Shown here piece by piece: positions 1 through 64,000 of a stretch of DNA of 64,000 nt. The notes beneath the pieces were generated by a model. That model saw nothing but the letters and a program-made list of their open reading frames with translations. It was not told where the DNA came from and did no database searches. The number at the start of each line of letters is the position of its first letter. Position 1 is the stretch's first letter. The stretch covers positions 69,750,001 to 69,814,000 of the forward strand of contig OZ287753.1 in the NCBI GenBank assembly GCA_965649765.1. The letters run 5' to 3'. The DNA comes from Bispira polyomma (Eukaryota). The translations under genes and the position numbers were made by a program.

Positions 1-1380
1 GTGTGTCTAATCACATTAAAGTCTATATCCATAATCAAATAAAGGTACAAATTAATGAATCTAAGTGCTTGTTGCAAGTGCCGATGAAATAAATTGCACT
101 GGTTGATAGATGGTTGAAACATTTCTAACAGTGACATAATTCAGCATATATAGGTCACAGTATTTATTAATGCCTGTTCCCTCAGTCACATGATTAACTG
201 ATTGTTGATGATTTAATTTGTGTCCCGAAGTATAGATATTTGCAATATTATTTCTTGTCCACAAGTTGTTAGCTGTGTAAATTGGTTGAACAGAAGCATA
301 TTTCTGGCAGAATTATATTCTTAGCTAAGCTTTGGATAAAGGTTGAAGTTGGATAAATTCTTTCACAATGAATTTGACTGTTATTTGTAGGCCATTTTGT
401 TGCAGTGTTTTTGTTTTTTGTGGTTTTAGATATTCTTTAAGATTTATTCTTAATTATTCCTGTGGTGAAAATAGTCTTACTTGTGGGATTCCTTGATTTG
501 AATTTGGGCCATTCCAGTGAATTATATATTGATGATTTTGTTTGCACATTTTCTGTGTCCAGTGGGAATAATGAAGAGTGGCAGTAGAAATTAATTTGTG
601 GTTTGGAAACTGCAGTTGTCTTCTTAACCAGATTGCTTGAGGGAGTGATACTTAAGATAACAGAAAGTTCATGCATTGCAGTTATGCTATTTGTGCTACA
701 AACATTAGCTCTGATTGGAAATAAGCTATATTTGAAATATAGGTAATAATACTTTGTATTCTCATAATTGAGTTTTGTATTTTCTTCTGTGTCATTCATG
801 GATAAATTAGTGTGGGTACATTTTCAATTCATACCATTAAGATTTCATGTTGTTAATTTTGTGAGGCAGGAAAGGAAGTAACACAATAAATTGTTGCTAA
901 GACCCTCTGTGATTTTTGCTGTAACAACTCTGGTTCTAATTTGTAACAGTTGTAAAAGATCAACAAAATATTCCACTAATCTTTTGCGAAAAGGTATACC
1001 CTTGGTGACGCAGTACGTTATGGGAAAATATCTTACAGGAAGTTATACAGTTAAAACCACTTTTAAACACTGTCTCCTTCAAAATGTGTTGATAAAAACC
1101 ATTCAGCTAAATTTGTAGCAAACATTAGTTGTTATATATTCAGGTGATTACGGAGAACCATGCATGGCTTATCACTGGTTGTATTAAAATTTATGAGGCA
1201 AGGTTTCAGTAACTTTAAGCTTGGTTCTTAGAACATTAAAATGTCCCAGTTTGCGCATTACTTGTCGAAAATTCCTTGGTAAATTAGAATCAGTACATTT
1301 TGGTTCTATAGTTACAATGGATTCAGTAACTGTTAACTGGTGTGATTTTCGGTGAGAGGTAAACACCTTTCAATGAATAT

Positions 1381-3453
1381 TTGGGGAAGGAAGACCCCCA
1401 AGAGTTAACAAGCATAGCTCATCAACAAGATGTGGAAAATGTACACCGCAAATATTGCAACAGAGAAAATGCTGTAGCATTGTCCATTATCTTGCTGGGT
1501 GTGCATACATCTTATGTAATGAGGGAGGTAAATAAAATGTTTTTAGCAGCGCAGGTAAAGGTGGGAGGTCTTTTAAAGAAACTGAAAATGAGTGAGGGAA
1601 ACCTTTATGAAAAAGAAGAAAAGTTGGAATCTGTGAAAGTTGACTTAAGTAATATGAGTGTAAGACATAGATTCTTACAATGTGAAGAAAAATACCTGCA
1701 GGAAAAAGTGACGAAGATGCAGGGAAAACGTGCAGAGGTGAAAGGAGAAAAGAGCGAGCAAGTCATCAGCAAGTCATCAGGCTATGTTGACTTGCTGTTA
1801 AGGTCATTAGATTATGTACTTATAGATAAAACCATACAAGTCAATAGGCTAGAAAAGAAGTTATTCAATTTAACTAAAGAACTTGAAAGCAAAAGCACGA
1901 AAGCCATTAGGCTGGGTGAACAATTAGAAGTAACAGATTGAAGATTTACAAAAAAAGACTGAAAATAGTGTGAAATTGCAAAAAGAAATTCCAGCCTTAA
2001 CATCTAATGTACAGGAAACGATTGAAGAGAATGCGAAATTGGGTGTGAAGATTGAAGTTTTAGAACATTCATCGGATTCCCAGCACCAGAAGACACAAGA
2101 GTTTCAAGAACTAAATAATGACCTTTGCCGGGAAATAGTCAGAGATAGACAACAGCGGCAAAAGAAGAAAACCCTATATAACCTACACATACATAATTGA
2201 ATCAAAGAGGTTTGCAAATCTCACAGGTCAGAAGTGGTCTATGGTTCAGAAATCTCCCTGGAGGAAAGTGAGTGGCTGTTCCATATTGAGTTAACTGACT
2301 CAGTACTTCAACATCGCAATTGTGAACCTGTTGAACCAGTTAGCTGTACATGTACTGAAATTACATCAGCCAGCTTTGTGGAGACACCAACTTTAAGTTG
2401 TGTGTCAATCTCGCTGCCCTTAAGGGTTGAATCTACTGTTACCAGCTTACAGAAGGCACCAACTCAAAGTTGTGTGTTATCTTTGCTGTCATGTAGGATG
2501 GTTGACTCAATTAAGCTAGGAACACCAGGTTTATCTTGTTGTTCTTCTTTGTTGGCAAATGTGGGGTCATGAGAAATCAATAAGGTTTAACTCCAACTAC
2601 AATAGGAGATTTACCACATTTTATACCCCTATTGTCGAGTACATCTGTTAATATGGAAATAAAGTATCAGGCAACTTCTACACAAGTTCAAGAAAATGTC
2701 TTCCAAAATTTCTAGACCAGTGTGTTAAGTTCCTATGTAAAACAAACTTGATTGTCACAGCATCTTTCTTCTGATTCATCAGCTGTCGGTCACCCTAAAT
2801 AACTAACTTACCAAGGCAATGGTGTGACAACATGTAGGCTTACACTAAACGATGCCACTATAAAAACCACTTATCAGTCAAGTCCAAATGGTCAGAATTG
2901 GGAGAAAAGTAAGAGTGGTGCTTATTTGCCAAAAAAAGTCTAGTCTCCAGTCGAAACCAGAGTGTTGTGGAAATCTAGAAATCCCAGAACAACGGGGGAC
3001 TTGATTCAAGCAGCTGATGTTGGGAGGGGTAAAAAAATGAACAACCACATCAGAAACATGTGAAGAAGAGGTGTTGATTTATTCGTGACTGTCACTTGGA
3101 AACGTCTCACTTGAAAAAAACATGTCATCGGAAGGAATCTAGCACAATTTGTTTCGTCAAAGGCAGCGATGACTCTGGAAGAACTGGTGGAGAATTATGA
3201 AAGTGTTTTGATGTCTGTTGCTAAAGATGTGGGTTGTCTTTCAATAAATGGACTCCTAAAAGTGGTACTGAGAAGGAGATGGTATCCCAAATCCAAATGT
3301 ACCATTTCTGGAAATGACCTTACTCTGATGAAGGATTTTCAGTATTGGATTGCTTGCAATGATCTTGCAATGATGAGCCATTTAAGTACAACACCATCGA
3401 AAAACATAAACCTGAAAAACAAAGAGGTTCATGAAAACAGAAAGTGCAAATAA
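1381..3453 (+). pseudogene. Degenerate long ORF: N-terminal coiled-coil, S/T-rich middle, C-terminal Cys/His-containing segment; origin unknown, possibly a TE accessory ORF
   Basis: Successive + strand ORF pieces (1381-1941, 1970-2200, 2234-2572, 3169-3453) with E/K/L heptad-like composition, broken by stops and frameshifts; no family recognised. Confidence 0.3.
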
Positions 3454-3460
3454 ATGAATT

Positions 3461-3772
3461 GGGGCTGTATTCACAAAGATTCTTATTCCTAGAGTTACTC
3501 TTAATCTGAAATATTTTAAAGAAAAAATCCAAGAATAAAAATGTTCACTTTTATTGCTTTCTTAATCTTAGATGTTTTTTAAAGAATTACTACACAAAGT
3601 TGCCAATTTTTGCACCATTCTTAGATTTTAGCCTTATTTAAATTTTGTCTTTAAAAAGATCTAAAAATAGGATTAAAACACTCTTAAAATTTTCTTAGAA
3701 ATGTCTCAGTCTAAGAAAAATTCTAAGAATAACTGTAATTCTAAGAATAAGAATCTTTGTGAATACAGTCCC
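3461..3772. mobile_element. MITE, probably non-autonomous PIF/Harbinger-type
   Basis: TIRs ggggctgtattcacaaagattcttattc (3461) and gaataagaatctttgtgaatacagtccc (ends 3772), with internal aagaat sub-repeats. Confidence 0.8.
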
Positions 3773-5510
3773 AGGTATTGTCTGATGTTCCAGTTTTTTA
3801 ATCTTACTTCTATGATGGTGGGTTGAAATGATGAATCGTATTTAAGAGAGCATACCTGATGAGCCCAGCCTAGCCTGCCTGAGGCTTCCAGGATACAAGT
3901 TTCTAACCTCCTAACACTAGTGGCAAACAGGTCGCCCAAAAATGCAGAGGACCAGAGTTCTATCCCAGCCTCAAGTTTCGAGGTTTTTAGGCAGATAATG
4001 CATTGTGGCTTCGGTAAAATGGTAGTGTCCTCTTTTGTGATTGTGTCCTATCCCCTAGGATTAAAGAACTTTGATATAAAAAGTGTGATCCTAAAACATT
4101 TTGTTTTCACTCATTCGATACAATTACATGACCAAAGCCATTTGTGCACAAACAATATAGAAACACCCAAGACAGGATGTTTTTAGAGACTTCCTTAAGG
4201 CCAATTGCAGTGTCATGTGGTGAAATGTAGTGTGGTGTGGTGCTGGGACCAGTCTGAATAATCAATATATGTTGTACTACATATATATTTTTATAGTGTT
4301 GTGTCGTGTAGTTGGTGGTCTCTAATGCCCTAATACCTCAATTAGCATTTATTTAACAACAGGAAAAACATAAATTTATGAGAGTGAAAATTAGTTTATT
4401 AATTCGAACATTCGGATAACACTAAAAAAAATCACACCAGTGGGGAGAGGGCAGAACCGCGAGTTTAGTGCTAGAAGTGACTTCCCAGCTCCAACACTAG
4501 CTCCCATAATAACAAATCTGTTAAAGACAAAAACTGGAATGTGGACTATAACACGGTTCCTGCTAGTAAATTCGGGTATAACAAACACGTAGGGCATTGT
4601 ACGTGACAGTGGTGGGAAAGGACTGGGAAGAAAGTTATAAACTTGTCTATGTCGGCAAGTATTAAGGCTGAATGTACTGGTTTAGAACCAAGGGCAGATA
4701 GTGTCAGTAGTAGTTATTTTAGTATAGGCAGTAACAAATCCTATATACAACCAGTTAGCTATAACAGTGTCAGTAGTGAGGGCACACAAGGGCTAGACAA
4801 AGCAAACACAAGAAGTTTCACAAAAAATGTTCATTTTCATATGTCACTGGGAGAGCAGAGTTTAACAGGTGACACAAGTGTCAAGGTTATTGTAGAATAC
4901 AATTTTACAATGATCCAAGATATATGGGGGAACACCCTAAATAGAGTTTCACAGAAGAGGCAAACTCTGAAATGTTATGTTATGGACCTAACAATGGAAT
5001 CTTATACCTTTTGTGACACTGGTAGCCAGTTAATGAATGTTAGTATAGCTATACACCAAGGCCAATTCGGCAGTGCCATAGACAGAGCCCACTTAAGAGA
5101 AACCAGTCCTTGAATAATACAAACTATTGCTGTGGCATTAAGGAGGCAATACACAGCTTTGGCCTCAATTTCACTCAGATGGAAGGTTAAGATGGCCTGG
5201 CTTAACCAATAGACTGGTAGTGCCAGGCCCTAGTGCTCCAAATTAAGTGATGGTTTGTTGTTGGTGAATGTTTATATCGTTGTTTTGTTAGTTTTATTCT
5301 GCTGGTATCTGGTTTGTGCTTTTGTTTGGAGTATCTGGAAGGCGGCTGCTTAACAGGTCAATTGAGGTTCGCTTTTAGTGGGCTTTGAGTATACTGCTAA
5401 TGTATCTCTGGTACTTGTGTGCTGGGCTTAGCCCCACACAATTCGGTATCCCCTTGTTGGGCTCGAAGGGTGGGTGGAGAGCATTGGCAGTGAATATTAA
5501 CTATTTAACC

Positions 5511-6764
5511 ATGGCATCACAAAATCAAACGGATGGAAGGAAAAGGATTAGACCCACGAATGACCCAGGAATTATGACTTTGGAAACTGGTATTGCTTAT
5601 TCTTGGCCTCGATTTTTACTCTTGCAAGGTTCTGATACAGAAAATTCCCTACTGAAACTTTCACCTTTTGCAGTTAATAAAGCCATTTTATCTGTTTTGG
5701 GCACTGAACCTATCAACATAAAAAAACTAAGATCAGGAAATATTCTAGTTGAGGTAGATAAAGAATAGCAAAGTGACAAACTTTTGAAAACCACAAAATT
5801 GGACTTGACAATGGACTACTCCATACCAATCAGTGTAACCCCTCACAATACTTTGAATACAAAGAAAAGAGTGCTAAGATATCCAGATATCAAAGAATGT
5901 GCAGATGATGAAATATTGGAAGGTTTGCAACCTGAGGGTGTTGTAAAGTTGGACCGAAAAACAATTTTTAGAGAGGGTGTAAGAAGGTGTACTGGGACTT
6001 TCATATTGACTTTTGCATGCCAAGTTCTGCCAAAATACATCAGGCTGGGTTATTTGCGGGTGCCTGTGTCAGTGTTTGTTCCAAATCCAATGAGGTGCTT
6101 CAGATGCCAAAAATTTGGTCATACAAAATTTACATGTAGAAGAAAACAAGTGTGCCCAAAATGTGGTAGTGAGAATCATACAGATATACATGAATGTGAA
6201 AATGATGCCAAGTGTATTAATTGTGAGGAAAATCATGCAGCTACTGACAAAACTTGCCCAAAATGGAAGGAAGGAAAAGAAATCCAAAAGCTCAAAACTA
6301 AAAGAGGTATATCTTATACAGAAGCCAAGAAACAAATATCAATATTTAATAGTGTAAAAACATCATATGCCAAAGTAACAAAATCTGTGACACTTTGCTC
6401 CAAAGAAACTTAGACAGATATGACTTGGCCAGAAACATTAAAAAGTCCCAAAAAATTACCACAAGCAACAAATGAAAAGGATTCAAAAGTAGTTTTAAAC
6501 AAAGTTACATCTTTAAGTCAAACTGAAGCAACCAAATCACAAAATGAATCAGTCAAAGTGACAAATAACCAGAGTAAGGTAATTCTTCATAGAAACCTAG
6601 CTGTCAAAACAGGAAACAGAAATTCAAAAGGGTCAAATGATCTTATTAAACAATATAATGAACAAGATACTCTTGACTCAGATGGTGAGGATGATAATGA
6701 AATGATGGTTGATCTACCACCACAAAATAATAGAGGAAGACCCCGGAGTCAAAATTGTAAATAA
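5511..6764 (+). pseudogene. LINE ORF1 (gag-like nucleic-acid-binding protein) with 2 premature stops
   Basis: IKKLRSGNILVEV; knuckles CFRCQKFGHTKFTC, CPKCGSENH..C and CINCEENH..C; TAG at 5766 and 6411. Confidence 0.9.
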
Positions 6765-6773
6765 AATTAAATA

Positions 6774-9700
6774 ATGAAACCAAACCAAAAACACATTATC
6801 CAGTGGAACAATAAGCCAAATTTTGAAGAAATTAAACATTTGATTTCTGATTTTAGTCCATACATTTTAGCTTTGCAGGAAACATATTTTAAAGACAACG
6901 ATAATTACAAATTGGGAGGCTTTGATCACTATTACAAAACTAGTGTTTCAGAGGTTAATGGAAGAGTATTTGAAGGTTGCTCATTATTTGTTAAAAAAGG
7001 TGTGCCACATGAAATAATCTCTTTAACCACACAGTTACAAGCCGTAGCAGTTAAAGTATCTCTACACAAAACAATACCTATATGTTGTATATATATTCCA
7101 CCAAGTTGTACAGTTGCACAGAAAAACTTAGATAATCTAGTCAATGAACTGCCACAACCATTTGTATTAATAGGGGACTTTAATACCCATAATGAGTTGT
7201 GGGGTTCAAATCACTGTGATAGTAGAGGAGAATAGATTGAGCATATATTAGACTCACCTAGTGTTTGTTTACACAATGACTATTCTCCTACATATCTACA
7301 TCCAGCTACAGGATCTTCAACTGCAATAGATTTATCATTATGTTCCAGTTCAATATTCCTTGACTTTACTTGGCAAGTTCACAGTGACCAATGTGGTAGT
7401 GATCATTTCCCAATTTTAATCGATATAGTTAAAAATATACCAAGAGACAATGTACCCCATTGGAATATTAAAAAGGCTTATTGGATAAAATATCAGCTAC
7501 ATTGCTCACTTGAAATTAATAGACATACATTTCAAAATTTGAGTGACAAGTTTCCTGTTTTTATGAATAAATTAAATGACACAGCCACAAAAAGTACACC
7601 TAAAACCTCAGGACAGTCCACTGGTAGTTTTAAACCACGGTTTAATGATGAATGTAAAGCTCGTCAGAAAGCGCTAGATAAATGCCGAATAAATCCAACA
7701 TCCGCAAATATAAATGAATATAGAAACTGCAGGGCTAAGGTTTGGAGTGTAATGAAAGCAGCCAAAAGAAACTCCTGGAAGGAATATATATCAAAACTAA
7801 ATACAAATACTTCAGCCAAAAAGGTATGGGAAATGCTTAAGAAAATAAATGGGAGGCAAAATAACACAACAGTAAGACCTCTAGTAAATACTGATGGAAG
7901 TAAAATAACAGATAGAGGAGATATAGCAAATATGTTGGCAGAAGAAATAAGCAAAAATTCCAGCAGTAAGAATTACTCTGTTAAGTTTCAGAAATATCAG
8001 GAAAAGGCTGAAAAAGAAAAGCTTAATTTTGCATCAAGAAACCATGAAAATTATAACATGAAGTTCAAGATATCAGAATTAATAGATGCATTAAAAAAGT
8101 CTCATGATACAGCCACAGGGCCTGATGAAGTACATTATCAATTACTTAAACATGTACCAAGGGATTCACTTATGGTACTATTAGAAATATTTAATGAAAT
8201 ATGGATAACTGGTGAAATCCCTGAATGCTGGAAAGAAGCAACTATTATACCCATTCCTAAGCCTGGTAAAGACCCACAAAACCTATCTAATTACTGTCCC
8301 ATATCTTTGACGAGCTGCTTGTGCAAGACTATGGAAAGAATGATAAATGCAAGATTGGTTTGGTTTCTTGAAAAAAACAACATTTCAAGTGTACATCAAA
8401 GTGGTTTTAGAAAAGTTCGAACTACAACAGACCAATTAGTTCGACTTGAATCTTTAATTAGAGATTCATTTTTAAAAGGCAACCATGTTGTTTCAGTATT
8501 TTTTTATCTAAAAAAAGCATATGATACTGTTTGGAAATATGGTGTTGCCAGAGATTTGTATAAGGCAGGGCTTCGTGGTAGAATGCCTGTTTTTATTCAG
8601 AATTTTTTATCCAATAGAGTTTTCAAAGTTCGCCTAGGATCAGTTTATTCAGATATGCACAATCAAGAAATGGCTGTTCCTCAAGGAAGTATCCTTGCTG
8701 TTACTTAGTTTATTTTAAAAATCAATAGCATAAGTGATATTATTCCATCCAACTTTGAAAAGTCTCTCTTTGTAGATGACCGTTAAATAACATATAGCTC
8801 AAATAATATGGTCTCTATAGAAAGACAATTAGAGCTATGCCTGAATAAAATTGCAAAATGGGCTGATGAAAATGGTTTTAAATTTTCTAAAAGTAAAACA
8901 GTATGCATGCACTTCTGTAACAAAAGAAAAGTCCATCTAGACCCTACATTGACATTATATGGCACTCAGATACCTGTAGTAACACAAAGAAAGTTTCTTG
9001 GCATTATACTTGATAACAGGTTGAATTTTAAAGCACATATTGACTATGTGTGCAAGAAATGTGACAAAGCAATGAATTTATTAAAAGTAGTCTCAAAAAT
9101 GGATTGGGGTGCGGACAGATGTGTACTACTGAGGATGTATCGATCTTTTGTTAGATCAAGGATGGATTATGGTTGTGCAGTTTTTAGCTCTGCCCGTAAG
9201 TCTTATTTGAGAAAATTGGAACCCATTTAAAACCAGGGCATAAGAATATGCCTAGGAGCCTTCAGGACTTCTCCAATGCAAAGCTTATACGTAGAAGCTA
9301 ATGAACCACCATTATACCTGAGATTTCATAAACTGTGTGTTAAGTATGCAATAAAGTTGAGAAGTAATCCTGAAAATCCAACCTATGAAGTAGTATATAA
9401 CCCTCAGTACATAGATAAGTATGAAAATAAACCATCTGCTATAAGATCATTTGGGCATCGTATTAAGGCAGACTCAGCTGCTGTCTGTCCTCGGTTGGAT
9501 TTAATTCAGACTGTGTCATTGCCAGAAGACCCACCCTGGACTATACAAAAACCACATATTGATTACTACTTGGCACAAAATAGAAAACATATATGAGACG
9601 ATTATTTATTTCAAAGTCTCTTTAGCCAGTTGATCAACTGTTATTCTGCCCACAGGGCAATATATACTGATGGTTCTAAAGATAAAAACAAAGTAGCTGC

Positions 9701-10451
9701 AGCAGCAATATCAAATGGCCTCAGTGCCCAAGTTAGATTACCTGGCAATGCTAGTATATTCACAGCTGAATTGCAGGCTCTGAAAATGGCATTTCACATT
9801 ATTAGAAATTGTGAGGGGTTAAAGTTTATTGTATTCACTGACTCTCTATCTAGTCTGAGAGCCATTGAGGGCAATAACTGTGATCATCCCTATTTTCAGG
9901 ATATTTTAAAGGTTTTTAATCAGTGTTTGTCAGTGAACAAAAAAGTAGTTTTAGCATGGGTTCCTAGTCATGTAGGTATTAAGGGCAATGAAGTGGCAGA
10001 CAAGCTTGCCAAACAAGCATTGAATTTTAACATTATAGACTTGAAAGTCCCCTATACAGACTCTAAAGTTAATGTAAATAGTGTTTTTAAACAAAAGTGG
10101 CAAGCCCAATGGAATGTGTGTCCTGATAACAAACTATTTCAAATAAACCCTACAGTTGGAGATTTTAATTTTTGGACAGGTTTATCTCGTAGGGAAGAAA
10201 TAGTTATTATTCGAGCCCGTATAGGGCAAACCTATTTTACTCACAGCTATCTGTTAAAAGGTGAGGATATGCCCTGGTGCATTCCATGTCATTGTCCCGA
10301 TGCAGTCAGGCATATATTATTAGACTGTATCGACCTACATGACGTACAAGTAAAACATTTTAATAGTAAAAATTTAAAAGAATTGTTATATACAAATGTA
10401 AATAGTGTTTTTAATTATTTAAAAGAAATTTATTTCTTTTATAAATTTTAA
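6774..10451 (+). pseudogene. LINE ORF2: AP endonuclease, reverse transcriptase, RNase H and zinc finger, with 5 premature stops
   Basis: LQET, GDFNTH, SDHFPI (APE); IPKPGK, QSGFRK, PQGS, FVDD (RT); YTDGS, AELQA, TDS, WVPSHVGIKGNEVAD (RNase H); CIPC..HILLDC; stops at 7233, 8706, 8784, 9228 and 9594. Confidence 0.95.
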
Positions 10452-10459
10452 TGTGTAAG

Positions 10460-10720
10460 TATTTTTAGTCATTGTTTTGCTGTTTATTTGTTAGTATTGC
10501 TTTTTGTCTGTTTTTTGGTTTTGTTTTCATTATTTGTTACAATAATGTTTTTTATGTTATTTATTAGATAGTAGTCTCCGTATATTCTAGTCATCGTTTT
10601 GTATTTTATTTATATATATATCTGTATGTTTAGTCATTTTGTTCTGTTTTTTATATTCTAGTCATTGTTTTGTCTTTTACTTGTATGTCTAGTCATTTTA
10701 TTCTGTTTTATTTATTATTT
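10460..10720 (+). repeat. Degenerate tandem repeat in the LINE 3' UTR (tagtcattgttttg core)
   Basis: About five imperfect copies of tagtcat..tt between 10467 and 10710. Confidence 0.6.
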
Positions 10721-11904
10721 ATTATATTGTAAAAATGTTTTTAGGTGTAGCATAACACCACGGTGTTTATACACCTTAATTTCAACTTACTTTACTTTAC
10801 AAAAATAACCTCGTGTAATAAAATACTGAAATATTAGAAAAATCAAAGTCGAATCTGAAGGGACCACAAAAACTTTGTTCTACTTCAGAGATATTCTACT
10901 TAACAGGGTAAATTATAATTAGAAATACAGTATAATATTTAAGTATTACCAAATTTAAAGACGACATCCTTGCATCAAATCTCATGAAACATCCCCACAA
11001 AAATTATGACAGCCTCAGCCTTTCTACGATTCTTTATCAAAAATCTTTTTCAATGAACAGAATTCGCACAGAGATATATCAGCATTTTACCCAGACCAGT
11101 CATAAATAAGCCACTTTATTAATGTACTTCAGGCTTTGGTGAAGAGAACACGTAAAATCTGTGCCATAAAACATTGCTAAAACTAGCTCAACACTTTGTT
11201 TCTATATGTTTTTTATTGTAGCCTTATACACCCCTTTGTATTGTACATTTTATATAATTTTTGGGGTTTTTTCAAATAAAGTATGAACTATGCTATATGT
11301 GTTTGTGTTTTTCATGTGTTTTTCTAATGTTACTAAAATATATATAGTGGTACAAGACACTCAGAATGGAAACAGAAAAACCCAACAATAAGGAGACGAT
11401 GCTAAACAAAACACATACTTCTAAGGCTCTATGATGTAATTGCAGTATTGTAAACAATGGGAAAAAGTAGTCCGTGACTAACGGCAGAGGCCTGGCTCGG
11501 GTTCGCCACCTGGGGAGCGTTACGTAAACTGATCTATCTTGTTTACGTTACTAAAAACCTTAAAGTCTTAAAGCCCCATTATTCTACTCGACCCCAGGTC
11601 AAGAATTTAAAACTATTATTTCATATTGTTTCAGTACTAATATAAGAAAAAAACATAATTTTTGAAAAATTGTTTCACAGTCTATAACTATATAAAACTA
11701 ACCAGCAAATTAGCCTTTTTACATCAACTGGATCAATAAAAAGCTGATCAATAATGTTTACTGTATCAATAAAAATAAAAAAACTATTCTTTTTTTTGGG
11801 GTGGGTGTGGTGAGGTCCAAGAATATTTGCCAAGTCTGCCACTGATTTGCAGTCAGGAAGTATAACCGTAGAGAATATGTGGAGTATTTTCTTTATTACA
11901 TTCC

Positions 11905-14620
11905 ACAATGCCTTTACGTTATTGAGGTGTAATGGCTGTGTTTGGAGAGTATCAGCTTGTGGTTCTAACGGTTAACCGCAGCGTGGTACCTGATGCTGTT
12001 TATGCTGGACATGCCTTGGTGCCAGGTACGTTCCAGTTTACACTTAAGGTGTTTGGCAGCCAGGACTTCCTTGTTCATGAAACCAGTATCAGGGAATTTT
12101 CTTTTGTTTGCTGGTGCGTGGTCTCTAAGAGTATTAAAGTACTGATGACTGAGGAGATTGGCAGTTTTATGTGGACACTTTATGTCAGCCTTAAAATCCT
12201 GAGCATTTATTTTGTTTAGATTTGGCATTTATATATATCTGTAGTTACATGGAACTCTGACGGGGAAATCTATATTTAGAAGAGATAGGTTTTAAGTTTT
12301 CTCCTAAATCCAGAAAGTCTTTCAAGCAGTCTAAGCTTAACTGGAAGGCTGTTTGATAACATAGGGGCGGCGACCGAGAAGGCTTTGGATCAAACCCTCT
12401 TGGTGGGTTTTTAGAGGAAACAGAGAGTATTTTTCCCCTTATAAGGCTGCTGAAGGAGAGTTTAGTAGTGAGGTAGTGAGGCTGTTGAGAGACAACAGCT
12501 TCAAAGATTGTTACGTGCATTTTAAAAAGGATTCGATAGTAAATAGGAAGCCAGTGGAGTTTCTTGAGGTATTGAGTGACATCAGTACGGATTCCCAAAT
12601 GAAAGATGACTCTACATAGATAGTTTTGAATGGACTGCAACTTGTATATGTGGGACTTATTCGCTCCATACAGAAGAGAATTACAGTAGTCAAGGCGGCT
12701 ACTTACAAGAGCGTTGGCCACAGTGATAGCAGTATCTAGTGACAGATAATTTTTTATTCTTTTGAGGTCCCGAATGTGATAGTAACAGAAGCGGATGTTG
12801 TAATTATGTGGAAGAAATGAAAAGGCAGGGTTGATAGTGACACTTAGGTTTTTGACCTGGTCTGAAGGTTGAATCGCATTGCCCAGCAGTGTGATTGGAA
12901 AAAGTGATCTTAAGTATTCACTGTGTTTCTTGTTGCCAATAAGGATGAATTCAGTTTTGTCTGGGTTTATTTCAGTTAAGAGTAGTTCATCCATGCCTAA
13001 ACTGAGGAGAGACTGTCAGCAAGTAAAACCAGGTTGTTTCCTGCATTGTGAGGGTTAAAAGAGAGATTTGAGTGTCATCAGCATACATGTGATGTTTAAC
13101 ATTGTGATTATTGATGACTGCACTGAGAGGATGCGTGGAGAGGGCAAAAAGTAGAGGGTAGAGAGCCGACCCCTGGAGTACTCCAAAAGGTAGGTTAAAA
13201 GAGGATGAAAAGTGGTCGCCCAATTTGATTTTTTGGGTTCTAAGAGCAAGGTACGATTTAATCCAATCAAGGACAGTGCCATTAAGACCAAACCACTGTT
13301 TTAGGGTGTCAAAGAGTAAGCCATGGTCGATGGTATCAAAAGCTGCGGAGAGATCGAGAGGGGTGAGGGCTACAGTTTCATCATGATCCAAGGCAATGTT
13401 AATGTCATTTTTGGGGTTCCAAGAGCAAGGTACGATTTAATCCAATCAAGGACGGTACCATTAAGACCAAACCACTGTTTTAGGATGACCTGTTTTTTTC
13501 AGCAAGGGGGCGACATATGCGGTTTTGAAACAAGAGGGAAATGTACCATCTTTAAAAACTTTGGAGTGATAGGAGTTATAAGAATGTCTAGACATTTTGT
13601 GAGAACAGCAGCACGGATAGGATCCAGTTCACAGGATTTGATACATTTGATTTTATGAGTTTGAGAACATCGTTCTCGGAAAGTGGGTTAAAATGTAGCA
13701 GATTTGAAACTTTATAACCAGGGGATGGTGGAGAGAACTGTAGCATTGTTGAAAAAAATTCTCAAATTTTAGTTGTTTTTTCAATAAAAAAGATTTCTGC
13801 CAGAAATGTGAGGCAATTGTTTTCAGACAGAACTTTTTGAGCTGTGTGGTGGAGTATTTTATTTATGGAGCTCCATAACCTTTTTGGTGAGTTTGAATTC
13901 TTATTGATGATCGAATCATAGTGCTCTTTTTTGGCTCTGGTCATAAGTGCTTTGAAGTGGTTTGTGACGATTCTGTAGCACTTCCTGTCAAGTGATGATT
14001 TAGTGCGCCGCCATAGCCGCTCAAGTTGACGTTTACGCCTTTTAGCTTCCTTGATGTCTGGGTTGGTCCATTCATGGGGGGTCAGAAAGTGGGAGGGTTT
14101 TAGAAACTCAAGGAGCATGACTGTTAAGGATTGAGGACAAAGTGTGGTTATATTGTAGACTGAGACTATCTGCATATTTACAAGGGTGTTTAATGAGGCA
14201 AAAAGCAAGTATGTCATCTCAAATTTGAGATGTTAATTTTCCTGATGTTGTGGAATTTTATACCTTAGGTTTGTGTGACAGTGGTTTAGGCAGCACGAGA
14301 TGTGCAAAAATGGCAAGATGGTCAGACACCCTGTCAGTAACCCATACATCACGTATCAGCTTGGACCCTGGTCAAGCAATGATCAGGTCGACCATATGAT
14401 TATGGAGATGAGTGGGACAGGAAATAAACTGTTTGAATTAAAAAATATTCAAGAGGCTGTAGAAATCTTTGGTTGTCATGTTATTGATGTCGACCTTGAT
14501 GTTGAAGTCACCAAGTACAATAGATTCCAACGGGAGGAGGTTACTGGATTCAAGGAAACCAGAAAAGTCTTGATTGAAGGCAGATATAGAAGGGCTAGGT
14601 GTACGATCGAGGGAGGATAA
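11905..14620 (-). mobile_element. L2/CR1-group LINE, fragmented, probably more than one copy
   Basis: LDLSAAFDTIDH, FGVLQGSAL, HHMYADDTQI, INPDKTEFILIG, SRLDYCNSLL and LHWLPI; endonuclease remnant at ~14300-14610. Confidence 0.9.
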
Positions 14621-15099
14621 GGTCCATATTTCATGTTACACTTTTTAACAACTTTCTGTCTGAAATATTGCATAAACAGAGGCTAAAACTTGATAAATAC
14701 TACAGTTTTCATACACACATTCACGGGTTCATTGTATCACCCGGCCTGTATCAGCCACATATACGTCATACTTACGTCACAGTGGATAATAAATAATATT
14801 ATTACCTCCTAACATGTTTATATACAGGTTCATACAAAATTAAACTGTTTTGCGCATACATGTTAACATGCATATTAACATTGGGGTTATAAGTTTCACT
14901 TCACTTGCACACCATTGAATATAGAATATAGTTTACTGTTCATTTAAAGCCCTATATTTACACTCAATGGAGGAAAGCAGTGAGACGCACATGAAGGTTA
15001 CCATATACCACAGACAGTCGTTACTAACATCTTATCTGTAATACCGGTCATGTTGAAACACAACTACTTATACGTTTGCACATCAAGACCCAATAAGGG

Positions 15100-16190
15100 T
15101 CTGATAGTTCAGTTCCTAATAACCCCCCTTTTATTTTAACCCTACCATAATTAAGCTAGGTATACTCTCTTCTATCTCTCTCATTATAGGAACCAATTAG
15201 AGGGCTCCCCTGTTTTACTTAATAGATTTCCTGCTTATTTCTACCATATTGAATTAAGTTATTCAGCGGTAAACAACAAGTAATTTTAAACATTAGAATT
15301 TAGTTGGGTGTATTTTATAGTGTATATTTATGAGGAGGACAAAGAAGACACCACTGAGTGTGCCAGGTATAGGGAAAAAGTGTGCATCTACCAGGAAACA
15401 GACTGTGAAATCAGGTACTTCAACTAGTGTTTCGGACCCCCTGGCTGTTAATTTACAAGGTCTTCTTATTGATACAGCAGCAACTCACCCCAACCCGGAT
15501 GCTACCCACTCCGGACTCAAGGATGTCATGACTATCTTACAGAGGTTGGAGTCGGCCAACTCGCATATTAATAAACTTCTTGACAGAGTCTTACAGTTCC
15601 ACCCTTTAGGATCTCCATCGGCCCAAAGTGGACGTCCTGAAATCACTTCCAGACGAAACTGCGGCGGTTAACCAGTGTCTTGCTAGTTATAACGCCCACC
15701 TGAGGATGGAACTTACCCAAGGTAAGGCACTCACACGCCAAAAGTCCGGCCGTTATAATACAACAGACATTGCTAACACGGACCTCCAACTCAGATAGCC
15801 TAACGAGAGCTGCAGTGGGGTATCCAGTAGGAAAAGATCCACATTCAACAACATGACATTGCCCCTATGGGCAGCCGGTAAACTATACAACATCTCGCAA
15901 GATCAGACGCTACCAAGGCAGATGCATGAGCAAGTAATCAGTTCATTAAAGGACGCTTCCTCATTCCCATGGCAAGCAGTTAGGGCTGATGAGTGGCCAA
16001 CATGCAAGAGGTGGAGGAGGGGCGCCTTCATTGGAGGGATGCCACCCAATAGGCACTAACGCGCATGAGTGTTTCACACTTAACAGTGATGAACAGTCAG
16101 CATACGCAACCAGGGGCATTTACACAGAAGGGCAAGCTGCTATGTAAATATCATACTCTAGGCAAGTGCCACCAAGAAGACACATATGCT
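15100..16190 (+). mobile_element. Ngaro/DIRS-type gag remnant (5' part of element)
   Basis: GKKC motif, then QGKALTRQKSGR..PN..STFNNMTLPLWAAG..LKDASSFPWQAVRA, similar to the gag at 58257-59177. Confidence 0.65.
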
Positions 16191-16199
16191 CTTATTGCC

Positions 16200-17160
16200 A
16201 CATAGTGCTCAACAGCAATGATGCCGATGATGCCCTTTTTGACTTCAATCTACAATGAGAGCTGTTACCTGCTGTACAACATGATTCAGTTTCTAGATCT
16301 CTTAACCTGGCGTCAACCTGCCTCTGTTTCTCTTTTGACCCTCTGAGGTGGGACAAGGTGGGCAAACTTTCATCATCATCCTCTGACAAATCACTATCAC
16401 TACTTGATTGTTTACTAGTGCTGTCTGGACTGACTTTTGCTCTTTTACTTGAACAGTAATGTCTACTGAACTTTTTTTTGTCCATTATTCTGGGTTTTGT
16501 GGTTTCCTTGTGTCTGCTACCAGCCACTTGCTCCTAAAATTAGTCCAATCTACTGCTGACCTTCTCCAACGCCTGTACTATCTGCACTTGTAAGTCTGGT
16601 TCCTCTTGAAATGAAATAGTACATTTGTTATAGCGCACTTATAGAATACAGGGTCCTTTCAAATGCGCTTTCTCATGGGCAGCCACTATGGGCGCTGAGA
16701 TGACCATTTATGAAATAGTACATTTGTTATAGTGCACTTATAGAACACAGCATCCTTTCAAATGTGCTTCCTCATTGGCAGCCACTATGGGCGCCAAGGT
16801 GCTTGAGGATGACCATTTATCAACGTCCCCAAGGATCTTTAATCTGTCACTGGAGATATTACCCTAACCACTAGACCACGGGGGTTCCTCTTCCGACGAC
16901 GCCCCGGGCGCCTCAGAATCCTTCTGCATCGTCCTCCTCTAACTGCTATTATTTCTTTCCCGTGGGTGGGAAATGCCTTTATAAGCACTTTTTACACAAT
17001 GATTTATTCTTTTTAGGCATTTTATATTTTCTGAAATGAAATACACGAAGCTCTCCTCACAGCACTGCTTATATAAAATCAAGCTTGATATGGGGTGTTG
17101 ACAATTTTGAATCAAAAATATAGGTTAGACCATCTCTTTTAGGCGCCCATAACAGGCCAA
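16200..17160 (-). mobile_element. Second Ngaro/DIRS-type gag remnant
   Basis: Minus strand MPKKNKSLCKKCL*RHFPPTGKK (~17020) and LPTLSHLRGSKEKQRQVDARLRDLE..RLKSKR match CSACRGKHERPVGKKC and VPSLDFLRSNENLQSQVDQRL..KIKSQR of the 58-kb element. Confidence 0.75.
16611..16820 (-). repeat. Tandem duplication (~99 bp x2) of an L2-tail-like SINE/LINE 3' end, inserted in the gag remnant
   Basis: atgaaatagtacatttgttatag(c/t)gcacttatagaa..cagccactatgggcgc at 16611 and 16710. Confidence 0.7.
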
Positions 17161-20100
17161 ATCAAACGTGAGGTTGTCAAAGCACTGCTAGTCCACTGCA
17201 CAAGTCTGTATATTGTTCGCATTTCACATATGTACTCCTGTGTGTTAAAGGCCAGTTCCTTAGTTTAAAATCACTAAAACAGATGTAAAATATTCACATA
17301 AAAAGAAAACACAACAAAATGACTTATTTTCCCTCCTTTTAAATTTCAATGTTCATAGTTTGGAGGGAAAATTTAAAGTACGCTATGTTAAGCAATTATA
17401 CTAAGTGAGGGAAGCTTAGCCAATGAAATTGGTTGTGTAACATTTCTTGTCATGGTAACCAGAGGGAATTCCGTGACCTCATATTATTTTTACCTGTTAG
17501 CTTTTAAGCTGGTATCTTAAGTAATCACTTTAAGGTAGTATTAGGACTGACCCCCGTGATGCCTTAACACCACATAAGAATATCCCCCCCCTCCCCCCCC
17601 CCCCCCCAATCGAATTTTTGTAAGGAAAAGGGGTCCTTTCACAAAGTACAGAAAATAAAAACTTTCATAGTCACATATTTCAATCATAATAACTTTCCAT
17701 CGGCACCGAAGAGGTCTCCATAAGTCGTGTTTTGCCCCACAAAATGTACTAAATAGAAATAACAGGCTTTCATATGTTGAAGTTTATGCAAATTTTTGCA
17801 TGTACCATAATCTAAAACTGTCAGCAACTCACGCGGTTTGTAAATGACACTGTCTGGTACCTTTCGGGTATAAAAAGTTCAAAACGATTAGATAATGGTA
17901 ATTTGAAATTTTTTTCGTGAGCTTTCTTTTGATGGTGTGGTAAACATCTTTGTATTTCATTTACAAAAAACACCTCAAATTGTTACCCTCAATGTACTTA
18001 AGAGACATAGCTAGACCAATTTATATACATTTAAATTTATGTAAATTTTCCAAGCACAATAACGTAAGCTGTCAACAACTTAAATATGTTTAAGGATGGA
18101 ATCCCCTAAAACTTTTTGTCTGCTCTTGATGACAAATTTCAAATTTTAGGCTCTTTCCCTTTTGTCTGATATCAAAGTCAATTACTGTACATAGGAATAT
18201 TTCCCTTTTCCCTAAGATCCCACGGCATTGTTGACCTTTGCTTACTAGTAGCTATTTTAAAGTCTGGTGACCTCTCCCACACAACACTTTTTGAGCCATT
18301 TGCTTAAGTGTCTTCTATTCCTTTCTCAGACTGGTCGGCACAGTTCCTAATTCTTCCTCCACCTTTAACCCTTCCATCCACTTGGGCCACTGGGGGACTT
18401 TATTCTGGCCAACACTGGTAGCCACATTATTGTTAAACAAACAAAACCTCAACAATAAACAGTTTGCTCTGTGGAGGCCCTCCTGGCCATTACCCACAAT
18501 TACCCCTTCTTCTCCCCAGTGCTACACTGTTCTAAATCCTGGATCCCCTCATGTTTGTTTCACATAATGTGAGGTAATTTCCTGTATGCACAAGAATAAG
18601 TACAATTTTTTTAATTTATGTAAAATATTAACAATAATGCAGAATGACCTACTGTTCAATTACTTAAATAGTTCAGATGGGGGAAAAAAATCAAATTTAT
18701 TGTCTCTGTGGCTGGAACATCACATGGCACATTGCAATCGATTTTGGAAGGTACCTCCTGATTCTCCTAAGGTCTCTGAGGTCCATGAAGCATGAGTACA
18801 GTCGTTTGTGGCGTACGCTTAGTATCCACTAGTTAACAGTACAGCATCAACTATTTCAAGATAAAGCGCTACAGCCCTGTAGACTTGTAATATCCACACC
18901 TAGTATACAAAAGCTGCACAATATCATTTTGACAATCTACATTTGATTTATAAGTGTTATCTAAAAATGTGAACAGTGTAAACCACACACCATACTGGGC
19001 CTCCAAATGTGCTAGACATTTCACGCAGTGAAACACATGAATCACTCTCATTTGAGATACCAGATAAAGGTAAATAAATGCACAATGACACATTTTCTGA
19101 ATTCAAATTGTCTGCCTTCTTTTTAATGGTTGGTTTGTGTCCTCTTTTACCCACTGCGGCCTGTATTATCCAGAGTCTAAACAGTAAATTTATGACTGGC
19201 CAAGTTGGCCTACTTTTCATTTAGTTAATAATTGTTAATAACTAGACTATACCTTGATATTTGAGTATTGCGCACTGGTTATTACTTAATGCATCTCTTA
19301 TATTATTTCATTATAATAATTGTTATAAACCATTTCTGAATAATTGCTTGGCAATGACTGGGAAGGAACCTATTCGCTTTAGTGTAAAATCTTAAGAATC
19401 TTGCATGTCTATCAAGATTTTAATCATGTGTATTGGGAACTTATTTCTTATAATAGAATGAACTTCTAAAGACTTGACATTGTTTCCGAAGAATTTTGTA
19501 ATGCACTTGTATAAATGAGCCTTTACATTGTTGCTCCTCTCTATAGTTAATATATGTATGAATGTTAGAAAGAATATCAGCAATTGGTGATATAATAGTA
19601 AAACATTGTATTTCACAGTATAAATGTGTGCTGTATATAAAATCGGTAGTTCAAAGAATAATATATGATACCTCAAGTCGTCTTGTTACAGACTGTGTTG
19701 GAAAGTGAAGTACTTCAACATAATATAACTGCAGACACCACAAGCCGCTTAACATAATGTATTATAAACATTTGTGAGAATTGACATCAATGTTATTTCA
19801 GGTTCAGAAAAAAAAGTTATTAAGACGGGGAAAATATGTGAAAATTCAAACTTGAGTTCTTAATTTGTATCATTTGTTGGGCTGTGTTAAAGTCTACAAT
19901 GAAAAAAAAAATCATGCTATTTTTTGTATCGGTTTGTCAAAACACAACATACTTTAAATTTTTGGTAAAGTGTTGTGAAACTTAACATCTGTTGTGTGGG
20001 CATCAACAGTGGGCCCTGTAAATAGAAACCTCCGTTATAATGCCAACCAACGAACGTGTAGCGACAAATCTATGAGACAGTTACTAAAATGGAAAGCATT

Positions 20101-21246
20101 GGTTAGCTTTTCGTTATTTCAGCCCAAAGGTTTAACTGGTGTGGTTCTATAACATCATAGAGTGTGGTTATGATATACATGTAGAAAGGATGCCCTTTTT
20201 GACAAGCATCAAACTTTTAAATGTCTTAAATAATACAAGGTTATTGATCCATCTAGTACAACAAGAAGTTAAGTGTATGGTATATCTGGAACTTTCAAAA
20301 ATACGTAAAACACACTGTACTCCTGTACATCTCCCAACAAATCCTATGACAAATATCATGACATATGTGTACGAGTGCATTGGCAAATAAAGAAAGGGAC
20401 CAATATCATTTATATTGATTTAGCTAAATTGGACAGAGAAGCGAAAATTATTGCACAATTACAATTTCCTTGCTTTTTAGAGATATGCACTATTGTATTC
20501 ATTGATTTATTGGTGAATATATGGTCTAACTAACACCTAACGACAGGGTTTGAGTTGTCGTTCAATTTTGAGGGTTTTACGAACAAAATTAACCAACAGT
20601 TAACTAACTGAGGCCTCCATTTACACAAAACTTTGCAAATAAAGCCTTAACCAAGACCCAACGAAATTGTTTGCGTAACGAAGGCTTCAATTTACAGGCG
20701 CCATGTGTTTCAACAAGGCGACCCTAGTGTTTCTTACGGGAGTGTATTTTACCCCTTTTCAGTAAAATTAAAGACCTGTGTGATCTCTGTATTACTGTAT
20801 GACACCTCTATTCAGTAGAAACTAACACTTTGCATCAAATCTGAATAAGTAGATAAGTAGATTTTTCCAAACTAGTCTTACCATATCCCAAATAGCCTGA
20901 ATGTCACTGCAGACAGTGAGCATGTACAAAAATACTGATTTGTGAACTCGGCAACAAATGTATTATAAAATAGTAATTCTAGATTCCAATTTATTAACAC
21001 AATCAAATCAAAGATACGTCATGGAAGCCTTGTGTTTACTTAATGCGTGTGTAAAAGTTGAAAGATACATCTTGCTCCCTAGTCTTTAAATAACTGGAAA
21101 TCTTTTTACTGAAAAACAGTTGTTGTGAGGGCCATTTTCGTTTTCAGTCATATTATGTACCACATTTGTATACTAGGTGAATTTGATTGCTATCCGCTGT
21201 GGCTGCTGCCGATTGATACGAGTATTCAAAATCCGCATACTATATA

Positions 21247-21477
21247 CAGGGGTGGACAGCTTAGAGGACGGTGGACAGCTTAGTGGACATTAACTTAAAA
21301 TGTACACAGTTTATCCATTTAACCAGTAATCGGACCCATTTTGGATGCAAAGTCTGTATTTGAAATTAGTGGGTTAAGTACTTTTTATTTTACAGATGGA
21401 TTTTTAAATGCAACAAATTTTATGTTTTAAGTCACTCTCCGCTATCGCTGTCCCATCCGCTAAGCTGTATACCCCTG
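21247..21477. mobile_element. Tc1/mariner (pogo/Tigger-like) MITE
   Basis: TA|caggggtggacagcttag ... ctaagctgtatacccctg|TA. Confidence 0.75.
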
Positions 21478-22401
21478 TAACCCGCCACTCCGCTTTGGTT
21501 TGTAGCCAATTCAATCAAGTAAACAGTGACTTTTGGTTATATTCAATGAGAGCTGTGGGTAGCAATCAACATTAGCCACTCTTTCTTGTGAATCTAACAG
21601 TTCCCTATCCTTGATTGGGAGAGGTAATACTAACTACTATAAAGTCATGTGACTTCACTGGAATGTGGTTGCAACCCTGCCTTACATAGCAACTCTAAAA
21701 TGTTTCCCACTCTTATACAAGGTTGAGGGCTTGAGTCATGTGTGAAGGACAAGAAAAACAAATAAACCACATTTTAAAATTGTCTATACTTGTACAGAGC
21801 AACAGAAAGCATTTTGTTGTAATGCATGGAGTACCATTCAATAGTAGAAGTCTCTGACTTTTGTTGTACATGTAGATTTAGACAGTTCATGTTCAGTTTC
21901 AATAAGTCCTAAAGTTCCTTAGCTTAATTGTTACTTTAGCAGTGTCAAAGATCAAAATCAATTGAGGTTCAATAGAATTAATTTGTATAACTACTAAGAA
22001 TAGTAAACTTCTATTAATCATGCTGATGTCTTCTCTAATAGAACACATAGTAATTTATGCTCACAAAATCATCTCTTGCTGACCAGATAAATTTAATTAA
22101 GTAGTGAGCATGAGCTCATCTCAAACCCCAAAAATTATTTTATGATCATGACTTGACAAGAAAATAGGTCACAAGTATAAAATGGGGAAAAGTTTATTGA
22201 TGTCCGAACAGGGGTTCCGTACTTTTAAGAACAAACATTGCAGATTTATTTTTTGAAATGATCCCTTCAACAAACCACTTTTGTGGGAAACGTCTATTTG
22301 GAGAATGAGTGTTGTAAGAAAGCTTGACAAGTGTGGACGTCTAGTTTTGTTTCGGTGACTTATTTTGTGTTTGGTGTGTACATTATATTCATATTTTCTT
22401 A

Positions 22402-22773
22402 TTGACCGAATTTTCTGTCTCTCGGCAATGCTTTAATTTACTGACGCACGCATAACTAGGGAATAGTTGCTTACTATACCAAATCATTGTAGCTCTGACA
22501 CGGCAGTTTACTATATACAATATAATGGGAAATATACGTCAATATTTTAAAATAATTATATCAAATTAATCAAGTAATTTTAGGTTGCCCATAGATTATA
22601 ATATTGCGTAGGCTATTATATTAATCAATATATAACCACAGACTAAATAGAAAGACGATATAAGGTGCCGTTAAACATTTACAATGATTTGGTATAGTAA
22701 AGAGCTCTGTCCCTCACTATATGCGTATCTCAGTGAATCAAAGCATTGCCGAGGGACAAAAAAACTCGGTCTA
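22402..22773. mobile_element. Non-autonomous Mutator-like element
   Basis: ~100-bp imperfect TIRs (gaccgaattttctgtctctcggcaatgcttt / aaagcattgccgagggacaaaaaaactcggtc) and a 9-bp TSD attttctta (22393-22401 and 22774-22782). Confidence 0.75.
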
Positions 22774-23980
22774 ATTTTCTTATATCTTCTACCTTCAGTG
22801 GTTTGTAAATAAGATTTATAGATTCGCCTTTACTATTCTTCAAAATAATAACAAATTATAAATACTTTAGTTGTGTAAGCCTTTGAAGACAAAACATATC
22901 ATCGAATCACTGTAGTACTCTGTTTAGGAATACACATATTGTTTTTGATAACTTCTGTAAAGCAAAACTAGTACATTGTTGTAGTTAATATATTTTTAAT
23001 AAATATGTGTATATCATTCTACACAAATGTTGTACTTTTAATATGAATTTAGAAATAGTGATAATTAAATAAAGCAGTAAACAGTTTTGTGTGGCGTCTT
23101 CTAAAGCACCACATCGCTGAGAGCAAGGTGAAAGGGATAGTCCTACTTTAGCAATGGTTTGTTCATATCTTGCCTTTTGACCAGGTCACACCTACACGTG
23201 CTAGCATCCCCCAACGTGGCAAAACTATAAAAACTGAAAACATGGTAGTTGCGTGTCAAAGTGATGTCATTGCCATAAATCGATTGTGACATTTTTGTGA
23301 CAATGTTGGTACTTATACACACAAAGCGGGGGCAAAAATCGATCACTTTACTGGTAGGATATCCCTACCTACTACTACGTAGATCTACTGTATGCTACTT
23401 ACGGCGATGTTCTGTTGCGTTCTGCAACTAAGTGAAATGTTTTTTTTACTAATACAGACGAGTGAAGACGATATCACTACTTTCTGCTACGTTTTGCTAT
23501 GTTATGTTACGTAGTGCTACTTATACAGACGAGTGGAGATGTTCTCGAGAAACGGAGAGCTCTGCCACAAATATTTTGAACAGTTTGAAACAATTGTGGC
23601 AGCGGACCAAACGGAAACATTTCTGAAATGATATAATCTGTCAAGCAACGTCACGGAACTCACTCAACAGGAATCCTTACTTTGGCATTAATGTCTACTA
23701 CGTTTCAAAACTGTTAAAAACCTCATATACACATAGCTTTAGCTTTCTCGATAAATTGACCACTTCAAATATTCTGTTTAGCACAAACTTTATATAAAAA
23801 AATTGTGAACACTTTGTTCTGAACAGAGGCGCTCCAATCTAATTGTCTATTTGTCTTAGCTTTACATATTATCACTACCTGAACAAAATTGTATTTGCTT
23901 GAACCTTAAAAATGTAGTAAATTGTGCTCATTGAACACAAACACAGTTAATCAAATAAGTGGATGTTTTGGTTTCAGATT

Positions 23981-24068
23981 ATGACTTCTCTTCTCACCAT
24001 CATTGTTTTGTGTCTCTCTGCAAATGGACTAGCAAGGACTTTGATGGCCGATGAGGAGCTACAAAGAG
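23981..24068 (+). CDS. Coding exon 1: signal peptide and start of propeptide
   Basis: Acceptor gtttcag ends at 23977 (implies an upstream UTR exon); ATG at 23981; hydrophobic LLTIIVLCL then GLA|R; donor G|gtaaaa, phase 1. Confidence 0.85.
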
Positions 24069-26714
24069 GTAAAACTTTTTAGTCAGCAAATTGTCCATGT
24101 GCATACAGGAAAACTTTGATATAATGTATTAATTGCTCGGAACAGTATTTTGCGGTTTCTAAGAGTAATGGATAACTAAACGCAAATACACATGTATGAA
24201 TGTAGTTTACTTTATCTAGTGTGACATATTATACTGAGTTATTGAATAAAGATCAGCCACTGTGGCCTAGCGGGATAATTCACTAAGGAATGAAGATGAT
24301 TTGCTTGTCATGCAGCTAGATGGATAGACATAGCTCTTAATTGTAGTGTAAAGATTTAAAGGGACATTTACAAATGACCTTAAGCTTTTGTCTTTAGTAG
24401 TGTACATAAGTGTGCACAAGAGAATAGCTATTGGTCATTTAAAAAAAGAGCTAAAAGATCAAAACTATTAACTGACTACTATTTTTGTCTATTGGGTTTG
24501 ATAATATATTTTCCAAAGCTATATAATAATGTTGATACTGATGCCATGAAGATGACATTGAAAGTGTTCTTTTTCTTCTTTTAGTTCAGACAAGAATTTT
24601 GGATTTGCTTCTTGAGAGGAGGGCTGTTTATAATACTTATGTGGAGTACTTGCTGGAACACAGTGACAATCAAATAGATAAAGCTGTTGCCATTGATCTG
24701 GTATCCCATGTAATCATGAGCGATGTTAATAATGGTGTGAGTCACCACATGTTATTAGATATAATTACATAAAGTAATTTTTTAAAAGTAGATGTTTTTT
24801 GTGCCTTCTTTGTTGGGCTTCCTTTGCGTAATGGTAACATACTCCACTGAATATTGAAATTATGAGATATGGACAGGTGCGTAAACCAGAAGACAGTCTA
24901 TGTAGTGTATGTAAAATACTGGCAGATGAAAAACACTTTGTATTTGACCGTTTACAGTATACTAATATACATACTGGTTTCTTAATAAATTTTAAGGTGG
25001 ATGAACAAGATGTTTGAATAAAATGGAAAGTACTTAAGAACAAAAGAAATGTTTATAACTTTAGTAACTAGTTATTACAAATTTTGAAAGTAAGACAAAA
25101 TGCACAAAAAGGATAAACATTTAAAGTTTCTTGAATAACCAATGGTTTGTAAATTTTAATATTCAAATTACCTACAATAGGAGCGAATATTTCTTTCATG
25201 TCATTAAATAATCTAATTGTGTAAATATGTAACACAAAATCAGTTGTATATTAAGCAACACACTGTTCTGTGTATATTAATTAATGTTTGTATATTTTCA
25301 CTCTCTCATAAGCCATACTTGGCTGGCTGTGTAACAGTTGAGAGTATTATAAAAAATCTGTCTATCTACTCTGCTCCCACATCTGCCCTTGTGGGTTCCA
25401 ATCTCGTATGTATGTCGGAAAGGTGGCATTAGACTTCCTGAAACCATTCTAAGAGTGGTTAAAGTTTTGTCCTAAGCAGTTTCCAGAGCAGACCAACTAC
25501 TTTGTTCTGAGTTTCTTCACCAGTAAACTGCCCATCAAGATATGATTTGTTAAAAGGTCAGTAGGTCTATTGCCAACTTTCTTACATACACACCAGGGCC
25601 AAAACTTGAACTCATGACTGCAGAAGTTGGCGGCAAGTGTAATTCCACTACACCACTGATGCCCCATTGCAATGTGTTTAACAGATTTACATATGAGCAT
25701 AACTTTAAACATATGATATTTTTGCAGCAACTGGGACTGAGTAAATCTGAGATCGCGGATCTTGCATCCAAAGACTTTTTTGTCGGAAAACGCTTTACTG
25801 CAGCGAATGATCGATATATCGTCCAACTGGAATCGGATGAAGGTTTCACTGCAGAAGGAGAGAAACATAATGGATTCCTTATAGTGAAATACTCCAACTC
25901 ACGTAAGTGGCTATCTCTATCATACATATTATGGGAGACTTGAAAGTCCATTTCTTTTTACATAAAATATCTAGTATTGCAATATAACGGAATCTGACAT
26001 GTGATACTTTAAAATAATTTTAAAGGAGCAATTTTTTTCTTTCTGTGCCTTGAGTCTAAATAAATTTTGAAGCCAGCTAAAATGTCACCTTCACCAATAT
26101 AACAGGTATTTTGAATTTGTCCAGAAATTATCAAAATTTATTGTGCAAAGTTTTTTTTAATGAGGGTCAATTTGATACAAGACTGTCTAACAATGCATTG
26201 CTGAGTTGGTTACCATGGTAATGAATGAATTATTCTTAATTATACTCAACTTGGTTTGTTGTGATGCTAGGGGCCGCGGTGGCCTAGTGGTTAGCAAGCA
26301 TTGTGCTTTACAATCACCGGTCTCTCACCTCTGGGCGGCGTGAGTTCGAATCACGTCGATGCCTATGTGGGAAAGGTGATAGTTCCTTACTGTGGGCCGC
26401 TGGTTTTAGTGCAGAACCTTGACCGACTGTATGCAGTGTTTCCTCCAGCGTTTCCAACTACCCGTCCCAATATAACCTACTAAAAGGTACTAGAGTGGAT
26501 GTTAAATATCCAAATTCAAATTCAAATTGTTATGATGCTAATACATTAATTTCGCAAATTCATTTTACTATTTATTAGAAACAACAGCCAGTAATATTAT
26601 GAATGTTTGTGTCTCTTTTTAGTGATGATGGTTGCACACTGTAAAGCTAAAAAAAGTACATGCGAAGACACAACTGATTTGGTCAAGGATATCCTTATAC
26701 ACCAGGGATATTAG
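23981..26714 (+). CDS. Spliced gene, join(23981..24068,24585..24736,25728..25902,26623..26714): 168-aa secreted prepro-profilin-like protein
   Basis: GT-AG introns with matching phases 1, 0, 1 give MTSLLTIIVLCLSANGLARTLMADEELQRVQTRILDLLLERR-AVYNTYVEYLLEHSDNQIDKAVAIDLVSHVIMSDVNNGQLGLSKSEIADLASKDFFVGKRFTAANDRYIVQLESDEGFTAEGEKHNGFLIVKYSNSLMMVAHCKAKKSTCEDTTDLVKDILIHQGY*; the last 126 aa align by eye, end to end, with profilins. Confidence 0.85.
24585..24736 (+). CDS. Coding exon 2: end of propeptide (RR) and profilin N-terminus
   Basis: Polypyrimidine acceptor ttcttcttttag; 152 nt; donor GGT|gtgagt, phase 0. Confidence 0.85.
24800..25120 (+). mobile_element. Decayed LINE ORF2 C-terminal zinc-finger fragment in intron 2
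   Basis: IEIMRYGQVRKPEDSLCSVCKILADEKHFVFD resembles the CxxC..DExHF motif at LINE 3' ends. Confidence 0.6.
25728..25902 (+). CDS. Coding exon 3: profilin core
   Basis: Acceptor atttttgcag; 175 nt; donor C|gtaagt, phase 1; overlaps track ORF 25614..25943. Confidence 0.9.
26270..26526 (+). mobile_element. tRNA-derived SINE in intron 3
   Basis: A box tggcctagtgg, B box gttcgaatc, (aaattc)n tail, 14-bp TSD ttgtt(g/a)tgatgcta; highly similar to the copy at 59447-59701. Confidence 0.92.
26623..26714 (+). CDS. Coding exon 4: profilin C-terminal strand and helix, stop codon
   Basis: Acceptor gtctctttttag; reads LMMVAHCKAKKSTCEDTTDLVKDILIHQGY-TAG. Confidence 0.85.
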
Positions 26715-26872
26715 ACACATAGAAATCTGAGACAGAGAAAACACTTTATTTTTACGTTAAGATTTCATGCTAATATTAAATGTTAGAGTAAAATATAACA
26801 ATTAAGATAATAAGTGACTCTATTTTGCAGTAATAATTTAAATCTAATAGTTTGTGCTCAGAATTGTTACAT

Positions 26873-26913
26873 AATAAAGTGTCAATTAAGTCACAATAGA
26901 ATTAATTAATAAA
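26873..26913 (+). terminator. Candidate polyadenylation signals of the profilin-like gene
   Basis: AATAAA at 26873 and 26908, 160-200 nt after the stop; AT-rich background weakens the call. Confidence 0.5.
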
Positions 26914-29900
26914 ATGGTATCCCATGTTGACAAGTTCAAACAATTTGAAAGTGATTTGGCTCCAAAATTGATGGAAGACCTATCAGGTCAAGCCAATAAA
27001 GGAATGTAAATCATGATAGGAAGATACGATCCATACAATAATGCATCTATGATTGTCACAATCTTTAGTTCTGATCTTGAAACTCCATTTTTTTTGTTAT
27101 ACCTAGTGAAAGCTATGTAAGTGATCAGCTTGAATGTGATGGGGAATGTATAGGAAATATTTTTTTTTACAGTTTTTTTATCTTGTAAAACTTTTGTAGG
27201 ATGATTAATAAAATACTCATCCACATCCACTTCCAACCAGATTTTATTCACATTTAGGTGTACACAGTGTAACCCTTGACACTCACGTTGAGCTGGAACT
27301 GATAAATAATCTGACATGTTACATCCAGTTATGGTACATGTTATGCCAAGCTGAGATAATGCCCTAATCTTTAGTTTTGTTTAGTTTGGGAGAAAATGAC
27401 AATAGTTGGACAAGGTTTTCCATTGTGCAAACTACTAGTCTTCAGCATGTCTATTGACAATTTTTCACTTACATGCCAGGTTAGAGATTTGAACCCATGA
27501 TGGGAGAGGTTCCAGGCAAGTGTGCAAGAACTACTCTGAGGCCCCCATGATCCAAAGAAAAATGGCTAGATGGGATAGAGCTTTCACCCTAGTTTTCAAT
27601 ACTTCATGTTTTCGTGATACACAAACACAAAATACAACTTTCACCTCCTCATATGACTAAATTTATATCTTCCAGATGTTTGAAGTAGATGCCACCCAGG
27701 CCATTTACTTCGGTGAAAAGAGGAATGTACAGACAATATCTCTTTTTCACAGTATGTAAAACTTTTGTATGATCGTAAATATTTGGATTATAATGAACTG
27801 CACTCGGTAAGCAAGGACCATATTTATCCACATTCATATCCAATTAGACCTAATTGTCATTTACAGTTAGATGTATATTAGCTTTTTTCACTTTCTTTGA
27901 ACTGGAACTGATAAATAAACTTCGTATTATGCAGGTTCTGCCAATCTGACATCTTGAACTGATAAATATTCTTACTAGTTAAATTGAGTACTGTACATGT
28001 TCATTATATTTGAGACGCTGTCCCATTTTTATCTGAAATCTGTGCATAGTACGTTTTTCAGATGATGCTTTACCCCGGTTTTAGGCCTTGCAACAGCATT
28101 GTTACCAACCACTCTTGCAGATTTTATGTTGATTTTCGCTCATAGACATCATTAGCGCCAAGAATGGTGAAGCATTTTTTTTTTTCAAAACTGTTGGCTA
28201 ATTACTTCACAATTCAAAATAGTTGACTTGACTTAACCCTGACACACTAATTACTACATCGATACAAGAGAAGACTGTTCACTTTTAATTTCTTCTATTT
28301 TAGCACATATCCAAAACTACAATCTATTATGCTATCTAACTTAATTTCCTGGTGACAATGTAGGACTTGGTCATTGATACACAAAAAATATGTTAATTGC
28401 TTTTGATTTTGTCTATTTTCACTACTCCACATGCTTTACTAATGATAGTGATGGTTGTTGAGATCAGCTTTTTCCTTCGTTTGTGCACTTTGCTGTGGAA
28501 GTTTTATTGGGCAATTCAGGGACTGTCCCCAATATTGGTTCAGTCTCTAGTATATCAAACTTACTTAATAGATATCAGCACAAATAAAAAGTGTTGAATT
28601 TATTTTATTACACCCTTAAATTACCCTCAAATGATTGTGACCCCTTTATCATTGCTTCAATGTGCCATTTATTTGTTTAAACCCTGACAACCTTGTCTGC
28701 TGGCTAGCAGTTAACATATACTTCTTTTTGACAATGCCATGTCTGCTGGCCAGCAGTCAACTGTATAAAATATTACTGCATAGCTCCTTCCACACACGGG
28801 ATCTATGTGGTACACTGCTTTTCACATAAATATATTTTTTTTTCATTTGTTATGTAACCAGTTGTTCATAAATGTAATTTGTGATGTCATTATAGTGTAT
28901 CCAAGTATTGTTCCCCCATATAGTGCAATTACTCTCCATTGATGTTGAAGGGGTTAATGTAAAATAGCTACTGAGTACCACTGCTGAAATGCACCCTTTA
29001 TTTGTTTGTTTTTAAAAATGGCAACTCAGTACCTTAACTAACGACTTTGTCTCAATAAAATAAGTAAAATATTGTTACCAAATGAACTTCAATATTATTG
29101 CTCTGCCAATGCCTCCCCCTTCATTCACATTTTCTTTATTCTATACTGCCAGGAGTTAGCTTTTGATTTCTGTCTGTTGGTTTTATTGTTGCATCTGAGA
29201 TATGTGACGATTTCATTGGTCTTGTGGCTGAAGGATTTCACTAGTCCTTATAGGGTCCCACGTTCAACTTTTATTATATTTGTATATGGTTTTCCATGGT
29301 CTCGTAGTTAAAGGCTTAATCTAGTCCTCTGAGGGTGCCTGGTTCCGTCTCATTATATACATGTGTGGTATCCCATGGTCTATTGGTTAAGGGTTCAACT
29401 CCCAAAAAATCACACAGCCATACTTTGCTTTATATGTACTTCAAATTATAAATAGATTTGGTGCGGGCTTACTTCTGAAATTTCCACACCATTTATTCCA
29501 TGCTACTGTTATAAAAAAAGGTTAGTGTCTTGTATGAACCATATGTTAGCAAACCTGTATTTTATTGACTTAACTTTTATATTTTGATCAGTTTCATAGT
29601 TGTAAAGCTACTCTGTGCCAGTAATAAATTTGGCTATGCTTAATCATTACAAAAAAAATTCTTCCATATTCCACATGTAAGAGGTAGTATATAACATAGG
29701 GATAATGCAGTTACTGGTTTAGTGCTACATGTAGATGTAATTCAATGAGTGTATTCCCCCCCCCCCCCTTTACTTACAAGTAAGTGCTTAAAGGATTGTT
29801 GTGTGACACCTTTTCTGGTATTGAAGTAACACTTTGCATTAATTTAAATAAGTACAATGTGAAAGAGCAAGCACTTTGTTTTTAAGATATCTGTCAGTCT

Positions 29901-31329
29901 GTGCGTCCTAGGGTATGAGCGGCTCGGACTCATTAGGGTGACTTTTTTTTATTTTGGTTAACCCATTGTTGGGAAGAAAATGCATATTTTGAATTTTTAA
30001 AATCCATTATGGCCGCCTTGTCACGCGATTGAAGATGACAATTGACTGTAATTGTTAGTATTTTCCATGGTAGAATATGTGCAGCTCTGGTCCTATGGGG
30101 CGGATTTCTTGAATATTTGGCCTAAATTATATGGACAGTTATGCAAAAAAAAAAATTTAAAAAAAAAATTCAATTTGACCATCGTGAGAGGTGACAAGAA
30201 TTGGTAATAATTTAAGTATTTTCTCTGGTGGGATATGAAGTGGATTTCTTTCATTTTGGGCCTAGTTTTTTTTTTTTTTTTTTTTTTTTGGGGGGGGGGG
30301 GGGGGAATGCAATAAAACAGCCATGTTAGTGTCAGTTCAACACATGTTCATGTAACGTTTGCTCCAGACAACACCAAATTACACCAGTCATGTCCAGATC
30401 ACACAAGTTCTGAGCAGTTTAAAGCAGTTTTATGACCTGTTTAAGCTCCGACCTTTGTCTCAAATTCTCTCAAAATGTGCTTTCAGAGTTGATCACCCAC
30501 AAGAGTTTTGAACATGTTAAACATTTCGGGCTCTGCCTCCTGTTCTTCCTGATCTCTCGAGTTTATGCCAAATTTATGCCCAAATGCTAGACGTTTGCTC
30601 CAGATCACACAAGTTCCTAAAATCGTGCGTAACTGGCCCTATAGAATGTGAAGATGTGCACGCTACATTACAGAGAAAGTTGAAAGGGAGAAATAAAAGA
30701 GGTTGTGTGGTACATTTACATAGAGCATTTAGGAATCATGCCAAGAAAAATAACAGATATTATGCTATAAAGTGCATAACATGTATCGCTGAGAATCACC
30801 TGAAATGTCAAACAGGATATGTATCAAACTAGATACCATGTTTATATTCGTGTACATATTCTCTACACAGGTGGGCATTTGTCACATGTTACATATTGTG
30901 TATTCATTTCAAAACTACATTTCAACAAGTAAACACATGAAACCCAAAACAAGCAACCATACTGGATTTTATAAATGACAATGATTTTACAACACCCATT
31001 TTATTATTTTACACATTTTCAGTTTGACTATATTTTACATGAGTGTCATTGTTTGTGAACAAAATTAGTAGTGAAACATGGGCGGAGGTAAAAGCAGAAA
31101 AAATTACTTTTTTGTTAAATTTGTTTTTGCATATATATAGTACAGAATATACATTATAAAAAAGACATCACAAACACACAGACTTCACAAAAGGACAAAC
31201 ACTGACAATGTGAACAACAAAGATATATACGAACATGTAGGTCAAAGAGACAAGTGTTACCTCTTCAATGGAATGGAATAAGACAAGCTCATCATTCATC
31301 ATTCTGAACAAAACTAATCTGATTTGATT

Positions 31330-31660
31330 ACTTATATTCACATCTAGTTGTTGTTTAAGACAGACAAATCAATCTTTTTAAGATTTCTCCAAATACTTCG
31401 TAAATAGTATCTCCATAGAGAATCTTTATTATTTCTAGTTCTTGTTTAAGGGTAATAAAAAGTCTTCCATCAGAATAGGGTTGTTATTTGTTTTTCTGTT
31501 GTTTATAAACCATTTTGCCAGAAGGATTACGTAATTTATTGGGGAAAGTATGTTGTCCTGACATGATAGACCAAAAAGCACTTCACACTTGGTGAGTTGT
31601 ATGTCTAATGAAAGAGTTTCAGCTGATAGGGTTTTAATGTTTTGCCAATCCCAAACATAT
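31330..31660 (-). mobile_element. Tx1/L1-type LINE 3' fragment
   Basis: Minus strand PINYVILLAKWFINNRKTNN, typical of the L1/Tx1 ORF2 C-terminus. Confidence 0.55.
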
Positions 31661-31892
31661 TTTGTGCTACTTAATTCTGTTTTTTTTTTTTATACAAATG
31701 ATGCTGTCTTAAATTTCGGAACTTTTTGATACCCACCAATTTTCCCAGAACTTAGAAGTGTTACGGTCTCTTATATTTTTATTGGTTCATTACTCTCTGT
31801 CCTAAAATCTTCTGTTTGCAAACTATCTTTTGTAATCTAATTTTCTCACAATGTATACAACACCGCTCCATGGAGAAGACATGGGTACCACC

Positions 31893-33170
31893 CACCAGTC
31901 CCTATGTTATGAAGTCAAAATTGTGATGGTCAGATTGGAGTTTCAAGATCAGATTTGTTGTATATCTTGTATATGAAGAAGGTAATAAAAAAATTTCATT
32001 TGAGCATTTATTTCACATGTTAGTTTGTATATATATGTTACATCAAGAATATGTAAAATTTTAAAGCCACAACAAGCAAACTATACCATAACAGCCAACT
32101 AATATATAAGGCTACTAATACATTAACAAATCTTAAACACAATATAACATGTTTTTTAAAATACAAGATAAGCAGGATATCTTAAGTCTCTTCTTAATAA
32201 TAATAGGACTAGCCAAATTAAAACATTAATGTAAGTAACTTCATGTATACCTGGTTACTGAATAACATATATGTTAACATGATCCATTGAGGCCAATGGC
32301 CAATAAAAATAATACAATGGCCCTTTAGGGTTATCAACACACTGGTTGGCATTTAGATACATGTGAGCATTTTTATACAGAAAAGTCTTATTCGTGCTTC
32401 AGTACGCCTGCCCATAATTGGACCATAAACCTTCTTTACTATCTATATGACTAAGAAGAGTCAGCCTAAATTGTCCATAAACATGATGTTCCTATAGGAA
32501 CCAATACTGTGACATTCAGAAAGAAGAATCTCGATTTGACATGATTTTCTACTAAAGCTTAGTTTTTTATTTTTGCCCTAAAGTTTATTAGAGCCCGACA
32601 CCTTGGGCACCTAATCGAATAGCATAGGAATCTGCCTCCCAGGGCTCATTTTCAACTCTGGTACCCTAAACATGAACTCAGAGGGAGTTTAGGAGACAGA
32701 ATCCTCTACACTGAGTTTGGGCTCCAATTTACCCTATGCAAACCAAGTTATGACCCATACTATGCAAATCATTTACTACTCATATTCTTCAAATATGTGT
32801 AACCGTAACTGTTTTCCATAGCTTACATGAAATATATTTTTCAGTTTCAATCTAATGCTCCTAGCGCACACAAGAAACATTTTAAAGTTTTCTTAAGTAT
32901 TTAATAAATGTCCTTAAACTTTATAATGTTGTGGTAAAGGGAAGGTGGACAGATAAAATAATATACACTTGTTGTTGCTTCTATCTCTGAATGGAATATG
33001 GAAGTCTGAAAAAGCGGGAACTTAAGAGGGGTGCTAGAGATCAGATTGGTTTCATGCATGGATAGACAGATCGTCTCTTATAATGTGGGTGTTGGCATGT
33101 TAAAACTTTGAGGTCTAGCCAAACTAATGGTGTTGTGGACTAAACTGGCAGTCCCCTGAAGGGGCCTCAA
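31893..33170 (-). mobile_element. Non-coding LTR-like or YR-retrotransposon-derived element, copy 1
   Basis: Colinear similarity to 49251-50718 at both ends, in the promoter-like blocks and in the GC-rich core (32591-32724). Confidence 0.6.
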
Positions 33171-33449
33171 ATTAATCATATACACTTGATGTTGTCTGAC
33201 AAGGCTACAAAAACTATCTATGTGTGGCCAAAAAAACAAAGTTGAGATATTATTATGTATAGAGTCAGTGTTTATCATGTGTGTGTTGTGGTAGATTGGA
33301 TCTTAATTGGCTCATTCTTAATTAATCCCACCTTTTGGAGTACCCCAGTGGTTCTCTAGCTTTTAGTTTTTACCCTCTAAAGACATTCCTCCAGCCAAGT
33401 CATCAATATGTCTCCAAATTGTAAACATTTTTTCAACTGGTCTTGTGAA

Positions 33450-33895
33450 ATACCAAATACAGTAGATCTTCTATTATCCGACCATACTGGGAGAGACAAT
33501 TTGTTCAGATAATAAAAGGGTCGAATAACAGAATAATCGATGAGGAGTAGGTAAAACAACAGTAACATACATTACACATGGATTTATTTACATTATTGCT
33601 CATGCGTTTGCTTATAAAATGTGTGTTTTTAAAGACAACATATAAAAGTGTTTTGGACTTTGTTCAATATGACTCCAAATTTGTTTCAACTAGGCTTGTA
33701 ATATACCAAATACAGAAGAACTTTTATTATCCGACCATATTGAGAGAGATAATTTTTTTGGACAATAAACAGGTGGAACAAAAGAATAATTGGTGAGGAG
33801 TAGGTAAAACAATAGTATATGTTACACACAGATTTATTTACATTATCGCTCACACGGTTGATTATAAAATGATGTCTGTTTTTAAAGACAACAAA
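33450..33895 (+). repeat. Diverged tandem duplication (~250-bp period) of a Tigger-like MITE end
   Basis: accaaatacag..tattatccgaccata..tgaggagtaggtaaaacaa..tttttaaagacaaca at ~33455 and ~33705. Confidence 0.75.
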
Positions 33896-34839
33896 TGACT
33901 GTACATGAAATATTTAATTACACTTAATTCAAGACATACATAATCTATTTTTTTCATCAACAAACACGGAAAGAAGTAAGACAAGATACTGTTTACATAA
34001 GACACATAACATGATCAGAATAGAGAGGCCCTAGGGGCCACAGAGTCAGCTGACTAAATGTTTTTAAAAAATATGCAGAAATTCAAGATGGCTGCAAAAA
34101 TCTTCGTCAAGACTTCTGAAAATGTGCTGTATACTCAGTGCAACAGTCCATAGGTAATAAATAAACTCGAATTTGCTCTATCTTGCACCGTTTTAAACGA
34201 TATGGACGTTTTTGAAAAAGACTTGGAAATTTAAAATAGCCACCAAAACCTGAAAATTTCTGAAAAATTGCAATATACCCCACAGAATATGCTCTTAGGT
34301 AAAACAAGAGCTCTAAATTGCTCTATCACGCTCTGTTTTGGAAGTAAAGACTGTTCCTAAAACAGAAATAGAAATTCAAGAAGGCACAAAACTTACCAAA
34401 TACTTTTAAAAATTTGCAATTGAAAAATCTCCTTTCGAACCACTTTTTATGCTACTTTGCTTGGATGTTTAGTTTTGAAGTTATAAAATTAAAAAAAAAA
34501 ATTGATATTCATAAATGTCTAATATTTCATTAACTATTACGTTGGAAAAGCTGAATGTATTATGAGCATATCAGAAAACAAGGTTCAAATATTCTAAAGG
34601 ACCTGTCTCTCCTGACCTGTGACATTCGGTTTAAGGTTAAACAGGAGTCATAAAAAGTCAATTTCCAGTATTCTTTTGCATATCTCAAAAACGTTTCCTT
34701 GCAGCACCATATAACTGGCTAGGATATCTTGGTAGGTCTCGATAAAGTAAAGATATTTCATATATTTTCATTTATTTTACCAAGGTTTTCGTTAGTCGGA
34801 CTGAATAAAAAATAAATACACATTTGCATTGCTCAAATA

Positions 34840-35700
34840 CCCCAGAATCGGCTTAAATGTAGGCTCAGGGTAGGTTCATACTCGGTCATTCTGCAAAGGC
34901 ATTGGCCCCTCGTTCAGGATGTAGCCCATGGGTGTGTCTCTCTGTTCTCTGGCTGCCCAGCGGTTCTCATCAAGTTATGTAGGATGACACAGGCTCTTAC
35001 TACATTGGCTACCACCGGTGGTTCTTGCTGCATGGTAAAGAATTGTCCTGAACCTCTGTACTAGGATCCCAAAGGAATTCTCCACCAACCTTCTCCCCTG
35101 GGAATTCCCGCCAAAAGAAGGGTTTCATGAGCCAAGTCTTCAGTGAAAAGGCATCATCTCTAAGGATAAATTAGGGGACGGGGGGGGGGGGGGCAAAAAG
35201 GGCTTATGGGTTCAATAGGAGAAAGATGATGGACTGATCTTCTATCTTCCTCTTCAGTTCTTTTTGAATATCTGGGAATCTGAACCCACTAGATCCCCAG
35301 ATCCACCAAGGCCATCATCACTATGGGGTGAGAACCTTTGTATTTAAATATTCACTGCCCCCTCTTCTTGGATATCGAATGGCAATATGTTTTCCATATA
35401 ATGGCCCCCAGAACATTTGGTACATTGCATGTGTTCCTGAAAACAGATTCAATCTTCTTCCAGCCCTATAGGCTGGTGGAACAAGACAGAAATTCTTCCA
35501 AAAACTCTTCTGTGATGGCCTGGCAAACCTATGGCACGGACCTGGAGATGGCTGACCTGCCCACTACAAAAGACTACTGCAGTGATAACTGGCCAGTTGC
35601 CAAATGCCTCAAAGCGGTAGCTATCTTGAGACTAGGGGACAGTGGTTTTCAGAACCAGGTGCTCTGTTTCTGTATCCTGGAATTCTTGTAAGACTAGACA
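34840..35700 (-). mobile_element. PIF/Harbinger transposase pseudogene fragment
   Basis: Minus strand NVPNVLGAIIWKHIAIRYPRRGGSEYLN matches the Harbinger GAIDGKH catalytic region; related to 42560-43370. Confidence 0.8.
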
Positions 35701-35715
35701 TCTTGCAGCTCCATG

Positions 35716-37800
35716 TAATAATAATAATAATAATAATAGAAGCATTTATAAAGTGCAAAATTGATAAAAATCCTCTAATGCGCTGAATTCCAAAAAGTAA
35801 TTGTCCTTTATCAAGATAAGGTTGTTAGCAAGTGAGCGCCAACTGGGAAGTAACTAAGGTGGAGGATATGGCAGTCTGAACAAGTGAGTCATGAGCTGGC
35901 TTCGAAAACCTGAACATTTTGGACTCTCTGGAGTTTGGCAATATTAGCCTTACTGACCCCGTATAGTAAAGAGTTGCAGTAGTCCAAGCGACTGCTGACC
36001 ATAGCATTTGGCACCAGAACTGCAGTATCAGCCCTAAGAAATCTACGAATTTGTTGCAAGTCACGTAGATGATAGTAACAGGCACGACAGACCTTGGCAA
36101 TATTTTTGTTAAAGGAGTTGTCTGAGTCAAAGATGACACCCAGGTTTTTTACCTCCACTGATGGAGTGATATTGTTCTGGAGGAATGAAATAGAAAATTT
36201 TGGTGTAAGTGATTCTGTGGTGGGTTTGTTACCTATAATAATTTTTGGTTAAGTTTTAATTTTTCACAATCCATCCACTCCTGGACTGATTTTAAACAGT
36301 CAGTGAGCTCGGCAATACTGCCGTCAAAGTTCTGGAGTCCAGAACTAAGTATATCGGTGTGTCATCAGCATACAGGTGATGGGTAACATTAAACTTTGAA
36401 ATGACTTGACTGAAGGGGGTATTGTAAAGGGTGAAAAGCAGAGGACCCAAGACTGAACATTGGGGAACACCGAAGGGGAGCAGAAAGACCATAGAAAAAC
36501 TGCTACCAATTTTTATTTTTTATTTATGGCCTAGGAGGTAGGACTTGATCCACCGTAATACAGTCGCATCAATTCCAAACCAGTCTGATAAACAGTCATA
36601 TAAAATTGATTGATTGGTGTTAAAAGCTGCAGAGAGGACCACCCCCCTTTTGAGCAAGTCCTGCTCAGATACTGGTGTAAAAGTAGACAAAGTGTGTTTT
36701 ATGAGATGAGGTCTAGTGATCGCCGCTGATAATGAAGACTGTAAGGTGGACCTAATCTTGACTATTTTCTCAAAAAAGAAATTACCAAAAGTGTGAGCCA
36801 AGTCGCCAAGGTTTGTTTAGTCTGGCAAAACAACTGCCGAGGACTTATGTAGAATGGTTTTACAACATTTTCATACTGCGTTTGGGTTTCCCTGATTTTC
36901 AGCAACAGTGTTTGAGTAGTGGCTGCATTTGAACCACTCCAGAAGGTAGTTGTAGTGATTAACCGCAACACGGTATCTGCTACAATTACTCACAGAGTTT
37001 TCGCAGCACCACGCACGCTCATGTTTCCTCTTGAGATGTTTTGCAGCAAGAATGTTGTTGTTCATGAATCCAGCCTCAGGATGCTTTTGGTACACTCTTC
37101 CTCTTGATTGGGGCATGCTTGTCAAGGAGGTTATGCAGGGTAGTAAAATATTGACAGATGAGAAGACTAGCTGTTTTTTGTGGACATCTAATTTGGTCAG
37201 AATGACCTAAAGTCTGAGATATTTGTTTTATGAATACGACCTAAAGTCTGAGATATTTGTTTTATGAATTCTCCGAAAGTTGACTGGTCGGAAATTACAG
37301 AACTCTGTAACTGGAATAGCAACAGTAAAGGGGATTGCCAGGTGATCTGATAAACCGCCTACAGCTTTTGAGCAAACAGAGATGTGTGGCAGAAGTGCTT
37401 TGTATTGATCATGTTGATCAGAACCTACGTCTTGTTCTTCCTCTTCTGCCCACCTTTTCTTGAACATCTCGAGTCTCTGCCTCTATGAGACCTCTTATTC
37501 CTGTTCCTTTAATGTCTTGCCAGTAAACCTTAAAGACCTCCGGCTATATCTATAACCATCTTTTTTACTTGACTGAACAATAAAAACTGTCTGGATACAT
37601 GTTCTCAGCCCCTTTATATATGTTTTGGGAGGCAATCTGGAGGTTTTCAGGTCCCCTAGAGTGTCAAGGCCCAGGAGTTGGTCGGCGACAGCAGGGAGGG
37701 GGGAAATATCCTTGGGTACAAAAAATGGCTTCTGGTGTTGGTCGCTACCGGCTGGAACGACTTATCTTGGTCAGTCGGGGAGGTCAGGGTCATAGATATT
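35716..37800 (-). mobile_element. L2-type LINE with internal deletions
   Basis: [32 protein letters not shown] and SRLDYCNSLL; (taa)n tail at 35716-35737; 34-bp tandem duplication at 37204/37238. Confidence 0.85.
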
Positions 37801-38412
37801 TGATTCTGGCAACTAATGTGGCCGATTTATTGCAATGTAAAAAATAAGTGGAGCCTTGTGAACAGCTTATCTTTACAGTCGTTAACCAATACGTGTATAC
37901 CCTGATGATGCAGATTTTTCCTGGCTTTTCGACACACATTAGGGCAAAATTCCTACGATTGACCTCAATCACATTATTGGGGCCTCTCCCTGACTAGTCT
38001 TGATAGTGAAACAGTACCTTTAAGGTCATATGTTATGGTTGGGGAAACAATGTATTAATAAAGACAATACTTTAAACAGTACATGACATGTAATAAAACC
38101 ATGTCATATGATACAAAACTACAAGAATACAAACTGATACCACACTAAAATTGGATTTCGTTCACAATAACATCACCAAAATTTTTATTCTATTTAAGTC
38201 AACAGGTTTTATCTGTGGGATACATTATCTTATGTGTGTCAGTTGTGATGTATGAGTGACTATGACCAGACCTGGTATAATCAACCAGTAAACTGTATCC
38301 CATGGGATTGTAACTGACACGGGGTTGACTTTCCTGGTTTTGACCATGAGTGACAATAATTGGATATTCAGTGGTACCCATATGGCTGTGACACATGGCA
38401 GGGTGATGGTTT

Positions 38413-38448
38413 TGATGATGATGATGATGATGATGATTATGATGATGG
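38413..38448. repeat. (GAT)n microsatellite
   Basis: tgatgatgatgatgatgatgattatgatgatg. Confidence 0.9.
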
Positions 38449-38488
38449 TGTTGATTGTGTTGTTCGAGATAGGGGATGTGATATTGAT

Positions 38489-39266
38489 TGTTACATATAA
38501 GGACATTGTGGTATGTTAAAGCACTCTGCTAGAGTGATCTATTTATAGAATTGGGGAAACCCCTAAGCTTCTAGAAGCTGGTTCTATTTTGTTTCTGTTG
38601 TTATTGAAGTTATTATAAATTGTTTACAATTTTATTCTGGAAAGTTGTAGCGATTGTTGTTTACATTCTTTAGCAGTGGTATATATAAGGGTTGACAGCC
38701 TGGCCACAGAGTAGAGTTTATTGAGTTGGTGTGCTATATGAACTGCTATACTGTGAAACAGATTATTTCTTTTCCTGTGGATGTTAACTGATTACTATAT
38801 ATGTTTTTTGTGGTGAACTCATTGGAGTGAACTAGATAAAAGTTGTGGATCTACCAGAGATTTGATTTACTGCATATTGGATATTGTTTGCATCCTGGAC
38901 TGGATAGCTTAGTTATGCAGACTCTCTGAATATATACATTTTGTGATCGTGGACACTGGACGGATATCAGGCTACAGGAATTGTGTGTAGTGAACACTGA
39001 GCGGATCTCAAGACAGATTGTTGGATACAGTGGAAAACTTGTTTAATTGTTATTTATGTGGACAGGACAGTGGTCCGGTCAGATTGGTTTCATTATTGTA
39101 TGAACTATTAAGAGTATCTCAGTTGACTGTAATTCTGTTATTCTGTAATTGTGTAATTGTTATTTTATTTGTTAAATAAATTTGTTAAGTGAAATTTTTG
39201 TCTTTTCCTGTTACAACCTAAAAGCAACCGGTAATTGCTACCGCTCTTGTTCCCGTAATCGTAACA
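38489..39266 (+). mobile_element. Solo LTR (778 bp)
   Basis: TGTTAC...GTAACA termini, perfect 5-bp TSD ttgat (38484-38488 and 39267-39271), TATA at ~38680, AATAAA at ~39175. Confidence 0.9.
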
Positions 39267-39894
39267 TTGATAAGCTGATGTGTTGTGTCTGTGATAACTA
39301 GTCTGTTACTGGTCACCCAATCTCTAGATTTGTTTGTGTACAGTGAAAGGTATATTGTGTATTCCAAAGCAAATGTACAACATTATTCTGTTTAATCCTT
39401 GCAACATTGCCACTGTGGTTATACCTTGTGTTTTTGTTTCCGACATTAATTTTCCCTGAGTTAATTCCACCAGTAGTAGGAGTGTCATTAATAGGATCAC
39501 TGTCAAACAAGAAAAAAGTTTATTTCTCTTTAACTGTAAATAAACCTCTAGCACTGTGATCAGCCACCAACATGTTATTTTGTTTTAGCTATGGTTTCAG
39601 TTGATTGTTTTTGTAATAGACATGTCCCAATAAGAGGTGTACTATTCCATACACCGGGGTATTCTTTGTAACATTGGTAAAAAGTCCAGAATTTACATAA
39701 TTGAAATAGTTTATTTGAATGTCTGGTGTGCTGGGTTTTGAGAGATCGCTACTGTAAAACTTTAAAAGTTAGCTGCAATGAATTGTCACTGTGTCACCCC
39801 TTTTAACACTTTTACTGGAATTGATTTTCACTCTTTAAGTTTTTCATTTTAAAAAGTATTGGATATTTTATTTTTATTTTGTCTGACTTACAAA

Positions 39895-40995
39895 TGCTGA
39901 AATTCGGTGTACCGCAAGGGTCTGTGCTTGGACAACTCCTATTTTTATTATACACTACACCCCTTAGCAAAATTATTTCCACCTATTCTTCTCTGAAGTA
40001 TCACTTCTATGCAGATGATACATAGATCTACTTGCACCTTACTCCAAATACATCAATCAGTGCCCTGGAAGTCCTTCAGAAATGCTTAGCAGATGTTCAC
40101 AATTGGATGGCGCTAATAAGCTCAAGCTGAATCCTGATACAACCAAAATCCTTTTGTTTAGCTTGGGCACTCAATGTGCTGAATTGTCAAATTTTATTCC
40201 AGTAAACATTCTTGGGACACTGTTATCCCCAACCAATAAAGTGAGGAACTTGGGAGTTTTGTTTGATAGTGATTTTTGCTTCTTCTGTCATATCCAATCA
40301 GTGTGTAAGTCATGCTTCATGGGACTTAGAGACCGTAGGAGAATAGGGAGATACCTTCTAAAATTGGTTGCAATTACTGCAGCAAATGCTCTGCTAGGCA
40401 AAATCACTGTGTCGTAGTTTCGACCAAAAAGGGCCTAAACAATTTGCAATGCATCCAGAATCTATTGGCACGTTTTGTAAGTTGTTCTGCTCGGCTTTCA
40501 CGTGCCTCACTGATTCTCAGGTCACTCCACTGTTAGGTTTTGGTGTGTTCTTAAAACTGCTACTATAGTACAAAAGTTTGTTGATTCGGGTTTGCCTGAA
40601 TACTTTGAACCACACTTGTGTTACTACAAGTGTAATTTTGATACTAGACGAGCTGCTCCAAAAAATAGATTCCTTCTCCCAAAATATAAGTCCAAAGTGC
40701 ACAGTTTAAAGGTTAACTTTGATAAAAGTTTTGCAAATAATGCTCCTACCCTATTGACTAGTTTACCTCAACATATTAAAACAGCTCCATCCCTGTATTC
40801 CTTCCAGTTCAGTTTAAAGACCTATCTGTTCAATGATGCATAACCGTCCATAGTATCTTTCCTGTTCTTATTGGACGAATTGATGACAACTTCATTCTGT
40901 TAATCATCAATGCTTTTTGGCTATGGTTTTTTGAACCTTAGAATTCGATACAACGCAAATAAGAGCTAAAAAAAAGTCTGATATATTATTATTAT
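39895..40995 (+). mobile_element. 5'-truncated L2-type LINE
   Basis: [37 protein letters not shown] and FSLKTYLF; (tat)n tail. Confidence 0.85.
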
Positions 40996-41060
40996 GAGTA
41001 CATATCTGTTAAAGAGCTACTGAGGTATATTTTCATGTAAAAGACACGTGACGGTAAGAT

Positions 41061-41384
41061 ATGAGCCTGTATGGCAAAACTTTATTTGTCACCCTACTGA
41101 GAGAAACTCAGAACTCATTTGAAGATCTTGTTAATGTGCTGAGACGTCCAACAGAAGCTGGCCATGTTGTACACAATCCTTCAGTACAAGGCTGTACAAG
41201 ACAATTACCAGTTCAGGATAGGATACTCATTACACTTGTATGGCTAAGGCAATATTCCACGGTACATTCTTTGGCTACACTTTGCATTGTTACTCGTTCT
41301 TACATACAAAGAGAATTGCTGCATGTACTTTGTAGACTTCACCAGGAATTTATGCCAACTCTCGCACCTTGGCATTCCCCATAA
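41061..41384 (+). mobile_element. Harbinger/ISL2EU-type transposase HTH fragment
   Basis: LPVQDRILITLVWLRQYSTVHSLATL resembles the HTH that precedes DDE_Tnp_4 domains. Confidence 0.65.
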
Positions 41385-42559
41385 AAGGTGACTACAGATG
41401 TCCAAAAAATTTATTAACTAATTATGGGAAAGGAATATATTTACTATGCATTTGTATATGCAAAAAACATAGCAACATTAAAAAATAGCTTATTTGCTAT
41501 ATATCTGCCAACAAGTCTTATCTTGAGATATTTAAGAAATAAGTAAAACAGATATAAAACATCACATATTTTAAAAATTAATGGTAATGTTTTAATGTAT
41601 TTTGTTGTTTTAATGGTTTTATGTCTTAAATGTTAATATCTTTGTATACTATTTCTTAAATAAAGATCCTAAATCAACTATCTATCAATATATAATCTTG
41701 GGGAAAGACATGTTCATAAAAAGTTCATCAATCTCAAAAATCAATGAAATTTAATTCAAATTTCCGTCCATTATCCGAAAAAAATCTGTAATTGATAGAT
41801 TTTCAAAATTCGGCTCCGGAATCTGAGGTGACGTTGGCCAGGTGTGCTACTTCTCTATTTTATCATATTTAAATTTTTTCGGACAACGGAAACGTACATC
41901 GGATGAAGGATTCGGAAGCAAAGTTGGCTAGGTATATTCACCCCCTAACAGTTTTATACAGTAGACAAAATCTGTTTGACCAGAATCTTGTGCTAAAATT
42001 CAATTGAACTGTTGGTGTAACATAAAATCTCATTCCTTCCTAAATTACTTTCTCATAACTATTTTGGTGCAAAAATTAAATTTGAATGCTTTAAGTTTAT
42101 TGTTAGCCTTAATTGATAAATTTTCTAGTGAAACTAGAAACTGAAATAAATAATACATGCACAGTTATTTCTAACCATGAGATTTAAAAATTCAAAAGGG
42201 ATTTTACACTTTGTTATATCACCTTCATGGTAAGCATATCGAGTTGATAAATTAAATGGGGATGCAGAATTTATGAGAGGATGTACAAATATTACACCTG
42301 CCTTGTCATCTCACTTTTAAATCACAATATATTTTAATTAAAATGCCATTCACACAAGACTAATAAGCCATCCACAACTTGTGGAGGCACCCCAATTACT
42401 CTGACAAATCATGGTCGGCGGAAACCTCAAAATGCCCAAGATTATTACCTATGAACCCTATGTATAGGTTGCTCAACTCAAATCCAGGCAGATTTAATTG
42501 TCAAGATGGTTCTACAAATAGTAATAGGGATAATGAGGGTACTTCAAGTTTGAATGGCT

Positions 42560-43370
42560 TCAATGCGACTGCAAGTTATAGATTTTCTTACATTTGCGAA
42601 CAAGAATAGACATGTTAAGAAGAGAGACAGACACAGAAAATACAGGCCAAGGAAAAGTTAAGGAACAGCCAGACGTCAATTCTGGGCGAAGTCATGACTC
42701 AAGCAACGTGAGGAACATGAGCATTACTCTGCACTTCTCCCCTGCCTGGACCTACAAGATCGGGAGTCATACCGTAACTTCCTCAGAATGTCCCTCGATA
42801 CATTCCAAGAGATGGAGAAGAGGGTGATGCATAGGACCGAGAAGCAGGCCACCTGGTTTAGGAAGCAACTGTCCCTTGGACTGAAGATCCTCATAACATT
42901 GAGACATTTGCCACTGGGGAGACCTACAGTTCTCTACATTACTCCTTTGCAGTTAGGAGGTCTACCATAACCAAGTTGGTCCTCCAGGTGTGCCAGGTAA
43001 TCATTGATGAATACCAGGAGGAATTCATGTCTTGGCTGACAAGTCCATAGGTCTCTAAGAAGGTGGCGGCTCAGTATAGGCAGATGTGGAATGTGCCTAA
43101 CGTTATGGGCTCCATAGATAGAAAACACTTTGCAATTAGATGCCCAAGGAAAGGGAGGAGTGAATACTTTAATTACAAGAGGTTTCACTCGATTGTTTGC
43201 TAGCTTTGGTTCCTCTGGGTGGACCTTTAATCTGGGTGAAACTTGGACCAAGATGTTTCAGTTCAAATGCACCTATCTTCAATCAATCTGAACTGAAACA
43301 GGGGATAGAAGATCACTCAATCAACTTCCCCCCTCCTGAAGCCATAATCCCTTTTAGCTCCCCCCCCCCC
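42560..43370 (+). mobile_element. PIF/Harbinger transposase pseudogene
   Basis: MSLDTFQE..TWFRKQLSLGLKILITLRHL and WNVPNVMGSIDRKHFAIRCPRKGRSEYFNYKRFHSIV. Confidence 0.85.
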
Positions 43371-43399
43371 CCGGGTTGTGGATAATTAATTTTGAATAC

Positions 43400-44121
43400 T
43401 AGTCCAGAGGTTTCATGTGTTGCTGTCAACAATGCAAAAAAATCCAACAGTGGTATCCACTGTAAGCATGGCCTATGTGGCAACGGTATGGACTTCTTCA
43501 TCTCTGTGTCAGATTGGGACCCGTTGGTGTTTGGGACCTATGACAAGCAGAAGCAGAGGCATGTGGTATGGGCTTGAAGCCAGCCGTCCTGTTCACTTGG
43601 TGGATGATGTGAGGCCGCAGGAACTTCACCCAGTTCTGTCTGTCCATCAACTCAGGGGGGCTTGACCTGACTTTGGCACACTCAGCTTCCCGTAGATGGT
43701 GTGCTGGGACCAGAACCACTTCTTGACATCCCCAGCATCAAGCCCCCTGGCCCTGCAGAACTCCAGCCAGGCCACGTTCTTCTTCTGGTTGTTCTTGTAG
43801 TCAGTGTGGCGTTTGCTGTATAGCCACTTGTGGTCTTTGAGGAAGTTGATGACAGCCTCCTCCTGTTCGTTGGTCAGTAGCACTGTCTTCATCTGCTTCT
43901 TTCTCTGCTTGCTTAAAAGGACCGCAACCTCGGCATCACCAGTTGAATCTTGTCCCTCTGTATCTTGGGTCTGTGTATTGCAGGGATGTGAACTGAGATA
44001 ACTGGGTCTCCTGTACCACAGTCAGAGCCTCTTTAGGACTGTCAACATCAAACTCCCTATTCTCCTCCTCCTCATCATAAGTCGCCATTTTCCTCTTTCT
44101 TCACCTCATTTTGGGTGGCAT
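43400..44121 (-). pseudogene. Harbinger partner gene: MADF/Myb-SANT DNA-binding protein, convergent with the transposase
   Basis: EEAVINFLKDHKWLYSKRHTDYKNNQKKNVAW..VKKWFWSQHTIYGKL..KSGQ..FLRPHI. Confidence 0.85.
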
Positions 44122-46472
44122 ATTTAAGCAAAAAAACGTACAATATAAAAACTTTAAAACTTCTAACTCACAACATAAAAGCAAATACCTAAACTTATAA
44201 TATATATTGCCAGTTGAATTGCCAGTTGATGATGTGTACTCTTCGCTGATAAAAAGTAAATGAGGTGAAGATTATTGTCACGGCATCCTTTTATATGTTT
44301 CTCGTCCTCCAATTTGACTCATGAACGAATAAAATACACTCTTGAGTTATCATTGTCAGCCTCATGTTGTCTTCCATGTTCCTGAGTTATCCTTATACTC
44401 AGGGGTTTGTTCTCAAGCTATCGGAAGCCACACCTGGGTTATTATTACACTCCAACAACTTACCCTTAGCACATGACAACATAACTAGGGGCCAACGGCC
44501 GATAAGTCGGTAGCTTCCGAACCTATCGTTAGGGACTAGGCTATTACTCGGAATGGTTTTGTTGGAAATTGCTCCCGATTTAAGTCCTGGGCAGGACGAT
44601 TGTTAAGATAGGTAGTTAGGGCCTAACAATAAGTTGTTGCAAGCTCCCGATTGGTCCCAAGTTATCAGCCTTGTGTCACCCAATCACAAAGGTTTTCAAA
44701 CCCGAGCGAGTGGTCCGATTGCCCACGATAGCTAAAGATAACTCAGGATGAACTCCCAATCCTCCTGATTATACCCCCAAGTGGCTCCCGACCCGTCTGG
44801 AGCTATGAACAGCTAAGTGGAACAGGGGTATTAGGAGTTAAATTTACTGGTTCCTCATGTTGGCTAAATCTATGAGATATTTTCTGTAGTTCACATAACA
44901 AAAATGTATCTATGTTAATAACATCACTTGTAACCTTGTTATATGTATCTTGACTGGTTGAGCACTGTACTTGGGATGCAGTATGGTATGCCCGACCCTC
45001 AGATTTGTTTTTAAAAATAAGGAATGTTACTTGCCTGACAAGTGCCCTGAGAAGTTTATGAATGCTATTGGGGTAGCCCTGCATTGTTTATCTAATTCTG
45101 GGGCTCGAATATAGAAAATGCAGGAAATGTTTGCTAAGATAAAATCAAATTTGTTCATTTTAGTAAAACATGGCATACATGAAAAATATTAATGAAATAA
45201 TAATGTTAGTATAAAGACACTTTTTGCTTTATGGGTATTGATAAATGTATGTGTACATGTATTCGGAGGATTCAGACCCACATTGGCAAGAGACCAGTAT
45301 GTGAAGTGAATGATTCTAACCGATAGGCCACCTCCATTCCCCACGTTGTTACATGGTAACTATGTAGATAAAGTTGTTATTAGTAACAGGAGATACCTAA
45401 AAGACACCAACAATTATCCCCAATGTGTGAGTTACTAAAGGGTGGATCACACTTTCACGACCTAAACTTGTGATTCCCATGCAAACTATGTGTTCTACAA
45501 ATCGTAATCGTCAGCACCGAACGGGCCTGCATTTTAACGTTCGTCAAGCGTTCTCAACCTAAACCAATGACAACTCATACTTTATGTGATTAATGTGACA
45601 ATTGTGAGTTTGTGTTACGATTTCACTAAACTAGCATGAATTTTAACGTTCCCATGTTATATGGTTTCCATATTACCTTATAAATGATGAAAGATAAAGT
45701 TGTGATGTATTTTAAAGTCATTTGAAATGGTTGGAACACCCTTTAAGATGCACCCCATCTATATATATATCTGCCCCCGCGATCTAATTTGGCGTGCATG
45801 GGGCTTACATTGTAGGAGCTTCATTCGAATCGGGCGATCGCTACACCTTTACTACACGGTTTATTGCAAATGGAGCGATCACTACACCCCTCCTTGCTTT
45901 GCATTCGAGCTTGCATTTTACGCATATGCAATACAGACTAAAGTCATTTTTGGGGCGATTATAGTGACCGGCTTCCCACAGCATTCTCACAGCAAACGCA
46001 TGGACATTTCTTTCACCGAACACATAGGTGTGGGCCATACATAAAGCTTTATAGGTCATATTCTTACATAAAACAGTTGACAGTTTACGTTATAGGGTAT
46101 GGAAAATTTGCATAAATTTAAATTTATGAAAAATATATTTCTCTTTAATACATTAAGGGCAACCATTCGAGTAAACATTTGAAGAGCTTTGATACAAAGA
46201 AATACAAAGACATTTACTTTACTGTAAAATAAAAGCTCTGAAATAAAATATTTTAAAAGCCTTCAATACAAAGACCTCTTGTCTAGTGAAGTCTTTTGGT
46301 TACATTAAGGGTGACAATTCAAGTAAACACTTTTTTCTTAATAAGAATGGTTCAAATTTAGTAGGATATTTAACAAAAAGTTATATTTCCCAATTATGGT
46401 CTCCTCCTGTGAGTGGCAGTCAGACTTAATATTTACAAATAAAAAAAAAATCTTCATCTTTCACTTCTGTTA

Positions 46473-47708
46473 GCCAACGCTTCCTTTCAGCACATTCCGA
46501 GGTCGGCCGATTTAAAGTTGTCCAATCCGATCCGACGTCGGCAGATATTGTGCTTCCTTTCATCAAATATATACTAAAAATTCGTCGGATAATAATGTTG
46601 AAAATGCCTTGAGAAAGCTTTTTTTATTGTAATTACAGTGTTTTTTTCCACCAAAATTCGTTGAGAAACGGCTAAGATATATACAGTTAAGCAGGGGTAC
46701 CCATTTTTACTTCCTGGTGTGTAAGTTGTGACGTAGCTGCAAAACTGACGTCATTGTGACGGTGCTATGATGTACCATAAGTAGTAGAAGAATAAGTTAA
46801 ATGGGGTACCCGTCTATAAACTTTAATATCTGAGCCATTACTAAAGTGGGGCTTCCACATTCAGGATTTGCTCCCCGACCTTCCCGACTTTGAGGTCCGG
46901 GACACGTACGGGGAGGTCGAAGAGCAAAACGGGGTGGTAGGGAAGGTCGGGAAGAATATCAAAAAAGTTAGATATTTTGAAAATGGTCCCGACTTTTAGT
47001 CCCTGACCTCAAAGTCGGGACCACCAATACGTTCGATCCTATTGGCGATACGTTCTGTCGGATAGGTCTTAATATCACTCCCGGCCTGTCCTAACGCTGG
47101 CCCGTCGAAACGTATAGGTCGGGGGGGGGGGGGGGGGGGTGAAAACGGAGCGGTCAGGAAGAATTGTATGTATGAAAACACATATAAAAGCCTTTTTTGT
47201 CAGTCTCGATAACGGAAATCAGTTTAAAAGTGGTTTAGCTTTGCGACATTGAACCCACTTCTTGTACAGTTAATGTACGCGAACGATGAATTTATTTGCT
47301 GTTATTTACAACAAACTTTCATCAAAAATGAGGTCTAAACAGGTAATATTTCTTTTATTTCATTAAATACACCTCATTTGTCATCTATATTTATATACAA
47401 TAATAGTCACAACTTCGACTTTTATATCTTCGATCTTTAATTTTCAACGTAAACACCCGACGAATATTAAGTATATATCAGATAAAAACCATACACATGT
47501 CAGTGTTTTTGTAGCCATTTTTGTTTTAAAATCGGACAGTCCTCCCAATTTTTTTCGCTCCCTGAGAGATAAAATCGGTTGGCTGAAAAGACGTTGGATC
47601 GGATCTAATGTAAATCTGCTGAAAGGAAGCACTTGGTAGTATTGTGTAATGAGGGGAAAAATCGGCCGGCGTCGGCCGATAAAAACATGCTGAAAGGAAG
47701 CTTTGGGC
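46473..47708 (-). mobile_element. Harbinger-type MITE copy A, carrying an internal insertion at ~46843-47450
   Basis: TIR core gcttcctttcag / ctgaaaggaagc; TTA flanks; inverted homology to 47753-51058. Confidence 0.75.
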
Positions 47709-48390
47709 TTACTGGGACATGTCATAGAAAAGATCACAATTTACATATCTAAGCCTACGCTTCCTTTCAGAATGTTTTATTCTGCCGACATCGGCCGATT
47801 TTTTCGCTCATTACACAATACTACCAAGCGCTTCCTTTCAGCATATTTGCATCAGATCAGATCAGACGTCCGCCGACGTTTGTTGAGCCAACATATTTTA
47901 TCAGTCAGGGAGGGGAAAATCGGGAGGACTGACCAATTTTGAAATAAAAATAGCTGCAAAAACGCTATCATAGGTAGAGTTTTCATCCCATACATACTAA
48001 ATATTCGTTGTATGTTAAACTTTAAAATGGCATGAGAAAGCTTATTTTATTATGATTACTGTACTTTTTTCCACACAAAAATTCGTTGAGAGACGGCCCA
48101 GATAATAAAGTTTATAGAAGAGTACCCCACTTAACTTCCTCCTTATAGTGTAAATTATACGTCACAAAACGTCATAATGACGTCAGTTTTGTACCTACGC
48201 CACAGCTTACACACGAGGAAGTAAAAATGGGTAGCCTCACTTAACCGTTCATATCTGAGCCGTTTCTAAACGAATTTTGGTGGGAAAAAAACACACTGTA
48301 ATCACAATAAAAAAAGCTTTCTTATTCCATTTTCAACATTAACATCCGACGAACTTTTAGTATATATCTGATGAAAGGAAGCACAACATA

Positions 48391-50990
48391 GATGGATCAG
48401 ATCCTACCTTACTCTTAGGGCACAAATAATTAAATCAGATGATCACCTATCATCTTCCATAAAGCTACCATATGAAGTACCCCAGGGATCCGTCCTTGGC
48501 CCTCTACTTTTCACCTTTTATACACATCGTCTCAGCACTGTCATCAATAAACATAATATAAAACACCACGTGTGCAGATGCCACTCAAGTCTATCCCTCT
48601 CTCAATCCACAAAACGCAGATACAAACATAGACCTACTTGCAGACTGTCTGTCTGATGTTCAGGCGTGGATGAACTACTCTAAACTAAAACTTAACCCCG
48701 ACAAAACAGAATTTATCCTCATAGGAAACAAGAAAAACAGTGAACTCCTAAAATCTTTGTTTTCCATCTCCCTGCTGGGAAAAGACATACTACCTTCCGA
48801 AAATGCCAAAAACTTTAGTGTGTCACTTTTGATTCAGCTTTTTTGTTCGACGCTCATATTGCCAACATCTGTCGTCGCTCCTGCTATTACCATATATGCG
48901 ACACCAAAAGAATCAGAAACCACCTGTCCATGGACACAGCGATAACTGTGGCAAATGCCCTTGTGAGTAGCCGCCTCGACTACTGCAACTCTCTTGTACA
49001 GAGCAAATAAGTCACACATTAAAAAGCTCCAGTCCATCCAAAACTACCTATGTAGGGTCATTTTTCGCCTAGGTTGTCACTACTTACCTCAAAAAAATTA
49101 CACTGGCTGCCCATTCATTCTCGCATTTGTTCAAGATTCACGTTACTACTTTTAAGGCTGTAGTCACTCAACAGCCCCCCTACCTTACCTCCCTTCTCTC
49201 CTTCAGTAGCTGCAAGAGAGGCAGCAGACTCTCTGTCTCTTCGATCCGACCACAGTCCCCAAATGTTGAAACACAAGATTTTTAAGCTACAAGGTCATGA
49301 GTTGAGAAAGGTCAAGTTTGATATCCAGCTCTGATATATTTATTGCAATGGTGAAGAGGTAATAAAAGATTTCGATTCAGTGTTTATTTTTTTTTACATG
49401 TTAGCATACATATATATATATATATTCTACAATTGACATTAACATATCATAAAATTGCTTAAACTTTTTAAGATAAGTAAAATTTTAATGCCCCAACAGG
49501 CAAGTAATAACCAATAAAATACGTAACAGTACTACAAATGGCAACCCTAAAGTGGATTACCCATAACCATTCGTATACTTCATGCTTACTGCCATTACGT
49601 AAAATGTATTATATTCAATCTTAGTTCACACAATTAGGACTAGCCTATCAAAACATAGAATTTTGAACATCTAGTACTTCACATACATACATATTGGTAC
49701 ATTATTCAATTATTCTGCACACATGGCACAAGTCTTTATGTTAGTGATGTATTCCCCTTTTGGGTTTATATTTACACATGTGCAGCCTGAGACTACATTA
49801 ATAAAACACATATTTAAAAACCATGTACCGTTGGCCATAAACAGGCCATAAGTTGACATCACTTTATCCTATCAGTCTGGTCATAACTTCCGTCTAAACC
49901 ACGTTTGTAAGCTCCCTGTATAACAGTCCCTCTGTCTGTCCTTTCATTTAAGCTCGGTTCTGCACCAACCAAGTCCATGTCTAGAAACCTTGTACGGCTG
50001 TTCATAAACATGCCATAAACTAGTACACTTTCCCTATTAGTCAAGTCATAATATAGCCATAAATTGCCTTCTGAATTCATTTAACATTCCATCAGTCCTT
50101 TGTCAGTTATTTCAGTTCTGCTCAATCTAACCCCAGGGCTAGGAGCCCCGGACCTAGGGCACCTAATCGCCTAGCAGAGGGTCCTGCCTCCCAGAGCTCC
50201 TATTCAACCCTGGCCCCCTAGACGTGTAGCTCAGGGGGGGGTTTAGGAGACAGGATCCTCCACACGGTCAGTGGGCTCCAGCTCCTGCAGCAATCCAAAG
50301 CCTAACCATATAACACTTATCCACAAGTCATAATTTATTTATTGACTTAAGTGAAGACCTTCATTTTATTTTGAGGTAACCCAGTGGTTTCCTCAAAAGT
50401 CAAACATCAATTGAAATTTCAATAGTGATAATACCCTAGTATCTACCTTATATACTCAGATAGCTTCTCAGCTGTGGTAAGGGGAGGTGGTGGGATTTAA
50501 AATTTTCACTTCTTTTCATTTCAAATGCAAATCTTAATATGGTGTCCCTAGCTTTTAGCGGGAAGATGAGAGGAGTTTCAGCAATGCTATTGGCTCGTCT
50601 TATGGATGGACAGAAGGTGGTAATAATGAAGGTAGTAGCAAAGTTAAAATTTTAAGGTAGATCAAATTAATGGTGTTTGTGGACTGACGTAGCAGTGCCC
50701 TGAAGGTGTCCTGCTTACCAATCAAGATGGGATTCAGAGCGTTCTCCACTGCAGCTCCACGGTTATGGAACAGTCTTCCAGTCAACCTCAGATCCGTTAA
50801 CACACTTATTGGTTTTAGGAAAAACCTTGCCTACCCACCTTAGCTTCCCTCGTGCACGCTCCCACTTCCTTCCCTACGACTTTGCAATATCCATGGACTC
50901 AATGATTGGACCAATGATTATGCTGTTGCACTTTAGAAAATGCCTAGCATCAATAAAGCGCGTTAAAAATTAATAACAAAAATAATAACA
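48391..50990 (+). mobile_element. 5'-truncated L2 LINE nested in MITE B, itself interrupted at 49251-50718
   Basis: [40 protein letters not shown], then FRAFSTAAPRLWNSLP and an A-rich tail. Confidence 0.9.
49251..50718 (-). mobile_element. Non-coding LTR-like or YR-retrotransposon-derived element, copy 2
   Basis: Removing it restores the L2 reading SSIRPPIKMGFRAF; flanks cac/tac; CCAAT, TATA and AATAAA on the minus strand. Confidence 0.75.
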
Positions 50991-51221
50991 ACAGCCGACG
51001 TCGGATCGGAAACTTTCAAATCGGCCGACGTCGGAATGTGCTGAAAGGAAGCGTAGGTTAATGTGTCAGCTACCAACCCCACGGAAAAAAAACCCAAACA
51101 AACCAAATATTACATACAATTCAAATAGAAGTCAACCTTTAATGAGAATATTTAAGACATGGAATAAAATGTCTACACTAATATTAGAGGATATATTTAG
51201 TGCATACACAGTTCCTATTAA

Positions 51222-52095
51222 GGCTTTAGTGACGTAAACACAAAAAACGATCGCTGATGTGATCGTTGTATGCTTGAGCTTCTCAGAAACTGCATAACTT
51301 TTACTTTGTTGCCTTAAACTCGAATAATGGATAACATATTTACATTTTCTAAAGTAGAAATAATAGAGAATGACATATTTTAATTATATACCAATTCATA
51401 TATTTTACGTATTACTTTAATAGGTATCTTGAGACATACAATACACATAGCAGTGTGTAAAATTGTAACTAAAATGGGTAATATTTTTAAAGTACATGCC
51501 TCGCAAACGTAACACAATTCATATACCAAGAAGGGATATCAATACTGAAGTATTGTACATGAATAGAAAAAGGAAAACATCAGCAATATCTTGAATGAAT
51601 TCGTTTTTCAAATAAAGCACAAAAACATGGATAATTTTATAAAAACATTAAAGTTACACTCTTCTGAACAGAAACATATTTTGTATTCTTTGTTTTTATA
51701 AAATAAGGAAACATATTAAAAAATATAAATCACTAAAAACAATATACATGTTTTCTAAAGTGGGGTAGAATACACAAAATCATCATATATGCTGGATCAA
51801 AAACCATATTATGTCACAATAGAAAGGGCTCTCTCCGAGATTTGTTTCCAAATATGACGTTCTACTTAGATTTTCAAATTGTGTGACGTCACAACACAAG
51901 GATCTTATATGGCTGTTTTAACCACTTTTCAACAAAATAGTGAACTTTTAAATGGTATTTGCATGTAAAAGTGCTGAAAACTGTCACTAAAGACCTATTT
52001 TAAGGTTGCTATATTGGGTGCTTCTGGTTAAAACATTTTCGTAAGTGCGGCATAATATACGGGCTGCGCAGTTGTGTGTTTATGTTACTAAAGCC
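51222..52095. mobile_element. Non-autonomous Kolobok-type DNA transposon
   Basis: TTAA|ggctttagtgacgtaaacaca ... tgtgtttatgttactaaagcc|TTAA; a related end occurs at ~11540-11563. Confidence 0.8.
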
Positions 52096-53599
52096 TTAAA
52101 GGAGGAGGAATAACTAAGAATGAATTGGACATAAGCTTTAAAATGTAACATCTTGTGATTATTGAGAGAGTATATTATTTAACCAATAAGTCTGTATTTT
52201 GTATGTAGAGGCAAACATGCGTTATGGAGACCCCATCTGTGCTAATTGAAAATAAATGTGAGGGAAGATATGTCTCTGTGAAAGATGGTATTTTTGGTTC
52301 TTTGTGAAAGGACCCTTTTTTCCTCCAGTGGGGTTATATTTCAATATGATAAACTAGCGATGTATATGCTCTACTGAGTTCCATTTTCTTTATGTAAAGT
52401 GGCACTATTTTGCATAAATACCGTGGTCGGTAGATAAAAATAAGATAGCCTTACAGGTACTTAAAATTATAAGTACTTTGGATACAAGTTTGCTTCTGAA
52501 ATTAGATTTAACAAATAGTTTCTTGCATGATTACACATTATGAAAGAAAGAGTATAAGGGCCAACCTTAATATTTTTTTTTTTTTTACAAGGGTCAACTT
52601 TTTTTATGCACCATGGAGAAGGAAGGTATGTGAAGGAAGGTATGTGAGTGGCTAACTGAACAGCCAACATGGAGAAGGGCACAAACAATCATAGGGGCAA
52701 AAGTTAATCAGCAAACAGTCATACAGGTCAAAAGTAGTTAATCAGGCTTTCAACAAAAGTCAGTTTCAACAAAATTTGGTTAATATTTGTCAATTTATTT
52801 ACATAAACTATTGTATTTTGGAAAATTTTACGCCAAAAATATATAAACAATTGTATCTGGAAAAATAAAATATATTATACACAAAAAAATAATTGGCCCT
52901 TAATGATCTCAATTTATCAAGATACATTCCCTACTCCCCCCCCCCCTCCCCCCCCCCTCCCCCCCCCCCCCCCCCATTTCAAGAACATTAATACACTGAA
53001 TGGGATGTCTTATATTTATTCTAATCTACTAAAATGGTATAAAAGACATATATGTAACCACTATGAAATTAGTAATATCAGAGAACATTATGTTTAGTTA
53101 TTTAAATATGCTGGCCTGCAAAAGGCCCATCTATACGAACCAAGGTCCAGCCTAAGAAGTATCTTATATTTACGTACTGACAATTACAGGCGTAAGCCTA
53201 AACATGGCGTAATGTTCCAAAGAAATAATAACATTAGGTTAAAATATTTTACATAAGAAGAAGGCAAGTAAAATAATTTGCATAAGCCAAAGGTAAACTA
53301 AGTAAAGTTTATTATATAATTACAGGCAAGAATTTCACATCATCCGAATAAGAGTTATATGTGTTAGGCAAAGTCACCCCAGTTCATGCTGCAAAGTGCT
53401 ACCATCTAGCTCAAACTGCAAACCGTCCCACATGGCTGAGCAATACAGCCTCCTAAACTACATAATAAAATAACCCTTGAGTAGCAAGATCAATAGTGAA
53501 ACTAGACCTAGCGCATCTGAGGACCGATGCATATTTGTATCCACCAGAATGACAAAGCACCTTAGGTGGCAAGCACCCTGGCTAGCACCCATGCTAGAA

Positions 53600-54580
53600 G
53601 CCCATAATTTCCTATAGGATATTTATGCTAAAGCCTTAAATGGCACAATTGGGTTTCACATTTCAAATCTGTGGGACCAATAATAAGTGTGAAATAGGCA
53701 CTTTAAAGTTTGGCCTACCCATTTGACCATGCACGACGGGTCCAAGGTCCAATCTGACCACAGCAAAACATTACCAGCCAATGATTTCCTATAGGTTGCT
53801 TTCACATCCTAAACCTCTACGACCAATAATAAGCAAGATATAGGCACTATCAAGTTTGACCATCCACACTTGAACTTGAACGAGGGGCTCAAGGTTAAAT
53901 ATGACCACATCAAAAGACTCCCAGCCCTTGATTTCCTACAGGTTGGTTTCACATTCCAGACCTCTGGGACCAATAATAAGTGAGATATAGGCACTTTTAA
54001 GTTTAGCCATCCACTTTTGACCTTGAACGAGGGAGACAAGGTCAAATCTCAGCAAATCTCAGCACATCAAGAGACTGCAAGCCCATGATTTTTTATAGGT
54101 TGGTTTAGCACTTCAAACCTCTGGGACCAATATTAAGCGAGATATAGAAACTTTTAAGTTTCATCATCTGTATTTGACCTTAAACAAGAGCCACAAGGTC
54201 AAATCGGACCACATCAAAAGATTCCAAGACCATGATTGCCTACAGGTTGGTTTCATATTCAAAACCTCAAGGACCAATAATAAACAAGATACAGGCACAT
54301 GAACGAGGGGACCAAGGTCAAATCTGTGCACATCATAAGATTCTGATTCCATGATTTCCTTTTGGTTGGTTTTACATACAAAACCGGTTTGACCAAAAAT
54401 AAGTAAGATATAGGCACTTTTAAGTTTGCCCATCCCTGTTTGACCTTGAAGAAGAGGCCCAATGTCAATTTGAGCACATCAAAAGATTCCCTGCTTATGA
54501 TTTCCTATAGGTTGGTTTCAGATCCCAAACCTTTAGGACCAATAATAAGCAAGATATAGGCACTTTTAAGTTTGGCCCAA
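53600..54580. repeat. ~120-bp tandem satellite (about 8 units), likely the internal array of a Helitron-like non-autonomous element
   Basis: Recurring atgatttcctataggttggtttcaca..ggaccaataataagcaagatataggcactttt..tgaccttgaa..aaggtcaaat. Confidence 0.85.
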
Positions 54581-55383
54581 ATCGGTCACTTGAGGTACTT
54601 CGGAATTCGTCAATGACCTTGAATGAATTCAATTGAATTGAAAGAATTGACTGATTTAAGGTCAAATGTCTGCATGTTTAAACAGGATATATATCCGTTA
54701 AACAAATCACCTGTAAAGAGATTCAACCTTCTACAGCTGAGAAACAGGCACAGTCAAAAGCCCGGTTATTTTCAAAGAAAATAGATTCACTATTAGTGCA
54801 CATTCTTAACCACCTAATTTGACCCCAGCAGGAAAACTCAAGAAGTGGTGGACAAGGATTTACAAAATGTAACTAGTGAAAATAATGCAAAAACAATAGA
54901 TGCAAGTGTTATAAACCTAAACTGAAATGCAACAGCAGGTGCCACTCTGGTTTATCCTGTAAAAATAAATAATGAACTTACTATTGCCAACCACTTTTCA
55001 TGTTCATATTTTCTGTAATGACTTAATTAATTAATTGGTGTCATTTACTGCATGAAATATACCACATGACATGTAATGTACAAGATAATGTCGTTTATAT
55101 GAGCAAATCTATTTCCAAAGTCAATTTCAGGTGTAAATATATATTTTGAAGACTACTTGTAACATATATATTAGTGTAATAAATGGATAATATGTATAAC
55201 ATATACTTAGGATAGACAACATAGTATATATTTATATGTAATGTGCCTAAATAAATCGACCTAAATAAAGATGGACTCTTTAATAACTTGTAAAATCACC
55301 ACTACCACATAATGATACATCATATGGATTAAAAAGACTTAATGTGGCTAGTTAATCATCACTGAAAAAAATAATGAGACAAT

Positions 55384-55527
55384 TCAGTAAATACGTGAAC
55401 TTACTGGACCTAAAAACCAGTAAGTACGCGTATTTACTGAAATTTTTAGGGATTACGCTTATTTACTGACCAAATCAGTAAATACGCATATTTACTGAAA
55501 TTTTCAGTAAATACGCGGACTTACTGA
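55384..55527. repeat. Array of imperfect palindromes (consensus tcagtaaatacgcgtatttactga)
   Basis: About five units between 55384 and 55527. Confidence 0.75.
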
Positions 55528-55833
55528 TTTCACATATATACTGTAACACATATATACATATATATATAGTAGGGCATATTGTCTTAATTAATATTTTGAT
55601 ACTATATGAGCACATATTAAAATGTCATGTATTCTTGTATAAATATTGGTTACTGTTGAAGATATCCCTAGTGATGGAATAACTTGCAGCTGTGGATTTT
55701 TAAGGTGTGTGTTATGATTTGTGAGTACAGTAGTATTTTATTCAGTTAGGCAGTGGTAGCTTAGTCAAGTTTATTGTTTTTTTGTTATACAGTATAATTT
55801 CTATTTTTCTACAGCGTTGATATAGATACTTGT

Positions 55834-56070
55834 GGTCTCCAGTGGCCTAGTGGTTAGTGAGTCGGTCTGATAATCAGAATGTCCTGGGTTTTATTCCCAT
55901 TACCAACCGCTAGTTTCATTGGTGGGATAACATCTTTGGGTAAGATGTGTACACATGTTTGCCTAATGACTCGGGGGACAACTTAAAATGGGGGTCTTCT
56001 GTCACTGGGTCCTATACCCAGTGGCAGGCTAAAAATCCTTAGGGACGTTGATAAATGGTCATTCTCAATC
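55834..56070 (+). mobile_element. Older tRNA-derived SINE of a different family
   Basis: A box gtggcctagtgg, degenerate B box gggtttattccc, body containing ctttgggtaaga..aaatggggg. Confidence 0.65.
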
Positions 56071-57249
56071 CTCTCTCTTCAGTTAGGGGACTGATTGACT
56101 GATGCAGTCAGGAAAGGATTAATTGATAACTACCACAGTCTTATCCTTAGTTTACATGTAAAACTTAATTTACAGATTAAAAGTACCACAGCCTTATTTC
56201 CTTAGCTTCTTAGTTTTTTATGCTTGGTACATATTAAACTACAAATGCTACACTAACATAAAAAACCACTGCACTTACTTACAATTAGACTAATATAAAA
56301 TATCACAGCACTATACGTATATAATGTACTAATATGATACAATTAAAAACCCTCTACTATTGCACTCTTATAAGGCTTTTTTACATACATAATGTACTAA
56401 AACACTATTATGTCGAACTTTCCATTATGCACTACTATAATAATATTTATAATACATAATGTTCTAATATATTATTATACAAACTTTTCTTTATGCACTC
56501 CTATAATTTTTGAAGCATACATAAAATGACTTGGCAGTAAATAGATGATGACTCAGGTCATAGGACCAATAAATGTTCGAAAGTTTTACCAACCAAATCT
56601 GAAATAGAACTTTAGCCATTTTCAATTTAAAAGAGGAAGTGATAGATTACCTATAAGTATCAGATTAAATATGACATATCAATCAAGATTGAAGATTATT
56701 CAACTTTGTAGGGCTTAGCTAGACATGGATCAGAAGATACAGCGATCAAAGAATTATCACAGACTGGCAGAACACATGTAAGGTATGTTTTAAAGTGTAT
56801 TGAGATTAAATCAGAAGGTGTTTTAACGTCGCTTTCAACACATCCCAACAATCCTTGGAATAATATCAATTCTAAATATAGATATGACTCAGCAGCTCTC
56901 TTTACAACTATAACAAAAAGCTTATTGGGTAAGCCAGTCATTGCTAAGCTCCCCCTATACTTTTTATCGAGTTGGCTACCTCCTTGTAAAAGCCACCTCA
57001 GTTACAGTAAGGGTCTGCCTTTCCATTCAGAGGGGTAGGACTTGTCAAAGTTTTCCATATATATAAATGTTGAATATATAAATGTTGTGTGCCATAAAGC
57101 AAAGAATTGTATTGTATTTTGGATTTTGAACTCCTTTTTTAATGTGGAACATCTTCTAAACTGCAACAACATCAACCAGTTAACCAATACAGAAGTTCAA
57201 AAAACATAGCTACGGATGTAAGAAAGAATATGGGAGTGTACAAGAAGGT

Positions 57250-58039
57250 AAGCTAGATTGAAGATAGAGGTTTTAAGCTTTTTTCCTAAAATCAAAAAGT
57301 ATTTCAAGTGATCTAAGTTTAACGGGGAGGCTATTCCATAACATGGGCAGCAGTAGAGAAAACTCTAGTAAAACTCTAGAAAACTCTAAACAATGACATA
57401 ACACAAGTTTAAATAGACTAACATATTTATGCGAGACTTTTTGCTCCGAGCAGAAGGGAACTGCAGTAGTCTATATGGCTGATAACAAGGGAGTTAGTCA
57501 CAGTGATGGCAGTATCTAGTGACAAGAGATTTCTTATTCTTTTGATATCACAAATGTGATAGTAACAGGAGTGACAAATGTTGCTGATGTGAGTATCAAA
57601 TGAGAAAGCAAAGTCAATTGTGACACCAAGTTTCTTGACGTTATCAGAGGGCTGTACACAACATTACCCAGCAGTGTAATGAGGAATAATGATCTTAAGT
57701 TCTTACTGTTTTTCTTACTCTCAATTAGAATAAATTCAGTTTGGTCAGGATTTAATTTCAATTTTGAGTAATTCAACCAAGCCTGTTTTGAAAAAAGACA
57801 TGTAGCAAATCAGCAAGTAGACCCAGATTTATGTCGGCATTTTAGGGGTTGAGATGGATTGTGTAGAGTGTATAAAGTAGAGGTCTGAAGACCTCAATTT
57901 CTCCAAAACATAAACTGAATGAGGATGAAAAGTGATCATCCAGTTATTTATGGGGCTCTGAGAGCCAGATAGGATCTAATCGAATCAATAACAGTGCCAT
58001 TTGATGCAAACAACTGTTTTAGGGTGAATAGAGATCATG
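57250..58039 (-). mobile_element. L2 LINE, 3' part; it continues at 63691-64000 on the far side of the Ngaro insertion
   Basis: MNYSKLKLNPDQTEFILI and IRSYLALRA. Confidence 0.85.
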
Positions 58040-58256
58040 GTGGGCTGACGCCTCGGAGTCAGCCCCCTCATTTCTGGTACCAGGTCACTAGGGGTCGCAT
58101 TTAGGCCACCAGGGGTCAGGGGGCAGATATAAAAGGCTTTGGTGCCAAACAAGCGCCATCATTAATACTTTGAGAATACAACTAACAAGAGTGTTTTTAC
58201 AAGTGGGGCTTTTACTACCCTACGTCTTGTTTTTAACGGATTTTAATTCAAAGTGC

Positions 58257-59177
58257 ATGATGTCTAAGAAGGAGTTTCAGTGCAGTGCATGTAGGGGCAA
58301 ACATGAACGGCCAGTGGGAAAGAAATGTCGTTATGTGCTGGGGCATGGCGTCGCCGATGAAGTAACCACAGTTGGCCATGCTACTACCCCTAAGATGTCG
58401 GATACAGTGTCAACTTTAATCTTACAGTAACATCAGTCTCTCAACGAGAAAATGGATAGCATGGACCAACGTGTACAGGTTACAGAGGCGGCGTTGTGCT
58501 CACCCAGCGCCAATAGGGCACGTAGTAATTTGTCAAATGTTACTGTAGCCAGTACTGCTAGTACCAGTGTCGACCATAGTGTTGCTAGTGATTTAAGTAA
58601 AAATGTTGCCAGTAATGTTTCTGAACCAGCCATCGAGGCAGTAGTCCCCTCTCTAGATTTTCTTAGATCGAATGAAAACCTTCAGTCTCAGGTGGATCAG
58701 CGCCTACTGCAGTTGCAACAATTAAATGAGTGGGCAGGAGGTAAAATTAAATCTCAACGTGGGGGCGTTGATGCACCTATAAGAAGGGCTGTAGATTGGC
58801 CTCAAAATTTCGTTCTATCTGGATCCAAAAAGACCAGACCCACTTATGATGATTTATCTCTAGTCCAATTTACATACGGTTTCATACGTTGTGTACAAGA
58901 ACAAAAGGTCCCGGCCATGCGAGAGGCGATGCTCGAGTATTTGGCAAATCTTATGGATGATGCCCATGATTTTTCATGGGAAGCAGCCAAGGCCTCACAC
59001 GCAATTCTCTTAACAAATATGGAACTTGATCGTCTTAAATGGCATACGTCTTTCAAGAAGGCACATGCAAGTTCAATGCAAGTCACCGTACTTCTGGTCA
59101 GTTATTCAAGCATGTGTGTGAGAATTGTGAAGGGCCACCAGTCTAACCTTTGCACTAAAAAGAATGTAAAAAACTAA
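58257..59177 (+). pseudogene. gag-like ORF1 of the YR retrotransposon
   Basis: CSACRGKHERPVGKKC zinc finger; KIKSQRGG..WPQ..PTYDDLSLVQF..LMDDAHDFSWEAAK; stop at 58428. Confidence 0.85.
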
Positions 59178-59446
59178 GGGGCCACTGCAGTAATGCAGTG
59201 GCTGAGAGAAAAAAGTTGCAAAAGGTCTATTCGAGAGTTGTGTATAATTCTGCATTTACTGATTTTAATCTGTGTAAAAAAGTATGTTTTAATCATGTGT
59301 CAAGTGTGTCAAAAAGGTCTTACAGGGACGTGGTGTTGGGAAAAGATGTTTCTGACAAAAAAAAAAAAAGTTCCTGTGAGCAATGTTGGGATTAGTGAAA
59401 GGCAGGTTTTCTCTTTAGAAGTCAAAACAAGGACTTTCGGTAAAAC

Positions 59447-59701
59447 TGAATTTGAATTTGGATATTTAACGTCCACTCTAGTGCCTTTTAGTAGGTTATA
59501 TTGGGACGGGTAGGTGGAAACGCTGGAGAAAACACTGCATACAGTCGGTCAAGGTTCTGCAGAGAAACCAGCGGCCCACAGTAAGGAACTACCACCTTTC
59601 CCACATAGGTATCAACAGGATTCGAACTCACGCTGCCCAGAGGTGAGAGACCAGTGATTGTGAAGTGCAACGCTTGCTAACCACTAGGCCACCGCGGCCC
59701 C
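59447..59701 (-). mobile_element. tRNA-derived SINE inserted in the Ngaro element
   Basis: Same family as 26270-26526; 14-bp TSD acttt(c/t)ggtaaaac at 59433-59446 and 59702-59715. Confidence 0.92.
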
Positions 59702-59829
59702 ACTTTTGGTAAAACAAAGGGTACAAAAATGAAATGTGTGAATAAGCCTTTACATTCTCCCAGCTTGCACAATGGAAACTTCTGTGCCAACAGAACAAAA
59801 TTGGGCTCTATTGTTAGCCGGACTAACAT

Positions 59830-61855
59830 GTGTCACACGTTGCCAAAGCCGGGGCAGACAATAGTTGTCAAAAAGCCCCTCCCCCAAAAGAGGGGAGCTC
59901 TTTGTCCATGAATGTAAAATCAAGTAACCTGGCACAAGGTGTCAACAACCAAAGTGAATTCCAATTACCCATTCACAATAGATTTGCATTATTAGACTCT
60001 CCTAGTGTACAGGCAGTAGAAACTATTGTTTCTGCCCCCGTGGCTGATAGCAAATCTTGTCAGAAGCTTCCAAATAAGCAAAAACGTACAAGAAACACTC
60101 AAGTGAATACTTGCGACAACAAATATGCATTGGAAGTGTACAAATGTCCCGATAAACAACAGTGTTTAAATAATGCTAAAGACTGTGATACCTACAAGTT
60201 GTGGGATATTCAAAATAACGGAAAATTTGGTTTTATTCCACTTAGCTCGTGGGGTGGACCCATTCAAAATGAATCACATACTAAGGTTACTATGGATGTG
60301 TTTGCCTTACATAAGCGACTAAAACAAGATGGGTGCCCAAACTATAGGGGATTACAAATACCCGTGATTACACAGTTGAATGCCCCTAGAGTGGGAGAAA
60401 TACTTGACTGGGTATTGGGATTGGGAACTCCCTTTACTTATAAATTATGGTTTCCCCCTTGACTGTGACGAGGAACACGTGTTTCACTCTGACCTCGATA
60501 ACCATTCTTCAGCTACCCAGTATCCAGATCATGTGACTTATTATTTAAAAGAGGAATGTAAATTTGGAGCAATGTATGGCCCATTTGCAATTCCCCCTAT
60601 TGATAAAGTACATACTTCTCCTTTCATGACCAGGGACAGGTCGAGCTCTATTAACCAACGAGTTATCATTGACTTAAGTTGGCCTCTCGGACATTCGGTT
60701 AATGCAGCTGTGTGTCCTACCACGTACGTAGGAAAGGAGTTTATACTCACCTATCCTTTGATTGATACAATCACTGAGCAGGCACTTGTCATGGGAAAAG
60801 GTTCTTTAATCTTCAAAGCTGATATAAGTCGTGCTTTTAGACACGTGACTATAGATCCGAAAGATATTAATTTGCTGGGACTGTACCGGGATGGTTATTA
60901 CATCGACGGCTCGCTCCCGTTCGGTTATAAGCATGGTTCGGCCATTTTCCAGCGAATTTCAGATGGAATAAGGTATATAATGTAAGGTGAAGGTCATCAG
61001 ATCACGAACTACATCGACGATCTCCTTTGCTGCTCAGTACCTACAAAAATATATATAAAACCTACCATAGATTGCAGGCTCTATTAACCGAACTCGGTCT
61101 GACTTTGAGTAAGAACAAACTGGTTCCCCCTGCTACACGGGTTACCTGTCTGGGTATTGTCATAGACACTGTGGAGTTCACCACCTCCATACCAGAGCAA
61201 AAATTACTAAATATCCACACCACTTGTGGCAAACAAAAAATTCTGTACTAAACTTGAACTGCAGTGTTTACTAGGTTCTTTGTTATGTATTTCAAAATGT
61301 GTGAAATACTCCAGATTCTTCCTCAATAGGATGCTCCACCTCCTCAGAAGCAACCATAAGAATAAATCAATCAAAATTACCACTGAATTCATCAAAGATC
61401 TCAATTGGTTTAGAACCTTTCTTAGCAAATTCAATGGGGTGTCCTTTTTTCAACACAAACCCATCACTGCTATTATAGAGTTAGATGCTTGCCTTACTGG
61501 TATGGGAGGTGTTTATGACAATCAAGTATACACCCTATCTGTACCTCTTGAAATGCAACACCTGAATAATGCTTCCTTAGAAATGTTTAACATATTGGTA
61601 GCTCTCAGGTTGTGGGGTGTGCAATGGAGAGGTCGTGCAATACTGATAAAGTGTGACAACCAGGCTGTGGTTAGTGTTCTTACACATGGCAGAACACGAG
61701 ATGAGACTCTAGCTTTATATTCTAGAAATATTTTTATGACAGCCAGCCAATATGATGTGCAGTTAAAAGTAATACATATCTTAGGTGAAGACAACTCTAC
61801 TGCTGATCTACTGTCACGCTGGACCAACTCTTCAAAATTATATTCGTTTATATGA
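59830..61855 (+). pseudogene. Reverse transcriptase and RNase H of the YR retrotransposon (frameshifted, with stops)
   Basis: SPFMTR..RVIIDLSWP, KADISRAFR, LPFG, NYIDD (~61008), ELDACLTGMG, LEMFN, CDN and NSTADLLSR. Confidence 0.93.
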
Positions 61856-62059
61856 ACTTGCAGGTCGAACTCAGTGGTGCAATGTTACAAATGATCACCT
61901 TGAATTAGATGAAAATATATAAAGAATATAGCAATAGTATCTTCCTTGTAGTTTTATGTTTTTACAGAGAGCAACCCGGTTCAGCAGTCACTATACAGAC
62001 ATGCCACTGCCAAATAACACCTGGCTTTCTGTAGATCTACTGACAGGTCCTACAACTCA

Positions 62060-62959
62060 ATGTATAGGGTATACCATGCCTATGCTACCTTCATAGATCT
62101 TCCAGTGGATCAGGTGACTGTGTTCGACCTCCTTGCTTTCTTAGAATTGTTAAACTTTAACTCTTTAAAACCTGCTTTGATGGCCAATTATCTTTCTGCT
62201 ATCAAGGCTAAGTCTATTGTCAATAATGTCCCCATTCTGGCCTTCAGTGACCCACGGATTACTTACTATCAAAAGGCTGTCCAGATGTCGGCCCCTCTCC
62301 AGGTTAAGCTGAGAAAAATTATAGATATTCCTACCTTGGAAAAGATTGTAACACTTTCACTCACCACTTACATGGGATTGGTGTTTCGAGCTGTATACCT
62401 AGTTAGCTTCTTTTCCTTCTTACACCTTTCCAACCTTGTTCCCCATGCTGTCCACCTTTTTTCTTCTTTAAAACATCTAGCACGTGGGGACGTTATGTTT
62501 CATCCTGATAAGGCTGTACTATTCATCAAATGGTCAAAAACCATGCAGAATAATAAACAAATCAAATTAATCACCATCCCCCGTCTCATGGGCTCCCCCC
62601 TTTGCCCTGTGAAGTCACTTGAGGACATTATGGCTATTTCACCTGCTGGTGTTGACCTTCCCTTATTCCAAGTAAAAGTCAACCACAAGTGGGTACCTCT
62701 AACCGACACTAAGGTACGTTGTCATTTCACAGGTATTCTTGTCAGACTGAATGTTAAAGAGTCTGGACTTACCCTGCACACTTTTCGTCGTTCAGGTGCC
62801 ACTTTTGCCTTCAATAATACCGTCAGCATACAAAACATACAAAACCATGGCACTTGGACCTCAGATTGCGTGTGGCGGTATGTCACCGACACTGTTGATG
62901 CCGGTAACCAAGTAGCTGACACTTTCAAGCGTCAACTTACAGTCTCCCCCCTTCCCTAA
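62060..62959 (+). CDS. Tyrosine recombinase; the first catalytic Arg appears to be replaced by His
   Basis: FFSFLHLSNL (normally ..LRxS..), SKT, LCPV, HTFRRSGAT and HGTWTSDCVWRY; reading frame open for 299 aa. Confidence 0.92.
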   Translation: MYRVYHAYATFIDLPVDQVTVFDLLAFLELLNFNSLKPALMANYLSAIKAKSIVNNVPILAFSDPRITYYQKAVQMSAPLQVKLRKIIDIPTLEKIVTLSLTTYMGLVFRAVYLVSFFSFLHLSNLVPHAVHLFSSLKHLARGDVMFHPDKAVLFIKWSKTMQNNKQIKLITIPRLMGSPLCPVKSLEDIMAISPAGVDLPLFQVKVNHKWVPLTDTKVRCHFTGILVRLNVKESGLTLHTFRRSGATFAFNNTVSIQNIQNHGTWTSDCVWRYVTDTVDAGNQVADTFKRQLTVSPLP

Positions 62960-63094
62960 GCTTTCTTGCTCCTACCCCTACCTTTTGGGGCTTGGCTGAT
63001 TGTCATATGTAAATGTTTTTACAGTTGTAACTTACTCAGCTAATTCACTTATTACTTAAAGTATATGTAAATACTTCTAAAGCTCACTTTAATG

Positions 63095-63265
63095 AATTAC
63101 GTAACTTGCTAGTCGTAAACTCAGTAACTTAACTGTAATTACGTAATTTCTTAGCAAACTCAGTAATTTAACTGTAATTACGTAACTTGTTAGTATTTAA
63201 TAAAATCAGTAACTGAACTGTAATTACGTAACTTGATAGTCATAAACTCAGTAATTTAACTGTAA
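63095..63265 (+). repeat. ~42-bp minisatellite x4 in the Ngaro 3' region
   Basis: Recurring aattacgtaacttg.tag..aaactcagtaa.ttaactgt. Confidence 0.8.
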
Positions 63266-63690
63266 ATGTCGCACTTTAAGGCTATGCTTACAGTGCTGTT
63301 ATTAACACCGCTAAATATATATCTGCCTATAATGCAGTTCTACTTAAACTTTATCATAAATTGACAGGTTATCGTAACTTCATTTGGACTCTAAGGTCAC
63401 CTTTGCTTAACTGCCCACAGGGCTGTATAAATGTAATATGGACAATGACTTTTTCTAAAGGTAAGGTGACCTTACTAAAATTATCAAAATTAGTAAACTA
63501 AATAAAATATTTATTGTAGGTGGCCTTAAGTCACTTACTTCTGTAATATTGAAACTAGTTATGGTGACCTTAAGTTGCCTTGTACATAGTAGTCTAACAT
63601 CTTAGTCTAACAATAAATATTTTACCGCATCCTATGTTACATACCTGTGTTCCTGACCTTTGACCTTGACCTGTTACTTGGGGAAATGTG

Positions 63691-64000
63691 ATTGATAGCA
63701 TCAAAAGCTGCTGAGAGATCTAAATAGGTGAAGGCGACAGTTTGATCACAACCCAAGGCAAGGTTAATGTCATTACTGATGGAGAGGAGGATGAGAATAT
63801 CCAGGCATTCAGTAGGAGGGATAAAATCCAGTTCACATCATTTGAAACATTTAAAACATTTTTCTTGTAGCATGAGTCCTACCTTAACACACAGGTATAA
63901 TCTCTCGATGGGAATGTTTTCTTCTAATATTCGGTGTTTGGTGTATTCACTAATCAGATAGCCATGGTAAGATATACAGGATTGCCCACTGTGAAACAAG
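63691..64000 (-). mobile_element. L2 LINE, upstream part, split off by the Ngaro insertion
   Basis: Minus strand DQTVAFTYLDLSAAFDAINH. Confidence 0.85.

Follow-up and report, generated by a model that had tools for sequence, protein, structure and literature searches.

A probable secreted, fast-evolving and very distant relative of profilin in Bispira polyomma

Background

Profilins are cytosolic proteins. In profilin structures, the poly-L-proline site is formed by a tryptophan and a tyrosine near the N terminus, a second tryptophan at about position 30 and a tyrosine at the C terminus. Some members of the family act outside the cell that produces them, as is the case for MiPFN3 of the root-knot nematode and for the profilin-like protein of Toxoplasma, and these proteins carry no signal peptide (PMC5871015). 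A different kind of secreted protein is encoded by prepro-toxin and defence-peptide genes such as the conotoxin superfamilies, whose mature exons are hypervariable. Between copies of such toxin genes, the introns are reported to stay conserved and the coding exons to gain many more point changes and trinucleotide indels (PMC3862624).

The locus described here lies in a window of 64,000 nucleotides (the whole stretch of DNA that was analysed) from the genome of Bispira polyomma. Its product is probably, although this is unproven, a secreted, fast-evolving profilin derivative that is only a very distant relative of profilin as judged from its sequence. With MiPFN3 and the Toxoplasma protein it would share membership of the profilin family and action outside the producing cell, at an interface between organisms. 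However, those two proteins are still recognizable actin-binding profilins, whereas the present one has a signal-like N terminus and a degenerate ligand site. With the conotoxin superfamilies the locus shares the succession of signal, pro-segment and mature part, the dibasic end of the pro-segment, the conserved introns and the divergent exons. It differs from the conotoxins in having a mature part of about 126 residues, predicted to be alpha/beta and containing two cysteines, in place of a short disulfide-rich peptide. It also exists as two intact copies instead of a large superfamily, and is not known to be expressed in a gland or to be toxic.

Structure of the gene

The gene was rebuilt from the sequence and from the translation of each exon as four exons on the forward strand (Table 1). 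The joined coding sequence of 507 nt comprises 168 codons and a stop codon and is free of internal stops. All three introns start with GT and end with AG, have pyrimidine-rich acceptors and are in phases 1, 0 and 1. This reproduces exactly the four-exon, 168-residue model of a first-pass annotation, and all of the motifs quoted there were found: GLA/R (the slash marking cleavage), LLERR, AVYNTYVEYLL, IDKAVAID, LSKSEIADLA, DRYIV, GFLIVKYSNS with LMMVAHC, and DILIHQGY. The three sequence runs that cover the stretch are genomic DNA contigs, continuous across the exon-intron borders and including the introns. On this genomic evidence we most probably have a genuine protein-coding gene. The model amounts to more than a chance open reading frame: a paralogue on another chromosome shares its exons, phases, GT-AG sites and open frame.

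The surroundings of the locus are dense in transposable elements. The high-copy repeat upstream of the ATG gave 203 first-look candidates genome-wide, with identities of 75-81%.

Table 1. Features of the predicted gene and its immediate surroundings, in window coordinates.
Feature	Coordinates	Strand	Description
High-copy repeat	23755..23930	.	Some 50 nt 5' of the ATG; shared by the two paralogous loci; non-coding
Exon 1	23981..24068	+	ATG, signal-like segment at codons 1-18 (23981-24034), then the first part of the charged pro-segment; 3' end in phase 1, donor GTAAAA
Intron 1	24069..24584	+	Phase 1; 88.6% identity to intron 1 of the paralogue
Exon 2	24585..24736	+	Remainder of the pro-segment with invariant TRILDLLL; RR codons at 24617-24622; from 24623, what would be the first third of the profilin-like domain
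Intron 2	24737..25727	+	Phase 0; between profilin positions 37 and 38; alignable part 87.6% identical to the paralogue
Insertion in intron 2	~24773-25354		High-copy repeat
Exon 3	25728..25902	+	Central part of the profilin-like domain (about positions 39-95 of profilin)
Intron 3	25903..26622	+	Phase 1; 88.8% identity to the paralogue, SINE-like insertion 26270-26520 excluded
Exon 4	26623..26714	+	C-terminal part of the profilin-like domain, ending ...LIHQGY, and stop codon
Probable 3' UTR	26715..27041	+	92.5% identity between the copies, the best-conserved part; ATTAAA at 26775, AATAAA at 26873

Organization of the precursor

The N terminus was judged by the rule that a signal peptide has a hydrophobic core and, after it, small residues at positions -3 and -1. 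The signal-like core of this protein is LLTIIVLCL (9 residues, mean Kyte-Doolittle value 3.36), and the candidate cleavage sites are LSA/N and GLA/R. The corresponding core in the paralogue, LVIFAVLCL, has a mean value of 3.49 and is followed by VLA/R, so that both copies have small residues at -3 and -1. No second membrane-like segment was found in the precursor, as no other stretch of 19 residues reaches a mean Kyte-Doolittle value of 0.9.

The invariant TRILDLLL is followed at the matching place by a dibasic pair, which is RR in this gene and KR in the paralogue. The two pairs stand one residue apart within the weak alignment of exon 2. The signal-like segment and pro-segment together are 42 residues long, leaving 126 residues after RR. 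The prepro layout proposed in the first-pass annotation is thus present, and it is conserved in the paralogue. That annotation had also put RR at the place of the profilin initiator methionine, and on the weak exon 2 alignment the residue that follows RR does fall on position 1 of the profilin profile. Exon 4 contributes two cysteines that are kept in both copies as C-x6-C, at precursor residues 145 and 152.

The paralogue and the relic copies

The paralogue (L016, at G000:C3:71.26 Mb) is on the minus strand of another chromosome and has the same four exons, phases and GT-AG sites. Its frame is intact over 174 codons, the exons differing in length from those of the 168-codon gene by 0, 9, 9 and 0 nt, each a multiple of three. 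In exon 1 the ATG, the hydrophobic core, the length of 88 nt and the donor have all been kept. A third copy is a relic that retains a homologue of exon 3. Between about -34 and +39 kb of this relic exon, a search for further exons found only partial exon-2-like and 3'-UTR-like pieces, which are out of gene order. The family consists of two intact copies, with decayed relics alongside.

The introns and flanks of the two intact copies are 88-92% identical, whereas the exons are only 64-81% identical, which corresponds to Jukes-Cantor distances of 0.12-0.14 for the introns and 0.22-0.49 for the exons. With the introns as the neutral yardstick in the case for positive selection, the proportion of nonsynonymous differences (pN 0.319) is about three times the intron p-distance of 0.116 (Fisher p ~1e-19). 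The differences are spread evenly over the first, second and third codon positions (0.33, 0.31 and 0.30), compared with 0.116 in the introns. The pairwise Nei-Gojobori method, applied to the two sequences, gives dN 0.415 and dS 0.372. The resulting dN/dS ratio of 1.12 overall is not significantly greater than 1 (p 0.64); it is 2.4 in exon 2 and 0.8 in exons 3-4. Four-fold degenerate sites at conserved codons differ in 8 of 37 cases, which suggests that the level of mutation is somewhat higher in the exons. The first-pass annotation inferred purifying selection, but by the intron yardstick the data show a coding sequence that changes faster than neutral. A contrast of this kind between exons and introns, combined with intact frames, is familiar from toxin and defence genes that undergo diversifying selection.

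Relationship to profilins

When the relic exon 3 was compared with Pfam, the sole family matched out of 24,736 was Profilin (PF00235), at profile positions 40-93, with an E-value of 0.028 and a score of 15 bits, which falls below the gathering cut-off of 25 bits. Profile-profile alignment with hhalign placed exon 3 of the intact gene on profilin positions 39-94, with P 0.0021. Exon 4 fell on positions 112-129, which reach the very end of the profile, with P 0.025, so that it follows exon 3 in order and adjoins it. In another hhalign comparison the P values were 7.4e-4 and 0.021, and the diagonals of the two exons differed by exactly 59, which is the length of exon 3 plus the split codon. Exon 2 has a weak placement on positions 5-26/29, and with the deeper profile its hhalign comparison with profilin was not significant. 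A HMMER profile of 118 profilins also placed exons 2, 3 and 4 in order and adjoining, at positions 5-26, 51-92 and 102-126, with scores of 0.0, 4.6 and 2.2 bits. A shuffle test of the exon 3 match to the HMM gave P 0.002. To judge from the scores with the 118-profilin profile, the whole protein would be unlikely to pass the 25-bit cut-off of PF00235.

In both position and phase, intron 2 matches the first intron of the PFN4-like gene of the same genome, and the second intron of vertebrate PFN1/2 is presumably the counterpart of intron 3. The domain of 126 residues fits the length of profilin without net gaps. It resembles the PF00235 family in its length of about 126 residues and in a similarity that runs colinearly from mid-domain to the C-terminal end, and it has the motifs G-x-(K/R)-Y, an IVK strand and a C-terminal D-x-L-I-x-x-G-Y. 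It differs from profilins in scoring below threshold in Pfam, in the replacement of the poly-proline tryptophans and in changing faster than its own introns. Among the other profilin loci of this genome that were examined, namely the PFN4-like gene and divergent intronless profilin genes, none has the signal-like and pro-segment extension of 42 residues found here.

The ligand site can be followed only on the weak alignment of exon 2. There, Trp3 is replaced by Tyr in this gene and by Cys in the paralogue, Tyr6 is Tyr and Phe, and Trp30 is Ile and Ala, respectively. The C-terminal Tyr is kept in this gene and is Leu in the paralogue. On this alignment, the tryptophans of the poly-proline site are gone.

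None of the single exons of this gene matched a Pfam family at E<=10, and the single exons of the paralogue gave no match. A genome-wide scan with PF00235 yielded ten other profilin-family matches, with this locus absent. When about 37 kb were scanned in six frames, the exons of this gene scored at background and the relic exon alone stood out. Sequence searches of the PDB with the exon 3 profile and the relic exon found no profilin, the ESM Atlas gave no usable match to exon 3, and phmmer comparison of the exons with individual profilins gave nothing useful. A word-indexed search of 5.8 billion proteins with region 39-96 of the exon 3 open reading frame returned zero candidates. A full HMMER search with the exon 3 profile against 1.84 billion representatives returned five matches. 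The matched proteins are all long and each aligned in 3-13 short segments, and they were taken as compositional false positives. On the sequence evidence as a whole, support for profilin ancestry is moderate.

Interpretation

The likeness to profilin might be the result of chance or of alpha/beta convergence, in which case the two genes would represent a real, secreted and fast-evolving orphan family. This is unlikely, although it agrees with the lack of Pfam matches to the exons of this gene and their background level in the six-frame scan, the non-significant exon 2, the blank PDB and Atlas searches, and a sole Pfam match of 15 bits where 25 are required. It sits poorly with a relic exon that matches Profilin alone of all the Pfam families, and at the expected part of the profile. 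Exon 4 was moreover placed independently on the profilin C terminus, adjoining the placement of exon 3, and the orphan family would have to have acquired by accident both the gap-free fit of 126 residues and an intron whose position and phase are common to the PFN4-like gene. An intracellular divergent profilin is very improbable. On this view either exon 1 is not used or a further coding exon lies upstream of it, and the hydrophobic stretch would not be an N-terminal signal. An acceptor-like tttggtttcag immediately 5' of the ATG in both copies makes an upstream exon possible, and the profilins known to be released have no signal peptides (PMC5871015). Nevertheless, exon 1 has kept its ATG, length, phase-1 donor and core of 9 residues while 23% of its bases have diverged. 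An in-frame stop is found 33 nt upstream, and the other in-frame ATG (23963) only lengthens the signal-like segment.

Both copies could also be untranscribed or dying duplicates, with frames that are open by chance and an exon-intron contrast that does not come from selection on a protein. The sequence runs at the locus are DNA contigs only, the neighbourhood is rich in transposable elements, relic fragments of further copies exist, and dN/dS is about 1. However, neutral decay would make the exons diverge like the introns (~12%), yet the exons change 2-4 times faster. Frames of 168 and 174 codons have stayed free of stops despite a nonsynonymous difference of ~32%, the length differences come in threes, and every splice site is kept, as are the hydrophobicity of exon 1, the dibasic pair, TRILDLLL and both cysteines. 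Dying duplicates are therefore a decidedly improbable explanation.

The most far-reaching reading, still tentative, to which we give somewhat less than an even chance, is that an annelid-lineage profilin gene was turned into a secreted prepro-protein of the classical pathway, its profilin-fold domain diversifying faster than neutral as a scaffold for defence, venom-like or recognition functions. In the preferred reading, the 168-residue precursor would enter the ER by means of its N-terminal signal peptide, which would most likely be cut after Ala18 or else after Ala14. Next comes a short, acidic, probably helix-prone pro-segment that contains the invariant octapeptide and ends in the dibasic pair. 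A convertase of the furin/PC type could cut at this pair and free the profilin-like domain of ~126 residues, which may be stapled by Cys145-x6-Cys152. Because the poly-proline tryptophans are lost and the paralogues differ by faster-than-neutral change, the freed domain may be an extracellular binding protein at a fast-changing interface, such as in defence, toxin-like action or recognition, and not an actin regulator. It is from the gene sequences that we infer secretion, cleavage, the disulfide, the fold and the function of the profilin-like domain. The chances are about equal for and against this preferred reading, in which the two intact paralogues and the relics form a lineage-restricted, profilin-derived family that has moved into the secretory pathway.

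Pfam and two multi-billion-protein searches miss this family, and the link to profilin was made only by way of a relic exon that has changed more slowly. If the most far-reaching reading is correct, no earlier family with a profilin fold would have been made for the ER-Golgi route, and the fold would here have been recruited as a secreted scaffold. The two genes would then offer a compact system for the re-targeting of a housekeeping fold, followed by diversifying selection.

Gene structure and copies in the genome

The four-exon gene at 23981-26714 described in the first-pass annotation was matched exactly by the sequence and the per-exon translations, in which every motif quoted there was found. 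When concatenated, the exons total 507 nt, corresponding to 168 codons and a stop, with no internal stops. The intron phases are 1, 0 and 1, the donors are GTAAAA, GTGAGT and GTAAGT, and pyrimidine tracts precede the acceptors. An in-frame stop is situated 33 nt 5' of the ATG; use of the sole other in-frame ATG, at 23963, would just lengthen the hydrophobic start. Three sequencing runs contain the stretch, none of them RNA; they are represented by DNA contigs crossing the exon-intron borders. In each of these runs an allelic contig shows C>T at 26589 and, at 26616 in the T-run just 5' of the exon-4 acceptor, the loss of 1 nt; no exon differences from the gene were seen in it.

A paralogue, for which the earlier annotation had proposed a search, was found exon by exon in the same genome, on the minus strand of a different chromosome (G000:C3:71.26 Mb). 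It has four matching exons with identical phases, GT-AG sites and an intact 174-codon frame. The two loci can be aligned over at least 6 kb, including introns and flanks, and the paralogue is therefore a segmental duplicate rather than a retrocopy.

A solo exon 3 that has kept its intron flanks is also found on C3. It is 43-45% identical to exon 3 of the gene over the whole exon, shares its intron flanks, and is clearly homologous to it. Its frame is still open, and it is the most profilin-like member of the family. The relic pieces all lie within C3 86.26-86.28 Mb and, being out of gene order, derive from at least two decayed copies.

Coordinates of the exons and relic pieces (window positions unless a locus is named; L016, paralogous locus; L017 and L030, relic loci)
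Feature	Position	Strand	Basis or remark
Gene, exon 1	23981-24068	+	sequence and translation
Gene, exon 2	24585-24736	+	sequence and translation
Gene, exon 3	25728-25902	+	sequence and translation
Gene, exon 4	26623-26714	+	sequence and translation
Paralogue, exon 1	L016 8116-8029	minus	exon-by-exon genome search
Paralogue, exon 2	L016 6333-6173	minus	exon-by-exon genome search
Paralogue, exon 3	L016 5726-5543	minus	exon-by-exon genome search
Paralogue, exon 4	L016 4701-4610	minus	exon-by-exon genome search
Relic exon 3, solo	L017 6662-6492 (G000:C3:86284491-86284661)	minus	homology to exon 3
Relic piece, partial, exon-2-like	L030 3992-3918	minus	~24 kb from relic exon 3
Relic piece, 3'-UTR-like	L030 1601-1441	minus	~24 kb from relic exon 3

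The surroundings had been described as mostly transposable elements, consistent with open reading frames bearing reverse transcriptase and RNase H domains at 7539-10451 and 61226-61855. Intron 3 holds a SINE-like element with a tRNA-like head (26270-26520), in which ARAGORN called no tRNA. The element is extremely high-copy (word depth up to millions in the DNA contigs), and copies of 91-93% identity occur in L016 (2541-2787, 3265-3513) and at two further loci, L026 and L028. A repeat at 23755-23930, about 50 nt 5' of the ATG, recurs at the paralogous locus; a first look across the genome gave 203 candidates of 75-81% identity. The high-copy insertion at 24773-25354 in intron 2 is missing from the paralogue.

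Divergence of exons and introns

Under neutral decay exons should diverge about as much as introns, and under purifying selection they should be more alike. Between the two copies, introns 1, 2 and 3 are 88.6%, 87.6% and 88.8% identical (JC distance 0.12-0.14), the 5' flank 87.9% (0.13) and the 3' flank 92.5% (0.08), whereas exons 1 to 4 are 77%, 81%, 64% and 70% identical (0.22-0.49). The proportion of differences is 0.116 in introns against 0.319 at nonsynonymous sites (Fisher p ~1e-19). Codon positions 1, 2 and 3 differ equally (0.33, 0.31, 0.30). From exon 1 to exon 4 the copies differ in length by 0, 9, 9 and 0 nt, and both retain open frames and all splice sites. This pair of intact paralogues with hyper-divergent exons and conserved introns is a solid new fact. 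The purifying selection suggested in the first-pass annotation does not agree with exons that diverge 2-4 times faster than introns.

Exon change at this rate, together with the open frames, suggests that the protein is under diversifying selection. A raised level of mutation in the exons could also produce the excess, because dN/dS inside the exons is 1.1, not significantly above 1 (dN 0.415, dS 0.372; Nei-Gojobori, exon-wise counts summed), and 8 of 37 four-fold sites in conserved codons differ, slightly above the intron level. The pattern of conserved introns and divergent exons is common to conotoxin genes, whose introns are reported to be conserved and whose mature-peptide exon is reported to be much richer in point changes and in trinucleotide indels (PMC3862624).

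Relation to profilin

The first-pass annotation had read the mature part as a profilin. None of the four exons matched Pfam singly, and the gene was not among the ten matches (about eight other loci) of a whole-genome scan with Pfam Profilin, PF00235. Searches of PDB sequences with the exon-3 profile and with the relic exon found no profilin, the ESM Atlas gave no usable hit for exon 3, and in a six-frame scan of ~37 kb with our own profile of 118 profilins the gene's exons scored at background. Relic exon 3, however, compared with all 24,736 Pfam families, gave a single match, Profilin (E 0.028, 15 bits), residues 6-54 aligning with profile positions 40-93. The three-sequence exon-3 alignment matched 60 profilins in hhalign with P 0.0021 over 52 columns, covering positions 39-94 of the genome's canonical profilin; against 118 profilins P was 7.4e-4, higher in score than 300 of 300 column shuffles. 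The exon-4 alignment gave P 0.025 and 0.021 on the final 18 residues of profilin. In the 118-profilin comparison the exon-3 and exon-4 diagonals are 59 apart, the precise length of exon 3 with the split codon added; about 7% of shuffles land near a given diagonal.

HMMER placed exons 2, 3 and 4 on profile positions 5-26, 51-92 and 102-126, ordered and adjoining, with shuffle P of 0.18, 0.002 and 0.03. Exon 2 by itself has no significant profilin similarity, and the deeper profiles put its best local match at another place. Intron 2, a phase-0 intron, maps to the boundary of profile positions 37 and 38, identical in position and phase to intron 1 of the PFN4-like gene, a multi-exon profilin-family gene. 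Remote homology to profilin, rather than membership at the Pfam level, is thus quite probable. The relic may be more profilin-like through slow neutral drift while the live copies were driven apart.

The genome has many other profilin-family loci (L001-L010, L020), including the separate canonical profilin that the earlier annotation proposed looking for, a single-exon gene scoring 111 bits. The others include four single-exon genes of divergent sequence (L002, L003, L004, L007), the PFN4-like gene, which lies on C1 (L020), and a further two spliced candidates (L009, L010). None of these loci with a readable start has a signal-like N-terminus. Searches of two very large protein libraries gave no true homologue, and the canonical profilin matched only two relatives there; the blank result fits fast evolution or poor animal sampling. 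A 628-kb contig of a public 'metagenome' assembly (L024; ENA ERZ22147071, ctg30534l) encodes a profilin 78% identical to the canonical one and is probably from a related animal.

Precursor organization and function

Nine residues encoded by exon 1, LLTIIVLCL, form a hydrophobic core (Kyte-Doolittle mean 3.36), and the small residues after it provide LSA|N and GLA|R as candidate sites of cleavage. In the paralogue the core is LVIFAVLCL (3.49) and the candidate site VLA|R. No segment in the rest of the protein approaches membrane-helix hydrophobicity on the Kyte-Doolittle scale. The stretch following the signal-like segment contains TRILDLLL, the best-conserved motif of the entire protein, and ends in RR in the gene and KR in the paralogue. 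If the weak alignment of exon 2 is followed, the residue next to RR on its C-terminal side is profile position 1, as the first-pass annotation had it, and the paralogue's KR lies one residue further upstream. Precursor residues 145 and 152, within the mature part, are its two cysteines (C-x6-C), and the paralogue retains both. The classical profilin ligand site appears not to be maintained, since in the same weak alignment both poly-proline-site tryptophans are replaced, one by Tyr in the gene and Cys in the paralogue, the other by Ile and Ala respectively.

From these features we infer secretion and cleavage of the precursor. A cytosolic divergent profilin, with exon 1 not the true start, is very improbable; an acceptor-like tttggtttcag directly 5' of the ATG in both copies leaves room for an upstream exon. 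That the pair is unexpressed or dying is improbable too, as its exons change faster than its introns and its frames are intact. A secreted orphan family that resembles profilin by chance is unlikely, though less so.

The secreted profilin fold is an attractive claim for the predicted protein. The gene model of the first-pass annotation was confirmed, and its interpretation was borne out in part. The root-knot nematode effector MiPFN3 and a Toxoplasma profilin-like protein are known to act outside the producing cell, which such profilins are reported to leave without a signal peptide (PMC5871015). No member of the profilin family with a classical signal peptide came up in a limited literature search. 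Taken whole, the reading of a secreted prepro-protein with a profilin-derived extracellular binding domain has, in our judgement, an even chance of being correct. The gene product would be a secreted prepro-protein, and its profilin-derived domain may serve as a binding module outside the cell, at a fast-changing interface.
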